Shown here: piece after piece, positions 1 through 40,864 of the stretch | Layout of the letters: each line of letters begins with the position of its first letter | Position numbering within the stretch: the stretch's first letter is position 1 | IMG/VR virus record: IMGVR_UViG_2565956716_000008 | Length of the DNA: 40,864 nucleotides | Strand: one strand, 5' to 3' | DNA from: a virus | Taxonomy: Duplodnaviria; Heunggongvirae; Uroviricota; Caudoviricetes | Position numbers and translations under genes: made by a program | Notes under the pieces: model-generated | The model's input: only the letters and a program-made list of their open reading frames with translations | The model's database searches: none | Told to the model about the DNA's origin: nothing

Positions 1-573
1 ATGTTTTGCGAAGAAAAAGTAGCTCAAATGGCTGCATACCTACTTCTTAAGAGAGGTGGGCGCATGGCATATCTGAAATTGATGAAGCTGCTCTATCTGT
101 CTAACCGCCAGTCGATTTTGAAGCATGGCAGGATGATCGGCGAAGATAGCCTTTACTCTATGAAATTTGGACCAGTCATGTCGAATACGCTGAACTTGAT
201 TCGCGGTAAGGCTGAAGGCATTGGTGACTACTGGTACAACTTGATAGAGACGAATGGGCATAATGTATCGTTGCGTTCAGATCCGAGGGAAATGGATGCA
301 GACGAGGTCTTTGATGAATTGAGTCGTGCAGATATCCGGATTTTAGATGAAATCTATTCTCGGTATGGGCATATGAACCGATTTGATCTCGCAAATATGA
401 CGCATTTAGAAAGCGTTTGTCCAGAGTGGCACGATCCTGGCAATTCTCGTAAGCCTATAGACCTGAAAGAAATGCTGATCAGTGAGGGTAAAAGCGAGGA
501 TGAGGCTAATCGCATAATTGGCAAAATGGAAGAATCTCAGAAACTTAAGGAATTTTCTTTGCAATTATCATGA
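1..573 (+). CDS. Panacea-domain (DUF4065/SocA-like) protein, putative antitoxin; N-terminus may be cut by the window edge
   Basis: 190-aa ORF with KLMKLLYL...GPV core typical of DUF4065; stop overlaps next start (ATGA at 570); AT-rich relative to prophage. Confidence 0.5.
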   Translation: MFCEEKVAQMAAYLLLKRGGRMAYLKLMKLLYLSNRQSILKHGRMIGEDSLYSMKFGPVMSNTLNLIRGKAEGIGDYWYNLIETNGHNVSLRSDPREMDADEVFDELSRADIRILDEIYSRYGHMNRFDLANMTHLESVCPEWHDPGNSRKPIDLKEMLISEGKSEDEANRIIGKMEESQKLKEFSLQLS

Positions 574-989
574 CGGATTATCAGCCATACAGGAAAGGAA
601 CTGTGCTTGCCCCAACTGGACCATGCAATCATCTTCATGTGATTTGTAATGATCCTGTTTATTACCCCGTTAACGATTGTTATTGTGTTTTAGTTGTTAA
701 TATTTCTAGTATCAAGGATGGTGTCCCCCACGATCCGTCTTGCGTCTTGAATTCTGGTGATCATCGCTTTATCAAGCATCCAAGTTATGTTGTTTACGCT
801 GAAGCTATAATTTGGCGAGTGGATAACATGGTTAGAAAGCAGCGATCGGGTGAGATTTCTGTTCATGATGATATGCCAGAAGCTACATTCAATAGAATTC
901 TGGACGGTTTTGATATCTCTGATGAAGTTACGCCAAAGAACCTTAAATTTAAAAATAAATATTGCGTATCATCTATTGATGATGAGTAA
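570..989 (+). CDS. hypothetical 139-aa protein translationally coupled to the Panacea-domain gene; candidate toxin partner
   Basis: ORF start overlaps upstream stop by 4 nt; AT-rich; no family recognised. Confidence 0.4.
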   Translation: MTDYQPYRKGTVLAPTGPCNHLHVICNDPVYYPVNDCYCVLVVNISSIKDGVPHDPSCVLNSGDHRFIKHPSYVVYAEAIIWRVDNMVRKQRSGEISVHDDMPEATFNRILDGFDISDEVTPKNLKFKNKYCVSSIDDE

Positions 990-1028
990 ACAACAGGAAT
1001 TGTTTCGGTATAACTTCTGGAGTTTTCT

Positions 1029-1202
1029 ATGGAAGATCAAAAAGCAACCAAGCCACAGGTTAAGTTCGACACAATGAAAGCATTCGCAGGTATGGGTGCT
1101 GCTGTTGAAGTTCTGATGAAGGCTGCTCCTAATGCGTTCACTCACGCTACTGTCTCTGGTAAAGAGCAGCAGGGTAAGCTTCGTCGTCGCAAAGCAGCAT
1201 GA
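1029..1202 (+). CDS. small hypothetical protein (57 aa), below ORF-track cutoff
   Basis: ATG at 1029 preceded by GGAG about 8 nt upstream; ends just before a strong terminator. Confidence 0.3.
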   Translation: MEDQKATKPQVKFDTMKAFAGMGAAVEVLMKAAPNAFTHATVSGKEQQGKLRRRKAA

Positions 1203-1221
1203 TCATAGCTGGTGCTTTTTG

Positions 1222-1248
1222 AAAACCCGCCTTTAGGCGGGTTTTTTC
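1222..1248. terminator. bidirectional rho-independent terminator
   Basis: aaaacccgcc-ttta-ggcgggtttttt hairpin flanked by A-run and T-run, between convergent genes. Confidence 0.6.
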
Positions 1249-1249
1249 T

Positions 1250-1531
1250 TTAGTGATGTTCTTTGCCCTTCTGTTTGCCTGTTCTGACCTGTTCCCACTC
1301 GATACGTCCTTCTTCTCGTCTTTTGTCTATGTATTCCGCAAGATCCTGAATATTGATGCAACGTTTTGCTTTTTGTGATGTGCCGATGCGATATGTTGGA
1401 ACGGGCAACTTACAAGCGTTTGCTTTTGCTTCTGCCGTGGCTGGACTCATGCCAAAGTACTTTTGGCTAACTGCTGAGAGTTCAATGTTAGGGGTATTGA
1501 ATTCAGCCATCAGTAAAAACAAGGTGTTCAT
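1250..1531 (-). CDS. PrtN/AlpA-like small DNA-binding protein (possible excisionase or activator)
   Basis: MNTLFLLMAEF...YFGMSP...LPVPTYRIG...QDLAEYID resembles PrtN family; GGAGAA RBS before internal ATG at 1531 (track ORF extends to 1558). Confidence 0.45.
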   Translation of the reverse strand: MNTLFLLMAEFNTPNIELSAVSQKYFGMSPATAEAKANACKLPVPTYRIGTSQKAKRCINIQDLAEYIDKRREEGRIEWEQVRTGKQKGKEHH

Positions 1532-1567
1532 AATTTTCTCCATCAAAACCGGCTGCACCCGGGAAAA

Positions 1568-2143
1568 TCATAATTCTGTGCTGGTGGCAGGAATTAATTT
1601 CTGCCAGATAGCGGAAACATATTTTGCCTGATGACGGGCATCAGCCAGGGCGTTGTGCCGTTCGCCATCGAAAGGCATGTCCATTTTGGGGTCGAATCCG
1701 ATGGAACGCCCAAGCGTAACGATCGTGCGTACATCGTGGTCATTCCAGTACGCCCACGGGCAGATTTGTCCTGCTCGCTCATAAGCTCCACGTAAAATTA
1801 CGTTGTCGAAGGTGGCCCCGTTACCCCAGACTTTTAAATATTTCGTATTGTCTGCGTGCCGGTTAATGAAATGGTTTAGTTCTGAGAGAGCATCGCTGAT
1901 CGACAAAGTATCATCAATACAGATTGCAGCTCGCGCTTCAGGGCTTTGTTTCAACCACCACAGGATGGTATCGCCGTCAGGTGTAGCTCCTTGCTTCATA
2001 GCACTGTCCAGGCTGACAACCGCATAGAATTCTTGTCCGATGTCTCCGGTTTCTGGAGTGAAGAACACCGCGCCAATGGAAACGATCGGTGCATCCTTAT
2101 TTTTCCCCATCGTCTCAAGGTCGATCATTAAGTTGTTCATCAC
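1568..2143 (-). CDS. DEDDh-type 3'-5' exonuclease
   Basis: IDLET motif, GNGATFDNVIL motif and C-terminal H...D motif (HNALADARH); start overlaps upstream stop. Confidence 0.6.
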   Translation of the reverse strand: MMNNLMIDLETMGKNKDAPIVSIGAVFFTPETGDIGQEFYAVVSLDSAMKQGATPDGDTILWWLKQSPEARAAICIDDTLSISDALSELNHFINRHADNTKYLKVWGNGATFDNVILRGAYERAGQICPWAYWNDHDVRTIVTLGRSIGFDPKMDMPFDGERHNALADARHQAKYVSAIWQKLIPATSTEL

Positions 2144-2892
2144 TTCACCTCCTGCGGCGGTTCCGGTAGCGGCATCCAGTGAGTTGCTTGCTCAATACCA
2201 TTACCCGGCTTAATCGTTGCATCTCCGCGCCGAAAGGTGCTTCCGGTATAGCGTGCGGAGCATATTAGCGGTTCAACCAGAGAGCTATCGAAATTCACCG
2301 AAATAAGCACGTTCTGGCCCTTTTCAGGCATTCGATCACTACAGCTTATCCAACTATCCGGAGTTCCCGGAGAGTTGCCATTTACATCGAAGTTTGGCTC
2401 TGCGTCCTGAACCAGGAGGATGTAACCATTCTTGGCCGTATCAAGTTCTAACGCCTCGGTGACGGTGCCGAAATAGCGATTACCTAAATCAGCATCACAA
2501 GTGCTAACATCAATGGAAACTTCCATGCCTTCGATTAATTCTGGCAAGTTGTAAGTTTGGTTTACAGGTTGGCCTCCCTGAAGCATGGCGGCGCGGTGAC
2601 ACCAGATAATCCAGCCAAGCGCCATATCCCATGCCATGTATTCTCTATCACCATTTTTTGCCCTGCGGCGATCTACAGATTCCCCGAAACGCTTCTCCAT
2701 AAATAATTCATAGGCTGCCCGTTCATCCGATACTGCTGCCAGCGATGCCAGTGCAATTTTAAATGCGGTAAGTATGTTGTTAACCTGACCTATTTCGAAT
2801 GCTATTTCACTACATACAAACGATTTATCGTCTATTATCGACTCAATTCCGGTAATCGTGTTCTGTAACCATTCTTTGGTAATAGTATTCAT
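2140..2892 (-). CDS. DUF551-domain phage protein
   Basis: C-terminal WISCSDRMPE...THWMPLPEPP signature; AAGGTGA RBS. Confidence 0.5.
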   Translation of the reverse strand: MNTITKEWLQNTITGIESIIDDKSFVCSEIAFEIGQVNNILTAFKIALASLAAVSDERAAYELFMEKRFGESVDRRRAKNGDREYMAWDMALGWIIWCHRAAMLQGGQPVNQTYNLPELIEGMEVSIDVSTCDADLGNRYFGTVTEALELDTAKNGYILLVQDAEPNFDVNGNSPGTPDSWISCSDRMPEKGQNVLISVNFDSSLVEPLICSARYTGSTFRRGDATIKPGNGIEQATHWMPLPEPPQEVK

Positions 2893-2894
2893 AA

Positions 2895-3086
2895 CTATTT
2901 CACCTTAATCTCAACATTTCGCAGCTTTAGCTCTACTGGCAGGTCTGACTTTCCGGTTAATGCTAATGCGAGATTTTCTGGAGTAATGAGAGCAGTTATT
3001 GTTTTCCCCCTCGCCAGACGAATAATCATTCGTATCTCGCGATCGTCACATGCTCCCGGTCGAACAATTGATATTTGTCCGATCAT
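2895..3086 (-). CDS. hypothetical small protein (63 aa)
   Basis: ATG at 3086 with AAGGAGA RBS; track ORF extends upstream to 3116. Confidence 0.3.
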   Translation of the reverse strand: MIGQISIVRPGACDDREIRMIIRLARGKTITALITPENLALALTGKSDLPVELKLRNVEIKVK

Positions 3087-3087
3087 C

Positions 3088-3669
3088 TCACTCTCCTTTG
3101 ATGCGAATGCCAGCAAGCCAGTTTCTTATGCCGATATATTCAGCGTTCCTGAAACCGCTTTTTACATATATAAATGGCAAGCGAAGATTGTGACCATTGG
3201 CTGCCAGGTAGTCTTTACAACCCTGTTCGGTGAAACAGCAGGTAACGAATTCATCAATATCTTTCACAGCAACGCGCCGCCATTTTTCTGGTGGTTCCCG
3301 AAAGTTTTCATGAAGTAGTTCGAGACGACGACTTTGGAGTTTATTGGCTTCATTGCCATCTTCATCAACCCAGACAATCCGGTCATAGTCATAATCAGCA
3401 TCAACAACAATTTCGCGCTTTTGATACACACAAAACATAGGGTCTGACGTTATTCGATTATCCTGTGTTCGAATATTTTCACCGATGATGCCAAACGAAT
3501 CTGGCGTAGGTTTTGTCTGTAACTCTTCGATACGTTCAGCCAGCGCCGCGCACTTGGCCTCAGCTTCAGCAAATTTACGCACCAAGTACTCAGCGTTTGT
3601 TTCGTTCACTTTCAGATCTCGCGGTACACATTTCCCGCGAAGAAACCCTTCCATTTCGAAAACATTCAT
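3088..3669 (-). CDS. hypothetical phage early protein
   Basis: 193-aa ORF; start ATG overlaps stop of upstream HD gene (ATGA). Confidence 0.35.
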   Translation of the reverse strand: MNVFEMEGFLRGKCVPRDLKVNETNAEYLVRKFAEAEAKCAALAERIEELQTKPTPDSFGIIGENIRTQDNRITSDPMFCVYQKREIVVDADYDYDRIVWVDEDGNEANKLQSRRLELLHENFREPPEKWRRVAVKDIDEFVTCCFTEQGCKDYLAANGHNLRLPFIYVKSGFRNAEYIGIRNWLAGIRIKGE

Positions 3670-4202
3670 GCGCATTTGCGTAACCCCGATAACTCGTTAA
3701 AACGTTCCATAAACATCCAGTAGGCATGGCCTGGTGACAGTGGAATAACTTTGAACATCTCTGTCGCCGGGATACCTTCCAGTACAGGCCAGAAAGAACC
3801 ATCATCAAGCCCGAGATCGCGGCGTTCGGTTGCCAGCATAATGAGATCGGCATATTTCACTGGCGTGCTCATAACAGGAGGTAACCCGTATTTCTCACGG
3901 ATTACGGCGTCTATTTTTTCTTCCATCCGTTTATAGTCAGGAAGAAGGCGTTTCAGTGGTGCGGGGATGTCCTGGCAATATGCTTCTGTTGCATCATGCA
4001 TTAACGCTTCAAAAGCAAATTCCTGCGGTACCAGCTGGCTGCAAAGCACCGCATGTTGGGCGACGCTGTAGAAGTGTGAAAGATGCCCTGCAAAGCGACA
4101 GATATTTGAAAGGGAAACCGCGATATCGTTAATCACGATGTCGTCTTTATTTATCTTGTCATAATAAAAATGCTTTCCGGAAAAAGTTTTAATAAATGAC
4201 AT
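3666..4202 (-). CDS. HD-domain phosphohydrolase (YfdR-like)
   Basis: H...HD metal-binding motifs (RFAGH, ALMHDATEAY); ATG at 4202 with GGAG RBS; track ORF 5' extension rejected. Confidence 0.6.
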   Translation of the reverse strand: MSFIKTFSGKHFYYDKINKDDIVINDIAVSLSNICRFAGHLSHFYSVAQHAVLCSQLVPQEFAFEALMHDATEAYCQDIPAPLKRLLPDYKRMEEKIDAVIREKYGLPPVMSTPVKYADLIMLATERRDLGLDDGSFWPVLEGIPATEMFKVIPLSPGHAYWMFMERFNELSGLRKCA

Positions 4203-4330
4203 TTTGTTCTCCACGTTATTTGCGCTGCACCGCACTGAATTTTGGTAAAAAGAAGCCCTTACCATCCGGCGATTATTGAGTAAATTACGCTTCCATAAAT
4301 GCCCCCGCAGGGGCATTTTCAGTAATGAAA

Positions 4331-5155
4331 TCAGGCGGTGAAAGTACCAATAAAGGTTTCTACTTTGCTGTCTTTGAATTTCTCAACAAGCAGATCACGA
4401 AATTCGTTAGCCATATCTTCCTGCACCGCTTCCAGCTGAATAATGCGCAGAACCAGTACAGGACGATCGCCAGTGATAATGCTGAGGCGTAATTTAAACG
4501 GACGTTCTTTCAGGCCTTCAAACGGAACGCATTTAAATTCAAATGCCACTGGCATAATGTCTTTGGTCTTCGCTTCGACAGACTCCATCAGGGAGCGTTT
4601 GCCGCTGAAGTCATTATCTTCAAAATCAGCGGTCTGGTTTGCTTCAATCGTGATTTTACGGACTGCCGCAGCCGCTTTTGTTGCCTGAATGGCGTCACCA
4701 TTCGCATCAAAGCCCACAAGGTAGTCGGCCCAGTCTTCAATCCATTCTGCCAGTGACTTCTGGGAGTTACGCTCGCCGTTAACAGACAACAGAGCAGAGA
4801 ACGGTGCTGTCTTTTTCAGTTTGAGAGTGGCGGTGTTATCTGCGTGACCTGGTTCATCAATAGTACCCAGGTTAAGCACACTAACGGCACGCATATTATC
4901 AGCATCGATAAAGCAGCGGGTGCCTTCATCTGCAAGATCTTTAGAATAACGGGTAAAATCATCGATGCTGGCAGTGGAAAGCGCGCCACGGAAACGGAAG
5001 CGATTTAAATTAAATTTTTCCAGATCATGAATGCGGAAATTCTCAGGCAATGCCACAGCATCGGCACCAATCTTACTGATAATTTCATTAACACCCTGAG
5101 CAGAAATAAGAGCATGGATTTGATTAATTGCGGTTGCGTCTAAGTTCTGAGACAT
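4331..5155 (-). CDS. YfdQ-like (DUF2303) phage protein
   Basis: 274-aa ORF matching size and position of YfdQ in the CPS-53-type yfdP-Q-R gene order; recognised by eye only. Confidence 0.5.
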
Positions 5156-5219
5156 AATAAGTCCTCACTATATAAAGATATTCAGTGATGAGATAAATAA
5201 TCAGTTTATTAATAACGTA

Positions 5220-5582
5220 TTAATGACCTGCTGCGCGGAGTTTTCCGTCAGGTTCACCGGCAAGAGTCAGTAATTGTCCCTGGTCTTCCTGCAGAATAGT
5301 CAGGCGACCACCGCGATTGACATACATCGGCGTTTCGGTGGTGTCTTCTTCGGAAATTTTCCCGCGGTTAGTCGGGCGAACATATGAGAGTTTGTGTTTG
5401 ATTTTCACACGGTTCTCATCAAATGGTTCGATTTCCAGGTTGAGTGAGACCTTACCTTTGGTTTTCGTGTTCATCACACCTGAAGCGACTTCACTGAGAA
5501 CTGCGCCGATTTTGGTTTCAAATACGCCGCCGTCCAGCTCCCCGATAAATGCCTGCACATCAGTACTGCGTTCGCTAGCCAT
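5220..5582 (-). CDS. hypothetical phage protein (YfdP-like by size and position)
   Basis: ATG at 5582 with AGGAG RBS 7 nt upstream; long 5' extension of track ORF crosses a structured non-coding region. Confidence 0.4.
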   Translation of the reverse strand: MASERSTDVQAFIGELDGGVFETKIGAVLSEVASGVMNTKTKGKVSLNLEIEPFDENRVKIKHKLSYVRPTNRGKISEEDTTETPMYVNRGGRLTILQEDQGQLLTLAGEPDGKLRAAGH

Positions 5583-5719
5583 TTTGCTGCTCCTCATCAT
5601 ATCGACCCTGCAAGGTCGGTTGGTTTCTCCACAAAACAGAGAAGAACACCTGCGGTGGCAGCCGCCCGGATGGATTGGGTTATGAGCCCGTCGTCCGGTG
5701 ATGCTCTTCTCTGTTTTGT

Positions 5720-5765
5720 AAAAAGAGCGGTACCAGCCGGAAGCAAGTGTACAAACTGGTACCGC
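5720..5765 (-). terminator. candidate intrinsic terminator in early-left operon leader
   Basis: gcggtaccag / ctggtaccgc 10-bp stem followed on minus strand by tcttttt. Confidence 0.35.
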
Positions 5766-6019
5766 GAGGACTACACACAGCATAAAGTTGTGGTGCCGGG
5801 TGCCTCCCGGTGCCTGGCGAAGGTTGCACACCAGGCGGGTGGGTATCCACAGAAGGTCGACTGTCAGCCTCAACCTTAACCCGCGTGCGCTGAGCCGCAT
5901 TCACCACAACGCTAAGGATTCTCTCTGGTTGAAAATACTTAGCTGTTATGTGCCTGTCTTTTCACCACTTCAGGCTCGGTGGTATCCTTTTAAGCCCGTA
6001 TACATAAAAGGAAAATCAA

Positions 6020-6265
6020 ATGACTTTTGATGAAAAAGAACTTGATAATGCAATTAATAAAATCATCGTAACGTCGCTCTTTTCCTGTCTCAGCGACACT
6101 CAGCAGAAACAGTTCTACGAATCGGCTTTCAACATGATCGAGCGTTGTTGTTTCTGCGATGCCGACGAGTTACCTGAAAAAATCAGGAAACAGTTGGCTG
6201 ATGCTCTTCGAGTGCGACTTTCTGACCAATTTTCTGAAATGTGCTCTCCGAATTTGGACAAATAG
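6020..6265 (+). CDS. hypothetical protein (81 aa) in AT-rich immunity-region insert
   Basis: AAGGA RBS 8 nt before ATG; overlaps 3' end of convergent ORF 6183..6458. Confidence 0.3.
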   Translation: MTFDEKELDNAINKIIVTSLFSCLSDTQQKQFYESAFNMIERCCFCDADELPEKIRKQLADALRVRLSDQFSEMCSPNLDK

Positions 6266-6458
6266 AAAAAGGCCATTTCCATTCAGGGTCTGATGGAAAT
6301 ACTTCAGCCTGTTCCAAAGCACGGCGTAAAGAGAATACAACTCCAGCCATAATCTGATGTTTCCCATTGGTCCAGCTATCGCCGCTCTGATCTACAGGAG
6401 CGGCTATGTCGTATGACCAAACGACTTCACCACTATTGTTTAAAATCTGGACTTTCAT
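6183..6458 (-). CDS. hypothetical protein (91 aa), first ORF downstream of PL
   Basis: GGAGG upstream of ATG; convergent 83-bp overlap with 6020..6265. Confidence 0.3.
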   Translation of the reverse strand: MKVQILNNSGEVVWSYDIAAPVDQSGDSWTNGKHQIMAGVVFSLRRALEQAEVFPSDPEWKWPFSICPNSESTFQKIGQKVALEEHQPTVS

Positions 6459-6577
6459 TTTGTTCTTTAACCTCCAGATACGGGCGTTTAATGGCCCCGC
6501 CGAACAGCTCTTTTCCGCAATAGCTGCAATGTCTTTCGCGCATCAGCCTGCGCATTCACCACAACTCTAAAAACAAA

Positions 6578-6628
6578 TGTAGGATATCCAACATGTGAGT
6601 GTCAAGAGTTTATGTTGGTTATCCTACA
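6578..6628. promoter_or_regulatory. OL-like operator pair with leftward promoter (PL)
   Basis: tgtaggatatccaaca (6578-6593) and tgttggttatcctaca (6613-6628); minus-strand TTGACA at 6600-6605 between them. Confidence 0.5.
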
Positions 6629-6643
6629 TAAAAAGATAGGCTC

Positions 6644-6670
6644 ATAAAAAAACCGGGGATACCCCGGTTT
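6644..6670 (-). terminator. rho-independent terminator after repressor gene
   Basis: ccggggtatccccgg hairpin followed by 7 T on minus strand. Confidence 0.6.
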
Positions 6671-6691
6671 TGCGATAGTGAGGAAGATGTG

Positions 6692-7345
6692 TCAAAAATC
6701 CATTATTACTTGTTTGACAAGACCAACTATTCTGCAGTTCTCACCGCATTCAATAGTTTTATAGTTAGGATTTAGTGGGACGAGATACCTGTTCGGCCAG
6801 TCCTCAACAAATTTTTTGAGTGTCGCTTCTTGCCCACCATTGATATGGGCAACAACGATTTTTCCGTTAATACACTCTGTATCAATAATATCTGGCTCTA
6901 CGATAACGATAGAACCTTCTGGTATCGATGGTGAGCCGAGGGGATTGGTCATTGAATCACCACGGACCCGTAGTGCAAATGCCATTTCTGATACAAGGGC
7001 GGTAGTATAAACCCACTCTTCAGCATCTTCTTTCCTGACACCAGGCTCCGTCATTGTCCATGAACCCGCCTGAACCCACGAGATGAGGGGGACTTTTTTA
7101 ACTGCGAATATTTCAGGTTTTAGATTTATCTTTGGTTCAGGCGAGCCTTTTCCGCTAACAAGCCACAGAGGATCGCATTTAAGTGCGTTGGCTAGGGCTT
7201 GAAGGTTGGCTCCATTTGGTTGGTAGTCGTCCTTTTCCCATCCAGTAACCGTGACACGGTTCACACCAGTCAAATCAGCCAGTGCTTGTTGTGTCAGGTT
7301 CAGTTCTTTTCGCCTTTGGCGAATACGATCACTCATGTTCATCAT
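6692..7345 (-). CDS. cI-like repressor (HTH plus S24 LexA-type peptidase domain)
   Basis: N-terminal HTH (LTQQALADLTGVNRVTV), AG cleavage site, GDSM serine and C-terminal lysine; divergent from Cro-like gene. Confidence 0.8.
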   Translation of the reverse strand: MMNMSDRIRQRRKELNLTQQALADLTGVNRVTVTGWEKDDYQPNGANLQALANALKCDPLWLVSGKGSPEPKINLKPEIFAVKKVPLISWVQAGSWTMTEPGVRKEDAEEWVYTTALVSEMAFALRVRGDSMTNPLGSPSIPEGSIVIVEPDIIDTECINGKIVVAHINGGQEATLKKFVEDWPNRYLVPLNPNYKTIECGENCRIVGLVKQVIMDF

Positions 7346-7409
7346 GTAGGCAATCCTACCACATGCCCATGTAGGATTCTTGACATTGGTATGTTGGATA
7401 TCCTACATT
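7344..7409. promoter_or_regulatory. OR-like operators with rightward promoter (PR)
   Basis: three TGTAGG/CCTACA-type palindromes (7344-7361, 7371-7386, 7392-7407); TTGACA 7380-7385, 18-nt spacer, TACATT. Confidence 0.5.
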
Positions 7410-7440
7410 TCTGCTTAACGTAATTTAACGGGAGACAGAA

Positions 7441-7638
7441 ATGTGGAAATCCGACGTGATTAATTATTTCGGCGGAGTTTGTAAAACCGCCGAAGCCCTA
7501 GGTATTAAGCATCCGTCTGTTTCAGAGTGGCCTGAGATTATTCCTGAAGGCCGAGCGTACCAGTTAGAAAAAATTACTAACGGGAAACTGAAAGTTGACG
7601 TGTCTTTATATCAAAAGACTAACAGTGCTGCGGCATAA
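7441..7638 (+). CDS. Cro-like small DNA-binding protein
   Basis: 65 aa, divergent from repressor, GGAG RBS, Cro/YdaS-like sequence character. Confidence 0.55.
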   Translation: MWKSDVINYFGGVCKTAEALGIKHPSVSEWPEIIPEGRAYQLEKITNGKLKVDVSLYQKTNSAAA

Positions 7639-7665
7639 AAACACCACAGAAATGAGGAATTAACC

Positions 7666-8250
7666 GTGGGTAAAGAACCTGAATGGAAAGTTGATAAACA
7701 ACCAGCATGGCTGGTGGCAGCAATACGAAGAACGATTGCTGATTTACCTCATGGCTATGAGGAAGCAGCAGAAATTCTTGGTTTGTATAAATCTGATGAT
7801 ATCACCCCAGCAAAAGATCAATTGCATAACAGACTGCGTAGCGGTGGGGATCAAATTTTTCCACTTGAGTGGGCCATGGTTTTACAGGATGCCAGTGGTA
7901 CCAGGCATGTAACAGATGCAATAGCCCGTCGTAGTAATGGGGTGTTTGTGCCGCTGGTGGTCATTGATGACATTGACAATGGTGACATTAATCAGCGGCT
8001 GATGGAGTCAATAGAATGGATTGGCAAGCATTCCCAGTACTTACGCAAGGCAACTGCTGATGGAGTTATTGACCAAGCTGAGCGTGAGCAAATCGAAGAG
8101 AACAGCTACCAAGTAATGGCGAAGTGGCAGGAGCATTTAACACTGTTATTTCGTGTTTTTTGTGCGCCGGAAAAGAGTAACGCCCGCGAGTGTGCAGCTC
8201 CGGGCGTCGTGGCGTCGATTGCTTCTGGTTGTGGAGAAACTAACGCATGA
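7666..8250 (+). CDS. phage regulatory protein, CII/YdaT-like (tentative)
   Basis: position after cro; weak similarity by eye. Confidence 0.35.
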
Positions 8251-8585
8251 ACAGTTTAACAACACACTACCGTCGCTCGCAACTGATTGCGCTTCCTGTA
8301 CCGGGTGGAAAAGCGAAGGTGGAGTATTGCTATGCAGTGAATGTACCAGGTGACAGGGAAATTGTAACCCACAGCTTTGCAGAGTGGGCTGTGGGGGATT
8401 TCAACCGGCAGAAGGAGACAGTCCTTTGCGACAAGTTAACCGCTGGTTCAAAGATCACTACGGAGTGCCCGTCAGAGTCATTCGTTGGGAACCGGAAACA
8501 CAACGGGTTATCTACCTCCGCGAAGGCTATGAGCATGAGTGCTTCAGTCCGCTCGAACAGTTTCGTCGTAAATTCAGGGAAATAG
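8247..8585 (+). CDS. hypothetical protein; reading frame ambiguous downstream of a G5 run at 8393-8397
   Basis: ATG coupled to upstream stop with GGAG RBS; overlapping alternative frame 8384..8605 also looks coding. Confidence 0.3.
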
Positions 8586-8594
8586 AGGTCGGTC

Positions 8595-9536
8595 ATGAGC
8601 ACTAAATTAACCGGCTATGTATGGGATGGTTGCGCAGCGTCAGGCATGAAATTATCCAGCGTGGCAATTATGGCCCGCCTGGCTGATTTCAGTAATGACG
8701 AAGGTGTGTGCTGGCCATCAATTGAAACCATTGCCCGCCAGATTGGCGCGGGGATGAGTACCGTCAGAACGGCTATCGCACGGCTGGAAGCAGAAGGCTG
8801 GTTAACGCGTAAGGCGCGTCGCCAGGGTAACCGCAATGCGTCGAATGTTTATCAGCTTAACGTTGCGAAGCTTCAGGCAGCGGCATTTTCTCAACTGTCA
8901 GATTCTGACCCGTCAAAATCTGACGCATCAAAATCTGACCCGTCAAAATTTGATGCGTCGAAATCTGGCAAAAAAGCGGGTTTTCACCCGTCAGAATCTG
9001 GCGGGGATCCGTCAGTAAAATCAAAACATGATCCGTCAGATAAAAAACCTTCTCGTCCGGACGCTTCGCAACCGGACACGCAGACGGCTGAACAGGATTT
9101 TTTAACTCGCCATCCTGATGCGGTTGTATTCAGCCCTAAAAAACGCCAGTGGGGGACGCAGGATGATTTGACCTGCGCACAGTGGCTCTGGAAAAAAATC
9201 ATCGCCCTGTACGAGCAGGCTGCCGAATGTGACGGCGAGGTGGTTCGTCCCAAAGAACCGAACTGGACAGCCTGGGCAAACGAAATTCGCCTGATGTGTG
9301 TGCAGGATGGTCGTACTCACAAACAAATCTGCGAGATGTACAGCCGCGTCAGCCGCGATCCGTTCTGGTGCCGTAACGTGCTCAGCCCGTCGAAGCTGCG
9401 GGAAAAATGGGATGAGCTTTCCCTGCGCTTATCGCCGTCCGTCAGCACATACACAGAAAAACGTGAAGATCCGTACTTCAAATCCAGTTACGACAACGTG
9501 GACTACAGCCAGATCCCGGCAGGATTCAGGGGGTGA
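8595..9536 (+). CDS. replication initiator (HTH, O-like) with internal iterons
   Basis: N-terminal winged-helix region; central SDPSKSDASKSDPSKFDASKSG linker encoded by tandem DNA repeats. Confidence 0.6.
   Translation: MSTKLTGYVWDGCAASGMKLSSVAIMARLADFSNDEGVCWPSIETIARQIGAGMSTVRTAIARLEAEGWLTRKARRQGNRNASNVYQLNVAKLQAAAFSQLSDSDPSKSDASKSDPSKFDASKSGKKAGFHPSESGGDPSVKSKHDPSDKKPSRPDASQPDTQTAEQDFLTRHPDAVVFSPKKRQWGTQDDLTCAQWLWKKIIALYEQAAECDGEVVRPKEPNWTAWANEIRLMCVQDGRTHKQICEMYSRVSRDPFWCRNVLSPSKLREKWDELSLRLSPSVSTYTEKREDPYFKSSYDNVDYSQIPAGFRG
8895..9045 (+). repeat. iteron array (candidate replication origin) inside initiator gene
   Basis: 6-8 copies of about 15-bp unit CCGTCAAAATCTGA at 15-bp period followed by A-rich stretch. 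Confidence 0.55.
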
Positions 9537-9538
9537 TC

Positions 9539-10027
9539 ATGAGTCTTTTGAATGAAGTTCAGAAATTCATTGAAGCCCATCCGGGGTGTACTTCCGGAGA
9601 CATTGCGGATGCTTTTGCAGGTTACTCACGGCAGCGCGTTCTGCAGTCAGCAAGCAAGTTACGTCAGAGTGGGCGTGTGGCTCACCGTTGTGAAGGAGAT
9701 ACACGCAGACATTTCTCGCGCCTGACTGAGAGAGCGCAGGAGCCGGAACCACAACCAGTTCGTGAAACCAGACCTGTGCGCAAGTTCTATGTCGGCACTA
9801 ACGACCCCCGGGTGATTTTGTGCCTGACCCGCCAGGCTGAAGAACTGGAGTCGAGGGGCTTATACCGTCGTGCTGCAACGGTGTGGATGGCGGCATTCCG
9901 TGAAAGCCACTCCCAGCCAGAACGAAACAATTTTCTGGCGCGTCGTGAACGGTGTTTACGGAAAAGCAGTAAGCGGGCTGCATCAGGTGAAGAGTGGTAT
10001 CTCTCAGGGAATTACGTGGGGGCTTAA
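9539..10027 (+). CDS. PerC-like transcriptional regulator (tentative)
   Basis: AEELESRGLYRRAATVWMAAF motif resembles PerC family; AGGGGG RBS. Confidence 0.4.
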   Translation: MSLLNEVQKFIEAHPGCTSGDIADAFAGYSRQRVLQSASKLRQSGRVAHRCEGDTRRHFSRLTERAQEPEPQPVRETRPVRKFYVGTNDPRVILCLTRQAEELESRGLYRRAATVWMAAFRESHSQPERNNFLARRERCLRKSSKRAASGEEWYLSGNYVGA

Positions 10028-10680
10028 TGAGTAATAAATATTGCCAGGCGCTGGCGGAACTGCGGAACAAACCAGCCCATGAACTGAAGGAAGTGGGCGA
10101 TCAGTGGCGCACGCCGGACAACATTTTCTGGGGAATTAACACCCTGTTTGGCCCGTTTGTTCTGGATCTGTTCACTGACGGTGATAACGCCAAATGTGCT
10201 GCGTATTACACGGCGGAAGACAACGCGCTGGCGCATGACTGGTCAGAACGCCTTGCGGAGCTTAAAGGTGCTGCCTTTGGTAATCCCCCATACAGCCGCG
10301 CCAGTCAGCATGAGGGGCAATACATCACCGGCATGCGTTACATCATGAAGCATGCCAGTGCCATGCGTGATAAAGGCGGGCGCTATGTTTTCCTGATCAA
10401 AGCTGCCACCAGCGAAGTGTGGTGGCCGGAAGATGCAGATCATATTGCTTTTATTCGCGGGCGTATTGGTTTTGAACTGCCTGCCTGGTTTATCCCGAAG
10501 GATGAGAAGCAGGTGCCGACAGGCGCTTTCTTCGCTGGTGCTATTGCTGTTTTCGACAAGACCTGGAAGGGACCGGCAATCAGCTACATCGGGCGCGATG
10601 AACTTGAGGCATGTGGTGAGGCCTTTCTGGCGCAGGTTCGCCAGCAGGCAGAAAAACTGGTCAGGGAGATGGCGGCATGA
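10027..10680 (+). CDS. phage Dam-like DNA N6-adenine methyltransferase
   Basis: FGNPPYS catalytic motif; start ATG overlaps upstream stop (TAATG); track ORF 5' extension rejected. Confidence 0.65.
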   Translation: MSNKYCQALAELRNKPAHELKEVGDQWRTPDNIFWGINTLFGPFVLDLFTDGDNAKCAAYYTAEDNALAHDWSERLAELKGAAFGNPPYSRASQHEGQYITGMRYIMKHASAMRDKGGRYVFLIKAATSEVWWPEDADHIAFIRGRIGFELPAWFIPKDEKQVPTGAFFAGAIAVFDKTWKGPAISYIGRDELEACGEAFLAQVRQQAEKLVREMAA

Positions 10681-11003
10681 CGACGTTAACTCAATGCCAG
10701 CAGCAGGTGCTGGATATGCTGATTTCTTATCAGAAAGAACGTGGCTTCCCGCCAACCAATCAGGAGGTGGCAACCATGCTGGGATACCGTTCAGTGAATG
10801 CAGCGGTGGAGCATCTTCGCGCACTGGAGAAAAAAGGCGTCATCACGATAAAGCGTGGCGTGGCCCGGGGCATCACGCTTCATACCGCGGTGAAGGACGA
10901 CGACAGCGAGGCGGTCGGGATTATCCGCGCACTGCTTGCCGGTGAGGCAAACGCCAGGCTGCGTGCAGCCCACTGGTTACATGAGAGGGGCCTGAAAGTA
11001 TGA
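10677..11003 (+). CDS. LexA-like DNA-binding-domain protein (no peptidase domain)
   Basis: N-terminal LexA-type winged helix pattern (LTQCQQQVLDMLISYQKERGFPPTNQEVATMLGYRS). Confidence 0.45.
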   Translation: MTTLTQCQQQVLDMLISYQKERGFPPTNQEVATMLGYRSVNAAVEHLRALEKKGVITIKRGVARGITLHTAVKDDDSEAVGIIRALLAGEANARLRAAHWLHERGLKV

Positions 11004-11389
11004 AGCTAATACTGCCTTTTCCGCCCAGCGTGAACACGTACTGGCGACACCCCAACAAAGGGGCGCTTGCAGGTAAGAGCCTGATAAGCGCGGCGGGGCG
11101 AAAATTCCAGAGCGCAGCGTGTGCAGCCATCATTGAGCAGTTACGTCGTTTGCCGAAACCAACGTCGGCACCAGCTTCAGTGGAGATCGTGTTGTTTCCT
11201 CCGGATAACCGGCTTCGCGATCTGGACAACTATAACAAGGCGCTGTTTGACGCCCTGACCCACGCGGGTGTGTGGGTGGACGACAGCCAGGTGAAAAGAA
11301 TGCTGGTGGAGTGGGGGCCGGTTATCCCGGAAGGGAAGGTCGAAATCACTATCAGTAAGTACGAGAAAACGGCGGGTGCAGCCGCCTGA
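11000..11389 (+). CDS. rusA: RusA Holliday-junction resolvase
   Basis: RusA signature including DLDNYNKALFDALTHAGVWVDDSQV; 129 aa. Confidence 0.8.
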   Translation: MKLILPFPPSVNTYWRHPNKGALAGKSLISAAGRKFQSAACAAIIEQLRRLPKPTSAPASVEIVLFPPDNRLRDLDNYNKALFDALTHAGVWVDDSQVKRMLVEWGPVIPEGKVEITISKYEKTAGAAA

Positions 11390-11408
11390 TTAAGAGGAGA
11401 AACGAAGT

Positions 11409-12218
11409 ATGAATAATCTGATGGTTATTGATGGTATTGAAGTTCGTCGTGATGCTTATGGGCGTTACAGCCTGAACGATCTGCATCGCGCAGCAGTAGC
11501 ATCTGGTGCAAATGCCAGAACCAAGGAGCCAGGAAAGTTTCTTTCCAGCCAACAAACTGTTGAGCTTGTTCATGAATTAACCAACACCCAGAATTTGGGT
11601 GTTGACCCGGTGAGTGTGATTCATGGGGGAAATGAACGGGGAACGTATGTCTGTAAGGAACTGGTGTATGCCTATGCAATGTGGATCAGCCCGTCATTCC
11701 ATCTGAAGGTGATCCGTACTTTCGATATGGTAACCAGCGCACCGGAAAAATTATCCGGACAGGCTGCTGACAAGATGCAGGCTGGCGTGATTCTGCTGGA
11801 CTTTATGCGCCGGGAGTTAAATCTGTCTAACTCATCTGTGCTTGGGGCCTGTCAGAAACTCCAGGAGGCTGTTGGCTTACCGAATCTGGCACCGCGCTAT
11901 GCCATTGATGCACCTGCTGACGCGCCTGATGGCTCAAGCCGCCCCACGCTGTCGCTGAGTGCACTGCTGAAGCAGTATGGTATCCGCCTGACGGCTAATC
12001 AGGCATATCACCAGATGGTGAAGCTGGGGATCGTCGAGCAGCGCGAACGATACAGCCGTACCGGGATTAACAACATCAAAAAATTCTGGTCGCTGACGGC
12101 GAAAGGCTGCATGTTCGGCAAGAACATCACCAGTCCCGCAAATCCGCGTGAGACGCAGCCGCATTTCTTCGAATCCCGATTCCCTGAGCTGTTAAAGCTG
12201 CTCGATACCGTTCATTGA
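11409..12218 (+). CDS. KilA-N domain protein (putative antirepressor)
   Basis: N-terminal KilA-N pattern (GTYVCKELVYAYAMWISPSFHLKV). Confidence 0.6.
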   Translation: MNNLMVIDGIEVRRDAYGRYSLNDLHRAAVASGANARTKEPGKFLSSQQTVELVHELTNTQNLGVDPVSVIHGGNERGTYVCKELVYAYAMWISPSFHLKVIRTFDMVTSAPEKLSGQAADKMQAGVILLDFMRRELNLSNSSVLGACQKLQEAVGLPNLAPRYAIDAPADAPDGSSRPTLSLSALLKQYGIRLTANQAYHQMVKLGIVEQRERYSRTGINNIKKFWSLTAKGCMFGKNITSPANPRETQPHFFESRFPELLKLLDTVH

Positions 12219-12219
12219 G

Positions 12220-13215
12220 GTGACCGTGAGAGCACTACTGACCCCTGAAATAGCCCCGCGTATGGGGATTGTATTGTTCAGACCAGGTTCAGAGCTGATG
12301 CCCCTGTTTATGCAGGGGCGTGTCCTGCTGGAGCCTGAGCCGGAACGTTATTCATCTTTCGCCAGTGGTGCCGTTCCGGCGGCATCACAACCGCTGGCGG
12401 ATGATCCTGCCGTTAGGGCCGTGTTCCGCAATGAGGCAGTGATCCGTCGTGCTGGTGGCGTGGAATGTCTTGAAAGCTGGTTACTTCGTGAAAAAGGCTG
12501 CCAGTGGCCTCATTCCGACTGGCACAGCGAGAACATGACCACAATGCGACACGCGCCGGGCGCGATCCGTCTGTGCTGGCACTGCGATAACCAGCTGCGC
12601 GATCAGTTCACGGAACGGCTGGAATCAATGGCAACGGATAACTGTGCCCGCTGGGTGTTGTCTGTAGTCCGTCGGGATCTCGGTTTTGATGATAACCATG
12701 CCGTGACAATGCCGGAACTGTGCTGGTGGCTGATTCGTAATGACCTGGCGGATGCCTTACCGGAAAGTGCAGCCCGTAAGGCACTGAGATTACCGAAGCC
12801 TGTTGTGCCGTCTGTCACCCGGGAAAGTGACCTTGTGCCTTCGGTTCCTGCCACCAGCATCATCCAGGATAAGGCGAAAAAGGTGCTGGCGCTGAAAGTG
12901 GATCCGGAGTCGCCGGAGTCTTTTATGTTACGCCCAAAACGCCGCCGCTGGGTTAATGAAAAGTACACGCGCTGGGTTAAGACACAGCCGTGTGCATGTT
13001 GTGGAAAGCCTGCTGATGATCCCCACCACCTGATAGGCCACGGTCAGGGTGGAATGGGTACAAAAGCGCATGACCTCTTTGTGTTGCCTTTGTGCAGAAA
13101 GCATCACGACGAGCTGCATGCGGATACCGTGGCATTTGAAGAGAAGTATGGCTCTCAGCTGGAGCTGATATTTCGTTTTATCGATCGTGCGCTGGCAATT
13201 GGCGTATTGGCGTAA
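12220..13215 (+). CDS. DUF968-domain phage protein
   Basis: C-terminal CACCGKPADDPHHLIGHGQGGMGTKAHD...PLCRKHHDELH motif; GTG start. Confidence 0.5.
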   Translation: MTVRALLTPEIAPRMGIVLFRPGSELMPLFMQGRVLLEPEPERYSSFASGAVPAASQPLADDPAVRAVFRNEAVIRRAGGVECLESWLLREKGCQWPHSDWHSENMTTMRHAPGAIRLCWHCDNQLRDQFTERLESMATDNCARWVLSVVRRDLGFDDNHAVTMPELCWWLIRNDLADALPESAARKALRLPKPVVPSVTRESDLVPSVPATSIIQDKAKKVLALKVDPESPESFMLRPKRRRWVNEKYTRWVKTQPCACCGKPADDPHHLIGHGQGGMGTKAHDLFVLPLCRKHHDELHADTVAFEEKYGSQLELIFRFIDRALAIGVLA

Positions 13216-13228
13216 GTGGAGAACGAGC

Positions 13229-13981
13229 ATGAACCTTGAAGCCTTACCAAAATATTACTCCCCAAAATCTCCAAAATTGAGCGATGACGCACCGGCGACA
13301 GGCTCAGGTGGTTTAACGATTACGGATGTGATGGCTGCGCAGGGGATGGTGCAGTCGAAAGCACCGCTTGGGTTTGCCTTATTCCTGGCAAAAGTTGGTG
13401 TTCAGGATCCTCAATTTGCGATTGAAGGTCTGCTCAATTACGCGATGGCACTGGATAAGCCGACATTGAACAAATTGAGTGAAGAAACCCGGTTACAGAT
13501 CATCCCTTACCTTGTGAATTTTGCCTTTGCTGATTATTCCAGGTCTGCGGCAAGTAAGGCTCGCTGTGAGCATTGTGCTGGTACTGGATTTCATAATGTA
13601 TTGCGCGAAGTGGTGAAACACTCCAGAAGCGGGGAATCTGTTATCAAGGAAGAGTGGGTGAAGGAACTATGTCAGCATTGTCATGGTAAGGGAGAAGTCA
13701 GCACAGCGTGCAGAGGGTGTAAGGGTAAAGGTATTGTCCTGGATGAAAAAAGGACCCGGCTTCATGGCACGCCTGTTTATAAGATTTGTGGGCGTTGCAA
13801 TGGAAACCGGTTTAGCCGTTTACCAACCACACTGGCGCGGCATCATGTCCAGAAGCTGGTACCAGACCTGACGGATTATCAGTGGTACAAAGGATATGCA
13901 GATGTCATTGATAAACTGGTTACAAAGTGCTGGCAGGAAGAAGCATATGCAGAGATACAATTGAGAAAGGTGACAAGATAA
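13229..13981 (+). CDS. Q-like late-gene regulator with DnaJ-type CxxCxGxG zinc-finger repeats (tentative antiterminator)
   Basis: position between early genes and lysis cassette, followed by short terminated leader; four CxxCxGxG repeats; GGAG RBS. Confidence 0.45.
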   Translation: MNLEALPKYYSPKSPKLSDDAPATGSGGLTITDVMAAQGMVQSKAPLGFALFLAKVGVQDPQFAIEGLLNYAMALDKPTLNKLSEETRLQIIPYLVNFAFADYSRSAASKARCEHCAGTGFHNVLREVVKHSRSGESVIKEEWVKELCQHCHGKGEVSTACRGCKGKGIVLDEKRTRLHGTPVYKICGRCNGNRFSRLPTTLARHHVQKLVPDLTDYQWYKGYADVIDKLVTKCWQEEAYAEIQLRKVTR

Positions 13982-14087
13982 ATGGTTTTCGCCGAAGATG
14001 ACGACATGATGCTTGCATTTTTCAAAAAATATGGATAAGATTTTCCCAACGATGGGCTTTGTATGTCTACCGTTGATAAGATTTAGG

Positions 14088-14112
14088 AACCCGCCACTGA
14101 GCGGGTTTTTTG
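14088..14112 (+). terminator. rho-independent terminator (tR'-like) downstream of Q-like gene
   Basis: aacccgc-cactga-gcgggtt followed by T-run. Confidence 0.6.
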
Positions 14113-14233
14113 TACCTGTAAACTTGGTGCAGTACAGTAAACACGCTGGTGGTCGTGAATACTGACTTTTTATCTTGCTGGATTTTTAGACAAGGGTTAT
14201 TGGTATGTCATGTTAACCAGAAGGGAAAAAGAC

Positions 14234-14437
14234 ATGCTAAAACAGCAAGATATGACAGAAACCGCCGCCGCAGTCCTTCATTTCTTACCTGCTGACAAGT
14301 GGGTAACGCCACGCATGATGACGAGAACTACCGGAGTAAGCGAAGCCCGGTGCCAGTTAATACTGACTCAGTTAGTTCTGGCGGGTCTGGCGAAGGATAA
14401 CGGCGGGTACGGGAATAAATTCAGACGCTGCCAGTAA
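14234..14437 (+). CDS. hypothetical small protein
   Basis: AAGGGA RBS before ATG at 14234 (track ORF starts 14210). Confidence 0.3.
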   Translation: MLKQQDMTETAAAVLHFLPADKWVTPRMMTRTTGVSEARCQLILTQLVLAGLAKDNGGYGNKFRRCQ

Positions 14438-14587
14438 TGGCGGTTTCCTGCTGTGAAAATGGGCGGCTGGTGGGTGTTGGTAGCACCTGCCAGCCATTCG
14501 CTCATGCTTACTGGTCACAAGCGAACCACGGCCCACTGCTTTAGCGCAAAAGCAGAGTGAGCCTACCAGAGTTACGCTTACTGATCC

Positions 14588-15640
14588 ATGAAAAATACTG
14601 TAAAAATAAACAGTGTTGATTTAATCAACGCTGATTGCCTGCATTTTATTCAGTCCCTGCCTGATGATTCCATTGACCTGATTGTTACCGATCCGCCTTA
14701 CTTCAAGGTGAAACCTAACGGTTGGGACAATCAGTGGAAAGGGGACGAAGATTACCTTAAGTGGCTGGACCACTGTCTGGCCCAGTTCTGGCGGGTGTTG
14801 AAACCTGCCGGAAGCCTTTACCTGTTCTGTGGGCATCGCCTGGCATCTGATATTGAGATCATGATGCGTGAACGTTTCAACGTGCTTAACCATATCATCT
14901 GGGCGAAGCCGTCCGGACGTTGGAATGGGTGTAATAAAGAAAGTCTGCGCGCATATTTTCCTGCCACAGAGCGCGTTCTGTTTGCTGAACATTACCAGGG
15001 GCCATATCGCGGCAAAAGTGACGGCTATGCGGCAAAAGAAAGGGAACTCAAACAGCACATAATGGCACCGCTGATATCGTATTTCAGGGATGCTCGTGCC
15101 GAACTGGGTATAACGGCAAAACAAATTGCCGAAGCCACAGGTAAGAAAAATATGGTTTCCCACTGGTTTGGTGCCAGTCAGTGGCAGTTGCCGAATGAGG
15201 CTGACTATCGGAAGTTACAGGCACTGTTTTCCCGTATAGCGGCAGAGAAGTTTCAGGAACAACAACTGGAACAACCACACCACCAGCTGGTGGCATCTTA
15301 TGATTCACTGAATCGCAAATATTCTGAATTGCTGGATGAGTTTAAATCTCTCCGGCGCTATTTCTCCGTATCAGTCTCCGTGCCTTATACCGATGTCTGG
15401 ACGCATAAGCCCGTTCAGTTCTACCCGGGTAAACATCCGTGCGAGAAACCGGCGGATATGCTCCGGCAAATAATCAATGCCAGTAGTCGACCTGGTGATC
15501 TGGTTGCTGATTTCTTTATGGGATCCGGTTCCACAATAAAAGCAGCAATGGCGCTGGGGCGTCGGGCGTTAGGTGTTGAACTTGAGTCAGAGCGGTTTAA
15601 TCAGACGGTGAAAGAGGTAAGTGAACTGGTGGGGAAATAA
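14588..15640 (+). CDS. DNA methyltransferase, DPPY-motif N6/N4 class
   Basis: VTDPPY motif near N-terminus and FxGSGST AdoMet-binding motif near C-terminus. Confidence 0.7.
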   Translation: MKNTVKINSVDLINADCLHFIQSLPDDSIDLIVTDPPYFKVKPNGWDNQWKGDEDYLKWLDHCLAQFWRVLKPAGSLYLFCGHRLASDIEIMMRERFNVLNHIIWAKPSGRWNGCNKESLRAYFPATERVLFAEHYQGPYRGKSDGYAAKERELKQHIMAPLISYFRDARAELGITAKQIAEATGKKNMVSHWFGASQWQLPNEADYRKLQALFSRIAAEKFQEQQLEQPHHQLVASYDSLNRKYSELLDEFKSLRRYFSVSVSVPYTDVWTHKPVQFYPGKHPCEKPADMLRQIINASSRPGDLVADFFMGSGSTIKAAMALGRRALGVELESERFNQTVKEVSELVGK

Positions 15641-15644
15641 TTCT

Positions 15645-15670
15645 GGTGGCCACGTTGCGTGGCCTTTTTA
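15645..15670 (+). terminator. candidate rho-independent terminator
   Basis: ggccacg-ttg-cgtggcc hairpin followed by ttttta. Confidence 0.5.
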
Positions 15671-15716
15671 TTTCCAACACAGCACCCGCAAATATCGCGA
15701 GGTGAGAGATGACGAA

Positions 15717-16052
15717 ATGCCTCATAACCCAAATACCTGGCCGGACTGGCTGGAGTTGTTTCAGAGCTGGTGGCGTGGAGACACACCGCTGGGTGCAGTG
15801 ATTATGTCGATCGTTATGGCTGGTTTGCGCATCGCCTATTTTGGCGGTGGTGGTGGCTGGAAGCGAAAAACGCTCGAGATTTTGCTATGTGGCGCTCTGA
15901 CGCTGACCTTTGCATCCGCTCTTGAATATGTCGGATGGCCTAAATCGCTTTCTGTTGCCATTGGTGGTGGCGTGGGGCTGATCGGTGTCGATGCTATTCG
16001 TGGGGCTGCAATGCGAGTAATCGGTAACAAATTTGGTAGCTCGAAGGAGTAA
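15717..16052 (+). CDS. holin (lambda S-like, three predicted TM segments)
   Basis: 111 aa, three hydrophobic segments, charged C-terminus, directly upstream of endolysin. Confidence 0.55.
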   Translation: MPHNPNTWPDWLELFQSWWRGDTPLGAVIMSIVMAGLRIAYFGGGGGWKRKTLEILLCGALTLTFASALEYVGWPKSLSVAIGGGVGLIGVDAIRGAAMRVIGNKFGSSKE

Positions 16053-16055
16053 TTT

Positions 16056-16532
16056 ATGCAGGCACTAAATTCCCAGCGTAAAGCTTTCCTGGATATGGTG
16101 GCATGGTCAGAAGGAACGGATAACGGGCGACAACCGACACGTAACCACGGTTATGATGTTATTGTTGGTGGCGAACTGTTCACTGATTACTCCGATCACC
16201 CTCGCAAACTTGTCACGCTAAACCCCAAACTCAAATCAACAGCTGCCGGACGTTACCAGCTTCTTTCACGCTGGTGGGATGCTTACCGTAAACAGCTTGG
16301 CCTGAAAGATTTTTCTCCAGAAAGCCAGGACGCTGTAGCTCTGCAGCAGATTAAAGAGCGTGGTGCTTTACCGATGATTGACCGCGGCAGTATTCGTCAG
16401 GCAATCGACCGTTGCAGCAATATCTGGGCGTCGTTACCTGGTGCAGGTTACGGTCAGTATGAACATAAAATCGGTGACCTGATTGCCCGATTTAAAAAAG
16501 CTGGTGGGGTAGTAAATGAAGCTGAGATATAA
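16056..16532 (+). CDS. endolysin, lambda R-type transglycosylase
   Basis: near-identical by eye to lambda R sequence character (NQRKAFLDM..WSEGTDNGRQ..HGYDVIVGG). Confidence 0.85.
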   Translation: MQALNSQRKAFLDMVAWSEGTDNGRQPTRNHGYDVIVGGELFTDYSDHPRKLVTLNPKLKSTAAGRYQLLSRWWDAYRKQLGLKDFSPESQDAVALQQIKERGALPMIDRGSIRQAIDRCSNIWASLPGAGYGQYEHKIGDLIARFKKAGGVVNEAEI

Positions 16533-16908
16533 GCTGGTTATTGTTGCCTTCGTTGTTAGCGTCATTGGTTCCTTCATCTGGTCTACCGGGCATTACTACA
16601 GCAAATATCAGCACGAAAAGGAGCGTGCTGATGAGGCTGTACGAAATGCTGAATCAGCAACTGCCATTACCCGTAACGTTCTGCAATCACTGCAAATCAT
16701 CAATACAGTTATAGAGGCTAACCAGCATGCAAAACAGCAGATCGCACTGGAGTCACAGAGAACCCAGGAAGATATCAAAGTGGCTGTTGCGGATGATGAT
16801 TGTGCTTCACGTCATGTGCCTGCTGCCGCTGCTGACCGGTTGCGGAAGTACGCGAACAGTTTACGTACCGATTCCGGCGGTACCGTTGCCAGCAAGCCTG
16901 ACTACTGA
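16516..16908 (+). CDS. Rz-like i-spanin
   Basis: N-terminal TM helix then coiled-coil-like region; follows endolysin. Confidence 0.5.
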   Translation: MKLRYKLVIVAFVVSVIGSFIWSTGHYYSKYQHEKERADEAVRNAESATAITRNVLQSLQIINTVIEANQHAKQQIALESQRTQEDIKVAVADDDCASRHVPAAAADRLRKYANSLRTDSGGTVASKPDY

Positions 16909-17065
16909 AACTCCCCAGCCAGTCATTCCCGAGCCGCTGACCTATGGGGCCAGTCTGGATCTGAATGTGAGCCTGCTTTCGGCGTTGGGACAATGCAATA
17001 TTGACAAAGCGGGGATTCGAAATATCGAGATGCGCCGTAACGCTTTGCTGGCAGCAGGCAAATAG
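16793..17065 (+). CDS. Rz1-like o-spanin lipoprotein (overlapped, +1 frame)
   Basis: signal peptide with LLTGC lipobox, proline-rich mature region; starts inside Rz in +1 frame. Confidence 0.45.
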   Translation: MMIVLHVMCLLPLLTGCGSTRTVYVPIPAVPLPASLTTETPQPVIPEPLTYGASLDLNVSLLSALGQCNIDKAGIRNIEMRRNALLAAGK

Positions 17066-17091
17066 TCCGGACAAAGAACAGGAATATATTT

Positions 17092-17442
17092 ATGCCCCCC
17101 CGAACTCCAAAAGCCTGCCGCGTTCGCGGCTGCCGTAATACCACGACAGACCCGTCAGGCTACTGCGAAAGCCACAAAAGCGAAGGCTGGAAGCAATACA
17201 AGTCAGGACAATCCCGTCATCAGCGCGGTTATGGTTCTAAGTGGGATGTTATCCGCGCGCGTGTCCTGAAGCGTGACAAAGGTTTATGTCAGTTATGTCT
17301 GCGTGCTGGTGTGGTACGTGAGGCGAAGACCGTTGACCACATCATCCCTAAAGCGCGTGGCGGCACTGATGCCGACAGTAATCTACAGAGCCTGTGTTGG
17401 CCGTGTCATAAGGCGAAGACGGCCCGTGAATGGCTGAAGTAA
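17092..17442 (+). CDS. HNH endonuclease (terminase-associated)
   Basis: CxxC...HxxxxH...CxxCH pattern; immediately upstream of terminase small subunit. Confidence 0.75.
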   Translation: MPPRTPKACRVRGCRNTTTDPSGYCESHKSEGWKQYKSGQSRHQRGYGSKWDVIRARVLKRDKGLCQLCLRAGVVREAKTVDHIIPKARGGTDADSNLQSLCWPCHKAKTAREWLK

Positions 17443-17567
17443 GAACCAGCTCCCACTGCCAGAGGGGAGGGGCGGGTCAAATCCCTGTGACCTGACGTCT
17501 TCCGGACTGCCCGCCCCATCGTTTTTTTATACCCGCGAAAAATGAAATTTAACCAGGAGTGCCGCAT

Positions 17568-18062
17568 ATGGCTGGAACGGCGGGGCGTTCCGGGCGTCGC
17601 CCCAAGCCAACGGCGCGCAAGGCGCTGGCCGGAAACCCCGGCAAGCGAGCCCTGAATAAAGATGAACCTGTTTTTACGCCCATCAAAGGTGTTGAGCCAC
17701 CGGAGTGGTTCGCAGAAGAAAATCTCCCTCTCGCCACGATCATGTGGCAACTGACAACCAAAGAACTCTGCGGTCAGGGCCTGTTGTGCGTGACTGACCT
17801 CGCGGTGCTTGAGCGGTGGTGCGTGGCCTATGAGTTCTGGCGACGTGCCGTGAAAAATATTGCCATACAGGGCAACACCATCACCGGTGCAATGGGCGGC
17901 AGGGTCAAAAATCCGGAGCTGACCGCCAAAAAAGAACAGGAGTCCGAGATGAGCAGCACGGGGGCAATGCTCGGACTCGACCCCAGCAGCCGCCAGCGTC
18001 TGATTGGCCTGGCGGGGCAGAAGAAAGCCACTAACCCGTTTCTGAAAATTATCGAATCATGA
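17568..18062 (+). CDS. terminase small subunit
   Basis: AGGAG RBS 8 nt before ATG 17568; precedes and overlaps large terminase. Confidence 0.7.
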
Positions 18063-19792
18063 GCCGGAAATCTTACCCCAACGTAAATGCTGCAAATCAG
18101 TATGCCCGGGATGTCGTGCGCGGAAAGATTGTGGCCTGCCAGTTTGTGATTCAGGCCTGCCAGCGCCATCTTGATGACCTGATGGCGGAAAAAAGTAAGT
18201 CGTTTCGTTACCGCTTCGACAAGGACCTGGCTGAACGGGCCGCCAAATTTATTCAGCTGTTGCCGCATACCAAGGGTGAGTGGGCATTCAAACGGATGCC
18301 CATCACGCTGGAGCCGTGGCAGCTATTTGTGATCTGCTGTGCGTTTGGCTGGGTCAATAAAGGCACCCGATTGCGCCGCTTCCGGGAGGTGTATACCGAA
18401 ATTCCCCGTAAGAACGGCAAATCGGCAATCTCTGCCGGTGTTGCCCTGTATTGTTTTGCCTGTGATAACGAGTTTGGCGCGGAAGTGTATTCCGGTGCCA
18501 CGACAGAGAAACAGGCGTGGGAAGTCTTTCGCCCGGCGCGACTGATGTGTAAACGCACACCCATGCTGACGGAAGCGTTCGGGATTGAGGTTAACGCCTC
18601 AAACATGAACCGTCCGGAGGATGGCGCGCGGTTTGAACCGCTGATCGGCAACCCCGGTGATGGTTCATCACCCCACTGTGCCGTGGTTGATGAATATCAC
18701 GAGCATGCCACCGATGCGCTTTATACCACAATGCTTACCGGGATGGGGGCGCGACGTCAGCCACTGATGTGGGCCATCACCACCGCCGGGTACAACATTG
18801 AGGGGCCGTGCTACGACAAGCGGCGGGAAGTCATCGAGATGCTCAACGGCTCGGTGCCTAACGATGAACTGTTCGGGATCATCTATACCGTTGACGAAGG
18901 TGACGACTGGACCAACCCACAGGTGCTGGAAAAAGCCAACCCGAATATCGGGGTGTCGGTTTACCGTGAGTTTTTGTTAAGTCAGCAACAGCGTGCGAAA
19001 AATAACGCCCGTCTGGCAAACGTCTTTAAAACAAAACACCTCAATATCTGGGTGTCGGCGCGTTCGGCGTATTTCAACCTGGTGAGCTGGCAGAGCTGCG
19101 AGGATAAATCACTGACCCTTGAGCAGTTCGAGGGGCAGCCGTGCATTCTGGCCTTTGACCTGGCGCGTAAGCTGGATATGAACAGCATGGCGCGACTTTA
19201 TACCCGCGAGATTGACGGTAAAACGCATTACTACAGTGTGGCCCCGCGTTTCTGGGTACCGTATGACACGGTGTACAGCGTCGAGAAAAATGAAGATCGA
19301 CGGACAGCCGAACGCTTTCAGAAATGGGTGGAAATGGGCGTTCTGACCGTTACCGATGGTGCGGAGGTGGATTATCGCTACATCCTCGAGGAGGCCAAAG
19401 CGGCGAACAAAATCAGCCCGGTCAGTGAGTCACCCATCGACCCCTTCGGGGCGACCGGGTTGTCACATGACCTTGCTGATGAAGACCTGAACCCCATCAC
19501 TATCATTCAGAACTACACCAACATGTCCGACCCGATGAAAGAGCTGGAAGCGGCAATTGAATCGGGGCGCTTTCATCATGATGGCAATCCCATCATGACC
19601 TGGTGTATCGGTAACGTGGTCGGCAAAACCATTCCGGGTAACGATGATGTGGTGAAGCCCGTCAAAGAGCAGGCGGAAAACAAAATCGATGGTGCAGTTG
19701 CGCTGATTATGGCGGTTGGCAGAGCCATGCTGTACGAGAAAGAAGACACGCTGTCTGACCACATTGAGTCCTATGGGATCCGCTCGCTTTAA
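18059..19792 (+). CDS. terminase large subunit
   Basis: 577 aa; ATPase and nuclease regions typical of HK97-type TerL; start overlaps terS stop. Confidence 0.85.
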
Positions 19793-19803
19793 CTGAGGTA
19801 ATT

Positions 19804-19986
19804 ATGATCATGCTGATTCTCGCGCCTCTGGTGGGCGTGCTGGGGGCGCTTTTGCTGGCGTATGGTGCCTGGCTGATTTATCCCCCGGCGGGGTTTGTTG
19901 TTGCCGGGGCGTTGTGCCTGTTCTGGTCGTGGCTGGTGGCGCGATATCTCGACCGTACACAGTCGTCTGTCGGCGGAGGTAAATAG
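19804..19986 (+). CDS. small membrane protein (two TM), hypothetical
   Basis: 60-aa hydrophobic ORF between terL and portal. Confidence 0.3.
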
Positions 19987-21227
19987 TGTTCTTTTCGGGA
20001 TTATTTCAACGAAAAAGTGACGCACCGGTGACCACGCCAGCAGAGCTGGCGGATGCTATCGGGTTGTCCTACGACACCTATACCGGAAAGCAGATCAGCA
20101 GCCAGCGGGCCATGCGACTGACGGCGGTTTTTTCCTGTGTCAGGGTGCTGGCGGAGTCGGTCGGGATGTTGCCCTGCAACCTGTATCACCTGAACGGCAG
20201 CCTGAAGCAGAGAGCCACTGGTGAACGTCTGCATAAGCTGATCTCCACGCATCCCAATGGCTATATGACGCCGCAGGAGTTCTGGGAGCTGGTGGTCACC
20301 TGTCTGTGCCTGCGGGGAAACTTTTACGCCTACAAAGTGAAAGCATTTGGCGAAGTGGCTGAACTGCTGCCCGTCGATCCCGGCTGTGTGGTACCGAAGC
20401 TTAACAGTAGCTGGGAGCCGGTCTATCAGGTCACATTCCCGGATGGCTCCACGGATGTACTGAGCCAGGAGGATATCTGGCATGTGCGCACGCTGACGCT
20501 GGACGGACTGGTGGGGCTGAATCCCATCGCCTATGCCCGCGAGGCAATATCGCTGGCGGCAGCGACCGAAGAGCACGGGGCCAGACTGTTCAGCAATGGC
20601 GCGGTGACGTCGGGTGTGTTGCGTACAGAGCAGACGCTGTCAGATCAGGCTTATGAGCGCCTGAAGAAAGATTTTGAGGAGCGTCACACCGGGCTTGGCA
20701 ATGCTCACCGCCCGATGATCCTTGAGATGGGGCTGGACTGGAAGTCGATGGCGCTGAACGCCGAGGACAGCCAGTTCCTGGAAACCCGCAAGTTTCAGCT
20801 TGAAGAAATCTGTCGTCTGTTCCGGGTGCCATTGCACATGGTGCAGAACACCGATCGCGCCACCTTCAACAATATCGAAGAGCTGGGGCTGGGATTTATC
20901 AACTATTCACTGGTGCCGTATCTGACCCGCATTGAGCAGCGGATCAACACCGGACTGGTACGAAAAAGTAAGCAGGGCGTTTATTACGCCAAATTTAACG
21001 CCGGGGCGTTACTGCGCGGGGATATGAAGTCCCGTTTTGAAGCCTACGCCACCGGTATCAACTGGGGAATTTACTCTCCCAATGACTGCCGCGACCTGGA
21101 AGATATGAATCCGCGTCCCGGTGGGGATGTCTATCTCACACCGATGAATATGACCACGAAACCCTCCGATGGCAGTAAAGCCGGTAAGCAGAAGGATAAC
21201 GCCAATGCAGACGAAACAACGTCTTGA
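19986..21227 (+). CDS. portal protein (HK97 family)
   Basis: 413 aa, position and sequence character. Confidence 0.8.
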   Translation: MFFSGLFQRKSDAPVTTPAELADAIGLSYDTYTGKQISSQRAMRLTAVFSCVRVLAESVGMLPCNLYHLNGSLKQRATGERLHKLISTHPNGYMTPQEFWELVVTCLCLRGNFYAYKVKAFGEVAELLPVDPGCVVPKLNSSWEPVYQVTFPDGSTDVLSQEDIWHVRTLTLDGLVGLNPIAYAREAISLAAATEEHGARLFSNGAVTSGVLRTEQTLSDQAYERLKKDFEERHTGLGNAHRPMILEMGLDWKSMALNAEDSQFLETRKFQLEEICRLFRVPLHMVQNTDRATFNNIEELGLGFINYSLVPYLTRIEQRINTGLVRKSKQGVYYAKFNAGALLRGDMKSRFEAYATGINWGIYSPNDCRDLEDMNPRPGGDVYLTPMNMTTKPSDGSKAGKQKDNANADETTS

Positions 21228-21855
21228 TGTACCGCTGAGTCTGAAATCTGTCAGTGACTCCGGTGAGTTTGAAGGGTATGGCTCCGTCTTTGGTGTAAAG
21301 GACAGCCACGATGATGTGGTGATGTCCGGGGCATTTGCTGCTTCCCTGCGGGCGTGGAGTGACAGAAAAGCGTTACCTGCGCTGCTCTGGCAGCACCGCA
21401 TGGATGAGCCTATCGGTGTTTACACCGAAATGAAGGAAGACGATGTCGGGCTTTACGTCAGGGGGCGATTGCTCATTGATGATGATCCCCTCGCAAAACG
21501 CGCACATGCACACATGAAGGCCGGTTCGTTAACCGGCCTTTCTATTGGGTACGTCCTGAAAGACTGGGAATATGACCGGAGCAAAGAAGCCTTTCTGCTG
21601 AAAGAAATCGACCTCTGGGAAGTCAGTCTGGTGACGTTCCCGTCTAACGACGAAGCGCGGATCAGCGACGTCAAGAACGCACTGGCCCGCGGGGAAATCC
21701 CCGAACAGAAAAAAATCGAAAGAGTCCTGCGTGATGTCGGACTCTCCCGTTCCCAGGCCAAAGCATTCATGGCCGGGGGCTATGGCGCACTGTCCCTGCG
21801 CGACGCTGAGGATGTGGGCTCTGCACTGAATGCACTGAAAAATCTGAACTTCTAA
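21205..21855 (+). CDS. prohead protease (HK97 family)
   Basis: FEGYGSVFGVKDSHDDVVMSGAF motif; between portal and capsid. Confidence 0.7.
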   Translation: MQTKQRLDVPLSLKSVSDSGEFEGYGSVFGVKDSHDDVVMSGAFAASLRAWSDRKALPALLWQHRMDEPIGVYTEMKEDDVGLYVRGRLLIDDDPLAKRAHAHMKAGSLTGLSIGYVLKDWEYDRSKEAFLLKEIDLWEVSLVTFPSNDEARISDVKNALARGEIPEQKKIERVLRDVGLSRSQAKAFMAGGYGALSLRDAEDVGSALNALKNLNF

Positions 21856-21869
21856 TCAGGAGAAATACG

Positions 21870-23075
21870 ATGGCGGTTGATATTAAAGATGTCGAACAGG
21901 TCGCGCAGGAGCTGCAGCAGAAGTTTGACGACTTCAAAGCAAAGAACGACAAGCGCGTGGATGCGATTGAGCAGGAAAAAGGCAAGCTTGCCGGGCAGGT
22001 GGAAACCCTGAACGGGAAACTCAGCGAGCTGGAAAATCTCAAAAGCGACCTTGAAAAAGAGCTGCTTGAGCTGAAACGTCCGGCTGGTGGAGCGCAAAAT
22101 AAACTGGCCACCGAGCATAAAGAGGCGTTTGTGGGCTTCCTGCGTAAAGGCCGTGAAGACGGTCTGCGCGATCTGGAGCGTAAGGCATTGCAGGTGGGTA
22201 CCGATGAAGACGGTGGCTACGCCGTGCCGGAAGAACTGGATCGCAACATTCTTAACCTGCTGAAAGATGAAGTGGTGATGCGTCAGGAAGCCACGGTGAT
22301 CACCGTTGGCGGTTCCGACTACAAAAAACTGGTGAATCTGGGCGGTACGGCTTCCGGATGGGTGGGGGAAACGGATACGCGATCCCAGACTGCCACCTCC
22401 AGACTGGAGCTGATTGAACCTCTCATGGGGGAAATCTACGGCAACCCGCAGGCTACCCAGAAAATGCTGGACGATGCCTTCTTCAACGTAGAGGCCTGGA
22501 TCAACAGCGAGCTGGCAACCGAATTTGCCGAACAGGAAGAAATTGCCTTTACCTCAGGCGATGGCACCAAGAAGCCGAAAGGGTTCCTGGCGTATGAATC
22601 CACCGATGAAACCGACAAGGTCCGGGCGTTCGGCAAACTTCAGCATATTGTATCCGGCGAAGCGACCGCGGTGACCGCAGACGCCATTATCAAACTGATT
22701 TACACGCTGCGTAAGGCACACCGCACTGGCGCGAAGTTCATGATGAACAACAACAGCCTGTTTGCCATCCGTCTGCTGAAAGACACCGAGGGTAACTATC
22801 TGTGGCGTCCGGGGCTGGAACTGGGGCAGCCGTCCTCTCTGGCGGGTTACGGTATCGCTGAAAACGAACAGATGCCGGATATCGCCGCTGATGCGAAAGC
22901 CATTGCATTTGGTAACTTCAAACGGGGTTACACCATCGTTGACCGTATCGGCACCCGCATTCTGCGTGACCCGTACACCAATAAACCGTTTGTCGGTTTT
23001 TATACCACCAAGCGCACCGGCGGGATGCTGGTCGATTCGCAGGCCATCAAACTGCTGAAGATTGCAGCGGCGTAA
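21870..23075 (+). CDS. major capsid protein (HK97 fold) with N-terminal coiled-coil delta domain
   Basis: 401 aa; charged coiled-coil N-terminus then capsid domain; GC-rich hairpin after stop. Confidence 0.8.
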   Translation: MAVDIKDVEQVAQELQQKFDDFKAKNDKRVDAIEQEKGKLAGQVETLNGKLSELENLKSDLEKELLELKRPAGGAQNKLATEHKEAFVGFLRKGREDGLRDLERKALQVGTDEDGGYAVPEELDRNILNLLKDEVVMRQEATVITVGGSDYKKLVNLGGTASGWVGETDTRSQTATSRLELIEPLMGEIYGNPQATQKMLDDAFFNVEAWINSELATEFAEQEEIAFTSGDGTKKPKGFLAYESTDETDKVRAFGKLQHIVSGEATAVTADAIIKLIYTLRKAHRTGAKFMMNNNSLFAIRLLKDTEGNYLWRPGLELGQPSSLAGYGIAENEQMPDIAADAKAIAFGNFKRGYTIVDRIGTRILRDPYTNKPFVGFYTTKRTGGMLVDSQAIKLLKIAAA

Positions 23076-23124
23076 TCACTCAGGGGCGCGGAACCGCGCC
23101 CCCTGTTCTGACGGGTGAAGAATC

Positions 23125-23325
23125 ATGATCCTGAAACAAGATCTGAAATGGTCACCGGACGGTATGCGTGTTGAGGTCATTCGGGCCGGTGAGTATGACG
23201 ACGGGGCGCTTCCTGCCCGGGTGCAGGAGATTGCACTTCAGGCCGGGTTAGCAGAGCGCGGAATCAGTGCAAAAAGCAGTAAAGCGGCAAAAGAGAAAAA
23301 AGCCACGACCAGTAAAGAGGGCTGA
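23125..23325 (+). CDS. hypothetical small head protein
   Basis: 66-aa ORF in head module. Confidence 0.3.
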   Translation: MILKQDLKWSPDGMRVEVIRAGEYDDGALPARVQEIALQAGLAERGISAKSSKAAKEKKATTSKEG

Positions 23326-23327
23326 GT

Positions 23328-23651
23328 ATGCTTCTGACAATGGAAGAGATTAAAGCCCAACTCCGGCTGGATGAGGATTTCGATACTGATGACCGCCATC
23401 TGCAACTGCTGGCATGTGCGGCACAAAAGCGGACGGAAACGTATCTGAACCGGAAGCTCTATGCACCGGATGAAACCATTCCGGACAGCGATCCGGACGG
23501 GCTGCACCTGCCGGATGATATTCGTCTGGGGATGCTGATGCTTATCAGCCATTTTTACGAAAACCGCTCGTCGGTTACGGAAGTGGAGAAACTCGACATG
23601 CCGCAGAGTTTTGGCTGGCTTGTCGGCCCGTACAGGTACTTTCCGCAATGA
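23328..23651 (+). CDS. head-tail connector (gp6-like)
   Basis: size and position; EEIKAQLRLDED N-terminus typical. Confidence 0.5.
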   Translation: MLLTMEEIKAQLRLDEDFDTDDRHLQLLACAAQKRTETYLNRKLYAPDETIPDSDPDGLHLPDDIRLGMLMLISHFYENRSSVTEVEKLDMPQSFGWLVGPYRYFPQ

Positions 23652-24058
23652 AAATTCGTCAGGCGCAGACCAGCGCAACCTACATTCTGCCGGACCCCGG
23701 TGAACTGAATAAACGCGTCCTGATCCGCCTGCGGGTGGATATGCCCGCGGATAACTTTGGCGTGGAGCCTCAATACCCGGTTACGTTCCGGACATGGGCG
23801 AAGGTTATCCAGACCAGTGCCACCACCTGGCAGGAAACCGCGCAGACCGGGGACGCCATCACCCATTACATCACCATTCGCTACCGCCGGGGGATCACCG
23901 CTGATTATGAGGTGGTCTGCGGTGACAGTGTGTACCGGGTGAAACGTCAGCGCGATCTGAACGGGGCGCGGCGCTTTCTGCTGCTGGAGTGTACGGAGCT
24001 GGGCGAATGTAGGCAGAGTCACGGAGGCAACAATGACGACTTCCTTTTTGCACGTTGA
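23648..24058 (+). CDS. head-tail adaptor / head closure protein
   Basis: position and size. Confidence 0.45.
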   Translation: MKIRQAQTSATYILPDPGELNKRVLIRLRVDMPADNFGVEPQYPVTFRTWAKVIQTSATTWQETAQTGDAITHYITIRYRRGITADYEVVCGDSVYRVKRQRDLNGARRFLLLECTELGECRQSHGGNNDDFLFAR

Positions 24059-24539
24059 TTTTCAGCAGCCCGCGGAGATGCGCTTTAACCGCGCCCGTGT
24101 CCGGCGGGCGTTTGTCACGATTGGTCAGCGTCATATGCGTGATGCCCGTCGGCTGGTGATGCGCCGTGCGCGGTCGGCACCGGGTGAAAACCCCGGTTAT
24201 CAGACCGGACGCCTGGCTCGTTCGATTGGTTACATGGTACCCAGAGCCAGTAAACATCGCCCTGGTTTTATGGCACGTATAGCCCCTAACCAGCGTAATG
24301 GAGAGGGAAACCGCCGTATCACCGGTGATTTTTATCCGGCTTTTTTGTTCTATGGCGTGAGGCGAGGGGCAAAGCGTCGTCGCAGCCATCATCGTGGTGC
24401 ATCCGGTGGCAGCGGCTGGCGACTGGCTCCACGTAATAACTTCATGGTGGAAACGCTTGAAAAGAACCGCAGCTGGACACGCTATTTTCTGGCGCGGGAA
24501 TTGCGTAAATCACTGAAGCCGGAGCGACGACACAGATGA
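24033..24539 (+). CDS. HK97 gp10-like tail component
   Basis: position, basic composition. Confidence 0.4.
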   Translation: MTTSFLHVDFQQPAEMRFNRARVRRAFVTIGQRHMRDARRLVMRRARSAPGENPGYQTGRLARSIGYMVPRASKHRPGFMARIAPNQRNGEGNRRITGDFYPAFLFYGVRRGAKRRRSHHRGASGGSGWRLAPRNNFMVETLEKNRSWTRYFLARELRKSLKPERRHR

Positions 24540-25096
24540 AACTGACGCCTGTTATTGCTGCACTGCGTGCCCGTTGTCCGTATTTTGAAAACCGGGTTGC
24601 AGGCGCGGCCCAGTTCAAAAATCTGCCGGAGGTCGGAAAGCTGAAACTCCCGGCGGCATATGTTGTACCGGGTGATGATTCTCCGGGAGAAAACAAAAGC
24701 CAGACCGACTACTGGCAGGAGCTGAAAGAGGGCTTCTCCGTGGTTGTCATACTGAGTAACGGGCGTGATGAGCGCGGTCAGTTTGCTTCGTATGATGTGG
24801 TGGACGATGTCCGGCAGATGCTCTTTAAGGCCCTGCTGGGCTGGAACCCGGAAGCGTGCGGTAACCCGATTAACTATGACGGCGGCACGCTGCTGGATCT
24901 GAATCGTCATGAGCTGATTTATCAGTTCGATTTTTCGATCATCAGCGAGCTGACTGAAGACGATACCCGCCAGCAGGATGACCTGAACAGTCTGGATGAA
25001 CTGCGAACGCTGGCGATTGATGTTGATTATCTCGATCCCGGTAACGGGCCTGACGGCGATATCGAACATCACACCGAAATAACCCTTCCTTCCTGA
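24536..25096 (+). CDS. tail completion/terminator protein (Mu-like)
   Basis: position upstream of sheath. Confidence 0.4.
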   Translation: MKLTPVIAALRARCPYFENRVAGAAQFKNLPEVGKLKLPAAYVVPGDDSPGENKSQTDYWQELKEGFSVVVILSNGRDERGQFASYDVVDDVRQMLFKALLGWNPEACGNPINYDGGTLLDLNRHELIYQFDFSIISELTEDDTRQQDDLNSLDELRTLAIDVDYLDPGNGPDGDIEHHTEITLPS

Positions 25097-25104
25097 GAAT
25101 CTTC

Positions 25105-25275
25105 ATGTTTGTGAAACCTGTTAAAGGGCGGTCAGTGCCTGACCCTGCCCGCGGTGACCTTTTGCCCGCCGAAGGGCGAAATGTTGACGAGAACAACTAC
25201 TGGCTGCGCCGTGAAGCAGCGGGTGATATCCGGCGCGTGAATAAAAAGGTGAACACCGATGACGATAAGCTTTAA
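25105..25275 (+). CDS. DUF2635-like small protein upstream of tail sheath (below ORF-track cutoff)
   Basis: 56-aa ORF MFVKPVKGRSVPDP...YWLRR; overlaps sheath start. Confidence 0.35.
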   Translation: MFVKPVKGRSVPDPARGDLLPAEGRNVDENNYWLRREAAGDIRRVNKKVNTDDDKL

Positions 25276-26755
25276 CACCATTCCGTCGAATACGCTGGTT
25301 CCGCTGTTTTATGCGGAAATGGATAACCAGGCGGCGAATACTGCACAGGACAGCGGAGCATCGCTGCTGATTGGTCATGCCAATAACGGTGCAGAGATTG
25401 TTGCCAACAGTCTGGTGCTGATGCCGTCGGCAGACTATGCACGCCAGATTTGTGGTGCGGGAAGTCAGCTGGCGCGTATGGTCGAGGCTTATCGCCAGAC
25501 CGACCCGTTTGGTGAACTGTATGTAATTGCCGTTCCTGAATCCACAGGCGCGGCGGCAACAGTTACGCTGACGGTGACCGGGGCAGCAACCGAAACCGGC
25601 ACGGTGAATGTTTATGTGGGACGTACCCGCGTGCAGGCACCGGTGACCAACGGCGATAACGTCGCGACGATTGCCAGCAGTATAAAAGATGCCATCAATG
25701 CCGTTCCGGCCCTGCCGTTTACGGCCTCATCTTCGGCTGGTGTGGTTACATTGACCGCTCGCCATAAGGGGCTTTGCGGGAATGAAATTCCTGTCAGCCT
25801 CAATTACTACGGCTTTGGTGGGGGCGAAGTGCTGCCAGCGGGCGTACAGATTGCCGTGGCGACGGGTACCGCCGGAACGGGTGCTCCGGTTCTCACCGGC
25901 GCGGTGGCTGCAATGGCGGATGAGCCGTTTGATTATATCGGCCTGCCGTTCAACGACACGGCCTCCGTTAACACGCTGGTGACCGAGATGAACGATACCA
26001 GCGGTCGCTGGAGCTATGCGCGTCAGCTGTATGGTCATGTGTATACGGCAAAGATCGGCACGCTGTCAGAACTGGTGAACGCAGGTGACCAGTTTAACCA
26101 GCAGCACATTACCCTGGCGGGATACGAAAAAGAGACCCAGACGCCTGCCGACGAGCTGGCGGCAAGCCGTACCGCCCGCGCAGCGGTGTTTATTCGCAAC
26201 GATCCGGCACGTCCCACGCAGACCGGTGAGCTGGTGGGTATGCTGCCTGCGCCGAAGGGGAAACGGTTCACGATGACCGAACAACAGACCCTGCTGTCTC
26301 ATGGCGTGGCAACGGCGTATGTCGAAAGCGGGGTGCTGCGCATTCAGCGTGATGTCACCACGTACAGGAAAAACGCTTACGGTGTTGCGGATAACAGCTA
26401 CCTCGACAGCGAGACGCTGCATACCAGCGCGTATGTGCTGCGCAAACTGAAATCCGTCATTACCAGTAAGTACGGGCGTCACAAGCTTGCCAGCGACGGT
26501 ACCCGCTTTGGTCCCGGTCAGGCGATTGTCACACCGGCGGTGATCAAAGGGGAACTGCTGGCAACCTACCGTCAGCTTGAGCGTGCGGGGATCGTGGAAA
26601 ACTACGAACTGTTTAAGCAGTACCTGGTTGTGGAGCGTGATGCCAGCGATCCGAACCGCCTGAACACGCTGTTCCCGCCTGACTATGTTAACCAGTTGCG
26701 TGTCTTTGCCGTGGTTAACCAGTTCCGTCTTCAGTATTCAGAGGAGTCTGCATAA
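25259..26755 (+). CDS. contractile tail sheath protein
   Basis: 498 aa, Mu/P2-type sheath character. Confidence 0.75.
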   Translation: MTISFNTIPSNTLVPLFYAEMDNQAANTAQDSGASLLIGHANNGAEIVANSLVLMPSADYARQICGAGSQLARMVEAYRQTDPFGELYVIAVPESTGAAATVTLTVTGAATETGTVNVYVGRTRVQAPVTNGDNVATIASSIKDAINAVPALPFTASSSAGVVTLTARHKGLCGNEIPVSLNYYGFGGGEVLPAGVQIAVATGTAGTGAPVLTGAVAAMADEPFDYIGLPFNDTASVNTLVTEMNDTSGRWSYARQLYGHVYTAKIGTLSELVNAGDQFNQQHITLAGYEKETQTPADELAASRTARAAVFIRNDPARPTQTGELVGMLPAPKGKRFTMTEQQTLLSHGVATAYVESGVLRIQRDVTTYRKNAYGVADNSYLDSETLHTSAYVLRKLKSVITSKYGRHKLASDGTRFGPGQAIVTPAVIKGELLATYRQLERAGIVENYELFKQYLVVERDASDPNRLNTLFPPDYVNQLRVFAVVNQFRLQYSEESA

Positions 26756-27111
26756 TGGCCCGTATCGGGGGAACCTGTTATTTCAAAATTGACGGTCAGC
26801 AGCTATCGCTGACCGGCGGCATTGAGGTGCCCATGAACAGGACGGTCAATGATGACATCATCGGCCTGGACGGTTCAGTGGACCGCAAGGAAACTCACCG
26901 TGCGCCTTATGTCAAAGGGACCTTCAAGGTGCCGAAGAATTTTCCGGTGAGCAAAATCACCTCGTCTGATGAGATGACCATCACTGCCGAGCTGGCGAAC
27001 GGTCAGGTCTATGTATTGTCGTCCGCCTGGCTGCACGGCGAAGCGAACCATAATGCCGAAGAAGGCACGGTTGATCTTGAGTTCCACGGTGAAGAAGGGG
27101 ATTACCAGTAA
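26755..27111 (+). CDS. tail tube protein
   Basis: 118 aa directly after sheath. Confidence 0.6.
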   Translation: MARIGGTCYFKIDGQQLSLTGGIEVPMNRTVNDDIIGLDGSVDRKETHRAPYVKGTFKVPKNFPVSKITSSDEMTITAELANGQVYVLSSAWLHGEANHNAEEGTVDLEFHGEEGDYQ

Positions 27112-27380
27112 TGAAAGAGCTTGAGTTAAAGAAACCGATTATCGCTCATGGTGAGACACTCTCCGTACTGGAGTTTGATGAACCCACCGGGAAGGATGTC
27201 CGCGAGCTGGGGTATCCCTACCAGATGAATCAGGATGAGTCAGTCAGACTTCTGGCGCATGTGGTGTCGAAATACATTGTGCGGCTGGCGAAAGTGCCGC
27301 AAAGCTCTGTCGACCAGATGTCTCCGGCAGACCTGAATGCAGCGGCGTGGCTTGTGGCTGGTTTTTTCCTCCAGGCCTGA
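27111..27380 (+). CDS. tail assembly chaperone (short form)
   Basis: between tube and tape measure; ends just after TTTTTTC slippery site. Confidence 0.5.
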   Translation: MKELELKKPIIAHGETLSVLEFDEPTGKDVRELGYPYQMNQDESVRLLAHVVSKYIVRLAKVPQSSVDQMSPADLNAAAWLVAGFFLQA

Positions 27381-27535
27381 CGGCTGAATACCTCACTGAT
27401 CGCTTCTTTGACTGCGCCAGCTACTGGCGCATTAATCCTTTCGAATTGCTGAATATGCCGATCAGTGAAATTCCCTTGCTGGTCAGTCAGGCAAACAGGA
27501 TAGAGCAGGAGAAACGCACACATGGCGGAATTTGA
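27347..27535 (+). CDS. -1 frame extension of tail assembly chaperone (frameshift product)
   Basis: -1 frame open from slippery heptamer T TTT TTC (27362-27368) and overlapping tape-measure start. Confidence 0.4.
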   Translation: MACGWFFPPGLTAEYLTDRFFDCASYWRINPFELLNMPISEIPLLVSQANRIEQEKRTHGGI

Positions 27536-29354
27536 GCTTAAGGCGTTGATCACCGGTGTCGACAGGCTTTCTCCCGCGCTGTCGAAAATGCAAAAGAAAA
27601 TCCGGGGATTTAAACGCCAGGCGGAAGAAGCGTCACAGGGTGGGCTGGCGCTTGGTGGCGGACTGGCAGCGGGTCTGACGCTTTCCCTGAAATCTTATGC
27701 CGATCAGGAAAACGCCGCCACCGGGCTGAAAGTCGCCATGATGGATGCGAACGGCGAGGTCGGAAAGAGCTTTCAGGACATCAATAAACTGGCTATTGGC
27801 CTGGGTAACCAGCTACCAGGTACAACGGCTGATTTCCAGAACATGATGCAGATGCTGGTGCGTCAGGGGATCCCGGCAGAAAATATTCTTGGCGGTGTGG
27901 GTAAAGCGACAGCTTATCTTGCGGTACAACTGAAAAAAACACCGGAAGCGGCTGCTGAGTTTGCTGCAAAGATGCAGGATGCTACCGGAACGGCGTCAGA
28001 AGACATGATGGGGCTGTTCGACACTATCCAGAAGGCGTTTTATCTGGGTGTTGACGATACCAACATGTTGTCCTTCTTCACTAAAACCAGCTCTGTTCTG
28101 AAGATGGTGAACAAGGACGGTCTTCAGGCTGCACAGAGCCTTGCCCCCATCAGCGTCATGATGGATCAGATGGGGATGAACGGGGAGTCGGCAGGTAACG
28201 CCCTGCGAAAAGTTATCCAGTCCGGATTAAGCGTTAAGAAAATCAGGGACGTCAATAAAATCATGGCCCGCCAGAAACTCGGGGTACAGCTCGATTTTAC
28301 TGACGGCAAAGGAAGTTTTGGCGGTCTTGATAACATGTTCAGGCAACTGGCAAAGCTGCGAAAACTGACCGACGTTAAGCGAACAGGTGTACTTAAGGCA
28401 ATATTTGGTGATGATGCCGAAACCCTTCAGGTGGTCAATGCACTAATCGATAAAGGAAAGGATGGCTACGATCAGATCCAGCAGAAGATGAATAAACAGG
28501 CCAGCCTGAATAAACGTGTTCAGGCCCAGCTTGGTACGCTGTCCAACCTGTGGGAGGCAATGACGGGGACCGCAACTAACGGCCTTGCGGCTATTGGCGG
28601 CGCATTTTCTGGTGACGCCAAAAATATCACGCAATGGCTGGGGGAGTTAGGGGAAAAATTCACGAAGTTTGCGGATGAAAATCCCCGGGTTATTCGCGGC
28701 GTCGTCGGGCTTGCTGCCGGTCTTGCGATTCTGAAACTGGGATTGATGGGCGTTGGCGGTGCCATCAGTATTGTCAGCAGGATTATGTCGATGACGCCGA
28801 TTGGCATGATTGCGACGGCGATTGCTCTGGCTGCGGGATTAATTATCACTAACTGGGATGTTGTCGGACCTTATTTCAAGAAGCTCTGGGAAACCATTGG
28901 TCCTTATTTTGAGGCAGGTTGGGAACTTCTGAAGAAGGTTTTTGCCTGGTCGCCGCTGGGGATGGTGATCAATAACTGGGGACCGGTTGTTAAGTGGTTT
29001 CAGGATATGTGGGACAAGCTGAAGCCAATTATTGAGTGGTTTACCGACAGTTCCGGTGACACGGTCGATGCCATTAACTCTGCGCAGTGGGGCGCGGGTG
29101 CTTATGATGCTTATGGGACGGGAATACCGGCGCGGGGATACACACCTTATCCGGCGGTGGATCCGGCTCAGTCAAACAACGCCTCCGATGCCACAGGCTC
29201 GAATCCCTTCATGATTAACAAAGCTTCTGTGCCAAAAGTTGATGGTGAGATCAAGGTCTCTTTTGTGAATTCGCCTCCGGGTATGCGGGTTATGGAAACG
29301 CGATCCAGCGGTTTTGATGTCAGCCATGATGTTGGCTATACGCGGTTCAGGTAG
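27522..29354 (+). CDS. tail tape measure protein
   Basis: 610 aa, helical/Gly-rich segments, position. Confidence 0.75.
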   Translation: MAEFELKALITGVDRLSPALSKMQKKIRGFKRQAEEASQGGLALGGGLAAGLTLSLKSYADQENAATGLKVAMMDANGEVGKSFQDINKLAIGLGNQLPGTTADFQNMMQMLVRQGIPAENILGGVGKATAYLAVQLKKTPEAAAEFAAKMQDATGTASEDMMGLFDTIQKAFYLGVDDTNMLSFFTKTSSVLKMVNKDGLQAAQSLAPISVMMDQMGMNGESAGNALRKVIQSGLSVKKIRDVNKIMARQKLGVQLDFTDGKGSFGGLDNMFRQLAKLRKLTDVKRTGVLKAIFGDDAETLQVVNALIDKGKDGYDQIQQKMNKQASLNKRVQAQLGTLSNLWEAMTGTATNGLAAIGGAFSGDAKNITQWLGELGEKFTKFADENPRVIRGVVGLAAGLAILKLGLMGVGGAISIVSRIMSMTPIGMIATAIALAAGLIITNWDVVGPYFKKLWETIGPYFEAGWELLKKVFAWSPLGMVINNWGPVVKWFQDMWDKLKPIIEWFTDSSGDTVDAINSAQWGAGAYDAYGTGIPARGYTPYPAVDPAQSNNASDATGSNPFMINKASVPKVDGEIKVSFVNSPPGMRVMETRSSGFDVSHDVGYTRFR

Positions 29355-29453
29355 TGTACAAAATGATTAATGTGTTTTTGTCTGGCATAATTTGGGTTTT
29401 CAGCTTTAAGTAGTTAATATAATCATTCCTTACAAATGATTGAAGGGATGATT

Positions 29454-29948
29454 ATGCGTATCTTTGTTTTTTTTATATCTGCACTTTTATCTTTTAACTT
29501 GGCTGCGGAAGAGTGTAAGTTCAGCTTTAATGAGTCAGAATTAATCTCTTCTATAGGTATTGCACCAGTTAAGCAAGAGATAATAAAGGATGAAGGAATA
29601 ACTAAGCGGCAATATGAATTCAGAAGAGAATTATCTTCTGAAGAAATGCTTAGTGATGACGCTGATGAAAAATATGAGCCGCAGTTTTATATATCTGTTT
29701 ATAATCCATCATGCCCACAAAAGGTTATTGTTTGGTTTTTCAAAGACAATAAAAACACAATGGATTTAAGTAATGAGGTCCTTGCTGGTAGAGCGTTCAA
29801 GTATTTAACTGGTGTTAATGAAAGTATTTTTGAAAATAAAATGAAAAAGTTTTTAAAGGTACAGTCATTTGAATCTTTTGATGAAAGGACAGATTCTAAA
29901 TTTATAAAGAGTGGTAATATTTATTCCATTGATGTTCAACTCAGATAG
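29454..29948 (+). CDS. secreted small protein of unknown function (tail-region moron)
   Basis: AT-rich; signal peptide MRIFVFFISALLSFNLAA then EE; own TATAAT (29418-29423) and terminator; two Cys. Confidence 0.5.
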   Translation: MRIFVFFISALLSFNLAAEECKFSFNESELISSIGIAPVKQEIIKDEGITKRQYEFRRELSSEEMLSDDADEKYEPQFYISVYNPSCPQKVIVWFFKDNKNTMDLSNEVLAGRAFKYLTGVNESIFENKMKKFLKVQSFESFDERTDSKFIKSGNIYSIDVQLR

Positions 29949-29967
29949 TAATTAAAAATATTAGGTT

Positions 29968-30023
29968 CCCGCCACATCTTCTGCGATGTAAATAACTGAC
30001 AAAGCAGATTTGGCGGGTTTTTT
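29968..30023 (+). terminator. rho-independent terminator after moron
   Basis: cccgccacatct ... agatttggcggg stem followed by tttttt. Confidence 0.5.
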
Positions 30024-30038
30024 GTATCCGGAGTTTAT

Positions 30039-31367
30039 ATGACGTGGAAAGACAGGCTTCAGGATGCGTCATTTCGCGGCGTACCGTTTAAGGTTGAAGA
30101 AGAAAGTGCGGGAACCGGTCGCCGTGTGGAAACACACGAATATCCGAACCGCGACAAGCCCTATACCGAAGATCTGGGAAAAGTCACTTTCCGCCCGTCC
30201 ATCACAGCTTATGTGGTGGGAGATGACTGCTTTGACCAGCGCGATCGCCTGATTGAAGCGCTGAATAAACCCGGTCCCGGCACGCTTGTCCACCCGACAT
30301 ATGGTGAGCTGAAAGTCTGTGTTGACGGGGAAGTTCGGGTCAGCACATCGAAAAGTGAAGGGCGTATTGTCCGCTTTGACCTGAAGTTTGTCGAAGCAGG
30401 AGAACTCTCTTACCCCACATCAGGTGCGGCGACGGCGCAGACGCTGATGTCATCCTGTTCTGCACTGGATGACTGCATCAGTGACAGCTTCAGCGGTTTC
30501 AGTATCGATGGTGTGGCGGATTTTGTGCAGAACGACGTTATCGGTAATGCCAGCATAATGCTGGGGTATGTTTCTGATGCGATGAAAGTGGTGGATTCTG
30601 CCGTATCGGATGCCGCCAGGCTGTTGCAGGGGGATATCTCGGTACTTCTGCCGCCGCCATCGTCAGGCAAAAATTTCGTTGAGCAGGTGCAGAAAATGTG
30701 GCGTACCGGGAAACGCCTTTATGGTAACGCCAGCGACCTGGTCACCATGATCAAAACGCTTTCCGGTGTCAGCCTCGGCAGCGATCTGCAACCGCGCGGC
30801 GTCTGGAAAACGGACAGTAAAACCACCGCCACGGCGACGCAGCAGCGTAACGTGGTTGCCAGCACCCTTCGTACGACCGCAATCAGCGAAGCGGCGTATG
30901 CCGTCACCCGATTGCCTGCGCCAACAACTTCCGCGGTGATGCAGAATTCCGCAGTGGGGCAGGCAACAACACCTGCGCAGAGCACTGGCTGGCCTTCCGT
31001 CACGCATCCGGCACTGAACAATGCACCGGCGGTGAAAAACACAGTTGACCTGCCGACGTGGGAAGAACTGACTGACATTCGCGACACACTGAATACGGCA
31101 ATTGATAAGGAGTTGTCCCGTACAACCAGTGATGCGCTGTTTCTGGCGCTGCGCCGGGTGAAAGCAGATCTGAATGCGGATATCAACACGCGCCTTGAAC
31201 AGTCTGCACGGATCATTCAGCGCACACCGGATGAGGTTTTACCCGCGCTGGTGCTGGCGGCGACCTGGTTTGATAACGCGGCGCGTGACGCGGACATTAT
31301 CCGGCGTAATGCCATTACGCATCCCGGCTTTGTGCCGGTGATCCCTCTGAAGGTGCCAGTGCAATGA
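30039..31367 (+). CDS. DNA circularisation protein (Mu gp43-like)
   Basis: N-terminal WKDRLQDASFRGVPF...HEYPNRD...EDLG signature. Confidence 0.6.
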   Translation: MTWKDRLQDASFRGVPFKVEEESAGTGRRVETHEYPNRDKPYTEDLGKVTFRPSITAYVVGDDCFDQRDRLIEALNKPGPGTLVHPTYGELKVCVDGEVRVSTSKSEGRIVRFDLKFVEAGELSYPTSGAATAQTLMSSCSALDDCISDSFSGFSIDGVADFVQNDVIGNASIMLGYVSDAMKVVDSAVSDAARLLQGDISVLLPPPSSGKNFVEQVQKMWRTGKRLYGNASDLVTMIKTLSGVSLGSDLQPRGVWKTDSKTTATATQQRNVVASTLRTTAISEAAYAVTRLPAPTTSAVMQNSAVGQATTPAQSTGWPSVTHPALNNAPAVKNTVDLPTWEELTDIRDTLNTAIDKELSRTTSDALFLALRRVKADLNADINTRLEQSARIIQRTPDEVLPALVLAATWFDNAARDADIIRRNAITHPGFVPVIPLKVPVQ

Positions 31368-32443
31368 ACGATAACGTCACGCTACGGGTAAATGGCCGGG
31401 AGTGGAATGGCTGGACATCGGTGCGCATCGGTGCCGGTGTTGAACGACTGGCGCGGGATTTCAGTGTGGAGATCACCCGCCAGTGGCCGGGAGATGAGGG
31501 TATCACCACGCTTCAGCCGCGCATTAAAAACGGTTCAAAAGTGGAAGTGCTGATTGGTGATGAGCTGGTGATCACCGGCTGGGTGGAGGCGACGCCCGTT
31601 CGTTACGATGCCCGTTCGGTCAGCACTGGTATTGCCGGACGCAGTCTAACCGCTGATCTGATTGACTGTGCAGCCGAACCGACACAGTTTAACGGACGAT
31701 CGCTGGTACAGATTGCGCAGGCGCTTGCTGCGCCCTTCGGCATTGAGGTGGTGAACAACGGTGCGCCGTCGGGTGTTATTCCTGACGTCCAGCCTGATCA
31801 CGGTGAAACGGTGATTGAGGTAATCAACAAAATACTCGGTCAGCAGCAGGCACTGGCTTACGACGACCCGCACGGCAGGCTGGTGATTGGCGGTATTGGC
31901 TCAACGCGGGCACATACCGCGCTGGTACTTGGGGAAAACATCCTTTCCTGTGATACGGAGAAGAGTATCCGGGAGCGGTTTTCAGTTTACCAGGTGGCGG
32001 GGCAGCGTGCCGGAAACGACGATGATTTCGGTGAGGCCACCACCACCGCGCTGCGGGCCCGCACAGAGGACGCATTTATTGCCCGTTACCGTCCGATGTA
32101 TATCAGGCAGACAGGGCAGGCCACGGGGGCAGGCTGTATTGCGCGTGCTGACTTTGAAGCCCGACAACGGGCGGCGCGGACGGATGAAACCACCTATGTG
32201 GTGCAGGGCTGGCGACAGGGTAACGGTACGCTGTGGCAGCCCAACCAGCGGGTGATTGTCTTTGATCCGGTCTGTGGTTTCGACAATACCGAACTGCTTG
32301 TTTCGGAAGTCACGTTTACTCAGGACCAGAACGGCACCCTGACGGAAATCCGTGTCGGCCCGCCTGATGCTTATCTGCCTGAACCCGAAGATCCCGGCGC
32401 GCGGAAAAAGAAAAAAGCCAGAGTACAGGAGGACCCGTTCTGA
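31364..32443 (+). CDS. baseplate hub protein (Mu gp44-like)
   Basis: position and size. Confidence 0.55.
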   Translation: MNDNVTLRVNGREWNGWTSVRIGAGVERLARDFSVEITRQWPGDEGITTLQPRIKNGSKVEVLIGDELVITGWVEATPVRYDARSVSTGIAGRSLTADLIDCAAEPTQFNGRSLVQIAQALAAPFGIEVVNNGAPSGVIPDVQPDHGETVIEVINKILGQQQALAYDDPHGRLVIGGIGSTRAHTALVLGENILSCDTEKSIRERFSVYQVAGQRAGNDDDFGEATTTALRARTEDAFIARYRPMYIRQTGQATGAGCIARADFEARQRAARTDETTYVVQGWRQGNGTLWQPNQRVIVFDPVCGFDNTELLVSEVTFTQDQNGTLTEIRVGPPDAYLPEPEDPGARKKKKARVQEDPF

Positions 32444-32991
32444 TGAGGGCGATTGAAACCATACAGCGACAACTCCTCGGGCTGATTGGGCGGGCCGTGG
32501 TGAAAAGCATCAGTGCCGCAACGAAATGTCAGACCGTGGATGTGTCCCTGATTGCCGGTGAACCCAAAGCCGGGGTTGAACATCTTGAACCTTACGGTTT
32601 TACCGCAAGGGCAAACAGCGGTGCGGAAGCGGTGGTGTTGTTTCCGGATGGCGACCGTTCTCATGCGGTGGTTGTTACGGTGTCGGATCGGCGTTACCGC
32701 CTGAAAGGGCTGCAGACGGGTGAGGTGGCTGTCTATGACGATCAGGGGCAGTCCGTGACGCTGACCCGGGAGGGGATCGTGGTGGACGGTGCAGGTAAAA
32801 CGATCACGTTTCGCAATTCACCTAAAGCACGTTTTGAAATGGACCTGGAAGTGACAGGACAGGTGAAAGACCTGTGCGACTCCAGCGGTACCACCATGTC
32901 AGCGATGCGGCTTGCCTATAACGGGCATCGTCACAGAGAGAACGGTCAGGGCAGTAACACCGACAAACCTGATAAAGCGATGGAGGCATGA
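32443..32991 (+). CDS. baseplate spike/assembly protein V-like
   Basis: position and size. Confidence 0.5.
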   Translation: MRAIETIQRQLLGLIGRAVVKSISAATKCQTVDVSLIAGEPKAGVEHLEPYGFTARANSGAEAVVLFPDGDRSHAVVVTVSDRRYRLKGLQTGEVAVYDDQGQSVTLTREGIVVDGAGKTITFRNSPKARFEMDLEVTGQVKDLCDSSGTTMSAMRLAYNGHRHRENGQGSNTDKPDKAMEA

Positions 32992-33416
32992 TGGAACTGT
33001 GGCTGACGGTGAACGGTAAACGCACCTGCGCCAGCGCACCGCTGGATCCGCTGACCCGCGCCGTGGTGATTTCCCTGTTTACCTGGCGGCGGGCGGAGCC
33101 TGATGACAACGCCGACGTCCCGATGGGATGGTGGGGGGATACCTGGCCTGCGGTACAGAATGACCGTTACGGCTCCCGACTGTGGCTGCTTCAGCGCAGC
33201 AAACTGACCAATCAGCTGGTGCAGACGGTAAGGGGGTATATCCGCGAATGCCTGCAATGGATGATTGATGATGGCGTGGTGTCCCGTATTGATCTGGATA
33301 TCCGCCGCACCGGGATTAATGAACTGGGTAACAGTATCACTCTCTGGCGTCGTGACGGACCGGTAATGATTTCTTTTGATGATCTGTGGAGTGCGATAAC
33401 GCATGGCGGACAGTGA
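32988..33416 (+). CDS. baseplate protein (Mu gp46-like)
   Basis: position and size. Confidence 0.5.
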   Translation: MMELWLTVNGKRTCASAPLDPLTRAVVISLFTWRRAEPDDNADVPMGWWGDTWPAVQNDRYGSRLWLLQRSKLTNQLVQTVRGYIRECLQWMIDDGVVSRIDLDIRRTGINELGNSITLWRRDGPVMISFDDLWSAITHGGQ

Positions 33417-34461
33417 ATTTCAGCGCCCGACGCTGGCAGAAAATATCAGTATGCTCCGTAACGATTTATTCGCCAGGCTGGACGTCAGCGACACGCTCCG
33501 GCGCATGGATGAAGACGTGCGGGCAAAGGTGTATGCGGCGGCGCTGCATACGGTTTACGGTTACATCGATTATCTGGCAATGAACATGCTGCCTGATCTG
33601 TGCGATGAGTCCTGGCTGGCGCGACATGCTGCGATGAAACGGTGTCCGCGCAAGGGGGCCACGGCTGCCAGCGGGTATATGCGCTGGGAAGGTGTCAGCG
33701 ATGGCCTGAAGGTGACCGCCGGGAGTGTTATTCAGCGCGATGACCTGGTTCAGTACACGGCAACTGCCGATGCAATCAGCACTGGTGGTGTCCTGCGTGT
33801 GCCGATCACTTGCTCAACTACAGGCGCGGTCGGTAACGCTGACGACGGTACGGCATTAATCCTGGTCACGCCGGTGAATGGTCTGCCGTCTTCTGGTGTG
33901 GCTGACACCCTGACAGGCGGATTTGATACTGAAGAGCTGGAAACGTGGCGCGCCCGCGTCATTGAGCGGTATTACTGGACGCCTCAGGGCGGGGCTGACG
34001 GGGACTATGTCGTCTGGGCTAAAGAAGTGCCCGGCATTACCCGCGCATGGACATACCGACACTGGATGGGAACGGGGACTGTCGGTGTGATGATTGCCAG
34101 CAGTGACCTGATTAATCCCATTCCGGAAGAGTCAACGGAAACGGCGGCAAGACAACATATCGAGCCACTGGCCCCGGTGGCAGGCTCTGATTTGTATGTA
34201 TTCAGGCCGGTGGCGCATAAAGTGGATTTTCATATCCGCGTGACGCCGGACACACCGGAAATACGGGCTGCCATCACCGCCGAGTTGCGTTCGTTCCTGC
34301 TGCGTGATGGTTATCCGCAGGGAGAACTGAAGGTGTCACGTATCAGTGAAGCGATTTCCGGTGCGAACGGGGAATACAGCCATCAGTTGCTTGCCCCGGC
34401 GGACAATATCTCCATTGCAAAAAATGAGCTGGCGGTTCTGGGGACGATTTCATGGACGTGA
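33403..34461 (+). CDS. baseplate J-like protein
   Basis: 352 aa, position. Confidence 0.7.
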
Positions 34462-35036
34462 CAAACGATGATTATATCCGTCTGTTGTCGGCACTGTTGC
34501 CGCCCGGTCCGGCGTGGTCAGTCAGCGATCCGGCGATTGCCGGTGCGGCACCGTCATTAACCCGCGTTCATCAGCGTGCGGATGCCCTGATGCGGGAGCT
34601 GGATCCGCGCACCACCACTGAACTGATAAACCGCTGGGAGCGTCTGTGCGGTCTGCCGGATGAATGTATTCCCGCAGGGACACAGACCCTTCGCCAGCGT
34701 CAGCAACGGCTGGATGCGAAGGTTAATCTGGCGGGCGGCATCAATGAGGATTTTTATCTTGCACAGCTTGCTGCCCTGGGCAGACCAGACGCCACTATCA
34801 CGCGATACGATAAAAGCACGTTCACCTGCTCATCGGCCTGTACTGACGCAGTGAATGCGCCGGAATGGCGGTATTACTGGCAGGTCAACATGCCAGCCGC
34901 CACCAACACCACCTGGATGACATGTGGCGATCCCTGTGATTCCGCACTGCGTATCTGGGGCGACACCGTTGTCGAGTGCGTGCTTAACAAACTCTGCCCT
35001 TCGCATACCTACGTAATTTTTAAATATCCGGAGTAA
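34452..35036 (+). CDS. tail protein I-like (DUF2313, YmfQ-like)
   Basis: position before tail fibre. Confidence 0.5.
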
Positions 35037-35039
35037 TCC

Positions 35040-35765
35040 ATGCATCGTATAGACACGAAAACCGCGCAGAAGGATAAGTTCGGCGCGGGTAAGAACGGTT
35101 TTACCCGTGGTAACCCCCAGACCGGCACACCTGCCACCGATCTGGATGATGACTACTTTGACATGTTGCAGGAGGAGCTTTGCAGCGTTGTGGAGGCATC
35201 CGGTGCCAGCCTGGAGAAGGGGCGGCACGACCAGCTGCTTACCGCGCTTCGTGCGCTGCTGTTAAGCCGCAAGAATCCGTTTGGTGATATCAAATCGGAT
35301 GGCACGGTGAAAACGGCTCTCGAAAACCTTGGTTTGGGAGAAGGCTCAGCATTACCTGTTGGGGTGCCTGTTCCGTGGCCTTCAGCCACTCCGCCAACAG
35401 GCTGGCTGAAATGCAATGGTGCGGCTTTTTCTGCTGAAGAATACCCGGAACTGGCAAAGGCTTACCCGACAAATAAATTGCCTGATTTACGCGGTGAATT
35501 TATTCGTGGATGGGATGATGGGCGCGGGGTGGATTCCTCTCGTGGTTTGTTGACATCTCAAGACCATTTATTTGCTTCTCATGGGCACTGGTTTGACAAG
35601 TACTATGCGCTAACAGGTTTTGATCCAACGGGAGGTCGGTTCGTAGTTACGGCTGATGCTTTCGGGGAACTTATTACGGCAAATTCAATTTCTACGGTAT
35701 CGGTTGGTGGTTCTGAAACCCGACCGCGCAACGTCGCATTTAACTATATCGTGAGGGCAGCCTGA
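35040..35765 (+). CDS. tail fibre protein, constant N-terminus plus current variable C-terminus
   Basis: conserved N-terminus [22 protein letters not shown]; recombination site inside at 35317-35342. Confidence 0.7.
35317..35342. other. Hin/Gin-type inversion site (within tail fibre gene)
   Basis: CTCTCGAAAACC TT GGTTTGGGAGAA matches hix/gix-type consensus. Confidence 0.55.
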
Positions 35766-36367
35766 TGAATAAAGCCGTATTAAATAGCGAACTCATTACT
35801 ACAAAGGCAGGAAACATTACCGTTTATAATTTTGATGCTGAGACGAAGGAATATCTTTCCACATCAACCGAATATCTTGTTGTGGGTGTCGGTATTCCGG
35901 CGCATTCCTGTTTAGATGCTCCTGGTATATATAAGGCTGGTTATACTATCTGCCGTTCAGCAGATTTAAAATCATGGGAATATATGCCAGACCATCGCGG
36001 TGAAATCGTTTTTAGCACCGAAACAGGGGAATCAAAAGAAATCACAGCTCCGGGTGATTACCCTGATAATACAACCACTATCGCCCCGTTAACGCCATAC
36101 GATAAATGGGATGGTGAGAAATGGGTGACGGATACCGAGGCACAGCACGGCGCAGCAGTAGATGCAGCAGAAGCACAGCGCCAGTCGCTGATTGATACTG
36201 CAATGGCTTCCATTAGTCTGATTCAGCTGAAATTACAGGCCGGACGGAAGCTGACGCAGGCAGAAACCAACCGAATTAACACGGTGCTGGATTACATTGA
36301 CGCGGTGACGGCAACAGATACCAGCACCGCGCCGGATGTCATCTGGCCTGAACTGCCGGAGGCGTAG
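35765..36367 (+). CDS. tail fibre assembly protein (active orientation)
   Basis: 200 aa, Tfa-type C-terminus. Confidence 0.65.
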   Translation: MNKAVLNSELITTKAGNITVYNFDAETKEYLSTSTEYLVVGVGIPAHSCLDAPGIYKAGYTICRSADLKSWEYMPDHRGEIVFSTETGESKEITAPGDYPDNTTTIAPLTPYDKWDGEKWVTDTEAQHGAAVDAAEAQRQSLIDTAMASISLIQLKLQAGRKLTQAETNRINTVLDYIDAVTATDTSTAPDVIWPELPEA

Positions 36368-36791
36368 GCCATTCAATATCTGGCGCACTGGAGGTATCGA
36401 CCAGCTCCAGTGCGTCCAGATAATCCAGCCACAAATTATATTGTGCCAGTTCCTCACCTTTCAGACGACCAATAGCGGCTTTACCGGGCCATTGCTTACT
36501 GTTCATGTATTCGTTGGCCTGGTTAATTAGTAGCTGTCTTTCTGATTCAGTAATTTCAATAAGTTCTTCATGCGTGGGTGGAGGAATATCTGCCCACGCA
36601 GGCAGCCCATCATCTCCGGCAATACGGATTTTTCCTTGTGGCGGTTCAGCCATAAACTCACTGATAATATTTTGATTTACTTCCTTAGCGTCTGATAAAT
36701 CCCATCCCTCTGATTTATATTTATCAATCATATCCACAGGGAAAAAAGCATTATGCCTTGCGCTATAAACATATTCGTTCATATAAATCAC
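36339..36791 (-). CDS. tail fibre assembly protein (alternative orientation)
   Basis: 150 aa, convergent with other Tfa, similar C-terminal motif. Confidence 0.65.
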   Translation of the reverse strand: MIYMNEYVYSARHNAFFPVDMIDKYKSEGWDLSDAKEVNQNIISEFMAEPPQGKIRIAGDDGLPAWADIPPPTHEELIEITESERQLLINQANEYMNSKQWPGKAAIGRLKGEELAQYNLWLDYLDALELVDTSSAPDIEWPTPPAVQAR

Positions 36792-36802
36792 CCTGAATAA
36801 AA

Positions 36803-37171
36803 TTACTCACCAACAGCCCACCAACTGTAATTCATCGATACCGTGTCGCTGGTTGATGACGTTCTGTAAGCAGAATTAAAGCCGGTTAACGTTGGGCCTT
36901 CTGCAGTCATCACGAACCCTCGCCCAGCGCCTAAAGGCGCACCGCCATCACCAGAATGAGTAAGCATGGCGCAGTCCGCTTTTTTGGGGAAAGGGATGCT
37001 GAATGTAATTCTCATTGTTTGCGTCGATAATGTCGGCGTAACCGCACCACGACCATATTGCAGGATTTTCCCGTTGGGTAATTTCATCCATCCATCACCA
37101 CTGGCAAAAGAGGCCATGTCCGGTATCTGATTTTCCCCTGTCCCCACATCCCGTTTTGCCGCTTCTCCCAA
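36803..37171 (-). CDS. alternative tail fibre C-terminal segment (promoterless, fused on inversion)
   Basis: open frame runs into inversion site; in-frame with fibre constant part after inversion. Confidence 0.5.
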   Translation of the reverse strand: MGEAAKRDVGTGENQIPDMASFASGDGWMKLPNGKILQYGRGAVTPTLSTQTMRITFSIPFPKKADCAMLTHSGDGGAPLGAGRGFVMTAEGPTLTGFNSAYRTSSTSDTVSMNYSWWAVGE

Positions 37172-37188
37172 ACCAACCTTTCAAATAT
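37163..37188. other. Hin/Gin-type inversion site (distal)
   Basis: TTCTCCCAAACC AA CCTTTCAAATAT; reverse complement shares 14 nt with proximal site. Confidence 0.5.
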
Positions 37189-37247
37189 TTTTCTGAATCA
37201 GGTGATATTTCGCCTCTTCTCCTGTTTTTACAACAGGAGAAGCACTC

Positions 37248-37811
37248 ATGATTTACGGGTATGTTCGTGTATCAACAAATCATCAGGATACAGAGTTGCA
37301 ACGTCTTGCACTTGAGTCAGCTGGCTGTGAGCGAATTTATGAAGAATATGCCAGTGGCAGAACAGCTAATCGCCCTGTGTTAAAGGAATTAATTACGGTG
37401 ATGAAAAGTGGAGATGAGTTGATTGTCTGGAAGTTAGATCGGATAGGGAGAAATGTGCTGCATGCGCTATTGATGTTTCAAAATCTGCACGAAAAAGGTG
37501 TTAATTTTCGGAGTATTACAGATGGCGTAGACCTGAAAACAGCAAGTGGTCGCTATAATTTCCGTAATATTCTTTCTGCTGCGCAGTATGAATCTGATTT
37601 GAATAGCGAGCGAACTTTAGCTGGTTTGGCTATTGCCAGATCCAAAGGCCGGATTGGTGGGCGTAGACCGAAGTTTAGCGACGAGCAGTGGCAACAGATG
37701 GGAGCGCTCATAGCGGCAGGGAAATCACGGCGTTATGTTGCACGTATCTATAACGTTGGGCTATCAACCCTATATAAACGATTTCCTGTTACTGGCATTC
37801 AAACGAAATAA
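37248..37811 (+). CDS. pin: Pin/Gin/Hin-family serine DNA invertase
   Basis: N-terminal YVRVSTNHQ catalytic serine motif, C-terminal HTH; adjacent to invertible segment. Confidence 0.85.
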   Translation: MIYGYVRVSTNHQDTELQRLALESAGCERIYEEYASGRTANRPVLKELITVMKSGDELIVWKLDRIGRNVLHALLMFQNLHEKGVNFRSITDGVDLKTASGRYNFRNILSAAQYESDLNSERTLAGLAIARSKGRIGGRRPKFSDEQWQQMGALIAAGKSRRYVARIYNVGLSTLYKRFPVTGIQTK

Positions 37812-37954
37812 TTTAAAAGCAATTTAAAGAGTTATTTGTCTAATGTTGGAAGCCGCAGCCACGTCGTATGCAAGAACGTGCTGCGGCTGGCTGGCGAACT
37901 TTCGATAGTGCGAGTATTGAATGATTTCCAGCCGTTACCGATTTTACGTGTTAA

Positions 37955-38203
37955 TTAGTGAACAAACCACTCGTCAGCAGATTCCCAGGTATCTTTCAGA
38001 GTCTCCTGAACAAAAGTTTTTGCAGAATCCTTATCTGCGGTGCGTGTAACAGAAAGGCCATCGTTGCTGGTGGCTTTTACGATCACCTCTACATCGTCAT
38101 AACGTTTACTGATGCGTCGGGTTAATTCTTCCTTTAACGCATCCACAGCACCGGTTGGCATTTTAGTCATTTTTTCTTTGGCTATGCAGATTTCAATACG
38201 CAT
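37955..38203 (-). CDS. DinI-like SOS-response protein
   Basis: 82 aa, MRIE...[10 protein letters not shown] DinI signature; LexA boxes in promoter. Confidence 0.7.
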
Positions 38204-38216
38204 AAAAGTCCCTCTA

Positions 38217-40864: not shown

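Follow-up and report, generated by a model that had tools for sequence, protein, structure and literature searches.

SocAB of Caulobacter is a type VI toxin-antitoxin (TA) system that contains the founding Panacea/SocA member, and in this system SocA serves ClpXP as an adaptor for SocB, a toxin that binds DnaN. In the published classification of Panacea antitoxins (PanA) and their toxins (PanT), SocB is cluster T10, PanAs are specific to their own PanT, and of the candidate PanTs in E. coli 8 of 25 were not toxic while a further 5 were toxic but not rescued (PMC8832971). A validated pair from E. coli STEC O31 (cluster T3; Kurata et al. 2022 PNAS, PMC8832971) has a standalone Panacea antitoxin encoded first, as in the locus described here, but its toxin is a small transmembrane, membrane-targeting protein unrelated to the PanT family that concerns us. 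The relevant member of cluster T6 is PanAT of Pseudomonas moraviensis (PanA WP_083354365.1, PanT WP_083201923.1), which is marked 'NotPhage' in the table of the same study, whereas our pair lies in an E. coli dusA prophage. The P. moraviensis PanT is toxic, is neutralised by its own PanA, was pulled down in complex with that PanA and is a specific inhibitor of 35S-Met incorporation (PMC8832971).

The stretch of DNA analysed here, referred to as the window, comprises 40,864 nucleotides of a Caudoviricetes record (IMGVR_UViG_2565956716_000008). Its source is a lambdoid, mEp460-like prophage inserted in E. coli dusA, with panA and panT at the attL end. A previous reading made from the sequence only had placed these genes at the left edge of a prophage, and this is correct: the displaced 5' part of dusA, which forms attL, stops ~254 nt to the left of window position 1. 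At the opposite prophage end, the gene for a dusA-specific tyrosine integrase (PF00589; 38265..39362, minus strand) adjoins attR and the restored dusA gene. The attR crossover, located by aligning the attL, attR and attP sequences, falls inside dusA (ATGCTCGA) at ~39547-39554. In the circular phage the integrase gene is just upstream of panA, across attP, and phage Lys8385Vzw has the gene order int-attP-panA. Lysogens have the native dusA promoter and the initial 105 nt of that gene directed towards panA, with no terminator predicted in between. Promoter-like sites upstream of panA were no commoner than in shuffled sequence in our promoter scan, and Rfam gave no match within 1-1250.

Our analysis leads to the conclusion that positions 1-989 very probably form a PanA-PanT type II TA cassette, carried as accessory prophage cargo and transcribed as one unit, in which PanA would hold a translation-blocking PanT inactive. 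The pair is thus an ordinary cargo module of a known TA kind, its toxin belongs to the already described T6 group, and the assignment leaves the current understanding of TA systems unchanged.

The first gene, panA (1..573, plus strand), encodes a 190-aa standalone Panacea-domain antitoxin that RefSeq annotates as 'Panacea domain-containing protein' (WP_000458584.1). A search of this ORF against the DUF4065 HMM confirmed the proposed domain, with a PF13274 (SocA_Panacea) match over residues 27-137 (E 2.2e-19; 70.9 bits vs a cut-off of 25.7) and no extra N-terminal domain. Because PanA homologues begin at the same residues (MF/IFxExKVAQMAAY) and the E. coli KH_005 record, which is 100% identical, has an in-frame TAA 81 nt upstream of panA, the ORF is complete at window position 1, which answers the question raised earlier about its true N-terminus. 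The standalone antitoxin of P. moraviensis has the same N-terminus (M[FI]xxE[QK]KVAQ). The window PanA shares its Pfam domain with SocA, yet it scores below threshold against the SocA equivalog (NCBIfam NF047745; 14.4 bits vs a cut-off of 190), and its partner is a MazF-fold protein rather than SocB. The AF2 model of PanA (pLDDT 93.6, pTM 0.90) depicts a single compact fold with no disordered tail that ends in a long C-terminal helix (residues 166-189). This globular Panacea protein differs from MazE, an AbrB- or RHH-type antitoxin with a disordered tail, and the compact model would fit direct neutralisation by a standalone Panacea protein as described in PMC10440598. A Foldseek search of the model against the PDB returned nothing meaningful and so yielded no solved Panacea structure for comparison, and the PanA family profile had no real match among PDB sequences.

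The second gene, panT (570..989, plus strand), encodes a 139-aa toxin and begins inside panA. As the sequence-only reading had noted, the two ORFs meet in an ATGA overlap (570..573, plus strand; ATG at 570, TGA at 571-573) that is predicted to couple their translation. RefSeq starts panT at GTG603, giving a 128-aa product and cutting into conserved sequence. Residues 1-11 from ATG570 are conserved across homologues and strand beta1 of the model begins at residue 10; alignment and model thus support ATG570 over GTG603, and the RefSeq start codon of the toxin can be corrected. In all 26 toxin loci recovered from Gamma-, Beta- and Alphaproteobacteria a PF13274 gene lies immediately upstream, with a 4- or 1-nt overlap or a gap of a few nt, and alignments across the same loci indicate that PanT is more conserved than PanA. 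A toxin more conserved than its antitoxin is usual for TA pairs. The -4 or -1 overlaps that recur in homologous loci are also found in the T6 table (PMC8832971), and P. moraviensis PanAT is likewise a two-gene unit in which the antitoxin comes first and the genes overlap by 1-4 nt.

PanT gave no match above threshold in Pfam, NCBIfam or PADLOC; sub-threshold matches were ICMT in Pfam and aminotransferase noise in NCBIfam, and the sole PHROGs match was phrog_19071, of unknown function. The PanT family profile likewise had no real match among PDB sequences. Structure prediction for the 139-aa protein by itself produced a high-confidence model that matches only MazF/Kid/CcdB-type toxins, its core being the CcdB/MazF SH3-like barrel, just as HHpred had linked P. 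moraviensis PanT to MazF/PemK (PMC8832971). There is no detectable sequence similarity to the PF02452 toxins of MazEF, Kid-Kis and PemIK. The PF02452 model did not match PanT at E <= 1. Comparison of the PanT family with hhalign gave a probability <1% against E. coli MazF alone and against a small 5-sequence MazF/Kid/ChpBK/EndoA profile, as did a 166-sequence PanT family profile against MazF. A forced low-stringency PanT-MazF alignment was collinear over the whole domain, although not significant. Relative to MazF-type toxins, the window PanT has an elaboration of ~25 residues that follows beta3 and precedes the next long strand, two additional helices at the C-terminus, and His/Asp/Cys/His as its invariant residues. 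The residues invariant in the family are H21, D55, C58, H65, S72, Y76, G113 and S117, with S/T at position 47, and every one of them is kept in the window PanT.

The suggestion that the toxin may be a new family does not hold, as PanT has the MazF/Kid fold and belongs to PanT cluster T6 of PMC8832971. The toxins of two loci, one in Pantoea septica LMG 5345 and one in Chimaeribacter ('Yersiniaceae bacterium') 2016-Iso4, share 56% and 55-56% identity with the window PanT, and their strains and gene spacing (-4 and -1 overlaps, respectively) are the same as those of T6 entries in Dataset S1 of that study; among the Dataset S1 rows listed, both strains appear once, under T6 only. The link to P. 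moraviensis PanT was drawn through this published cluster table, primer-derived termini and a close Pseudomonas relative. In the latter, PanA starts VIFSEQKVAQ and PanT starts MPGNIV and ends RNNNL, resembling the published P. moraviensis PanA start (MIFSEQKVAQ) and the PanT termini implied by the cloning primers (start MPGNIL, end IRQNNF; PMC8832971). This P. moraviensis-like pair is 42-43% identical to the window pair (PanT 43%, E 1e-32; PanA 42%, E 3e-33), so that ~57% of residues differ. Since PanAs are specific to their own PanT, cross-neutralisation between the P. moraviensis and window pairs is not expected. The P. moraviensis and window toxins, at ~132-139 aa, share the signature HLHxxxNDP ... 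VNISS ... HDxSCIL ... HxF ... SxVVY ... GFxIS. We also weighed cluster T1 (E. coli MOD1, Salmonella phage Emek), reported as 'not toxic' (PMC8832971), as the family to which the toxin truly belongs, and discarded it: when the window toxin was compared with the phage collection by tblastn, Emek was not matched, and T6 is the only cluster under which the matched strains appear among the rows listed. The PanT family is large, with 3,314 clusters at 50% identity, and such a very large toxin family (>3,000 clusters) has no Pfam, NCBIfam or PADLOC model.

Two genes called 'hypothetical' in ~4% of complete E. coli genomes and several temperate phages are thereby brought into a validated TA family. 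Among 5,426 E. coli genomes, 205 carry the cassette; there and in two phages neither ORF is disrupted and conservation is 99.5-100%. In four other sampled E. coli genomes and phage mEp460, an unrelated 177-aa gene instead fills the attL-adjacent slot of dusA prophages; comparison of these elements suggests that PanAT is accessory cargo (a 'moron') in a swappable slot beside attL. Two alleles at one position make a clean natural experiment on the benefit of cargo to the lysogen. In temperate phages of Yersinia, Klebsiella, Vibrio and Pseudomonas, PanAT occupies differing places and the flanks differ between phages; the plasmid collection contained no match to the cassette. The AT-richness claimed for the pair relative to the prophage was also borne out, most clearly for panT: GC content is 42.9% for panA and 38.3% for panT (GC3 30.7%), and rises from 42.0% at 1-1250 to 46.0% at 1251-7500 and 52.4% at 7501-39400.

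In the mechanism that we favor, panA and panT would be made from one transcript with translational coupling via the ATGA. By analogy with the P. moraviensis T6 pair, we infer that PanT is held inactive through direct binding by PanA, and that free PanT is toxic, stopping growth by shutting down protein synthesis. The shutdown would most likely proceed via RNA cutting, an assignment suggested by the fold together with the translation phenotype of the 43%-identical relative. That PanT acts as an RNase, what triggers PanAT and which biological role it has (this may be superinfection defence and/or prophage retention) are at present only inferred. The catalytic residues of MazF are Arg and Thr/Ser (R29/T52 in E. 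coli MazF). A manual placement by strand order, made without a confident residue alignment, would put H21 at the place of R29 and S46/S47 at that of T52/T53. The invariants H21, D55, C58, H65, S72 and Y76 differ from the MazF catalytic Arg/Thr. PanT could be something other than a MazF-type RNase, using the MazF/CcdB scaffold to act on a translation component through a Cys/His/Asp or metal center (H21, D55, C58, H65) or to poison gyrase as CcdB does. We regard this as unlikely. It is more unlikely still that T6 PanT is a MazF-scaffold enzyme with such a new center (Cys/His/Asp triad or metal site) and that the prophage copy is also an abortive-infection switch, with PanA as phage sensor, turned on only after integration, when transcription from the captured dusA promoter of the host reads through into it. 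The possibility that the pair is inert or decayed, with no toxin activity in E. coli, gains something from the third of tested PanT candidates that were not toxic there (PMC8832971), but the intact and conserved ORFs, the retention of all family-invariant residues and the confidence of both structure models make it very unlikely.

Returning to an active TA cassette, the question of purpose is bound up with the proposal that the pair is TA or abortive-infection cargo. Of this proposal, the Panacea-neutralised TA architecture, family membership and prophage cargo stand, while abortive infection is neither shown nor excluded. In a defence role the PanAT complex would sit idle in the lysogen until PanA sensed an invader product or was lost as host expression ceased, whereupon PanT would arrest translation in time to cut the invader's cycle short; such a role accords with the TA mechanism, from which it departs in purpose alone. 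Consistent with it, PanAT occupies an exchangeable accessory position at one end of the prophage, apart from the lytic operons and with its own terminator, and turns up again as cargo in temperate phages that are unrelated. Furthermore, Panacea has been proposed as a sensor and its TA network linked to defence systems (PMC10440598), and a capsid-triggered toxSAS system has been described in a study that mentions Panacea/DUF4065 once (PMC9712102), although that system is a fused one according to PMC10440598. On the other hand, the panA, panT and orf57 products matched no PADLOC 2.0 model at E <= 1, two PanAT papers and a full-text literature search for DUF4065 yielded no phage-challenge data for any T6 PanAT, and a prophage location is equally expected of an addiction module. 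We therefore hold a defence role as possible, if tentative. Addiction would retain the prophage in dusA: its loss would end the supply of a labile PanA, and leftover PanT would poison the cell. Type II TA modules on mobile elements classically behave in this way, the cassette adjoins attL and would be lost with the element, and the unterminated path from the dusA promoter means that expression could depend on the integrated state. Retention nonetheless appears doubtful, as the PanA model lacks the disordered region typical of protease-labile antitoxins and most sister prophages do not carry the cassette.

A third gene follows the TA cassette on the same strand after a 39-nt gap, with no terminator or promoter-like site between. 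This 57-aa ORF (orf57; 1029..1202, plus strand), proposed with a good ribosome-binding site, is real: GGAG lies 6 nt upstream, phrog_2741 matches the entire product (E 8.4e-36), and both RefSeq and phage records annotate the gene. It is probably co-transcribed with panAT and shares their terminator, which could suggest a three-gene system with the 57-aa protein as a functional partner (a chaperone, regulator or second antitoxin). The comparative data largely refute such a system and make it extremely improbable. In the five sampled relatives in which the 177-aa gene replaces PanAT (four E. coli genomes and mEp460), orf57 stays 98% identical, and the breakpoint between the slot alleles falls exactly at its ribosome-binding site. 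Some of the 564 E. coli genomes that have orf57 carry PanAT and others do not, and orf57 also occurs in mEp460; where the Yersinia and Klebsiella phages carry PanAT, orf57 is not beside it, and a tblastn search of the phage collection with orf57 matched E. coli phages only. The earlier view of this ORF as part of the module is thus not upheld, and its distribution identifies orf57 as a phage backbone micro-gene that would share the transcript and terminator while standing outside the TA system. The panA-panT-orf57 unit is closed by an intrinsic terminator hairpin (1221..1246) with an 11-bp stem followed by TTTTTTCTTT (dG -21.7 kcal/mol, z -4.2). This had been described as a strong bidirectional terminator; it is strong on the plus strand, whereas on the minus strand, where the terminator scan made no call at 1221-1246, termination is plausible but weaker, with four U after the GC core. 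The hairpin separates the unit from the convergent xis and early-left genes, of which the first encodes an excisionase of the PrtN family (1250..1558, minus strand; PF11112, E 4e-23; phrog_1300 excisionase).

The left end of the window carries panA (positions 1-573, + strand), an ATG-started ORF of 190 aa, and panT (570-989, + strand), an ORF of 139 aa, which overlap in an ATGA at 570-573 formed by the panT ATG and the panA TGA. panAT is a co-oriented, translationally coupled pair of a Panacea antitoxin and a MazF-fold toxin of cluster T6, and this strictly conserved pair is mobile cargo in a swappable prophage slot. The sequence-only reading had described the ORF pair joined at 570 as markedly AT-rich, and both points hold: GC content is 42.9% in panA, 38.3% in panT (GC3 30.7%) and 42.0% over window positions 1-1250, compared with 46.0% in the early-left genes (1251-7500) and 52.4% in the rest of the prophage (7501-39400).

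Residues 27-137 of PanA match PF13274 (SocA_Panacea; E 2.2e-19), in accord with the RefSeq naming and with the Panacea (DUF4065) domain proposed from the sequence. The ORF is complete, with its true start at the start of the window: PanA and its homologues have the same first residues, and the identical record of strain KH_005 shows an in-frame stop 81 nt further upstream. PanA of Pseudomonas moraviensis needed to be extended to an equivalent start, MIFSEQKVAQ (Kurata et al., PMC8832971). PanA has no extra N-terminal domain; its AlphaFold model, built on a 36-sequence alignment, is a compact single fold (pLDDT 93.6, pTM 0.90) that ends in a long helix (166-189). No solved relative was found in a 2026 copy of the PDB, either with a sequence profile or by Foldseek with the PanA model. 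An assignment as SocA orthologue was rejected, as the NCBIfam equivalog scored 14 bits against a cut-off of 190. In PanAs paired with a T6-type toxin, residues E142, W143, P146 and I153 are nearly invariant (motif PEWxDPxxSxxPI) and lie directly past the Pfam domain boundary; these residues are candidates for a toxin-binding surface.

Among the genomes scanned, one per species, 28 loci had a PanT relative, and PanAT loci occur in Gamma-, Beta- and Alphaproteobacteria. Every locus with upstream sequence has a + strand ORF of ~185-200 aa whose end coincides with or shortly precedes the start of the toxin gene; overlaps of 4 or 1 nt are typical. The upstream ORFs, the window's included, matched PF13274 in 26/26 cases, which bears out the Panacea-coupled toxin-antitoxin architecture that had been suggested. 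In these loci, conservation is consistently higher in the toxin than in the antitoxin.

The suggestion that the toxin might found a new family did not survive comparison with published pairs. A survey of Panacea neighbourhoods (Kurata et al. 2022, PMC8832971) yielded 88 toxin clusters. In T6 the antitoxin gene comes first and the overlap is -4 or -1 (Dataset S1); members listed include Pantoea septica LMG 5345, 'Yersiniaceae bacterium 2016Iso4', Proteus vulgaris, Pluralibacter gergoviae, Photorhabdus, Halomonas and P. moraviensis. Two of our loci are LMG 5345 and 2016Iso4 themselves, with the same overlaps as in Dataset S1, and their toxins share 56% and 55-56% identity, respectively, with PanT of the window. 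Each strain has one entry among the Dataset S1 rows listed, under T6 only. PanT is thus assigned by homology to T6 and not to a new toxin family. Kurata et al. newly validated nine PanAT pairs, among them the T6 pair of P. moraviensis: its PanT is toxic and specifically blocks 35S-methionine incorporation, its own PanA neutralises and co-purifies with the toxin, and HHpred placed the toxin in EndoA/PemK/MazF (PMC8832971). We linked this pair to the window through a Pseudomonas locus (L042) and the published primers. PanA of L042 begins VIFSEQKVAQ and its downstream ORF begins MPGNIV and ends RNNNL, while the cloning primers imply a P. moraviensis PanT that starts MPGNIL and ends IRQNNF (PMC8832971). 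Between L042 and the window, identity is 43% for PanT (E 1e-32) and 42% for PanA (E 3e-33). In a library clustered at 50% identity, a profile search found 3,314 representatives of the PanT family at E <= 1e-3 and 1,646 at E <= 1e-10. One Proteus member (P0017 cluster) has three GenBank accessions of one series (AYY81064.1, AYY81154.1 and AYY82117.1), which may be several identical copies in one genome, e.g. in several related prophages.

The value of these results lies mainly in annotation, as the PanT family lacks an HMM in common libraries and its RefSeq start codon is wrong. PanT matched no model in Pfam, NCBIfam or PADLOC, and PHROGs returned only phrog_19071, a family of no assigned function. 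PanT homologues in Enterobacterales, Vibrio and Shewanella are all 130-150 aa long and 46-79% identical. Because their alignment conserves residues 1-11, ATG570 is the correct start; the RefSeq start, GTG603, cuts off these 11 conserved residues and part of the first strand. In Pseudomonas phage Sirocco (L039:1501-1863) the toxin is unannotated and a small opposite-strand ORF is called in its place, and the gene call for the L042 toxin (~2058-2456) is N-terminally truncated. The toxin family is thus mishandled in public annotation in E. coli RefSeq, Sirocco and L042.

The AlphaFold model of PanT (pLDDT 90, pTM 0.83) has a CcdB/MazF toxin superfamily fold and is nearest to the RNase branch, because the best 50 Foldseek matches in the PDB are only MazF, Kid, MoxT and EndoA (probability 0.87-1.0). 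At the sequence level hhalign gave no link between PanT and MazF, the latter represented by a small set of sequences (probability <1% in three set-ups). Among 166 diverse family members the most conserved positions are H21 (100%), H65 and Y76 (99%), D55, C58 and S/T47 (98%), G113 (97%), S72 (96%) and S117 (94%). By manual inference, strand order puts H21 at the position of MazF R29 and S46/S47 at T52/T53, with D55, C58 and H65 within a longer connection past the third strand. The simplest reading is a His-based RNase centre. Because the family's only functional datum is a translation block, the centre may instead be a Cys/His/Asp or metal site with other chemistry. After annotation, the catalytic centre of the toxin is of secondary interest here.

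By analogy with the validated P. moraviensis relative, PanT would inhibit growth by blocking translation, on the RNase reading through RNA cleavage, and PanA would neutralise it through direct binding. The globular Panacea body may carry out the neutralisation, a mechanism put forward for standalone PanAs (PMC10440598). We infer that the pair serves superinfection defence, prophage retention or both, and the data favour neither role. PADLOC has no model for the system, and no phage-challenge data for T6 pairs were found in the PanAT/DUF4065 literature searched.

The window is E. coli chromosome. Over its first 1,300 bases, identity is 100% to strain KH_005 and 99.5% to phages Lys8385Vzw and SKA5. 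Alignment of attL from KH_005, attR from the window and attP from Lys8385Vzw places the prophage in the 5' end of dusA, a known integration site for prophages and islands with a dedicated integrase family (PMC4482086). The restored dusA (39451-40488) runs on a phage-supplied 5' end, with the host gene junction at about 39547-39554. The integrase gene (38265-39362, - strand; PF00589) lies at the far end of the prophage, and the circular phage reads int - attP - panA. The region was rightly taken for the left edge of the prophage, since the prophage genes begin, inside attL, with panA. In the stretch about 358 to 1 nt left of window position 1 (L002:5643-6000), the displaced native dusA 5' end (105 nt) lies at a distance of 254 nt from that position and is directed towards panA, presumably with the native dusA promoter upstream. 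No + strand terminator is predicted between this piece and panA, and no dedicated panA promoter is statistically supported. Expression of panAT in the lysogen may be aided by read-through from the native dusA promoter. Thus, cargo expression could depend on integration, because the native dusA 5' end faces panA with no predicted terminator between.

A 57-aa ORF, orf57 (1029-1202, + strand), starts 39 nt past panT and has a GGAG six bases before its start codon. With a full-length match to phrog_2741 (E 8.4e-36) and annotation in both RefSeq and phage records, it is a real, conserved gene. The good ribosome-binding site noted earlier was confirmed; membership in the toxin-antitoxin module was not. 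The 285-bp orf57 region (1016-1300, including the start of the excisionase gene xis) occurs in 564/5,426 E. coli genomes and the full PanAT cassette in 205; orf57 is absent beside PanAT in Yersinia and Klebsiella phages, and tblastn against the phage collection found it in E. coli phages only. orf57 is therefore not tied to PanAT. In four other sampled E. coli genomes and phage mEp460 an unrelated 177-aa gene occupies the slot that separates attL from orf57 (L033:1781-2314 in E. coli O157 FDAARGOS_293, also L032, L034 and L035; gp23, L003:3284-3817, in mEp460). Its product (WP_000956557.1, phrog_4350) has no Pfam or PADLOC match and may by itself serve in defence or exclusion. The homology breakpoint falls exactly at the orf57 ribosome-binding site, and this exact swap of two alleles suggests a cargo hotspot.

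No promoter-like or terminator-like site separates panT and orf57, so the latter is probably on the panAT transcript. The unit is closed by a hairpin terminator (1221-1246) with an 11-bp stem followed by TTTTTTCTTT (dG -21.7 kcal/mol, z -4.2 vs shuffles). It had been called strong and bidirectional; the + strand bears out the strength, whereas on the other strand only four U follow before the run is broken, and the terminator scan made no call there. For these reasons, a bidirectional but asymmetric terminator is a reasonable description.

Elsewhere, the GC minimum of the window (0.32 at 29501-30000) overlaps a 170-aa ORF (29436-29948, + strand) that has a hydrophobic, signal-peptide-like N-terminus and matches phrog_8976 (no assigned function); neither Pfam nor PADLOC gave a hit. 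The ORF is an insertion, with the tape-measure gene (27522-29354) before it and the next tail gene (30039-31367) after it, and has the look of a second cargo gene within the tail operon. The early-left region has an Rfam match to the sRNA family STnc100 (RF02076; 5718-5940, - strand; 49.1 bits vs a gathering score of 47). A serine recombinase/invertase gene (37248-37811, + strand; PF00239 and HTH_7) adjoins a tail-fibre assembly gene (36339-36791, - strand; PF02413), which suggests that 36339-37811 is a Gin/Cin-type segment for inversion of the tail fibre (host range). dinI (37955-38203, - strand) lies between this segment and int.

Follow-up and report, generated by a model that had tools for sequence, protein, structure and literature searches.

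The gene-free stretch that precedes the yfdP-like gene of this lambda-like phage is a real and widely conserved non-coding RNA leader, read from the minus strand and composed of two modules, i.e., a divergent STnc100 copy that ends in a strong terminator, followed by a long hairpin (Table 1). It lies in a window of 40,864 nucleotides, the whole stretch of DNA analysed here (IMG/VR record IMGVR_UViG_2565956716_000008). The sequence and structure of the leader, its covariation, family match and genomic context, and the coupling of terminator and hairpin are established. That it operates as a composite cis-encoded RNA at the head of the early-left (pL) operon in an SfV/e14-type lambdoid phage without N, its first module acting as attenuator and small RNA (sRNA) and its second as processing hairpin, has, for both parts jointly, an even chance of being correct. 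These observations expose a conserved terminator and hairpin unit at the head of the early-left operon of lambdoid phages devoid of N, and pose the question of how such phages pass or exploit a strong terminator located directly after pL. All features listed by an initial annotation of the region (a terminator-like stem, a BoxA-like string, a long inverted repeat and a direct repeat) were recovered at the same positions or a few bases away, and each exceeds chance, although the parts assemble otherwise than was proposed there.

Table 1. Coordinates of the leader elements and neighbouring features in the window.
Feature	Position	Strand	Description
Repressor gene	6692-7345		Its terminator at 6649-6671; pL downstream of both
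Operator-like inverted repeats	6577-6594 and 6612-6629		Flank pL
pL-type early-left promoter	6576-6605	-	TTGACA, 18-nt spacer, TACATT
Truncated 5′ half of a second, mEp460-type core	6480-6570	-	GUUGUGGUGAAUGCGCAGGCUGAUGCGCG...
ORF abutting the region	6020-6265	+	
Conserved lambdoid linker	5949-5988	-	ACCACCGAGCCUGAAGUGGUGAAAAGACAGGCACA
Module 1	5943-5718	-	5′ hairpin, closed core, single-stranded stretch, strong intrinsic terminator
5′ hairpin P0	5911-5943	-	GCUAAG...CUUAGC, ahead of the core
STnc100-like core	5787-5910	-	Closed multi-hairpin junction
Core closing helix	5910-5902 with 5795-5787	-	GUUGUGGUG pairs with CACCACAAC
Last internal core hairpin	5810-5796	-	CCGGGAGGCACCCGG; abuts the closing helix
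Conserved single-stranded stretch	5769-5782	-	UGCUGUGUGUAGUC; between core and terminator
Intrinsic terminator	5718-5765	-	10-bp perfect stem (5765-5756/5736-5727), 19-nt loop, then UCUUUUU
Module 2	5719-5583	-	5′ UTR of yfdP on read-through transcripts
Long Y-shaped hairpin	5631-5719	-	Begins right after the U-tract
Tip of the longer apical arm	5677-5690	-	CGGGCUCAUAACCC
Conserved single-stranded stretch	5630-5620	-	GGAGAAAC(C/U)AAC
Small covarying G+C hairpin	5619-5602	-	Directly after the GGAGAAAC stretch
Shine-Dalgarno and start codon of the YfdP-like gene	5580-5595	-	GAGGAG 5595-5590; AUG 5582-5580

Setting, conservation and mosaic structure

The YfdP-like gene is the first gene past the leader. 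RNA folding, one of the checks suggested with the initial annotation, set both the whole 434-nt leader (z = -7.0) and the 141-nt hairpin segment (-59.7 kcal/mol, z = -6.0, 0 of 200 shuffles as good) apart from shuffled sequences. The conserved structure that had been asked of homologous prophages was found as well, with compensatory changes in the core and in the hairpin. The fixed order of terminator, hairpin, GGAGAAAC stretch, small hairpin and ribosome-binding site (RBS) is kept from Escherichia to Yersinia and Xenorhabdus. Hosts of the leader include SfV, SfII, SfIV, ST64B and phages of the Stx2c and mEp460 types. Part of it is present in about half of the complete E. coli genomes (2786 of 5426), and at least 80% of its length in 1823 of the same 5426; the annotation there is usually that of a hypothetical protein. 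In ST64B, which has an 800-nt ORF-free leader, in L125 and in mEp460-type phages, no ORF lies between pL and the element, which in these phages is simply the pL leader.

No conserved promoter was seen between the linker and the core, and a promoter scanner run over minus-strand positions 5766-6019 gave no sigma-70 promoter from which the core could be expressed. Two candidates for such a promoter, a weak AAGACA-17-TATTTT sequence and the conserved linker, were inspected by eye and not retained, the putative -10 of the linker differing between phages. A promoter inside the hairpin, downstream of the terminator, was likewise discarded, as it has no conserved -10.

The direct repeat, initially described as 14 bp long, is real and extends over 20 nt with one mismatch (5896-5915 and 6551-6570); no comparable pair arose in 100 shuffles. 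Its proximal copy is the 5′ strand of the core closing helix, and its distal copy belongs to a truncated core, which begins a few bases past the predicted pL start and here leads straight into the RBS of ORF 6183-6458. Phages of the mEp460 type have the same 90 nt as the beginning of a complete core, followed by terminator, hairpin and yfdP. The repeat is a footprint of recombination between two paralogous cores and has no function of its own; a role as regulatory repeat was rejected. The linker upstream of module 1 shares 94% identity with its lambda and P22 versions, which adjoin PsieB between the reverse-oriented sieB and ral, and it forms the left edge of a module common to SfII/SfIV-type phages.

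The STnc100-like core and its terminator

The Rfam search proposed with the initial annotation matched the minus strand from 5940 to 5718 to STnc100 (RF02076) over model positions 1-206 of 206, with 49.1 bits (E = 9.6e-8 over the whole window), a borderline score given the gathering score of 47. Among relatives, only the L125 copy (47.8 bits) exceeds that score, and those of SfV, the e14-like prophage, ST64B, phiES15 and RCS47 lie below it. The full-length match above the gathering score supports the suggestion that the region encodes an sRNA, with the candidate terminator as the 3′ end of that RNA. Other Rfam families searched in 5400-6800 (E up to 10) gave chance-level matches only (Termite-leu, mir-9412 and ftsZ-DE), the first of which sits over the repressor terminator.

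In the literature, the canonical STnc100, EcOnc27 (sRNA103) and PasD are prophage-encoded, Hfq-bound sRNAs with a 3′ terminator. The window core shares with these prophage-borne RNAs a closed junction with a closing helix (GGUG/CACC), an unpaired GAAU after which the internal hairpins begin, and an identical 22-nt block, CACCGGGAGGCACCCGGCACCA, which holds the last hairpin. In the canonical copies and in the window, the terminal hairpin CCGGGAGGCACCCGG stands against the 3′ strand of the closing helix, and the 10-bp stem and five U of the window align to the terminator of the model. On the other hand, the internal hairpins, the first hairpin, the pre-terminator sequence and the terminator itself all differ from canonical STnc100, and so does the context. 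Whereas canonical copies lie between Q and the lysis genes, at the pR′ moron site, appear to have a promoter of their own and are often convergent with an anti-sRNA, the window core lies in the pL operon, 7.4 kb from a Q-like gene that is on the other strand, and has neither an obvious promoter nor a convergent partner. No second STnc100-like or Y-hairpin copy was found elsewhere in the window, e.g., after the Q-like gene. Because of this different location, the function of STnc100 may not transfer to the window core. Judged by sequence and predicted folding, the core nonetheless belongs, as a divergent member, to the prophage sRNA family STnc100/PasD, which thereby gains a second operon context, one whose copies mostly fall short of the Rfam threshold.

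Across subfamilies, 88.9% of the closing-helix cells are paired (slid controls, 21-66%), and between subfamilies both sides have changed in 6 of 10 pairs. The core alone folds modestly better than shuffles (z = -2.2). ST64B and phiES15 carry a hairpin of different sequence at the P0 position. The single-stranded UGCUGUGUGUAGUC, a candidate seed or protein-binding segment, is kept in phiES15, ST64B, Serratia and others.

The 10-bp stem and U-run initially placed at 5720-5765 on the minus strand proved to be a perfectly paired intrinsic terminator of about -20 kcal/mol (-19 to -20.5 kcal/mol), whose G+C-rich 10-nt arms (5727-5736 and 5756-5765) are 100% complementary, 19 nt apart and followed by UC and then UUUUU (5724-5720) on the transcribed strand. 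A simple terminator scanner missed it, its 19-nt loop exceeding the 8-nt limit of the program. It is the sole strong minus-strand terminator from pL to xis, and nearly all genera have a terminator at the equivalent place, some 180-215 nt upstream of the start codon; the pR operon ahead of the Q-like gene has none. The view that the region could equally be a plain terminator is accurate for 5720-5765 but too small for the leader, as core and hairpin are each conserved with compensatory changes. In other genera, the terminator loop holds a mini-ORF (AUG/GUG UUC UGA) with a Shine-Dalgarno sequence; it is absent from the window and so has no part in the explanation given here.

The BoxA-like string CGCTCTTTTTACA (5730-5718, minus strand) is part of the terminator, CGCUCUUUUUACA being the descending (3′) arm and U-tract. 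The string is not conserved: other genera have CCGCCCUUUUU or CCGCAAUUUUUU at this position, and CCGUCCUUUUU also occurs among homologues. No short boxB-type hairpin was found after it, and no N-like family match among the early-left ORFs. The initial proposal of a nut-type element was rejected, since the string lies in and after the terminator to be acted on; a conserved single-stranded BoxA (CGCUCUUA-like) upstream of terminators, as in a lambda-type nut, was not found. The leader shares with lambda nutL and the RNase III-sensitive N leader the order of promoter, RNA signal, long hairpin and early-left RBS and, in its E. coli versions, a BoxA-like string. However, boxB and N are missing, and here the terminator comes before the hairpin.

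The Y-shaped hairpin and its tip

The long imperfect inverted repeat reported initially is real (25-nt arms at 5631-5655 and 5695-5719, 84% complementary as DNA and 39 nt apart) and forms an RNA hairpin separate from the terminator. As minus-strand RNA with G-U pairs allowed, its basal stem is continuous over about 25 bp and carries two apical arms; many of the U-G pairs fit minus-strand RNA only. Among 25 Enterobacterales variants, the 20-bp basal stem is 90% paired (slid controls, 29-56%) and 22 of 24 pairs have changed on both sides, counts that lean towards structure since the best register was chosen for each sequence. The suggested covariance comparison thus revealed a basal stem that covaries across genera. 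With its 25-bp stem, and with 16-20 of the 20 basal pairs formed in 28 of 28 homologues, the hairpin has the length of near-continuous double-stranded RNA (about 20 bp or more) of an RNase III hairpin. A terminator-like hairpin and T-run lie at most 60 nt upstream in 65 of its 69 distinct phage contexts. On phage contigs, the first early-left gene nearly always comes next; the genes downstream are yfdP, an rdgC-like gene or an HD phosphatase gene, and a holin gene in a late-operon version. The Y-shaped hairpin is not present in Rfam and is an undescribed, widespread phage leader RNA.

In the rpsO-pnp intergenic region of E. coli, a terminator is followed by a leader hairpin that is cleaved by RNase III. 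The window shares with it the intrinsic terminator and, right after this, a long double-stranded hairpin that is part of the following gene's 5′ UTR, but the two have no sequence relation, the apical motif has no counterpart there, and RNase III cleavage is presumed here.

The tip of the longer apical arm, three G-C pairs that close the heptaloop CUCAUAA, matches the anticodon stem-loop of the E. coli initiator tRNA-fMet at all 14 nt, and homologues show hardly any variation in the wider motif ACGG(G)YUCAUAACCCAAUC. The resemblance to a tRNA is limited to the anticodon arm: ARAGORN found no tRNA or tmRNA gene in the window, no cloverleaf is formed, the hairpin has no D arm, T arm or acceptor end, an internal loop takes the place of the upper stem, and the tip is part of an mRNA leader hairpin of 90 nt. 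If the hairpin simply served RNase III, its near-invariant apical sequence would be left unexplained.

Proposed mechanism and competing explanations

When pL fires, most polymerases would stop at the 5720-5765 terminator, attenuating the expression of yfdP, yfdQ, the nuclease gene and xis and leaving the STnc100-like domain as the stable 3′ end of a short pL transcript. The released RNA would be a 3′-end-derived sRNA with the hairpin and U-tail typical of Hfq-binding sRNAs. On read-through transcripts, the most likely role of the Y-shaped hairpin would be that of a processing and translation-control element of the yfdP mRNA: cleavage of its stem of roughly 25 bp by an RNase III-type enzyme would divide the transcript into sRNA and mRNA and determine the stability or translation of the latter. 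What we infer in this scheme is incomplete termination, stability and Hfq binding of the RNA, and cleavage by RNase III. A published YmfT iModulon list groups ymfJ, located upstream of the terminator, with xisE and intE, located downstream, which makes read-through plausible. The e14 prophage of E. coli K-12 may be a convenient system, provided that the element of the e14-like prophage analysed here is present in it too.

It is unlikely that the core is instead a cis-acting, put-like processive antiterminator, the nascent RNA of which would modify RNA polymerase so that it reads through the following terminator and enables an N-less phage to express its early-left genes. The put RNA of HK022 (putL, putR) comprises two stem-loops of about 70 nt in a V shape, and putL lies just downstream of PL (PMC9378689), as does the core, which starts about 10 nt after the pL start in L125 and lies inside the ORF-free pL leader in ST64B and mEp460-type phages. 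Both are structured RNAs that head early operons, upstream of terminators, in phages without N-type antitermination. What characterises put is that terminators further along are read through without any protein factor, in a manner that depends on the beta′ zinc-binding domain of RNA polymerase. The core is always upstream of and co-oriented with the conserved strong terminator, no N-like protein was found, core-like elements also stand in front of kil/gam in phiES15 and of a P1-like operon in RCS47, and the e14 genes of a single iModulon flank the terminator on both sides. Yet no similarity to HK022 emerged (best blastn E = 0.28 against 24-32 kb, the expected immunity-gene region, in a record in which the put sites were not located), and no Rfam match is shared with that region. 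The put-type element of the initial annotation is, in this respect, unsupported: instead of two stem-loops, the window has a junction of some 125 nt with a single closing helix, and its pR operon has neither a counterpart element nor terminators. Moreover, the Buttiauxella core has no terminator after it, Kosakonia L026 has terminator and hairpin but no core, and canonical family members are documented as Hfq-bound sRNAs. A strong conserved terminator right after pL in N-less phages is predicted by a cis-antiterminator model too. For the second module, a very unlikely alternative is that the hairpin imitates the anticodon arm of initiator tRNA and thereby engages one of the factors by which tRNA-fMet is recognised, with the 30S P site together with IF3, MetRS and a VapC-type anticodon nuclease as candidates. 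The result would be translation control of the first early-left gene or a decoy or sensor for a host toxin. The exact 14-nt identity includes the three G-C pairs and the loop, and chance would give about 0.01 such matches per window; all 28 variants have UCAU, CCC and AAUC, next to a stem that covaries; the motif is kept in a P1-like phage and in the late-operon version before holin; and invariant positions are mutated in the defective e14-like prophage. Against this, the identity covers only lower stem and loop, some variants retain only two G-C pairs, the adjacent invariant AAUC has no tRNA counterpart, the hairpins of Serratia, Yersinia and Rahnella are devoid of the motif, the likeness was noticed post hoc, and a literature search for initiator-tRNA anticodon mimics in phage found no precedent. 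The broader proposal that the tip is a functional tRNA-fMet mimic and forms with the core a two-part RNA device of early-left and late operons in lambdoid and P1-like phages is quite unlikely.

Two further explanations were considered. That it is a plain terminator in mosaic, non-functional spacer DNA left by lambdoid recombination is highly improbable. Module boundaries do coincide with recombination joints (5765/5766, around 5982 and inside the closing helix), a truncated half-core lies at pL, and the linker occurs in an unrelated context in lambda and P22, but in many genera compensatory changes preserve both the closing helix and the 20-bp stem of the hairpin, and loop sequences are invariant in elements of fixed order from Escherichia to Yersinia and Xenorhabdus; covariation largely refutes a spacer-only reading. 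It is extremely improbable that the region encodes a small protein, e.g., a YmfH-like or an annotated hypothetical protein. The initial description of the stretch as gene-free has to accommodate stop-free stretches of 57-105 codons that cross it and the proteins annotated there by PGAP and in phage records, including YmfH in the e14-like prophage; it stands insofar as these open frames differ in strand, frame and position among homologues. The ymfH frame is cut to 75 codons in the window, no RBS precedes the open frames, and conservation tracks RNA pairing (G-U pairs, double changes) rather than codons. The neighbouring small ORFs have no Pfam matches, and the overlapping ORFs 6183-6458 (minus strand) and 6020-6265 (plus strand) show no homology to YmfJ and YmfI of the e14-like prophage. 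With the RNA assignment, spurious genes (hypothetical proteins and YmfH in the e14-like prophage) are removed from the annotation. A ymfH clone does have a phenotype, having been published to trigger the retron-Sen2 toxin. A search for literature on ymfH as an RNA found nothing; the clone includes the entire RNA element, and its phenotype may be RNA-mediated. The triggering of the retron toxin by this clone and the anticodon-arm identity with tRNA-fMet constitute two leads to an RNA-based function.

The STnc100-like RNA of the early-left leader

The window belongs to an SfV-type lambdoid phage, and the leader preceding its YfdP-like gene is 100% identical to that of Escherichia phage vB_EcoM-720R4 and 98% identical to that of Shigella phage SfV. 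The initial annotation described this leader as a structured non-coding segment and proposed that folding, Rfam and covariance analyses be used to check it. Indeed, RNA folding gave z = -7.0 for the whole 434-nt leader and z = -6.0 for the segment holding the long inverted repeat, and compensatory changes across relatives were found both in the closing helix of the core, a multi-hairpin junction, and in the basal stem of the long hairpin downstream. In Rfam, the only family matched at the curated threshold in the whole window was STnc100 (RF02076), which scored 49.1 bits (gathering score 47). The 10-bp stem proposed as a candidate terminator aligns with the terminator of the STnc100 model; its arms are perfectly complementary, UCUUUUU comes next on the minus strand, and the hairpin is worth about -20 kcal/mol.

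Features of the early-left region and other coordinates in the window
Feature	Coordinates	Strand	Remarks
S24/HTH repressor gene	6692-7345	minus	First in early-left order
Terminator of repressor gene	6649-6671	minus	
pL-type promoter	6605-6576	minus	Flanked on both sides by operator-like inverted repeats
Direct repeat	5896-5915, 6551-6570		20 nt, one mismatch
91-aa ORF	6183-6458	minus	Between pL and the leader
81-aa ORF	6020-6265	plus	Opposite orientation; 83-nt overlap with the 91-aa ORF
Linker	5949-5988	minus	About 40 nt
STnc100 match	5940-5718	minus	All 206 model positions
Leader terminator	5765-5720	minus	Arms 5727-5736 / 5756-5765
Long inverted repeat	5631-5655 / 5695-5719	minus	Unbroken stem of about 25 bp as RNA
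tRNA-fMet-like tip	5690-5677	minus	CGGGCUCAUAACCC
YfdP-like gene	5582-5580 (start codon)	minus	First after the leader
DUF2303/YfdQ-like, HD phosphatase, exonuclease, excisionase		minus	After YfdP-like, in this order
Q-like late antiterminator gene	13187-13981		

In the window copy, as in canonical STnc100 copies from phage contigs, covarying pairs lengthen a GGUG/CACC closing helix and GAAU stays unpaired; both also have a first hairpin, a middle that varies and the block CACCGGGAGGCACCCGGCACCA, identical in the two. Among 18 distinct closing helices, drawn from canonical, SfV-type, mEp460-type, ST64B, phiES15, P1-like RCS47, Buttiauxella, Serratia and Chania copies, the proportion of paired cells is 88.9% (21-66% in slid controls), with both-sided changes in 6 of 10 pairs. 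In the literature, STnc100/EcOnc27/sRNA103 is a multi-copy, prophage-encoded, Hfq-bound sRNA related to PasD; it is found at the pR' moron site, on the downstream side of stx2B. The window copy differs from this family in its new, early-left operon context and its divergent sequence, and its membership is borderline. Because the related locus L125 alone among 16 reached the gathering score, with SfV itself, an e14-like prophage, ST64B, phiES15 and RCS47 falling below it, the window element belongs to a divergent early-left STnc100 subfamily that routine annotation mostly misses. Between core and terminator, UGCUGUGUGUAGUC is kept in phiES15, ST64B, Serratia and others, and a cassette running from the linker through the 5' hairpin, the core and this motif to the terminator stands at the head of the kil/gam operon in Cronobacter phage phiES15 too.

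The yfdP leader hairpin and its initiator-tRNA-like tip

The long inverted repeat noted initially is part of an arrangement that recurs among the 48 genome and 80 viral loci compared, all of which encode YfdP relatives: terminator, U-tract, long hairpin, GUGUGGAG(A/U)AA, small G+C hairpin, RBS and AUG. This order holds across Escherichia to Yersinia, Providencia and Xenorhabdus. Each of the 28 variants examined forms 16-20 of the 20 basal pairs in spite of very different sequences. Across 25 distinct sequences, 90% of the stem cells are paired (29-56% with slid partners), both-sided changes occur in 22/24 pairs and 0 shuffles reached the observed values, the pair counts being biased towards structure since the register was optimised per sequence. 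The stem contains frequent U-G pairs, which are compatible with RNA of the early-left strand only.

At its tip, the longer apical arm exactly reproduces the anticodon stem-loop of E. coli tRNA-fMet, including the three G-C pairs and the CUCAUAA loop; the 77-nt tRNA sequence used is a confirmed tRNA-Met gene present in about 4 copies in every E. coli genome, and about 0.01 matches to such a 14-mer are expected per window. In the 28 variants, UCAU, CCC and AAUC are invariant and the flanking stem shows compensatory changes (CCGGA/UCCGG, CCGGG/CCCGG, CCAGG/CCUGG, CCUGU/ACAGG). The tip motif is near-invariant among homologues and is found as well in a P1-like phage and ahead of holin genes; in the e14-like prophage, a defective element, the invariant tip positions and the last hairpin of the core are mutated. 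It may be speculated that the tip acts via the 30S P site with IF3, MetRS or a VapC-type nuclease; Winther and Gerdes (2011) reportedly showed that VapC cleaves tRNA-fMet in its anticodon arm.

Phage contigs contained the apical motif in 87 distinct contexts, 69 of them with a downstream GGAG motif; of these 69, 65 have a terminator-like hairpin and T-run at most 60 nt upstream and 23 also have the full core. The gene following the hairpin varies (yfdP, rdgC-like or HD phosphatase), and a shorter version sits before the holin in late operons. In the P1-like phage RCS47 (L254 2440-2640) the order is reversed: the Y-shaped hairpin lies immediately upstream of an STnc100-like core whose closing helix shows compensatory changes (GUUGCGGUG/CACCGCAGC), and the two are flanked by upl and a lipoprotein operon. 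For the yfdP leader module Rfam gave no match; its hairpin is conserved, apparently undescribed, and has a striking tRNA-fMet-like tip.

In other genera (L006, L026, L029, L031, L032, L045 and other loci) the terminator hairpin upstream of yfdP is longer, with a conserved GGRGG...GAAGAUAAUGUUCUG in its loop that in several cases amounts to a Shine-Dalgarno sequence and a two-codon mini-ORF (AUG or GUG, UUC, UGA). This combination is absent from the window; elsewhere, judging from sequence, it could couple translation to termination.

Proposed attenuation and competing explanations

Because the leader terminator is the sole strong intrinsic terminator of the early-left strand from pL to xis, and the pR operon has none ahead of the Q-like gene, it looks like a dedicated attenuator and not part of a general antitermination cascade. 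The most likely model, to which we give an even chance and whose functional side we infer, combines attenuation, a stable sRNA-type 3' end and hairpin control of the read-through yfdP mRNA. The majority of pL transcripts would stop at the terminator and keep the STnc100-like domain as their stable 3' end, and a minority would pass it; on the read-through RNA, the long hairpin would serve as a processing and translation-control element of yfdP mRNA, RNase III being the obvious candidate enzyme. The published gene list of the YmfT iModulon, in which ymfJ, upstream of the terminator, stands together with xisE and intE, downstream, is consistent with read-through.

The main rival, in which the core is a put-like cis-antiterminator, is rather improbable. 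In its favour are the location of the core directly behind pL in phages lacking N (no ORF of the early-left region hit an N-like family) and the conservation of the terminator; on the other side, there is no similarity to the HK022 region at 24-32 kb, the core architecture is unlike put RNA (PMC9378689), and some loci have the terminator without the core and others the core without the terminator. A nut site was rejected: the BoxA-like string, although it does exist, is made up of the descending arm of the terminator and the U-tract and is not conserved. A protein-coding region is unlikely, as open frames are not conserved. The original observation is confirmed as a whole and its interpretation is partly right, the sRNA and terminator readings being upheld and the nut reading discarded.

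Operon layout, recombination and distribution

The linker is 94% identical to lambda (L252 1475-1509) and P22 (L253 1501-1535), where it adjoins the sieB promoter between reverse-oriented sieB and ral, and is found too in Klebsiella, Atlantibacter and Kosakonia phages; it appears to behave as a conserved boundary of the lambdoid early-left operon. In the window, the sieB position is taken by the 81-aa ORF; this ORF and the 91-aa ORF each have a PHROG match of unknown function. In the e14-like prophage the same slots are occupied by the unrelated ORFs ymfJ and ymfI, again with a convergent overlap, which suggests a moron slot between pL leader and linker.

The direct repeat, first reported as 14 bp, proved longer and never arose in shuffles. 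In mEp460-type phages, the counterpart of the window's 90 nt after pL (6568-6480) runs straight into a complete core of another variant (GUUGUGGUGAAUGCGCAGGCUGAUGCGCG ... GCCGGAGAUCAGCACCGGUCACCACAAC), followed by the same terminator, hairpin and yfdP as in the window; in L125 an SfV-type core sits directly after the pL start, and locus L051 joins an SfV-type core to mEp460-type downstream flanks. The window thus contains a truncated 5' half-core at pL, inserted ORFs and a full core, and the repeat is the 5' closing-helix strand common to both cores and a recombination footprint. A single 3' closing-helix strand (5795-5783) is complementary to both 5' copies (5899-5911 and 6557-6569, 655 nt apart), and long-range alternative pairing inside the pL transcript is therefore possible.

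Past the Q-like gene, the gap at 13981-14588 holds a pR'-like promoter and the strong terminator AACCCGCCACTGAGCGGGTTTTTT, as is usual for a late leader, and contains neither the STnc100-like element nor the Y-shaped hairpin. IsrK and C4 antisense RNA matches occur in the early-right regions of SfV (L001 6987-7175) and mEp460 (L002 5675-5863); none was found in the window, which thus differs from SfV in its early-right module.

Of 5426 complete E. coli genomes, 2786 carry part of the leader and 1823 carry at least 80% of it, annotated mostly as hypothetical protein. In the e14-like prophage of E. coli CY34 (L376 2582-2893) the ORF called ymfH spans core, terminator and hairpin and is probably spurious. 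According to published work, the retron-Sen2 toxin RcaT is triggered by a ymfH clone; the effect is possibly RNA-mediated, because the clone includes the entire RNA element.

Follow-up and report, generated by a model that had tools for sequence, protein, structure and literature searches.

The AT-rich stretch beside the PL operators of a temperate phage sequence (IMG/VR record IMGVR_UViG_2565956716_000008; 40,864 nucleotides, referred to as a whole as the window) carries two open reading frames (ORFs) that converge and overlap at their 3′ ends. The original prediction described this block as an insert that might hold exclusion or defense genes, and read the overlap as a sign of antisense coupling. 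The locus raises the question of whether both ORFs are genes, to what larger unit they belong and what the two of them may do together.

Genomic setting of the convergent pair

The window is a lambdoid, SfV-like prophage of Escherichia coli. Positions 5900–6700 match phage vB_EcoM-720R4 and several E. coli chromosomes without a difference (100% identity), and 5900–6460 is 98.8% identical to Shigella phage SfV. Domain matches identify an S24/HTH repressor gene on the minus strand (6692..7345) and, on the plus strand, a P22-Cro-like cro gene (7441..7638) and a CII-like gene (7666..8250). To the left of the repressor gene, a PL-like promoter on the minus strand is composed of a TTGACA −35 hexamer (6605–6600) and a TACATT −10 hexamer (6581–6576) separated by 18 nt. 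It is flanked by operator-like inverted repeats, ATGTAGGATATCCAACAT at 6577–6594 and its near-complement at 6612–6629, which are found again at 7369–7408, where PR (7380–7409), the mirror image of PL, lies among these common repeats. Folding predicts a bidirectional hairpin terminator between the repressor gene and PL (6649..6672), with energies of −19.9 (plus) and −17.0 kcal/mol (minus) for the two strands and z about −3.7 for both. A small minus-strand hairpin, GCGCA-GGCTGA-TGCGC, recognized by eye at ~6535–6550 in the leader of the minus gene, belongs to the immunity module, of which the PL region is also a part.

The coordinates predicted for the two ORFs beside PL were confirmed: the plus ORF (6020..6265, ATG, 81 aa) and the minus ORF (6183..6458, ATG, 91 aa) are convergent and share 83 bp at their 3′ ends (6183–6265). 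The plus ORF is oriented against PL and has, as had been proposed, a ribosome-binding site of its own, the Shine–Dalgarno sequence AAGGA (6008–6012), 7 nt ahead of its ATG. The GC content of 6020–6458 is 42.6%, below the window average of 51.0% and the 54.8% of the left flank (5590–5950), and the earlier figure of about 40% is roughly right. On the left, directly downstream of the cassette in the PL sense and outside it, the minus strand contains a structured RNA of the STnc100 family (5718..5940; Rfam RF02076, 49.1 bits; gathering score, 47), whose match spans model positions 1–206. A strong intrinsic terminator at about 5718–5765 (−23.7 kcal/mol) ends this STnc100-like RNA.

The pair had been assigned to the first position left of the repressor and PL, described as the place of rexAB and sieB, and this assignment holds only in part. 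In the window, as in every diverged locus, the minus ORF comes first after the repressor and PL, and it is therefore this ORF that stands in the place of N. The plus gene occupies the place, and has the orientation, of sieB or ymfI as carried by lambda, Rac and e14; rexAB, which had been named alongside sieB, lies on the repressor side of PL.

Evidence that both reading frames are genes

The length of the plus ORF alone is weak evidence for a gene, because an ATG-initiated ORF of at least 81 aa appears in 4.4% of shuffles of the 439 nt, and annotation practice is divided, the plus gene being annotated solely by RAST-type pipelines and PGAP and the SfV annotation calling the minus gene only. 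Both facts would suit a plus ORF that is there by chance on the antisense strand, or one that is an artefact of the 3′ region of the minus gene, which the original prediction had itself named as a possible outcome. The variation among nine distinct cassettes speaks against it. In the part of the plus frame that the minus ORF does not reach (6020–6182), variation amounts to 0.47 at codon position 3 and to 0.20 and 0.15 at the other positions; in the minus frame over 6266–6458, the corresponding values are 0.41, 0.24 and 0.14. By the method of Nei and Gojobori, dN/dS is 0.14 for plus codons 1–54 (control frame, 0.83) and 0.24 for minus codons 1–64 (control frame, 1.75). Homologues of the plus protein with 56–64% identity, collected by profile search from Salmonella, Klebsiella oxytoca, K. 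variicola, K. michiganensis and Yersinia, retain conservative substitutions across five genera, and diverged homologues of the minus protein at 57–68% identity were recovered by a word-indexed protein search. Tested against codon-position variation and dN/dS, the explanation of the plus ORF as a chance antisense frame was rejected, and we regard it as extremely improbable.

Related loci occur in E. coli, Shigella, Salmonella, Klebsiella and Yersinia, with protein identities down to 50–68%. Contigs of 19 loci were fetched and searched by tblastn; all 19 contain both ORFs, with a spacing of exactly 439 nt from ATG to ATG. Viral contigs supplied another 43 distinct cassette variants, each with both ORFs intact and the same 439-nt spacing. 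The possibility that neither ORF would prove conserved is thus contradicted by every related locus examined. The cassette was found in 408 of 5426 complete E. coli genomes (about 7.5%). The plus ORF matches phrog_3311 and the minus ORF phrog_3195, each over its full length, both PHROGs being of unknown function. The plus family is tiny, with only 21 matches among 1.84 billion representatives in an exhaustive profile search, and these 21 included no informative fusions to known domains. Two scans of a genome-contig collection gave no confirmed loci and a metagenome scan gave one; a first viral scan returned near-identical copies only, and ST64B is without this cassette. Judged by conservation and substitution pattern, which settle the matter at the level of sequence, both ORFs are real, conserved protein-coding genes.

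The two genes differ in how they use the region that they share. In the overlap, dN/dS is 0.41 for plus codons 55–74 and 0.80 for minus codons 65–85, a pattern indicating that the plus frame is constrained there and that the minus frame is nearly neutral, rather than two reading frames being constrained at once; this near-neutrality of the minus frame is a further point against a chance origin of the plus ORF. The stop codon of the minus ORF shifts among relatives, giving proteins of 91, 93 or 122 aa and overlaps of 74–176 nt. The overlap is the C-terminal helix of the plus gene, read through by an unconstrained passenger tail of the minus ORF. The minus gene can accordingly be divided into a constrained part, codons 1–64 (minus strand, 6267..6458), and a C-terminal tail, codons 65–91 (minus strand, 6183..6266), which is antisense to the plus gene and holds the 83-bp overlap. 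The working part of the minus protein, as far as these substitution patterns indicate, is its first ~64 residues, the rest being an unconstrained read-through tail. A candidate conserved terminator inside the minus ORF, formed by a hairpin and a U-run at ~6262–6310 on the minus strand, was rejected: the hairpin is specific to the type found in the window, and the U-run is conserved because it is made of the invariant WPF codons.

A polymorphic slot with a conserved left junction

About 75 nt upstream of the plus ATG are kept in all diverged cassettes, and the sequence farther to the left is unrelated. This segment begins with a 34-nt junction block, GCCTGTCTTTTCACCACTTCAGGCTCGGTGGTAT (plus strand, 5952..5985), of which exact copies are found in IMG/VR contigs and in the K-12 prophage e14. 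An exact-match scan located the block in at least 120 IMG/VR viral contigs. To its right lie at least 15 unrelated cassette types, all of them convergent pairs, including ymfI/ymfJ of e14. Among the matches listed, each type consists of a hairpin with a variable stem, a Shine–Dalgarno sequence, a plus ORF of 61–163 aa and a convergent minus ORF, the two ORFs overlapping by 4–170 nt across the listed alleles, and is followed by a PL leader and a repressor gene. To the left of the block the flank is variable: some loci have an STnc100-like RNA there, and in others the next leftward gene has its start codon ~8 nt away. The pair of the window is the commonest allele among the matches listed (about 45%). 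The other alleles encode orphan small proteins, for which only BssS- and YdiH-family matches and a weak Lar match were obtained; their PHROGs are all of unknown function, and none of them matched a defense family.

The right boundary of the cassette is equally sharp. The identity between SfV and the window stops exactly at the ATG of the minus gene, so that the immunity module and the cassette must have been exchanged independently, and loci with the cassette in common have unrelated leaders ahead of the minus ATG. The minus gene occurs in Rac-like prophages with YdaS/YdaT and in SfV-like prophages with YfdP/YfdQ, next to at least five different repressors. The module is thus a compact, exchangeable unit of about 510 bp (5952–6458) in the early-left arm, made of two facing genes. 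Its earlier description as an insert was correct in that it is a distinct block; it did not enter an empty site, and the comparison of loci shows it to be one of the interchangeable alleles of a slot that is always occupied by some convergent pair. As far as we could find, this slot has apparently not been described before as a hypervariable locus.

Structured elements and a putative promoter in the junction block

The junction block contains two short helices, A (5952–5956 with 5971–5975) and B (5964–5968 with 5979–5983), which are interleaved and would give a pseudoknot topology. In 10 diverged variants, 100% of the cells of helices A and B pair and three pairs show compensatory changes, compared with at most 45% pairing in slid controls. 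The variants represent only about six independent lineages, and the sequence covariation is good but not overwhelming. A third element, hairpin C, is predicted immediately to the right, on the plus strand, where TCCTTTTA (5985–5992) pairs with TAAAAGGA (6005–6012) around a 12-nt loop, the right arm including the Shine–Dalgarno sequence of the plus gene (6008–6012). Of 24 sequence types, 23 are predicted to form a hairpin in this position, the stems differing considerably, and the pair adjoining the core is T-A, C-G or G-C.

The block also contains a −35-like hexamer, TTCACC (plus strand, 5961–5966), located 16 nt before TGgTATCCT, which comprises a −10-like hexamer, TATCCT (plus strand, 5983..5988), with a TG ahead of it (5980–5981) as in extended −10 elements. 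By its match to the consensus this is the putative promoter of the plus gene, and within 200 nt upstream of the plus ATG it is the sole promoter-like site common to all variants. The −10-like hexamer keeps the form TATNCT (ending in CCT, CTT, GCT or TCT) across unrelated cassettes, the sequence identity stopping after TAT.

Helices A, B and C overlap the −35/−10 region and the Shine–Dalgarno sequence, and the strand on which they would act affects how the promoter is to be read. Several U·G wobbles, assessed by eye, favor the plus sense; by minimum free energy, 17 of 24 types fold more stably as minus-sense RNA, a slight preference. If the helices act in a plus-sense RNA, its start site would have to lie upstream of 5952, where nothing is conserved, in conflict with the proposed −10 element. 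If they act in a minus-sense RNA, they would be part of the PL transcript.

The encoded proteins

The plus protein is predicted to be composed of three helices and is acidic and soluble (pI 4.56; GRAVY −0.40). Its AlphaFold2 (AF2) model, also of three helices, has a pLDDT of 68, and a Foldseek search of the PDB with this model gave a best E-value of 3.9, that is, no fold match. The minus protein (SfV orf33, phrog_3195, WP_001514782.1) is also acidic (pI 4.95), with 7 K+R against 11 D+E and the N-terminus MKVQILNNSGEVVW, in which an arginine-rich RNA-binding motif is absent; its AF2 model (pLDDT 44) is unusable. Nothing significant was obtained for either protein from Pfam, NCBIfam, PADLOC or PDB sequences. 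The best PADLOC E-values, 0.02–0.05, covered short stretches only, and no curated defense or toxin–antitoxin (TA) model was matched. A CCxC motif of the plus protein is missing in distant relatives, and we therefore do not consider it part of the family core. A literature search for WP_001514782 returned nothing.

The homology and structure searches that had been suggested for both proteins thus yielded PHROG matches of unknown function, and no family or fold match; support for any function of either protein was found neither in homology, nor in fold, nor in the defense database. The expectation that neither ORF would resemble the antiterminator of this position was borne out: the minus protein matched no known N family in Pfam, NCBIfam or PDB sequences, its only match being phrog_3195, and the idea that it is an N homologue was rejected on composition and homology. 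Our best guess is that the plus protein is an accessory factor expressed in the lysogen, acting in exclusion or host modulation, and that the minus protein is an early factor, possibly an antagonist of the plus protein. A defense function of the plus gene is plausible.

A model for the expression of the pair and its alternatives

We favor the reading of this locus as an exchangeable pair of an accessory and an early gene in an excludon arrangement, with mutually exclusive expression, and give it a probability of roughly one half. From the layout described above we infer the following promoter use and expression pattern. The PL-like promoter would drive the minus gene, as the first gene transcribed from it, together with antisense of the plus gene. 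Because PL is under repressor control, the minus gene would be silent in the lysogen and made only upon infection or induction. Everything to the left of the plus gene is either transcribed leftward or variable, so this gene should need a promoter of its own, most likely the extended −10 promoter TGgTATCCT inside the junction block. No plus-strand terminator-like site was found at 6265–6645, and the hairpin at 6649–6672 is the first terminator-like structure for transcripts leaving the plus gene, which would for that reason extend over the minus gene in antisense and on past PL. Transcripts from PL would in turn cover the plus mRNA over its full length in antisense and then continue into the STnc100-like RNA, up to the terminator at ~5718–5765. 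In the lysogen, with PL repressed, the plus gene would be on; the firing of PL would shut it off by transcriptional interference and antisense pairing.

The arrangement is excludon-like in that the genes are convergent, their 3′ ends overlap and one partner is under a switchable promoter; the coding regions themselves overlap, and no terminator-like site was found between the two genes. Overlapping transcripts and mutual exclusion would be expected for the pair by analogy with K-12 pairs, and on this analogy it probably behaves as an excludon. The antisense coupling proposed earlier from the overlap gains support from the fixed 439-nt spacing in all loci, from the recurrence of the layout in at least 15 unrelated alleles and from these excludon analogues in K-12.

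A specific functional version of this reading would make the two genes a pair for defense and self-immunity comparable to SieB/Esc, in which the plus protein excludes or aborts a superinfecting phage and the minus protein, made from PL, neutralizes it. The plus gene has the position and orientation of sieB, no locus has one of the two genes without the other, and the slot has the high variability often seen in arms-race loci; P22 sieB/esc/sas, cited in PMC7067206, offers a precedent. The physical overlap of the genes, however, would by itself force their co-inheritance, PADLOC gave no significant match, and the other alleles match only BssS and YdiH, which are not defense families. Moreover, the plus protein is soluble, acidic and 81 aa long, whereas SieB is a membrane protein, and the lack of the CCxC motif in distant relatives also counts against this explanation, which we hold to be possible and on balance rather unlikely. 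A wider form of the idea applies to the slot as a whole. The polymorphic slot and its conserved junction element are demonstrated here; that the 34-nt promoter/pseudoknot element and the variable-stem hairpin drive unrelated against-PL genes, that the pairs are matched modules for lysogenic versus lytic growth, switched by convergent transcription (e.g., an exclusion factor with an early antagonist), and that the locus is a diversity hotspot for phage–phage or phage–host conflict is a tentative proposal, given about the same modest credence, in which the matched-antagonist function is speculation.

Two other explanations give the leading role to one strand. The minus protein may be a functional replacement of N, serving early antitermination or regulation and restrained by the plus gene or its transcript. 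In every background its gene opens the PL operon, and some mechanism of read-through is needed because a strong intrinsic terminator lies ~450–500 nt downstream, before yfdP, yfdQ and int; one slot allele (L123) even encodes an arginine-rich N-terminus like those of N proteins. The minus protein of the window, however, combines a pI of 4.95 with the lack of both an arginine-rich motif and a family match, no nut-like site was seen to move along with the cassette, and the protein is freely swapped for unrelated ones with unchanged flanks, which would be unlikely for an essential regulator tied to sites in cis; we consider a role as N replacement improbable. Alternatively, the plus strand may be mainly a regulatory RNA that interferes or pairs with the PL transcripts, helices A, B and C forming a riboregulator and the protein being secondary. 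In lambda, paQ, PRE and oop act in such a way. Directly ahead of the plus gene are the covarying helices, one of which sequesters the Shine–Dalgarno sequence of that gene, and plus transcripts, for which no terminator-like site was found before 6649–6672, would cross the whole minus gene and PL. This explanation does not account for the purifying selection on the plus ORF as a protein (dN/dS 0.14), nor for the plus ORF with a Shine–Dalgarno sequence in every slot allele listed, and it appears as doubtful as the preceding one. The exchangeable pair in excludon arrangement is the reading that we retain.

With this reading, two hypothetical reading frames, one of them usually unannotated, become a defined and testable unit, a conserved pair in the place where a temperate phage is most tightly regulated. 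If the plus genes are exclusion factors or host modulators expressed in the lysogen, the slot would be a new place for small accessory proteins of prophages. The junction element and the layout recur with many unrelated gene pairs, including ymfI/ymfJ of K-12, which makes the regulatory logic of promoter, pseudoknot, hairpin and antisense coupling testable in that laboratory strain and applicable to the whole family.

Comparison with known systems

A close counterpart of the pair in architecture and flanks is found in the e14 prophage of K-12, where the order is repressor gene ymfK (−), ymfJ (−) and ymfI (+), with an overlap of 63 bp between ymfI and ymfJ. The same 34-nt block and an STnc100-like left flank are present, identical to the window up to the TAT of the −10 element, from which point e14 has its own hairpin C stem, its own Shine–Dalgarno sequence and unrelated proteins (BLASTP E-value 5.8; no alignment). 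Since ymfI and ymfJ are themselves uncharacterized, the comparison informs on architecture and not on function. From RNA-seq data, ymfI–ymfJ and sieB–ydaF have been described as convergent excludons in K-12 (PMC12288877). In the SOS response, ymfJ is induced late and the YmfJ protein has been detected (PMC11002266), a behavior like that expected of the minus gene. A modest rise of ymfI was also recorded in these data, which are possibly not strand-specific (PMC11002266); it is not obviously mutually exclusive with that of ymfJ and counts against the reading favored here.

SfV shares the cassette, its orf33 being the minus gene and the plus gene being unannotated. It differs from the window in its immunity module and PL leader, and in having C4 and isrK RNAs to the right of cro, which are absent from the window.

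In lambda with N (−) and sieB (+), and in Rac with ydaF and sieB, the first gene of the PL operon is met 3′ to 3′, as in the window, by a gene directed against PL; in lambda the two stop codons abut at 35036/35037. The likeness is one of layout, as the proteins of the window have no sequence or fold relationship with N or SieB. SieB is a membrane protein of ~160–190 aa, whereas the plus protein has 81 aa and is soluble; N is basic and has an arginine-rich motif, whereas the minus protein is acidic and has none; and the lambda genes abut, whereas those of the window overlap by 83 bp. The pair is thus a new, uncharacterized member of a known architecture, in which a gene directed against PL is welded to the first gene of the PL operon.

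RNA elements beyond and inside the cassette

Immediately downstream of the convergent gene pair, and in the sense of the early-left promoter PL, lies a structured RNA of the STnc100 family (5718-5940, minus strand; Rfam 49.1 bits against a gathering score of 47), which ends in a strong intrinsic terminator at about 5718-5765 (-23.7 kcal/mol). The DNA of this element was called by PGAP as a "frameshifted hypothetical protein". In the K-12 prophage e14, at least the start of the STnc100-like element is covered by the CDS ymfH, which may be a mis-annotated RNA.

Two hairpins were found inside the minus ORF. The first, a GC-rich stem of the form GCCGCTC(N10)GAGCGGC at 6381-6404, falls on the codons for AA...SG. 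The arm cores GCCGC and GCGGC are unchanged in eight of nine diverged variants, while synonymous sites elsewhere are heavily substituted; no covariation was seen. The element may be an RNA structure inside the coding region. The second is terminator-like (6262-6310, minus strand; -15.2 kcal/mol, z -1.85) and is followed by UUUUUCUAUUU; it sits where the constrained part of the minus ORF ends, just beyond the stop codon of the plus gene, and is restricted to the window and the SfV type. The conservation of the U-run follows from its coding for the invariant WPF.

A 15-nt direct repeat, CGCATTCACCACAAC (minus sense GTTGTGGTGAATGCG), is present in two copies in the window, at 5896-5910 and 6551-6565, a length that is borderline with respect to chance within 40 kb. 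One copy is located just past the PL start and the other lies where the STnc100-like RNA has its 5' end, each being followed in the minus sense by a small GC hairpin. A hybrid form of the repeat is carried by another of the compared loci (L221). The repeat possibly represents a nut-like or a recombination site.

The PL leader and the immunity region

The leader of the window is specific to its immunity module. Part of it is a 40-aa ORF beginning MRRLMRERHCSYCGKELFGG (6433-6555, minus strand), which extends into the beginning of the minus gene and has no match in PHROG or Pfam. Other phages carry a conserved element of about 60 nt, aggcaggacgcccacgaagtagccgcc...ggcatacgaag.ccgggatgattcg, in the stretch between PL and the first gene. 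This element is common to SfV (about 3590-3660 of its locus, minus strand), SfII, SfIV, ST64B, mEp237, mEp460, ZF40, YeP1-3 and e14 (about 2610-2665), and is absent from the window, whose immunity module has another leader. One possibility is that it acts in cis as a leader RNA, perhaps a put-like one.

The roughly 86 bp immediately left of PL (6480-6566 region) find 97-99% matches in many unrelated phages and plasmid-prophages, including P1, RCS47 (near plp), Stx2 phages, mEp460 and IME207. This, too, may be a short boundary sequence that different elements share.

To the right of cro, the antisense RNA genes isrK and C4 were located on the plus strand in SfV (5670-5858), where they fall within its "orf37 immunity region", and in a Salmonella prophage (7281-7469); neither was found in the window. 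The prophage of E. coli CT02 is rearranged from 4770 of the compared locus on, with baseplate genes immediately downstream of cro and a truncated pseudogene at the junction; the carriers of this identical immunity region therefore include deleted or defective prophages.

An alternative first gene of the PL operon

In a further locus (IMG/VR 2609459938_000002), the first-PL-gene position is occupied by a different minus allele of 67 aa, beginning MTTRRIRSRFKRSAGRRYRHE. The protein has no match in PHROG or Pfam, and its N-terminus is arginine-rich, as in N antiterminators.

Follow-up and report, generated by a model that had tools for sequence, protein, structure and literature searches.

The window, that is, the whole stretch of DNA that was analysed (40,864 nt), contains an entire E. 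coli prophage with a contractile tail, and its integration site adjoins the host gene dusA. A Panacea-domain gene lies at the left end; genes for Q, a holin, the terminase, the tail sheath and an invertase are found elsewhere, and with its integrase, terminase, tail sheath, holin and Q the prophage looks complete from its gene content. The region described here holds a repressor gene, placed between two clusters of palindromic operators, and a P22-type cro gene that diverges from it (Table 1). The first gene after cro encodes a YmfL-like protein, which is likely to be an establishment regulator. Downstream of PL a 91-aa protein of unknown function is encoded, and no N-like gene was found after this promoter.

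A search of Rfam over 6100-7700 gave no credible match (a single one, E = 0.088); the sole above-threshold Rfam match in the window was STnc100 (5718-5940). The 86-bp stretch 6480-6565 was considered as a structured RNA and was rejected, as it folded no better than its shuffles (z -0.29).

Table 1. Coordinates of the immunity region and of the other prophage genes named in the text.
Feature	Coordinates	Strand	Description
PL	6576..6605	-	-35 TTGACA (6605..6600), 18-nt spacer, -10 TACATT (6581..6576); consensus scan, 10/12
OL1	6577..6594	.	ATGTAGGATATCCAACAT; covers PL spacer and -10
OL2	6612..6629	.	ATGTTGGTTATCCTACAT; upstream of PL -35
Intrinsic terminator of the repressor transcript, predicted	6642..6671	-	stem AAAACCGGGG/CCCCGGUUUU, then U run
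Repressor gene	6692..7345	-	217 aa; between the two operator clusters
OR3	7344..7361	.	ATGTAGGCAATCCTACCA; overlaps repressor start codon
Candidate PRM -10	7353..7358	-	TAGGAT, inside OR3; read from the sequence
OR2	7369..7386	.	ATGTAGGATTCTTGACAT; degenerate, right half = PR -35
PR	7380..7409	+	-35 TTGACA (7380-7385), 18-nt spacer, -10 TACATT (7404-7409); consensus scan, 10/12
OR1	7391..7408	.	ATGTTGGATATCCTACAT, reverse complement of OL1; covers PR spacer and -10
cro	7441..7638	+	65 aa; P22_Cro family, 1.4e-21; P22 Cro structure 1rzs, 2.5e-12
YmfL-like protein gene	7666..8250	+	194 aa; weak CII (CP76) domain PF06892, 28.8 bits, cut-off 26; RefSeq name
LexA DNA-binding-domain protein gene	10677-11003		108 aa; LexA DNA-binding domain alone (PF01726)
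KilA-N protein gene	11409-12218		
Holin gene	15621-16052		
Integrase gene	38265-39362		abuts host gene dusA

Operators, promoters and repressor

The operators were detected as a 16-bp repeat, TGTAGGATATCCAACA (6578-6593), TGTTGGTTATCCTACA (6613-6628), TGTTGGATATCCTACA (7392-7407) and TGTAGGCAATCCTACC (7345-7360). TGTTGGATATCCTACA is the exact reverse complement of TGTAGGATATCCAACA, and TGTTGGTTATCCTACA is its near reverse complement. The repeat finder lengthens this unit to 18-19 bp, and the natural unit of the operator is 18 bp, A-TGTWGG-N4-CCWACA-T (ATGTWGG-N4-CCWACAT). When three or fewer mismatches to the 16-mer were allowed, three places (six strand matches) were found in 40.9 kb, against 0.17 expected, and none of 100 shuffles reached six. 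The pattern TGTWGG-N4-CCWACA with at most one mismatch adds the site at 7345-7360; it gave four sites against 0.25 expected, a count again attained in none of 100 shuffles. The hexamer GATATC (an EcoRV site) stands at the centre of OL1 and OR1 and is absent from OL2 and OR3.

The arrangement proposed in an earlier, sequence-only reading, with two operators to the left of the repressor gene (OL1 and OL2) and three in the cI/cro intergenic region (OR3, OR2 and OR1), was borne out. All five sequences are present as claimed; the fifth, OR2, is degenerate, and its 16-mer lies at 7370-7385, one base from the 7371-7386 given in that reading. The left half of OR2 is perfect and its right half keeps the outer ATGT alone. 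When the whole window was scanned with a weight matrix, the four strong sites scored 20.9-30.0 and OR2 scored 8.9 (rank 8), so by sequence alone it is indistinguishable from background; it is backed by its position and by its conservation in relatives. The start-to-start distance is 35 bp from OL1 to OL2, as it is in mEp390 and phage 21, 25 bp from OR3 to OR2, and 22 bp from OR2 to OR1 (23 bp in mEp390 and phage 21). In OR3 the outer half departs from the consensus (TGGTAGG), and this departure is retained in most of 50 variants. Further operators elsewhere in the prophage were looked for and rejected: the next-best match, at 15928 inside the holin gene, scored far lower (13.8). A third OL site was likewise rejected; bases 6630-6644 hold no convincing half-sites and are 33% conserved.

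Both early promoters were recovered by the consensus scan in the form claimed, TTGACA, an 18-nt spacer and TACATT, and in both the operator takes in positions 6-18 of the spacer together with bases 1-5 of the -10 element; the sequence-only reading had likewise placed an operator across spacer and -10 element. The -35 element of PL (TGTCAA on the plus strand) is invariant among relatives. On the repressor strand OR3 reads TGGTAGGATTGCCTACATG, with TAGGAT seven bases ahead of the ATG; TA..AT or TA...T is retained at this place in relatives. This hexamer is a plausible -10 element of a maintenance promoter (PRM). The candidate was not listed by the consensus scan and its -35 element is poor, which would fit a promoter that needs help from OR2-bound repressor.

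The hairpin between the repressor stop codon and OL2 has the features of an intrinsic terminator (-17 kcal/mol, z -3.6; none of 200 shuffles folds as well). In relatives the stem has another sequence and is still self-complementary, as judged from an alignment read by eye.

The repressor carries an HTH_3 domain (PF01381, residues 8-62, 1.1e-15) and a Peptidase_S24 domain (PF00717, 3.7e-25). Lambda cI (3bdn, 7e-25) can be aligned with the whole of the protein; the first 66 residues match structures of the P22 C2 N-terminal domain (~4e-14), and the C-terminal S24 domain matches residues 101-229 of lambda cI (~1e-22). By these PDB and Pfam matches, which fix the family, the protein is of the lambdoid cI/C2-type class (HTH_3 + S24), with the P22 C2/Cro scaffold within it. 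The predicted recognition helix, GVNRVTVTGWE, comprises residues 27-37. In the linker a self-cleavage site, VQA93-G94, is aligned with the VQAG of lambda. The catalytic serine, Ser131 (in GDSMT), corresponds in the alignment to Ser149 of lambda cI, and Lys177 to the residue that was changed in the lambda K192A structures; both residues are invariant in mEp390 and phage 21. The S24 domain is intact, as had been claimed. The description of the protein as LexA-like holds for this domain and fails for the DNA-binding domain, which is of P22 C2 type and not a LexA winged helix. PF01726, the LexA winged helix, gave no match on the repressor in the domain search, and assignment of the protein as a LexA was rejected because this domain is lacking and the box spacing is wrong (ATGT-N10-ACAT instead of CTGT-N8-ACAG).

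Conservation and polymorphism of the module

A 1.3-kb module recurs, with identities of 99% or more, in vB_EcoM-720R4, in SKA5, in the Stx1 phage Lys8385Vzw and in three Stx2c phages, and 140 of 5426 complete E. coli genomes carry it almost in full. Among GTDB species genomes, repressor homologues were found in Erwinia tracheiphila (90% identical), Enterobacter soli (84%) and Pantoea brenneri (76%); the repressor of mEp390 is 61% identical. The operators stay in place beside repressors that are 49-90% identical to that of the window (Enterobacter, Erwinia, Pantoea, mEp390 and IMG/VR contigs).

A footprint alignment of the window with Enterobacter soli, Erwinia tracheiphila, Pantoea brenneri and mEp390 (repressors 61-90% identical) gave identities to the window of 99% for OR3, 94% for OR1, 90% for OR2, 90% for OL1 and 72% for OL2, against 14-41% for the inter-site spacers and leaders. 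For OL1 the adjacent leader is 27% identical in the same four relatives.

A motif scan for the same operator, proposed with the sequence-only reading, found the exact OR1 18-mer in 99 IMG/VR contigs. In 96 of these a repressor homologue (49-100% identical) lies within ~50-110 bp; two of the other three are chance matches inside unrelated structural genes, and one is cut off by the end of the contig. Sixteen distinct N-terminal domains were recovered in this way, from proteins of 49-100% overall identity, and every one retains GVNRVT(V/L)TGWE; since the sample was picked by its operator, this records co-occurrence of helix and operator and not an unbiased correlation. Taken as a whole, the observation made in the sequence-only reading was confirmed, its interpretation is supported, and all of its testable parts held.

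The operator consensus together with the helix GVNRVTVTGWE would define an immunity group that can be recognised by sequence. It spans Stx1- and Stx2c-converting phages as well as prophages of Enterobacter, Erwinia and Pantoea. Deposited records label the repressor merely as "cI" or "LexA family", and in the searchable literature the operator string occurred in no relevant paper, only as unrelated matches; nor did that literature hold binding, footprint, transcription-start or cleavage data for the repressor. Searches on mEp390 immunity and on vB_EcoM-720R4 returned nothing useful. The design of the switch is textbook and the value of the assignment is mainly practical, as recognition by sequence helps to predict superinfection immunity and which repressor gates the induction of a toxin phage.

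As a separate observation, the coding sequences and operators of the module are near-invariant in closely related copies and a few bases between the sites are highly polymorphic. Among 61 IMG/VR copies that share at least 95% identity with the window, nucleotide diversity (pi) was 0.0046 at third codon positions of the repressor gene, 0.0024 at those of cro and 0.006 at operator bases. It was 0.22 in the OR2-OR1 spacer (7387-7390), 0.10 in the OR3-OR2 spacer (7362-7368) and 0.20-0.30 per site at the PL spacer sites 6596-6598. Three of the four sites of the OR2-OR1 spacer have three alleles, and position 7410, just past the PR -10 element, is tri-allelic too. Thirty-one copies that share one identical repressor-plus-cro coding haplotype carry 13 spacer haplotypes, with at least 16 changes in 16 spacer sites versus 15 in 284 third positions (p = 6e-13). 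The pattern recurs, with 9 spacer changes versus 5 (p = 5e-9), in 13 metagenome contigs obtained by a scan with a plain 19-mer, none of them a duplicate of an IMG/VR copy. The polymorphism is visible as well in a sister lineage of 83% identity.

Selection on the exact OR1 18-mer cannot explain the spacer diversity, because OR1 alone was conditioned, and, as single bases are changed, patches imported from diverged modules are an unlikely source. We suggest tentatively, and with more doubt than conviction, that bases 6596-6598, 7366-7368, 7388-7390 and 7410 are under recurrent selection or lie in a mutational hot spot, and that the changes retune promoter strength or repressor cooperativity. The set-point of the switch (the spontaneous induction rate) might then evolve fast in natural E. 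coli lysogens, with repressor, Cro and operators frozen. If selection proves to be real, the hypervariable spacers would amount to a natural experiment on the tuning of a genetic switch.

Proposed working of the switch and alternative readings

The region is very probably the immunity module, that is, the lysis-lysogeny switch, of a complete prophage, with a P22 C2-type repressor acting on 18-bp operators. Repressor dimers would bind these operators through the P22 C2-type helix-turn-helix; each monomer would read one of the outer 7-bp halves (ATGTAGG or ATGTTGG), probably with no contact to the central 4 bp. Occupation of OL1 and OL2 would block PL, and that of OR1 and OR2 would block PR, RNA polymerase being excluded because the operators lie over the -10 element, the spacer and the -35 element. 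The leftward early genes, cro, the cII-like gene and the replication genes should thereby be silent in the lysogen.

Transcription of the repressor gene probably begins at a weak promoter in OR3, with a candidate start at or beside the repressor ATG (7345), to give a leaderless or near-leaderless mRNA that would end at the terminator at 6642-6671. At high levels of repressor, or with Cro present, the off-consensus OR3 would be filled and PRM switched off. Retention of the off-consensus outer half in relatives suggests that OR3 is a deliberately weaker site, which would serve negative autoregulation or Cro.

After DNA damage, activated RecA would stimulate self-cleavage at Ala93-Gly94 by Ser131/Lys177. 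The DNA-binding domain would be parted from the domain for dimerisation and cooperativity, PR and PL would fire and Cro would take over. We infer this SOS induction, which the sequence-only reading had also expected, from the conserved residues; it gains indirect experimental support from phage Lys8385Vzw (see below).

Antirepressors bring about induction in several enterobacterial prophages whose repressors are S24-like, and the repressor of the window might likewise be cleaved inefficiently in vivo, its S24 domain serving mostly for dimerisation and induction proceeding via the KilA-N protein as antirepressor or via other SOS-linked genes. The prophage does hold candidates for such a route, namely the KilA-N protein, the protein that consists of a LexA DNA-binding domain alone, and a dinI homologue that sits behind two LexA boxes. 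Against this, the Ala-Gly pair, the serine and the lysine are all conserved in a C-terminal domain that matches lambda cI at ~1e-22, and none of the four LexA boxes found in the window precedes the KilA-N gene. Moreover, a phage with a different backbone and the same module is mitomycin C-inducible: Lys8385Vzw, which shares the module alone (99.7% identical over 6480-7700), was obtained by mitomycin C induction, with no uninduced control cited (PMC7946995). We consider induction by another route improbable, and self-cleavage is retained as the predicted trigger.

A somewhat less improbable alternative, still an unlikely one, concerns the number of sites: OR might hold two real operators, OR1 and OR3, with 7369-7386 being the PR -35 element plus a chance half-site. 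The lambda-style cooperativity between OR1 and OR2 and the OR2-dependent activation of the maintenance promoter would then both fall away. The weight-matrix rank of this site, below the unrelated one at 15928, speaks for such a two-site OR, as does the left half in the Erwinia and Pantoea relatives, which is AGGTAAG and not ATGTAGG. In most variants, however, the left half ATGTAGG and the right outer ATGT are both retained, and in the four relatives OR2 is 90% identical versus 14-31% for its flanking spacers, part of this conservation being due to the -35 element. The same spacing (25 and 22-23 bp) is found in phage 21/P22, where the site in the place of OR2 is just as degenerate. An OR of three sites is preferred.

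That the palindromes are chance repeats, or serve something unrelated (host LexA or a restriction system, for example), is effectively refuted. GATATC at the centre of OL1 and OR1, and a superficial likeness of TGT...ACA to an SOS box, could be cited for it; yet OL2 and OR3 are conserved without GATATC, none of the 100 shuffles attains the observed count, and one and the same recognition helix accompanies the sites in different genera. Their spacing is ATGT-N10-ACAT and not the CTGT-N8-ACAG of a LexA box, four of which are present in the window, all away from the operators.

Comparison with known switches

The cryptic prophage e14 of E. coli K-12 has the same order of an S24 repressor, a divergent cro-like gene and a YmfL-family protein, and its S24 domain is 35% identical to that of the window repressor. 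The N-terminal domain of YmfK and the whole of YmfT are, however, without similarity to window proteins, and the e14 intergenic region bears repeats of GGTACA type. YmfK/YmfT were therefore rejected as a model: the DNA-binding domain, the cro gene and the operators are all unrelated, and the alignment is limited to the S24 domain.

The switch resembles that of lambda in its S24 domain, with equivalents of the Ala-Gly pair, the serine and the lysine conserved, and in its design, with divergent repressor and cro genes, a three-part OR, operator pairs on PL and a terminator that follows the repressor gene. The maintenance transcript may be leaderless in the window, as in lambda. It differs from lambda in the HTH subtype, in the operators, which are 18 bp here and 17 bp in lambda with unrelated sequences, and in an OL of two sites instead of three. 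The distance between OL and OR is just 814 bp, because no rex genes follow the repressor.

In mEp390 (NC_019721) the recognition helix and OR3 are identical, the layout of PL and PR is the same, and the remaining sites are close variants (ATGTAAG/ATGTAGG) at the same spacings. Its Cro, by contrast, is 57% identical, one extra base is found at OR2, the -10 element of PR is TACTAT, and the phage has a different, siphovirus backbone.

The repressors of P22 and phage 21 are 44-46% identical to that of the window over their full length. Both switches use an 18-bp operator of 7+4+7 bp, with spacings of 25, 22-23 and 35 bp; in phage 21/P22, too, the start codon of the repressor gene adjoins or lies partly within OR3, and of the OR sites the middle one is degenerate. 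Because spacings and layout agree, the regulatory region is taken to be homologous, and not just analogous, to that of phage 21. The P22 repressor occupies an 18-bp site, of which the outer halves are contacted and the central 4 bp are not (PMC4267663); Asn44 of the window repressor corresponds to P22 Asn46, which organises minor-groove water at this uncontacted centre (PMC4267663). Unlike P22/21, the window has neither a candidate third OL site nor an N gene after PL, and its promoter lies ~12 bp further right relative to the operators: the PR -35 element is the right half of OR2 here, whereas the -35 element of phage 21 runs into OR2 at its left edge, and the start of OR1 falls within the -10 element.

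Specificity sets these switches further apart. Operator position 3, a change of which lowers the affinity of P22 repressor at least 16-fold (the specificity base; PMC4267663), is T in P22 and G in the window. The helix SNVAISQWE goes with the half-site ATTTAAG in 21/P22, SDVAVGYWE with AACTAAG in vB_EcoS-569R4, and NRVTVTGWE with ATGTAGG, ATGTTGG and ATGTAAG in the window and mEp390; T4, A5 and G7 are common to the half-sites of the three groups, and positions 2, 3 and 6 differ. As helix (NRVTVTG versus SNVAISQ) and half-site both differ, the immunity is not that of P22/21, and the two should be heteroimmune. The comparison is consistent with a separate immunity specificity, due to the changed helix and new among switches of a well-known kind; alongside P22/21 (ATTTAAG) and 569R4 (AACTAAG), the window would form a natural series on how helix 3 re-aims a P22-type repressor.

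Polymorphism and restriction sites in the operator regions

Variation in the spacers (the few bases separating the repressor operators and the -35 hexamers of the early promoters PL and PR) was assessed in 61 natural copies from IMG/VR that are at least 95% identical to the window. Polymorphism was 10-50 times higher at spacer bases than at the third positions of repressor and cro codons; several spacer positions were tri-allelic. Among 31 copies sharing one coding sequence, 13 spacer haplotypes were found (p = 6e-13), and the hyperpolymorphism was seen again in 13 metagenome contigs. The polymorphic spacer positions are 6596-6598, 7366-7368, 7388-7390 and 7410. EcoRV sites (GATATC) form the centres of the operators OL1 (6583-6588) and OR1 (7397-7402), which is probably incidental.

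LexA-related features and integration site

Since a DinI-family gene with two LexA boxes directly upstream is present (region 37955-38262; see table), the prophage also encodes an SOS-controlled RecA modulator. The two boxes sit just past the integrase stop codon. The integrase itself abuts the 5′ end of host dusA (region 38265-40488), which suggests insertion of the element next to this gene; on the other side, the prophage junction (left) lies near zur and dinF in one matching genome. The S24 domain is absent from a 108-aa protein with a LexA DNA-binding domain alone, encoded in the nin-like region with RusA and a KilA-N protein as neighbours. A further LexA-box-like sequence was located at the beginning of a DNA methylase ORF.

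Positions and database matches of individual features
Feature	Position	Strand	Details
STnc100 sRNA family match	5718-5940	minus	RF02076; Rfam, 49.1 bits (gathering score 47)
Protein with LexA DNA-binding domain alone, 108 aa	10677-11003		PF01726, 2.9e-19
DNA methylase ORF	14588-15640		PF01555; between Q and holin
LexA-box-like sequence CTGTAAAAATAAACAG	14598-14613		
DinI-family gene, 82 aa	37955-38203	minus	PF06183, 1.1e-19
LexA box CTGTGTTTGTATACAG	38219		immediately upstream of DinI-family gene; rated good
LexA box CTGTATAGATAAACAG	38247		immediately upstream of DinI-family gene; rated good

PL leader and leftward early operon

Downstream of PL, the leftward early operon contains the STnc100 match. 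An 86-bp stretch of the PL leader (6480-6565) showed no significant RNA fold and no match in an Rfam search; a minus-strand ORF of 40 aa (6433-6555; MRRLMRERHCSYCGKEL...) begins within it. The stretch recurs with 97-99% identity in otherwise unrelated phages, including Stx2a phages, Klebsiella phages and P1-like phages, in the last of which it adjoins tRNA-Thr and plp. Phage mEp460 belongs to this set as well, and there the stretch likewise adjoins an S24 repressor.

Follow-up and report, generated by a model that had tools for sequence, protein, structure and literature searches.

The initiator gene and its repeat array

The DNA analysed here, hereafter the window, comprises 40,864 nucleotides and belongs to a lambdoid E. 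coli prophage with an SfIV/SfV-like genome. On the + strand at 8595-9536 it carries a gene for a protein of 313 amino acids that was recognised as a replication initiator by matches to PHROG 391, Pfam HTH_36 and, using BLASTP, lambda O. In DNA, this gene is 98.9% identical to the Shigella phage SfIV gene for gp41, a 'replication protein', and a gene of phage vB_EcoM-720R4 matches it at 100%. A near-identical prophage is found in E. coli LR-46, where it adjoins a truncated tRNA-dihydrouridine synthase gene.

A gene for a cI-type repressor (6692-7345) lies on the - strand to the left. It is followed by a pR-like promoter (TTGACA-18-TACATT, 7380-7409, + strand), recognised by its match to the consensus, and then by rightward genes for cro (7441-7638), a cII/YmfL-like protein (7666-8250) and a small DUF4222 protein, the last of these directly before the initiator gene. 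This order (cI on the opposite strand, cro, cII-like, DUF4222, initiator) places the initiator gene at the O position of a lambdoid early-right operon, and a rightward transcript from the pR-like promoter would traverse the candidate origin described below. Directly after the initiator gene, and translationally coupled to it, is a PerC-family (YfdN-like) gene (9533-10027). Next come the phage gene for a Dam-family N6-adenine methyltransferase (9994-10680, + strand; Pfam PF05869 Dam, E=1e-45) and, further downstream, genes for a LexA-DNA-binding-domain protein, then RusA and a KilA-N protein. Annotation of the whole near-identical prophage shows no gene for P, DnaC, DnaB or a primase. Searches for the DnaA box TTWTNCACA gave zero matches across the whole window, and thus no pointer to DnaA-box-dependent initiation. 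Rfam and tRNA scans returned nothing within the origin region.

A first-pass annotation of this DNA had proposed that at least six tandem copies of a unit of about 15 bp lie inside the initiator ORF (8895-9045), where they encode a repeated peptide and are followed by an A-rich stretch. The only substantial array that Tandem Repeats Finder detects in the window lies at 8904-8967, with a period of 15, 4.3 copies and 81% matches, in agreement with the proposed unit; the same array is also scored at period 30 (88%). A second repeat search yielded 15-bp-spaced copies from 8883/8898 to 8972 and a further copy at 8976-9005. In its best register, the unit is a 13-bp near-palindrome of the form GTCA-N5-TGAC (GTCAAAATCTGAC) plus a 2-bp spacer. 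Five of these iterons are arranged head to tail at 8897-8969, with a period of 15 bp and starts at 8897, 8912, 8927, 8942 and 8957. In order, and with their spacers in lower case, they read GTCAGATTCTGAC cc, GTCAAAATCTGAC gc, ATCAAAATCTGAC cc, GTCAAAATTTGAT gc and GTCGAAATCTGGC. The sixth iteron, GTCAGAATCTGGC (8990-9002), starts 33 bp beyond the start of the fifth and is nested in a longer, 19-bp palindrome, CCCGTCAGAATCTGGCGGG (8987-9005). Six copies are present as had been proposed, but only five of them are strictly tandem, the sixth being dispersed.

When the + strand of the 40.8-kb window was searched for GTCAAAATCTGAC with at most two mismatches, all six matches (6/6) fell inside the 106 bp of 8897-9002, and the cluster is therefore far from chance. 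Operator-like copies of the iteron elsewhere in the window were ruled out, since none was found outside 8897-9002 at this threshold. The six 13-bp near-palindromes code for aa 102-136, between the N- and C-terminal domains as delimited by AlphaFold2. As the first-pass annotation had stated, the tandem array encodes a repeated peptide, ...SDSDPSKSDASKSDPSKFDASKSG... (aa 102-125), in which the one residue that varies freely in each unit (P/A/T) coincides with the 2-bp spacer that separates the palindromes. Overlapping ORFs at 8836-9018 (+) and 8857-9024 (-) are by-products of the repeat.

The iterons are followed by two direct repeats of GATCCGTCAG(t/a)TAAAA on the + strand (9006-9020 and 9030-9044), found as exact matches by repeat search. 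The coordinates originally given for the whole feature are accurate, with iterons at 8897-9002 and then the GATCCGTCAG repeats at 9006 and 9030. At both of these positions GATCCGTCAG is a further copy of the left half of the iteron, and both direct repeats begin with a GATC (Dam) site. The A-rich tract is composed of GATCCGTCAG(T)AAAA and GATCCGTCAGATAAAA. Directly to the right of the iterons lies the least stable 40-mer of the gene, 9014-9053 (AGTAAAATCAAAACATGATCCGTCAGATAAAAAACCTTCT). An A-rich stretch after the repeats is present, as claimed, but it is modest (70% A+T, z=2.0 versus the window, in which 2.8% of all 40-mers are less stable) and weaker than that of lambda. In lambda O, the least stable 40-mer is the AT-rich tract to the right of iteron 4, with 78% A+T and z=3.2. 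On the + strand, 9006-9053 is a candidate DNA-unwinding region, containing the two GATC-headed repeats and the least stable part of the gene.

The initiator protein

The AlphaFold2 model divides the protein into a winged helix-turn-helix domain (aa 1-98), a disordered linker (aa 102-160, with pLDDT below 50) and a helical domain (aa ~162-280). In Pfam, HTH_36 covers aa 23-70 (E=4e-11), and Phage_rep_O has no match in the N-terminal domain. Foldseek searches of the PDB returned generic MarR/ArsR/TFE winged helices for the N-terminal domain (E about 4e-3) and nothing for the C-terminal domain, and no NCBIfam family scores above the cut-off for either the whole protein or the C-terminal domain.

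More informative matches come from phage families. PHROG 391, 'replication initiation O-like', matches the protein end to end (E=8e-136), which supports the first assignment of 8595-9536 as the replication initiator gene. BLASTP aligns aa 70-277 with lambda O (E=7e-26, 31% identity over 216 columns), and this match spans the linker and the entire C-terminal domain (WG..DLT.A.W ... WAN.IRLM..DGR.H...C ... FW..NVLSP.KLR.KW). As judged from these similarities, the predicted product of 8595-9536 is a lambda-O-like initiator. RefSeq names the product 'helix-turn-helix domain-containing protein' or 'GntR family regulator'.

Such names, together with the finding that HTH families alone (HTH_36 and related HTH families, aa 23-81) reach Pfam thresholds, would also fit a winged-helix transcription regulator for which the repeats are an operator or titration site, serving autoregulation or downstream control and not replication; iteron-binding initiators often autoregulate too. 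We consider this reading highly improbable. In its C-terminal domain the protein is homologous to lambda O, relatives have Phg_2220_C/DnaD-like replisome-organiser domains there instead, and the gene occupies the O position of the early-right operon. In one relative, the gene is followed by lambda P. Moreover, no initiator candidate besides 8595-9536 is annotated in the near-identical prophage, and the sites lie mid-gene, 300 bp from its start, which is poor placement for promoter control.

Conservation of the linker-coding DNA

Homologues were gathered with the N-terminal 95 amino acids (aa 1-95) as the sole query, and the repeat therefore had no part in their retrieval. The resulting set of 76 loci samples different Enterobacterales species, ranging from Escherichia to Providencia, Proteus, Erwinia, Yersinia and Rahnella; N-terminal domain identities are 69-100%. 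Every intact homologue has 3 to 10 (SD)xSK-type units, and E. coli phages that are nearly identical differ by one or two of them. The copies do not vary freely in DNA sequence among homologues, the outcome that the first-pass annotation had named as counting against its reading; the motif is kept down to synonymous sites in 75 homologues.

Codon usage was counted over 396 units in 75 genes, which are non-independent because the homologues are kin by descent and the repeats by duplication, and was compared with usage elsewhere in those genes. For example, the first Ser of the unit is encoded by TCA in 79% of cases (14% elsewhere) and the second Ser by TCT in 74% (8% elsewhere). Likewise, Lys is encoded by AAA in 99% (60% elsewhere) and Asp by GAC in 77% (47% elsewhere). 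The codons TCA GAA TCT of the sixth iteron are 97-100% invariant among 70 homologues.

A codon alignment reveals three to six codons per conserved residue over aa 1-97, compared with a single codon at nearly every conserved residue from aa 98 to ~161. The fraction of the top base at third positions is 0.80 for aa 98-161 versus 0.56 for aa 1-97 (Mann-Whitney p=3.6e-12). Past 9075, third-position conservation is back to background (0.54). A pairwise contrast with the flanking domains, which mitigates but does not remove the non-independence of the codon counts, was made among 16 relatives that mostly share the same C-terminal domain: identical residues have the identical codon in 79% of cases in the linker, 40% in the N-terminal domain and 53% in the C-terminal domain. 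Codon identity in the linker thus exceeds that of both neighbours, and the constrained block is bounded on both sides. The most conserved DNA is that encoding what is, by prediction, the least constrained stretch of the protein. Given that this linker is disordered in the AlphaFold2 model, protein folding is an unlikely source of the constraint.

The iterons were also compared among loci with different recognition helices. For each locus, a consensus was derived by folding the array modulo 15 and rotating it to the best palindrome. For nearly all genes with an STV(I)RT.. helix, the consensus is [g/a]TCAAAATCTGAC followed by two variable bases, with the reading-frame phase unchanged, and a few emerge in another rotation. 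The helix STVRTAI is accompanied by the iteron GTCAAAATCTGAC. Other helices are accompanied by other consensus sequences: STVKSAIAEL (L167) by GTCAAaaaTTGAC, STVIGLINEL (L168) by TCCAGAaaCtGaa, STVITAIGEL (L079) by TTCAGATTCTGAA and NTVSAALNEL (L170) by CcCAAATaTTgAC. The differences fall at mirror-image positions of the iteron (1/13 and 2/12), and the 13+2 architecture, period, register and frame phase are retained. Symmetric half-site changes of this kind are as expected for sites that are read by a symmetric dimer with drifted specificity. From this co-variation, we infer that the iterons are bound by the predicted recognition helix of the N-terminal domain.

The DNA to the right of the iterons behaves differently. 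Two GATCC motifs exactly 24 bp apart are present in 65 of 78 homologues, relatives with different iterons included, and the GATC repeat block is retained in all four (4/4) of the variant-iteron loci examined. Because it is retained despite different iterons, this element does not track initiator specificity.

Comparison of more distant initiators indicates how these parts are inherited. Initiators with an unrelated N-terminal domain and a related C-terminal domain or tail carry their own palindromic in-gene repeats at the same position, with five CATCGGGTCAAAATGGCCTGATG-type units at a 23-bp pitch in PhiR42_1 and four TGGTGCAGGAGATTCACTAGG-type units with a 21-bp period in ST64B sb42. The N-terminal domain and repeats described here are joined, in Citrobacter phage phiNP, Flotzy, YeP1 and the majority of genomic homologues, to a Phg_2220_C/DnaD-like replisome-organiser C-terminal domain, and a Salmonella relative has the same lambda-O-type C-terminal domain followed by a Phage_lambda_P gene. 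These swaps behind a constant N-terminal domain suggest that the N-terminal domain and the repeats constitute one module and the C-terminal domain another, as in lambdoid O genes. The binding-domain-plus-origin module is separated from the exchangeable C-terminal domain by a conserved junction, TCGTCCGGACGCTTCGCAACCGGAC (9051-9077). A near-identical copy of this junction lies behind a different N-terminal module and different iterons in phage PhiR42_1 (L008, 1514-1540).

The existence of this junction raises the question of whether the conservation marks a site of recombination between exchangeable modules, or else an mRNA structure, instead of protein-binding sites. Because 9051-9077 is common to a phage with a different N-terminal module, and alternative C-terminal domains join just beyond it, this part of the conserved block seems better explained as a module junction. 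However, the junction probably accounts for the right-hand 25 bp only, and it leaves the tandem palindrome array and its co-variation with the helix unexplained. Similarly, RNA of the + strand at 8886-9077 has a much more stable fold than shuffled sequences (z=-5.5), but a strong fold is an expected by-product of palindromic repeats, and the long-range pairs (iteron 1 with 6, and 2-3 with 4) are lost when copy number changes. As an account of the whole block, this reading is even less probable than an operator. Least probable of all is a slippage-born low-complexity peptide linker, (SDxSK)n, whose DNA has no role in cis and whose codons are uniform through recent duplication or gene conversion: disorder is predicted for the segment, and 3-10 copies, with near-identical E. 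coli phages differing by one or two, are what slippage predicts, but synonymous sites are kept across genera whose flanking domains are synonymously saturated, the non-repeated neighbours (PSESGGDPSV..DPS), which slippage cannot homogenise, are equally frozen, the repeat unit is palindromic, its variable residue (P/A/T) falls on the 2-bp spacer, and the half-sites co-vary with the recognition helix. The frozen codons, the predicted disorder of the linker and the co-variation of helix and iteron argue for a function at the DNA level over a peptide repeat.

A candidate origin within the initiator gene

We conclude that ~8890-9075 is very probably the replication origin of this SfIV-like lambdoid prophage, located within the linker-coding part of the initiator gene, and that the repeats are most likely binding sites (iterons) for the prophage's own initiator. 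Iteron binding, unwinding, helicase recruitment and origin activity are all functions that we infer from sequence and its comparison with known systems.

Foremost among these systems is lambda, to which the first-pass annotation had likened the locus because lambda iterons lie inside gene O. The likeness extends to the homologous C-terminal domain, the position of the repeats, an A-rich tract that is weaker here, and the cI-cro-cII-like gene order with its pR-like promoter. The origin of lambda and of Stx phages consists of iterons and an AT-rich tract in the middle of gene O, and the number of iterons is variable (PMC7466680, PMC3349717). Ori-lambda itself has four iterons, and there are six in the Stx phages 933W and P27. 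The candidate origin described here likewise occupies the central, linker-coding part of the initiator gene, with repeats at the same protein position and a number of iterons that differs between relatives, as it does in the lambda family (PMC7466680). In both systems, the iterons are inverted repeats with a TCAAAA/A-tract core, an A-rich tract of low stability, modest in the prophage, lies on the right of the iterons, and the gene is located downstream of cro and a cII(-like) gene on a pR-type transcript. The C-terminal domains are homologous (E=7e-26), and the N-terminal domain is the iteron binder in lambda and is predicted to be so here.

The two systems also differ in several respects. 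The N-terminal domain here matches Pfam HTH_36, whereas that of lambda O is Phage_rep_O. The iterons are 13 bp long at a fixed 15-bp pitch, in contrast to lambda iterons of 18 bp at pitches of 20, 24 and 23 bp. As a consequence of the fixed pitch, the iterons are in frame and encode a repeated peptide, unlike those of lambda, and neighbouring dimers would face almost opposite sides of the DNA helix. Compared with that of lambda, the A-rich tract is weaker (70% versus 78% A+T) and is arranged as two GATC-headed repeats. Finally, the prophage is without a P gene, and the gene that follows the initiator gene belongs to the PerC family (YfdN-like). 'Initiator alone' modules reportedly exist among lambdoid phages, as Weigel and Seitz are said to have described in 2006, and the missing P would thus be a variant and not grounds for exclusion from lambdoid origins. 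P22 gene 18 and phi80 provide further lambdoid in-gene origins with a different initiator N-terminal domain. In P22-type modules the initiator is paired with a DnaB-type helicase, and the SfIV-like prophage described here has none annotated.

Initiators of the PhiR42_1 and ST64B sb42 types resemble the present one in having their own palindromic repeats in the linker, and in that the binding domain travels with the origin as a single module and the C-terminal domain is exchangeable. Their repeat sequences differ from those reported here, as do their periods (23 bp and 21 bp, respectively, versus 15 bp). A further parallel is provided by iteron plasmids such as RK2, pPS10, F and R6K, in which a winged-helix Rep protein acts on direct iterons beside an A+T-rich unwinding element, and in whose origins Dam/GATC sites are common (PMC4980987, PMC4081077). 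The prophage locus shares with them a winged-helix initiator, direct iterons, a modest adjoining A-rich tract and GATC sites, with binding and unwinding being predicted for the prophage. Plasmid iterons are usually 17-22 bp long with a pitch of ~22 bp and lie outside the rep gene. They are bound by Rep monomers, and also serve copy-number control via handcuffing.

These comparisons suggest how the origin might operate. After induction, a pR-type rightward transcript would express the initiator. Its N-terminal winged-helix dimers would then occupy the palindromic 13-bp iterons (the five spaced at 15 bp and the sixth), forming an O-some-like nucleoprotein complex. Because the 15-bp pitch would set neighbouring dimers ~150 degrees apart around the helix, this complex is expected to be a tight spiral. 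Strain from the complex would open the adjoining A-rich region of low stability with its two GATC-headed repeats, and the lambda-O-type C-terminal domain would then recruit the host helicase. This last event is the weakest step of the scheme. With no homologue of P, DnaC, DnaB or primase, helicase recruitment would be either direct or via an unrecognised partner, for example the YfdN-like product.

We suggest that the GATC-headed A-rich repeats are the unwinding element, and one that may be methylation-sensitive given the Dam gene of the phage, two genes downstream of the initiator gene. The phage Dam methyltransferase (9994-10680) is a possible modifier of the two origin GATC sites. Because the GATC repeats are kept 24 bp apart across iteron types and the phage carries its own Dam, opening of the origin might be gated by methylation, in which case the two GATC-headed repeats would form an unwinding or SeqA-sensitive element. 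That the locus represents a distinct P-less O-type replicon with such methylation-gated opening, from which firing of resident copies in trans could follow, seems unlikely to us at present.

That an origin can lie within its initiator gene is a principle familiar from textbooks since lambda, but the widespread E. coli version described here is unannotated, the gene being named just an HTH domain protein. What sets this version apart from known examples is a binding domain of the HTH_36 type, short iterons that are in frame and unusually tightly packed at a 15-bp pitch, A-rich repeats headed by GATC, and the lack of a helicase loader. In the literature searched, we found no description of iterons for initiators of the SfIV/SfV/YfdO type, although an older replication-module review may mention this type of module. 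The SfI genome paper merely lists 'replication' ORFs, and papers on Eru replication types concern other modules. The natural series of helix and iteron variants constitutes a ready-made specificity code for a winged-helix initiator, and helicase recruitment by a lambda-O-type C-terminal domain with no helicase loader calls for explanation.

Of 5426 complete E. coli genomes, 1580 (~29%) contain the segment 8700-9080 at a coverage of at least 80%, at up to four places per genome, and the binding-domain-plus-origin segment is also found in prophages across Enterobacterales. The initiator protein has 2370 database relatives at E<=1e-5. In K-12, CPS-53 (yfdO) carries an orphan copy of the origin without the binding domain. 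Given this orphan and the presence of up to four copies per genome, a single phage, whether induced or incoming, could activate resident or cryptic copies in trans, which, if true, could amplify the neighbouring chromosome. Origins that are shared by co-resident and cryptic prophages could matter for prophage interference and in-situ amplification. As a hint of autonomous replication, the binding-domain-plus-origin module is also carried by circular 'plasmid' records of 37.7 kb and 41.5 kb that are without a plasmid replicon type.

Elements in and beside the iteron array

The sixth iteron of the initiator gene (window 8985-9005, CACCCGTCAGAATCTGGCGGG), which encodes the peptide HPSESGG, is paired by BLASTP with iteron 4 of phage lambda (L171 1100-1120, TATCCCTCAAAACAGGGGGAC), which encodes YPSKQGD. 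The two share a CCnTCA.AA...GG.G frame, and a TCAAAA core is likewise present in the iterons of PhiR42_1, a phage whose initiator has a different N-terminal domain. This resemblance may be a remnant of an ancestor shared by these origins.

On the minus strand, the spacer that separates iterons 5 and 6 contains a small G+C-rich hairpin with a T-run after it (window 8977-8990, CGGGTGAAAACCCG CTTTTTTGCC). By its pattern only, this element would be classed as terminator-like. This spacer is conserved less well than the sequence around it.

Immediately downstream of iteron 6 lie two GATC sites (within window 9005-9044) that are 24 bp apart, each of which heads one A-rich repeat. Of 78 homologues, 65 retain this pair, whichever type of iteron they carry. 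In this linker, the Asp codon of the D-P sites is GAT at the GATC-headed repeats and GAC within the iterons; when all linker D-P sites are pooled, 151 GAT and 136 GAC codons are counted. The phage also carries a gene for a Dam-family methylase (window 9994-10680), which, together with the conserved GATC pair, hints that the origin is under methylation or SeqA control.

The initiator tail and the gene that follows

The last ~24 codons of the initiator gene (window 9465-9536) encode a C-terminal tail of the form VDYSxIPxGFR(G/S/T). This tail is common to homologues that carry the lambda-O-type C-terminal domain and to those that carry the unrelated Phg_2220_C domain, and it is also present in the ST64B initiator sb42. 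Moreover, the final 76 nt of the gene are found in many Stx, cdtI and mEp460 phages. The tail is kept irrespective of which gene comes next. It may serve as a short motif to which a host replication protein docks.

In the window, the next gene encodes a PerC-family (YfdN-like) protein (9533-10027) and overlaps the initiator stop codon (GTGA), whereas in lambda the same position is occupied by P. Among relatives, this position is taken by lambda P, DUF1627 or a methylase. For the N-terminal 100 amino acids of the YfdN-like product, the sole matches are a PHROG that has no assigned function and, at a weak level, a MarR-like HTH.

Truncated, split and probable extrachromosomal copies

The yfdO pseudogene of the cryptic prophage CPS-53/KpLE1 of K-12-type E. 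coli (L175 2502-3209, equivalent to window 8828-9536) is an N-terminally truncated copy of the initiator gene that lacks the DNA-binding domain. Both the iteron array and the O-type C-terminal domain are still present, and therefore this locus constitutes an 'orphan' origin, which might be fired in trans by the initiator of a related phage.

In two complete genomes, E. coli ECDA1023 and ECGI0523 (L059/L083 and L085/L086), the initiator gene is broken at approximately residue 79. The N-terminal part resides more than 1.2 Mb away from the remainder, which includes the origin. The split suggests that two prophages took part in a chromosomal rearrangement at this gene.

The initiator/origin module is also carried by two circular, phage-sized 'plasmids', NZ_CP081716.1 (37,667 bp) and CP085522.1 (41,492 bp) (L173 and L174), for which plasmid replicon and relaxase typing returned no assignments. 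These records are probably circular phage genomes that were assembled as extrachromosomal replicons.

Elsewhere in the window, a stretch of the early-left prophage region (5718-5940, minus strand) matches the Rfam model of the sRNA STnc100, with 49.1 bits against a gathering score of 47.

Follow-up and report, generated by a model that had tools for sequence, protein, structure and literature searches.

A lambdoid prophage carries two solitary N6-adenine methyltransferases that very probably have different jobs and different timing, an early Dam-type enzyme and a late enzyme of M.EcoGII type whose expression would depend on the Q antiterminator. The prophage occupies the 40,864-nt stretch of DNA analysed here, IMG/VR record IMGVR_UViG_2565956716_000008 (hereafter the window). 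Gene identities, intact motifs, gene order, hairpins, and the conservation and covariation of an RNA leader were seen directly in the DNA; non-specific activity, silence in the lysogen and toxicity are taken from papers on homologues. An initial annotation of the window had listed two unrelated methyltransferases, a pair of terminators and a small ORF, and all of these features were recovered in place.

Prophage setting and relation to phage SfV

The whole stretch is an SfV-like lambdoid E. coli/Shigella prophage inserted beside dusA. Window positions 9500-17000 match Shigella phage SfV (U82619 / NC_003444) with 97.8% nucleotide identity and 96% coverage, and the two share the order PerC-like ORF, dam, LexA-like ORF, RusA, KilA-N, DUF968 and Q, continuing with a terminator, orf47, orf48, a second terminator, S, R and Rz/Rz1. 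Outside this shared stretch the SfV match is partial, covering 43% of positions 1-25000, and the prophage copy, unlike SfV, adjoins dusA (integrase 38265-39362). The 2002 SfV record already annotates dam, orf47, orf48 and both putative terminators at corresponding positions, with orf47 and orf48 originally labelled 'unknown'. The locus also matches annotated E. coli prophages (PGAP), and at least 330 of 5426 complete E. coli genomes carry at least 80% of the 7.5-kb stretch. The two-methylase arrangement is neither unusual nor new, being present in the published SfV genome, and an early methylase paired with a late EcoGII-type gene recurs in related phages, in 15 of 46 viral contigs and at loci L006-L008. 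Overall, the pairing is a correct observation and exceeds chance, but everything in it was already known from the SfV genome of 2002 and the M.EcoGII work of 2018.

Each enzyme had been described as lacking a partner endonuclease, which our searches bear out. Pfam and PADLOC revealed no partner restriction endonuclease among the non-structural ORFs, and the PGAP annotation of a 97-99% identical prophage likewise contains none. A Type II restriction-modification system would have a cognate endonuclease gene adjoining the methyltransferase, whereas the neighbours here are the PerC-like ORF, the LexA-like ORF, RusA, Q, orf47 and the holin. No defence or nuclease matches were obtained in the prophage except the methylases themselves. 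HNH proteins are encoded by a DUF968/YdfU gene of the nin-region type (12220-13215) and by a gene beside terminase (17092-17442). GATC occurs 146 times in the prophage versus 196 expected from trinucleotide counts, with no strong enrichment or avoidance, a figure that says little about the methylases either way.

Two unrelated adenine methyltransferases

The early gene (10027..10680, plus strand) corresponds to SfV dam and encodes a phage Dam-type N6-adenine DNA methyltransferase of 217 aa, as judged by profiles, motifs and the SfV annotation. The protein matches PF05869 over HMM positions 3-167 of 169 (E 9.8e-46; 156 bits, cutoff 28.1), scores 255.6 bits against the TIGR01712 equivalog (cutoff 97.05), and matches PADLOC PDLC03263 over 217/217 positions. 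NPPY at residues 86-89, DQWRTP at 25-30 and LD at 46 line up with their counterparts in M.EcoVT2Dam, which of the experimentally characterised relatives that we compared is the nearest. Whole-domain profile scores above curated cutoffs thus accompany the (D/N)PPY and DxWxTP/LD motifs that define the phage Dam family. Like M.EcoVT2Dam (VT2-Sakai orf32) and the small phage Dam enzymes of the T1/HP1 type, the protein is a solitary PF05869 member with NPPY, and it shares with M.EcoVT2Dam a location in the nin/early-right region of a lambdoid phage. M.EcoVT2Dam is shorter, at 175 aa, and identity between the two is 31% over 144 aligned residues. M.EcoVT2 is listed with GATC specificity (PMC6602927); because identity is at that level, GATC as the target of the early enzyme is a family-level guess.

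The early dam gene sits in the early-right (nin-like) operon, where its ATG overlaps the stop codon of the upstream PerC-like gene (ATGA), so that the two are predicted to be translationally coupled. A promoter scan returned no sigma-70-like site before the gene; in SfV, dam was given a putative upstream promoter by the genome's authors. The early enzyme would be made in early lytic growth, with perhaps some low-level production in lysogens, and would most likely methylate GATC on replicating phage DNA faster than limiting host Dam.

The late gene (14588..15640, plus strand), SfV orf48, encodes a 350-aa protein that matches PF01555 across residues 29-341 (E 1.3e-42). Its DPPY motif IV lies near the N terminus (residues 35-38) and its FxGxG motif I, FMGSG, near the C terminus (310-314), with a central target-recognition domain between them, which is the beta-class order; both halves of the catalytic core align to solved beta-class enzymes. 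The two proteins are therefore intact amino-methyltransferases of different families (PF05869 versus PF01555) and different motif orders, unrelated as originally described.

The motif and target-recognition-domain comparison suggested in the initial annotation confirmed intact catalytic motifs in both enzymes and placed the late one precisely. It aligns end to end with M.EcoGII at 283/349 identical residues (~81%), 91% positives and 2 gaps, although the reference was machine-read from a PDF supplement with visible reading errors, which makes the 81% approximate and probably a lower bound. Identity is even across residues 121-260, including the four-helix target-recognition region (~160-237). 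Identities to reconstructed ancestors are 88% for Anc291 and 86% for Anc289, and 70% to SUPREM; all three are reported to be active on DNA and RNA, Anc291 and Anc289 at 2.4-fold above M.EcoGII on DNA (PMC11551740). Rather than an undefined 'N6/N4 DPPY-class' enzyme, the late protein is, by homology, an M.EcoGII-family N6-adenine methyltransferase predicted to be non-specific.

M.EcoGII and M.EcoGI, adenine methyltransferases without sequence specificity that act on DNA and RNA and come from prophages of E. coli O104:H4 C227-11 (Murray et al. 2018, PMC5778455), are 349-350 aa, prophage-borne, solitary and beta-class. The late enzyme is likewise prophage-borne and without a nuclease partner, and differs from M.EcoGII at ~19% of residues. 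The share of dA modified by M.EcoGII reaches up to 99% in vitro and 86% in vivo, this methylation blocks many restriction enzymes, and the enzyme is unexpressed in its lysogen and slows growth when expressed (PMC5778455). For ST131 strain EC958, RT-PCR under the conditions tested led the authors to regard the M.EcoGI homologue as inactive (PMC4659465). By analogy with these homologues, the late methylase would modify adenine in essentially any sequence context.

Late-operon position and timing

Upstream of the late gene lies a Q antiterminator of the phage-82/Qin type (13229..13981, plus strand; PF03589 E 1.3e-53), an activator of late transcription that is a 753-nt gene in both PGAP and SfV; the ORF starts with GTG, and its phrog_127 match begins at residue 15. 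Between Q and the first terminator, as lambdoid late-operon design predicts, a candidate late promoter PR' can be read (14013..14041, plus strand; TTGCAT, 17-nt spacer, TAAGAT), a weak consensus match that falls below the promoter-scan threshold. Next comes an intrinsic terminator (14088..14112, plus strand), the equivalent of tR', in which an AACCCGC/GCGGGTT hairpin (-13.5 kcal/mol, z -2.4) precedes a T-run; an automated scan missed it, but SfV carries it as a putative rho-independent terminator, and it would form the barrier that Q-modified polymerase reads through. A second SfV-annotated terminator (15648..15670, plus strand) follows the methylase, with a 7-bp stem (15648-15664, 6 GC pairs, -12.5 kcal/mol) and the T-run TTTTTATTT. 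The terminators said to bracket the late gene are thus real. Immediately 3' begins the lysis cassette, whose first gene encodes a lambda-family holin (15717..16052, plus strand; PF05106 E 5.9e-27), 336 nt long in PGAP and SfV.

Because the late methylase is located 3' of Q and tR' and 5' of the holin, it should be expressed only by Q antitermination: behind PR', tR' and a further hairpin at the end of orf47, it could be transcribed only by RNA polymerase that Q has rendered resistant to termination. The same placement, after Q and ahead of the holin or of stx, is kept with either of two unrelated Q families (PF03589 and PF06530), and hairpins with T-runs equivalent to tR' precede the methylase module in L006 and L008. 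Gene order alone, an early-right operon versus a Q-dependent late operon, makes the different timing originally proposed a sound inference. The two upstream hairpins and the late-operon position also imply that the late enzyme stays off in lysogens, in which it would be toxic if active. In the late stage of infection it would hypermethylate progeny phage DNA before packaging, so that in the next host this DNA would be broadly protected from Type I, II and III restriction sensitive to adenine methylation. The anti-restriction role first suggested for these genes agrees with the published proposal for the M.EcoGII family (PMC5778455).

An epigenetic function had been suggested as well, and one or both enzymes could act mainly as regulators in the lysogen, for example of spontaneous induction or virulence. 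Other prophage methylases do work in lysogens: in Stx phage PA8 an MT-A70 enzyme increases spontaneous induction (PMC10810198). The mosaic phi11 prophage of S. aureus treated in PMC12435837 contains a distant PF05869 relative, and the putative SfV promoter could serve dam. We nevertheless consider this unlikely. The late gene stands behind two hairpin/terminator elements, has no Shine-Dalgarno before its ATG, and belongs to a family published as silent in lysogens and toxic; dam is embedded and apparently coupled in the early operon, where the scan detected no sigma-70-like site.

The orf47-leader-methylase module

We found that the late gene travels as a fixed module of orf47, a leader of ~150 nt, the methylase and a terminator, an organisation that is new here. 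The papers on M.EcoGII that we examined place it on a prophage and describe neither this module nor a late-operon position. The first gene, orf47 (14234..14437, plus strand), had been noted as a small unknown ORF; the ORF is real, but it is a conserved gene (phrog_331, E 3e-26) with 89 database homologues, some of them named at source as TrmB-family or DprA-like winged helices. It has a Shine-Dalgarno, AAGGGA, 8 nt upstream, and was always adjacent to the late methylase in the loci compared. The AlphaFold2 model of the 67-aa product (pLDDT 86.9) comprises helices 7-17, 26-33 and 37-49 and strands 53-55 and 63-65, and thus predicts a stand-alone winged helix, H1-H2-H3 followed by a beta-hairpin wing. 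Top Foldseek matches are all winged-helix domains, led by a Zalpha domain (TM 0.83, rmsd 1.1) and including those of TrmB, IclR and SelB, while Pfam matches are marginal (MarR_2 E 0.045, TrmB E 0.12). Zalpha domains contact Z-DNA and Z-RNA through a conserved Asn and Tyr on helix 3 and a Trp on the wing, as in ADAR1. On inspection, helix 3 of orf47 (EARCQLILTQLVL) has no such Asn/Tyr and the wing (KDNGGYGNKFRRCQ) no Trp, and identity to Zalpha (1qbj) is 16%; we rejected assignment as a Zalpha domain.

The orf47 stop codon is enclosed in a hairpin (14427..14443, plus strand; -10.0 kcal/mol). Its 6-8 bp stem is retained by differing sequences in most loci, with four of five pairs changed on both sides, and a strong, terminator-like T-run follows it in 11 of 48 aligned sequences, the T-run here being weak. 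Between orf47 and the methylase lies a non-coding leader (14438..14587, plus strand), absent from the initial annotation, for which blastn gives 75-92% identity at 51 loci spread over more than 20 genera of Enterobacterales. It is predicted to be a structured RNA. The fold has a z of -3.0, compensatory base-pair changes are present, and covariation is 0.111 versus a shuffle mean of 0.070 (0/500 shuffles as high) and a slid maximum of 0.079, most columns being invariant and so uninformative on pairing. Pair 82-106 illustrates the pattern (CG 23, AU 12, UA 8, UG 4, none unpaired). RNAalifold gives a consensus that departs from the structure we built by hand, with a small covariation term (-0.42). 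An E-value search of 13900-15800 with Rfam 15 covariance models gave no match in the leader, and the only hits in that interval were chance-level and outside it (STnc130 E 0.34, fstAT E 0.35). In viral contigs, 112 of 121 copies of the leader core lie 128-130 nt 5' of the start of a DPPY methylase ORF.

As a working hypothesis, orf47 and the structured leader, which lacks a Shine-Dalgarno, would most likely determine how much methylase is translated, or when. Phage Mu offers an analogue in com-mom, where a small ORF and a structured mRNA leader stand before the gene of a toxic DNA-modifying enzyme that is silent in the lysogen and expressed late; transcription of mom is, in addition, gated by Dam methylation. 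The resemblance, a small ORF and structured leader before a late-expressed DNA modifier, involves no sequence relationship. Mom does not belong to the SAM methyltransferases, Com has a zinc finger whereas orf47 is a predicted winged helix, and binding of orf47 to the leader is only hypothetical. In one review, Mom and M.EcoGII appear together as silent, toxic enzymes (PMC12707154). We tentatively suggest that leader and orf47 may form an undescribed cis-regulatory RNA/protein switch that gates translation of a toxic methylase in the manner of com-mom; a bolder variant has the leader sensing a metabolite such as SAM. Such a switch would account both for the silence of M.EcoGII-type enzymes in lysogens and for their dosing late in infection.

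Alternatively, orf47 could be a targeting subunit that directs the late enzyme to rRNA or mRNA, as PNB-2 does for the PA8 methylase. M.EcoGII methylates single-stranded RNA and DNA:RNA hybrids (PMC5778455), and in Stx phage PA8 a small winged-helix protein encoded upstream and co-transcribed guides the adenine methyltransferase M.EcoPA8orf6770P to 16S rRNA (PMC10810198), an arrangement like that of orf47, whose winged helix matches RNA-binding SelB and Zalpha bound to Z-RNA. This reading is improbable. M.EcoGII alone modifies ~90% of DNA adenines versus ~30% of RNA adenines, M.EcoPA8orf6770P is of another family (MT-A70, DPPW) and lies near the other prophage end, and orf47 shows far lower conservation (39-68% amino-acid identity) than either the methylase or the leader. 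M.EcoPA8orf6770P acts in lysogens (PMC10810198).

We also give little credence to the late enzyme being an orphan methyltransferase with a specific target unlike that of M.EcoGII, in the way that YhdJ recognises ATGCAT. PF01555 holds many specific enzymes, 19% of residues differ from M.EcoGII, and specificity is unreadable from sequence, but the evenness of M.EcoGII identity over the central target-recognition region argues otherwise, and the NCBIfam YhdJ-type model gives 110 bits versus a cutoff of 292. Furthermore, the late enzyme falls between M.EcoGII and ancestors reported to be active, and M.EcoGII and its variants for the most part lack sequence specificity as judged by nanopore RNA sequencing (PMC11551740). 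That both genes are decaying passengers of a defective prophage is hardly credible, for although such prophages are common in E. coli and the late-gene copies at L130 and L125 are frameshifted or truncated, both ORFs are full length with intact catalytic motifs, the replication, lysis, head, tail and integration modules are complete, the first 25 kb match the deposited phage genome vB_EcoM-720R4 at 98.7% identity over 89%, and the late gene is retained at 70-93% protein identity across many genera.

The main use of a non-specific, late-acting assignment is correct annotation, namely that a 'DPPY methylase' between Q and the lysis genes is probably a non-specific adenine methylase. M.EcoGII is a widely used reagent for chromatin footprinting and RNA methylation, so its native control could matter, and the published M.EcoGII work examined contained no account of control by the phage. 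The module supplies concrete elements for such control: a terminator, a winged-helix ORF, a stop-codon hairpin, a structured leader without a Shine-Dalgarno, the methylase and a second terminator. EcoGII-type genes lie between Q and the lysis genes in many E. coli, Shigella, Klebsiella and Salmonella prophages. In Stx phages the methylase sits just upstream of stx, and in some of them the module shares its late transcript with stx.

Two methylase genes in one prophage

The window holds a complete lambdoid/Mu-tailed prophage, judging by its ORFs, by Pfam scans and by alignment with an E. coli prophage already annotated. Its genes include a CI/Cro switch, a replication gene, a nin-like region, Q and a lysis cassette, with HK97-type head, contractile tail, tail-fibre invertase and integrase genes, and an HNH gene adjoins the P27-family small terminase subunit. 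The prophage, with its integrase at 38265-39362, adjoins dusA (39451-40488). A tRNA scan detected no tRNA, and this is therefore not the tRNA-bearing late region of 933W/VT2 type. Over the 7.5 kb at 9500-17000, identity reaches 99.2% with Escherichia phage vB_EcoM-720R4 and 97.8% with the Shigella flexneri serotype-converting phage SfV. Among 5426 complete E. coli genomes, at least 330 carry no less than 80% of this stretch.

The initial annotation described two orphan methylases, the second set between terminators and preceded by a small ORF, and every element was recovered: both ORFs, their motifs, the small ORF and two hairpins with T-runs. Pfam and PADLOC searches of the non-structural genes turned up no restriction endonuclease, and the PGAP annotation of a near-identical prophage lists none either, which bears out the claim that neither methylase has such a partner. 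A DUF968/HNHc_6 protein (12220-13215) was considered as a hidden nuclease partner and rejected, as it adjoins neither methylase and has no PADLOC match; its gene is an ordinary nin-region gene found beside RusA and Q in an E. coli Stx prophage (L005) and in L008. Two methylases per phage is a common design, and the arrangement is already published. Klebsiella prophages with the same late module carry an MT-A70 or D12-class methylase in the nin region; across loci L006 and L007 (2441-3085), L008 (698-1507) and IMG/VR contigs, the early-region methylase differs, being MT-A70 (PF05063), D12 (PF02086) or PF05869. Among the 46 IMG/VR contigs that extend 6 kb or more upstream of the module, at least 15 have an early PF05869 or D12 methylase; the search relied on four query proteins, so the true number may be higher.

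The product of the late gene (14588-15640, + strand), a PF01555 protein of 350 aa, carries DPPY at residues 35-38 and FMGSG at 310-314, and its two conserved halves align with solved beta-class enzymes including M.RsrI, M.MboIIA and CcrM. M.EcoGI and M.EcoGII, prophage enzymes of E. coli O104:H4, are listed as 'nonspecific' in the O111 STEC methylome paper. End-to-end alignment with M.EcoGII, whose reference sequence was machine-read from the SUPREM paper supplement with a few obvious reading errors, gave 283 identities in 349 positions (91% positives) and covered the central target-recognition region. Identity is 88% and 86% to the reconstructed family ancestors Anc291 and Anc289, and 70% to SUPREM. 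[quoted passage not shown] The adenines modified by M.EcoGII amount to as much as 99% in vitro and 86% in vivo, and the enzyme blocks many restriction enzymes; its native lysogen does not express it, it slows growth when expressed, and it was proposed by its authors to help the phage overcome host restriction (PMC5778455). An M.EcoGI homologue in ST131 was judged inactive by RT-PCR under the conditions tested (PMC4659465).

These alignments and homologue data therefore place the 'DPPY-class N6/N4 methylase' of the initial annotation in a well-known family: the DPPY motif stands, whereas the undefined class gives way to the M.EcoGII family. By homology, its activity is most likely context-free N6-adenine methylation. 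The comparison of motifs and target-recognition regions found catalytic motifs intact, with the match to M.EcoGII running through the latter region. Of the anti-restriction or epigenetic functions first suggested, anti-restriction is retained for the late enzyme as the role proposed for its characterised family, and lysogen epigenetics is not. The rRNA methyltransferase of the PA8 prophage was rejected as a match for either gene, being an MT-A70 (DPPW) enzyme at another prophage position.

The early gene (10027-10680, + strand), whose ATG overlaps the stop codon of an upstream PerC-like ORF, encodes a 217-aa protein with NPPY at residues 86-89. It belongs to PF05869 Dam (E 9.8e-46), scores well over the cutoff of the NCBIfam equivalog TIGR01712, and has identical or near-identical copies in Stx2a, Stx2c and cdtI phages; a PDB sequence search with it returned no relative. 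M.EcoVT2Dam of phage VT2-Sakai is in the same Pfam family at only 31% identity and is listed as a GATC enzyme (PMC6602927). Literature searches on PF05869 and TIGR01712 found no specificity for the branch of the early enzyme, for which family membership makes GATC specificity plausible. Virion DNA of P22 and lambda is undermethylated by host Dam, and the early enzyme would likely complete GATC methylation on rapidly replicating phage DNA. The prophage holds 146 GATC sites versus 196 expected, with no strong avoidance or enrichment.

Position of the late methylase behind Q

The late methylase gene lies downstream of Q (13229-13981), an inferred candidate PR' of weak consensus (14013-14041) and a first terminator (14088-14112; hairpin and T-run, -13.5 kcal/mol), and is followed by a second terminator hairpin with a T-run (-12.5 kcal/mol) and by the holin gene (15717-16052). 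The bracketing terminators hold up, and in the SfV record both hairpins already carry the label of putative rho-independent terminator; its authors also annotated dam, orf47 and orf48, the counterparts of the early, small and late genes.

This order is kept elsewhere: Q, small ORF, methylase and stx in the E. coli Stx prophage; Q, small ORF, methylase and holin in Klebsiella prophages; and Q, methylase and holin in Erwinia, where the opposite strand carries an inserted AAA_13 gene. From the position behind Q, the candidate PR' and a terminator, and from the order kept elsewhere, Q-dependent, lytic-only expression follows as a strong inference, and it agrees with the silence and toxicity reported for homologues. 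Upstream of the module, the Q protein comes from either of two unrelated Pfam families (PF03589, PF06530), which makes the module a portable cassette heading the late operon. A paper on Stx-phage late promoters does not mention the methylase.

In L005 (5441-6676), the EcoGII-type module immediately precedes the genes for Shiga toxin A and B, which would therefore place methylase and toxin on one Q-dependent late transcript. In Erwinia endophytica (L009, 1182-3578), a 798-aa AAA_13 ATPase gene on the opposite strand replaces orf47 between Q and the methylase, and is possibly a defence gene in the same hotspot.

orf47 and a conserved leader RNA

The small ORF noted before the late methylase, orf47 (14234-14437, 67 aa), is a genuine conserved gene (phrog_331, 89 homologues). 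Its AlphaFold2 model is a minimal winged helix (pLDDT 86.9), with best Foldseek overlaps to Zalpha (TM 0.83), TrmB, IclR and the winged helix of SelB, which binds RNA. It lacks the contact residues of Zalpha, and the resemblance is therefore one of fold only. Mu Com binds the mom leader and thereby activates mom translation. A winged-helix subunit, PNB-2, redirects a prophage MT-A70 enzyme to 16S rRNA (PMC10810198). By analogy with these two precedents, a regulatory or targeting role for orf47 is worth testing.

Between orf47 and the methylase is a non-coding leader of ~150 nt (14438-14587). Upstream alignments of 51 loci, which span over 20 genera of Enterobacterales, give it 75-92% nucleotide identity, and it is better conserved than the orf47 protein (39-68% identity). 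It is present directly upstream of the methylase start at L005-L057, and at the IMG/VR loci from L067 onward. Across IMG/VR, a DPPY ORF begins 128-130 nt after a 20-nt leader core in 112 of 121 copies. Of the nine exceptions, three sit at the end of a contig and in two the methylase gene is frameshifted or truncated. The remaining four (L083, L121, L147, L166) retain only the first ~55 nt, through the GGCTGG...CAG hairpin, followed by unrelated AT-rich DNA where the methylase would be; this pattern suggests that recombination has recurrently broken within the leader. Upstream of distant methylase homologues (33-41% identity, outside Enterobacterales), nhmmer found the leader absent.

The leader fold in the window has a z of -3.0. 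A hand-built structure was tested on 48 sequences; it comprises a hairpin across the orf47 stop codon and GGGC/GCCC around GGCTGG.../...CCAGCC and TTCGCT/AGCGAA, followed by CTGCTTT/AAAGCAG and GTGAGC/GCTTAC. In all, 84.3% of cells were paired, and the covariation score was 0.111 versus 0.070 for shuffles (reached by 0 of 500), while slid controls did not exceed 0.079. Compensation is complete at one pair (CG 23, AU 12, UA 8, UG 4, unpaired 0), and GGGC/GCCC is kept by one G-to-A/C-to-T double change. The RNAalifold fold departs from this in part and has little covariation energy; as it differs and most columns do not vary, the structure is provisional in its details. The long-range helix AAGCG/CGCTT of RNAalifold was rejected in favour of TTCGCT/AGCGAA: on inspection, in all loci examined the variable base tracks the upstream partner, and only sometimes the downstream one, and the upstream pairing has zero unpaired cells among the 48 sequences.

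A conserved peptide was rejected as an explanation of the leader, the 33-codon ORF of the window being reduced to 7 codons (MGGWWVL) elsewhere; by inspection, a 1-nt indel shortens it in most loci and no frame is conserved across single-base indels. For a promoter, the leader has weak hexamers only, which the scan did not call, and Rfam gave no credible match in the Q-to-holin region, leader included. The hairpin across the orf47 stop codon is preserved by differing sequences. Among the 48 aligned sequences, 11 have a strong T-run after it, and the run is weak in the window; these features suggest a second transcriptional lock.

The late methylase ATG has no Shine-Dalgarno and is directly preceded by a conserved TGATC. 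The resulting GATC site, TGATC[C/T]ATG (14579-14590; alignment A4 columns 166-174), shows over 90% conservation. Pairing with GGTCA of the leader is possible, and the site could, by analogy with Mu mom, link the late methylase gene to Dam methylation at the DNA level. The orf47-leader-methylase cassette seems to be the sole item here not yet described and, as a candidate control element for a toxic, widely used enzyme, deserves modest follow-up.

Other features of the prophage

A 15-bp unit, TCTGACCCGTCAAAA, is repeated in 4.3 tandem copies at 8904-8967, inside a replication-initiator-like gene (8595-9536), where it encodes SDPSK/SDASK; like those of lambda O, the repeats probably serve as origin iterons. 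An antitoxin-like ORF with a SocA/Panacea domain (1-573) at the left edge overlaps a 139-aa ORF without a family match (570-989), and the two may form a toxin-antitoxin pair; positions 1-989 are absent from the closest annotated prophage. A tail-fibre host-range switch occupies 35040-37811, with a serine invertase (37248-37811) beside opposed tail-fibre C-terminus and assembly genes (35765-36367, +; 36339-36791 and 36803-37171, -). GC content falls sharply to 38.7% at 29001-30000, around a 170-aa ORF (29436-29948) between the tape-measure and DNA-circularization genes; its counterpart in a related prophage is labelled 'hypothetical', and it could be a moron.

Follow-up and report, generated by a model that had tools for sequence, protein, structure and literature searches.

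The gene at positions 13229-13981 of the window, by which we mean the whole 40,864-nt stretch of DNA analysed here, is very probably the late antiterminator Q of an SfV-like temperate E. coli phage, a member of the Q-lambda family accompanied by its own PR', pause and tR' unit. That the protein belongs to this family and resembles it in fold was demonstrated directly in our analysis, as were the conserved cysteines, the homology of the cis elements in sequence and the order of the genes. The Q gene, its cis elements and the late genes as far as Rz are on the plus strand.

The Q gene

The reading frame encodes a 250-aa late-gene transcription antiterminator of the long form of the Q-lambda family. 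We place its start at the ATG at 13229 and not at the upstream GTG at 13187 because the homologues begin MNLE... In a Pfam scan, the protein scored 179.9 bits (E=1e-53) on the Q-lambda family model PF03589 (Antiterm), whose cutoff is 26.7, and no match at E<=0.1 was found to Q21 (PF06530) or Q82 (PF06323). PHROG 127, 'anti-termination protein Q-like', covers residues 1-250 (E=1.9e-108). When we searched the PDB sequences with phmmer, the top match was Q-lambda in 7UBM (E=1.5e-37), in which residues 1-120 of the window protein align with lambda 1-125 and residues 160-250 with lambda 117-207. Homology to Q-lambda extends over the full length, with 34% identity overall, and by part the global alignment gives 52% identity for the N-terminal 60 residues, 36-38% for the body and 46% for the zinc ribbon. 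The N-terminal segment (codons 1-60, 13229-13408), which is 52% identical to Q-lambda 1-62, is thus the best-conserved part of the protein; in Q-lambda, the corresponding residues fold onto the flap-tip helix of RNAP and contribute to the RNA-exit nozzle (PMC9388147).

The AlphaFold2 model of the window protein, built with 110 homologues, has a pLDDT of 87 and a pTM of 0.75. With this model as the Foldseek query, the best match was 7UBN_Q, from the NusA-engaged loading complex (E=6.7e-14, TMt 0.74), and all eight significant PDB matches were Q-lambda chains. The Q-lambda architecture is present in the protein, with the conserved N-terminal segment, the four-helix body with its helix-turn-helix (HTH), and the zinc-ribbon arm. 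Lambda E134, where the E134K substitution raises DNA affinity, aligns with R177. An earlier note on this DNA had proposed a Q-type late antiterminator, to be checked by HMM search against the Q families and the DnaJ cysteine-rich domain; PF03589, PHROG 127, 7UBM and 7UBN_Q agree on a full-length member of the Q-lambda family, with PF03589 far above its cutoff and the DnaJ model PF00684 below threshold.

Cysteine motifs and zinc ribbons

The reading frame contains four cysteine motifs, as the earlier note wrote them. Three are exact CxxCxGxG motifs: CEHCAGTG (aa 113-120, 13565-13588), CQHCHGKG (aa 148-155, 13670-13693) and CRGCKGKG (aa 161-168, 13709-13732). The fourth, CGRCNGNR (aa 187-194, 13787-13810), is degenerate, its last G having been replaced by R. 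The motifs are not a product of chance, because their eight cysteines are invariant in 110 non-redundant long-form homologues with identities of 37-98%.

In the global alignment, the window protein differs from Q-lambda by a single 47-residue insertion, aa 111-157. The insertion holds an extra zinc ribbon that is absent from Q-lambda, here called ribbon A (13565-13693), which is made of C113/C116, a beta-hairpin at aa 121-147 and C148/C151; the AlphaFold2 model places the two strands of the hairpin at 121-131 and 137-147. Ribbon B (13709-13810), assigned by homology, is the lambda-type ribbon or 'arm', with C161/C164, a tip at aa 169-186 and C187/C190. It is 46% identical to Q-lambda 118-152 with an equal spacing of 22 aa, and C161, C164, C187 and C190 align at identical spacing with the lambda zinc ligands C118, C121, C144 and C147. 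The arm of Q-lambda is a type I shuffled zinc ribbon (residues 114-152) whose zinc is ligated by two CxxCxGxG motifs, CRDCHGTG and CGRCKGVG (PMC9388147). We also modelled the window arm by itself (aa 105-200, pLDDT 82); when it was superposed on the ribbon of Q-lambda, 40-41 columns fitted at an RMSD of 1.9 A, with 46-48% identity. From the models and the alignments together, the four motifs most likely form two tandem zinc ribbons, in which pairs 1+2 make the extra ribbon and pairs 3+4 correspond to the lambda arm, and the extra ribbon, inserted at the base of the arm, most likely carries a hairpin that is long and variable. The zinc stoichiometry of the protein is likewise a predicted one.

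Late promoter and pause element

The 130 bp 3' of the Q stop codon align with the lambda PR' region. In this register, the -35 hexamer is TTGCAT (14013-14018), the same hexamer as the annotated phi80 pR' -35, the spacer is 17 nt (14019-14035, TTTTCAAAAAATATGGA), and the -10 hexamer is TAAGAT (14036-14041), which is aligned with TAAATT in lambda and P22 and with TAGATT in phi80. After the gap TTTCCC comes the predicted +1 (14048), where homology points to a sigma-70-dependent pause element (SDPE), AACGAT followed by GGG (AACGATGGG, 14048-14056). In the lambda register, the -35 TTGACT is followed by the spacer TATTGAATAAAATTGGG, the -10 TAAATT, the gap TGACTC and the pause element AACGATGGG. P22 has the same -35, -10 and gap (TTGACT, TAAATT and TGACTC) with the spacer TTTTGAATAAAGTTGGG and the pause element AACGATGG, and phi80 has the -35 TTGCAT, the spacer TTCGCGGAAAAACTGGA, the -10 TAGATT, the gap CATCTCT and the pause element AACGCTGGG. 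The pause 9-mer is therefore the same in the window and in lambda, and in both it is 6 nt from the -10. In the P22 record, the 5' nucleotide of the late RNA is the first A of AACGAT, and a qut site is annotated across it.

Together, TTGCAT and TAAGAT agree with the sigma-70 consensus at just 7 of their 12 positions, and a generic promoter and terminator scan listed neither PR' nor the terminator described below. Because the hexamers are weak against the consensus and absent from the scan, our promoter call leans on homology to known PR' promoters. The candidate TTGCAT-17-TAAGAT promoter that the earlier note placed at 14013-14041 is present and shares its register with the lambda, P22 and phi80 late promoters, and the PR'/qut/tR' arrangement proposed there is supported by positional homology to annotated late promoters and by the lambda-identical pause element. 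The same promoter-pause layout follows the Q genes of distant family members, which a pattern search showed for YeP3 and inspection by eye for Edno5, ST104 and Ehr49.

The spacer is where the Q binding element (QBE) is expected, and by its position in the sequence it is a candidate for that site. It is identical to the lambda spacer at 11 of 17 positions. The 3' part (A-rich...TGG) is common to lambda, phi80 and the window, and the upstream 7-mer, TTTCAAA in the window, differs. In the phi80 record, pR' is annotated together with a 7-mer bound by gp17 (Q), which directly follows the -35, and with a terminator some 50 nt further downstream. The differing 7-mer would fit with its carrying the specificity for Q.

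We also looked for a CII-type site (TTGCN6TTGC), as in the antisense promoters paQ of lambda and Pa23 of P22, and there is none inside Q; the whole window contains two, which is the chance level.

An exact 10-nt direct repeat, GATAAGATTT, occurs at 14034-14043 and 14075-14084. The first copy contains the PR' -10, and the second, at about +28 to +37, is just 5' of the terminator stem and might act as another sigma-dependent pause element or as a weak second promoter. In phage HannyBb, which is 91% identical, both copies have diverged. The HannyBb region homologous to window 13975-14135 (L092, 1176-1345) has AAAGAG for TAAGAT and AATGAT for AACGAT, and the terminator stem at the homologous place is weaker and contains G-U pairs. 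Either the late promoter has shifted in HannyBb or the signals tolerate much degeneracy. Given its poor -10 and weaker terminator, the promoter and terminator signals are not uniformly strong across the clade.

Leader and terminator

A tR'-like intrinsic terminator is located at 14085-14112, about +38 to +65, as indicated by folding and by the GenBank records of SfV and Ayreon, both of which annotate a terminator at the homologous site. The stem is formed by CCCGC (14090-14094) and GCGGG (14101-14105), with a loop at 14095-14100 and a run of six T at 14106-14111, and it can be extended by A-U and G-U pairs from 14086. The hairpin alone has an energy of -10.7 to -13.1 kcal/mol, and for the predicted leader (14048-14115) the folding energy is -21.2 kcal/mol (z = -3.1). 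The generic scan probably omitted this terminator because extension of the stem into the T-tract consumed the tail. The position is comparable to that of P22 tR', annotated at +31 to +59, and the phi80 terminator is at a comparable distance. The earlier note described a strong terminator at 14088-14112; a hairpin with a T-tract is indeed found there, but 'strong' is generous for a core of only five G-C pairs.

Nucleotides 1-27 of the leader (14048-14074) form a hairpin in which AACG...CGUU closes GGGC...GUCU(A), and this hairpin overlaps the pause element. An Rfam search of 13900-14700 returned only sub-threshold chance matches, placing the leader in no known RNA family. The related loci in IMG/VR were only copies of 98-100% identity, which are unfit for covariation analysis, and we used phage records instead.

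Comparison with known systems and proposed mechanism

The window system shares with lambda (PF03589; PDB 4MO1 and 7UBJ-7UBN) the fold of the body and zinc-ribbon arm, the zinc ligands, and the position of the gene. It differs from lambda in that a second CxxC...CxxC ribbon precedes the lambda-type ribbon, in the upstream half of the presumed QBE, and in the position of the terminator, which is at about +38 to +65 in the window and at about +194 in lambda. The Q protein of phi80 (gp17, 269 aa) is also a long form with four Cys pairs and is 40% identical to the window protein, and phi80 has the same TTGCAT -35, a 17-nt spacer and a terminator near the promoter. However, phi80 Q has a longer hairpin between Cys pairs 1 and 2 and a CxC third knuckle, its QBE 7-mer is TCGCGGA as opposed to TTTCAAA, and its pause element is AACGCT. 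The DNA-binding region of phi80 Q was studied by Guo & Roberts 2004 (J Bacteriol 186:3599), as cited in PMC9388147.

By analogy with the Q-lambda structures (PMC9388147), RNA polymerase would start at PR' (-35 at 14013, -10 at 14036, +1 near 14048), sigma-70 would re-bind the -10-like AACGAT at +1 to +6, and the polymerase would pause at about +16. Q would bind the spacer site with both its zinc-ribbon arm and the HTH of the four-helix body, and would engage the sigma-containing paused complex, with the tip of the arm contacting the repositioned sigma region 4, Q contacting RNAP, and the N- and C-terminal segments of Q forming a nozzle on the RNA-exit channel. The polymerase modified in this way would ignore the terminator at 14085-14112 and transcribe the methylase, lysis and virion genes; when Q is absent, a terminated leader RNA of about 60-65 nt would be expected. 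The conserved N terminus, the conserved ribbon and the lambda-identical SDPE fit the Q-lambda mechanism as it is read across from lambda, and DNA binding, pausing and antitermination are the activities that we would expect of the window protein on the same grounds.

Long and short forms of the family

We surveyed representatives of the family from a 50%-identity library (P0241-P0390), of which 47 are 195-300 aa long. Two sequences, P0321 and P0387, were left out; they have two motifs at odd spacing and are apparently frameshifted or truncated. Three or four CxxC motifs are present in 32/47 of the representatives and two in 8/47, and when the three-CxxC forms are aligned, their third knuckle is CxC, as in phi80. 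The short one-ribbon form of lambda and P22 is therefore a minority among the sampled 50%-identity cluster representatives. The earlier note called the domain content of the protein unusual, a description that we would drop, since two CxxCxGxG motifs are already found in Q-lambda and most of the family has the four-motif form. Across the family, Cys pairs 1 and 2 are separated by anything from 10 to about 60 aa, the spacing between pairs 2 and 3 is constant (9 residues between them), and that between pairs 3 and 4 is nearly constant (22 between them).

It is possible, although on balance we doubt it, that the protein is a working Q in which the extra ribbon (aa 111-157) alters loading, either as a second contact with DNA or RNAP or by repositioning the arm, with a differing geometry or QBE length. 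The insertion is at the base of the arm, the part of Q-lambda that touches sigma region 4 and positions 11-13 of the QBE, and the combination of invariant cysteines with a hairpin of 10 to about 60 aa is a pattern typical of a specificity or surface element. However, the -35/-10/pause spacing equals that of lambda and P22, which argues for the same overall geometry, and the hairpin of ribbon A is not notably basic. The PDB offers no long-form structure for comparison, in that our search with the window protein returned only Q-lambda chains at E<0.01.

Gene neighbourhood and distribution

The Q gene is at the end of the early-right region, immediately before the late promoter and lysis cassette, and this arrangement is collinear with SfV and Ayreon. 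Upstream of Q are genes for RusA, a KilA-N protein and a DUF968/HNH (YdfU-family) protein. The DUF968 gene (12220-13215, 331 aa; PF06147, E=2.8e-81; PHROG 96, 'HNH endonuclease') encodes a C-terminal HNH-like nuclease signature, and its stop codon is 13 nt before the Q start.

Downstream, the start of the presumed Q-dependent late operon (14210-16908) contains a 75-aa ORF, an N6/N4 DNA methylase gene (14588-15640), a holin gene, a lysozyme gene (16056-16532) and Rz (16516-16908), based on Pfam (N6_N4_Mtase and Phage_holin_3_1) and on the collinear annotation of SfV and Ayreon. Terminase and Mu-like tail genes follow the lysis genes, and the lysis and virion set is complete. The 75-aa ORF, between tR' and the holin gene, belongs to PHROG 331 with a weak MarR-like match, and it carries a TrmB-family label in phiSTEC1575-Stx2k. 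The methylase (350 aa) has an HTH-like insert, and in SfV the methylase gene is immediately followed by a second annotated terminator.

Positions 8001-33000 of the window are 97-99% identical to vB_EcoM-689R6, vB_EcoM-720R4 and Shigella phage SfV. Across 13100-14250, identity is 99.2-99.8% to vB_EcoM-720R4, Ayreon, mEp460 and 15 Stx2c-converting phages, and 97.5% to SfV. Taken together, SfV, mEp460, Ayreon, vB_EcoM-720R4, the Stx2c phages and the ydfT/quuQ-type genes of E. coli have essentially the same Q and cis region, at 97.5-99.8% DNA identity. Annotated relatives call the gene antitermination protein Q or late gene regulator; the Stx2c records are without annotation. The segment 13900-14200 is matched in 1790/5426 complete E. 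coli genomes and is covered to at least 80% in 477 of them, and the 98%-identical protein cluster of the window Q has 3896 member sequences.

Directly after the terminator, Ayreon, mEp460 and the 15 Stx2c phages have about 677 bp more than the window and SfV. In Ayreon (L002, 3512-4195, corresponding to about 14112-14140 in the window), this extra segment contains two small hypothetical ORFs and a second annotated terminator. By its appearance, it is a moron-like indel where the late operon begins.

These comparisons bear on whether the gene could be a dead Q homologue, a remnant of a defective prophage like quuQ/ydfT of the cryptic prophage Qin, with cis signals that are non-functional. Some E. 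coli records do name the same gene ydfT, and the promoter is weak against the consensus. However, the reading frame is intact and every family-invariant residue is present, the locus is 99-100% identical in vB_EcoM-720R4, Ayreon and mEp460, which were deposited as isolated viruses (97.5% in SfV), the pause element is that of lambda, and a complete lysis and virion gene set follows, so we consider a dead homologue very improbable.

Likeness to DnaJ and anti-TRAP

The likeness of the protein to DnaJ is in its four CxxCxGxG-type zinc knuckles, which are also found in DnaJ (PF00684). The PF00684 (DnaJ_CXXCXGXG) score of the window protein, 30.9 bits, is below the cutoff of 32.7, and the DnaJ models of NCBIfam gave 15-27 bits against cutoffs above 330. 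Q-lambda also gives a sub-threshold DnaJ_CXXCXGXG match, with 23.1 bits, and because of this we regard the CxxCxGxG motif as a trait of the Q-lambda family. Anti-TRAP models are likewise below their cutoffs and match aa 146-177 only (PF15777, 14.3 vs 32 bits; NF058604 RtpA, 22.9 vs 65 bits), where the spacing from pair 2 to pair 3 resembles that in anti-TRAP (RtpA).

At the level of structure, the zinc domain of DnaJ is a V-shaped fold inside a J-domain protein, and the Pfam scan of the window protein found no J domain. DnaJA2 was the sole DnaJ structure matched by Foldseek (E=0.06-0.14), and the global superposition was poor (RMSD 8.8-10 A, TM 0.11-0.35); against the arm-only model, it covered 86 columns at 8.8 A RMSD. 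The window protein is modelled with tandem ribbons, 1+2 and 3+4, in contrast to the nested 1+4 and 2+3 of DnaJ. The description 'DnaJ-type' in the earlier note is thus apt at the level of the motif, but it does not extend to Pfam membership (30.9 < 32.7) or to fold (DnaJA2 at 8.8 A).

The anti-TRAP-like segment at aa 146-177 prompted us to consider a nested DnaJ-like zinc topology (1+4, 2+3) for the window protein as well. We judged this less likely because motifs 3 and 4 with their loop are homologous to, and superpose on, the single Q-lambda ribbon, because the short forms retain exactly the pair 3+4 unit, CxC variants included, and because the segment 121-147 is modelled as a self-paired hairpin.

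That the gene encodes a DnaJ-like zinc-finger chaperone or redox protein which merely occupies the Q position and does not regulate transcription, as might be read from the sub-threshold DnaJ and anti-TRAP matches and the weak Foldseek match to DnaJA2, is effectively refuted by homology to Q-lambda that spans the full length outside the motifs, by the similar sub-threshold DnaJ match of Q-lambda itself, by the lack of a J domain in the Pfam scan and by the poor superposition on DnaJA2.

Implications

The gene, its family, the mechanism and the cis signals are all textbook matter, and near-identical phages already have them annotated. In E. coli this Q allele with its PR'-tR' unit is extremely common, and records of Stx2c-converting phages contain the allele too, which makes it useful to annotate the promoter, pause element and terminator correctly.

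Only the extra zinc ribbon that marks the long form is under-explored; it may or may not change the geometry of loading. The Q protein that has been studied structurally, that of lambda, is a short form, and the second ribbon present in most members of the family is structurally under-explored. Our tentative suggestion, which we hold with low confidence, is that this second ribbon could be a second 'arm' that makes an extra contact, specific to the phage, with RNAP, sigma region 4 or upstream DNA. If so, the geometry of the Q-loading complex would differ from the only one solved, that of the short-form Q-lambda, and the textbook lambda protein would be a reduced, derived form of the family.
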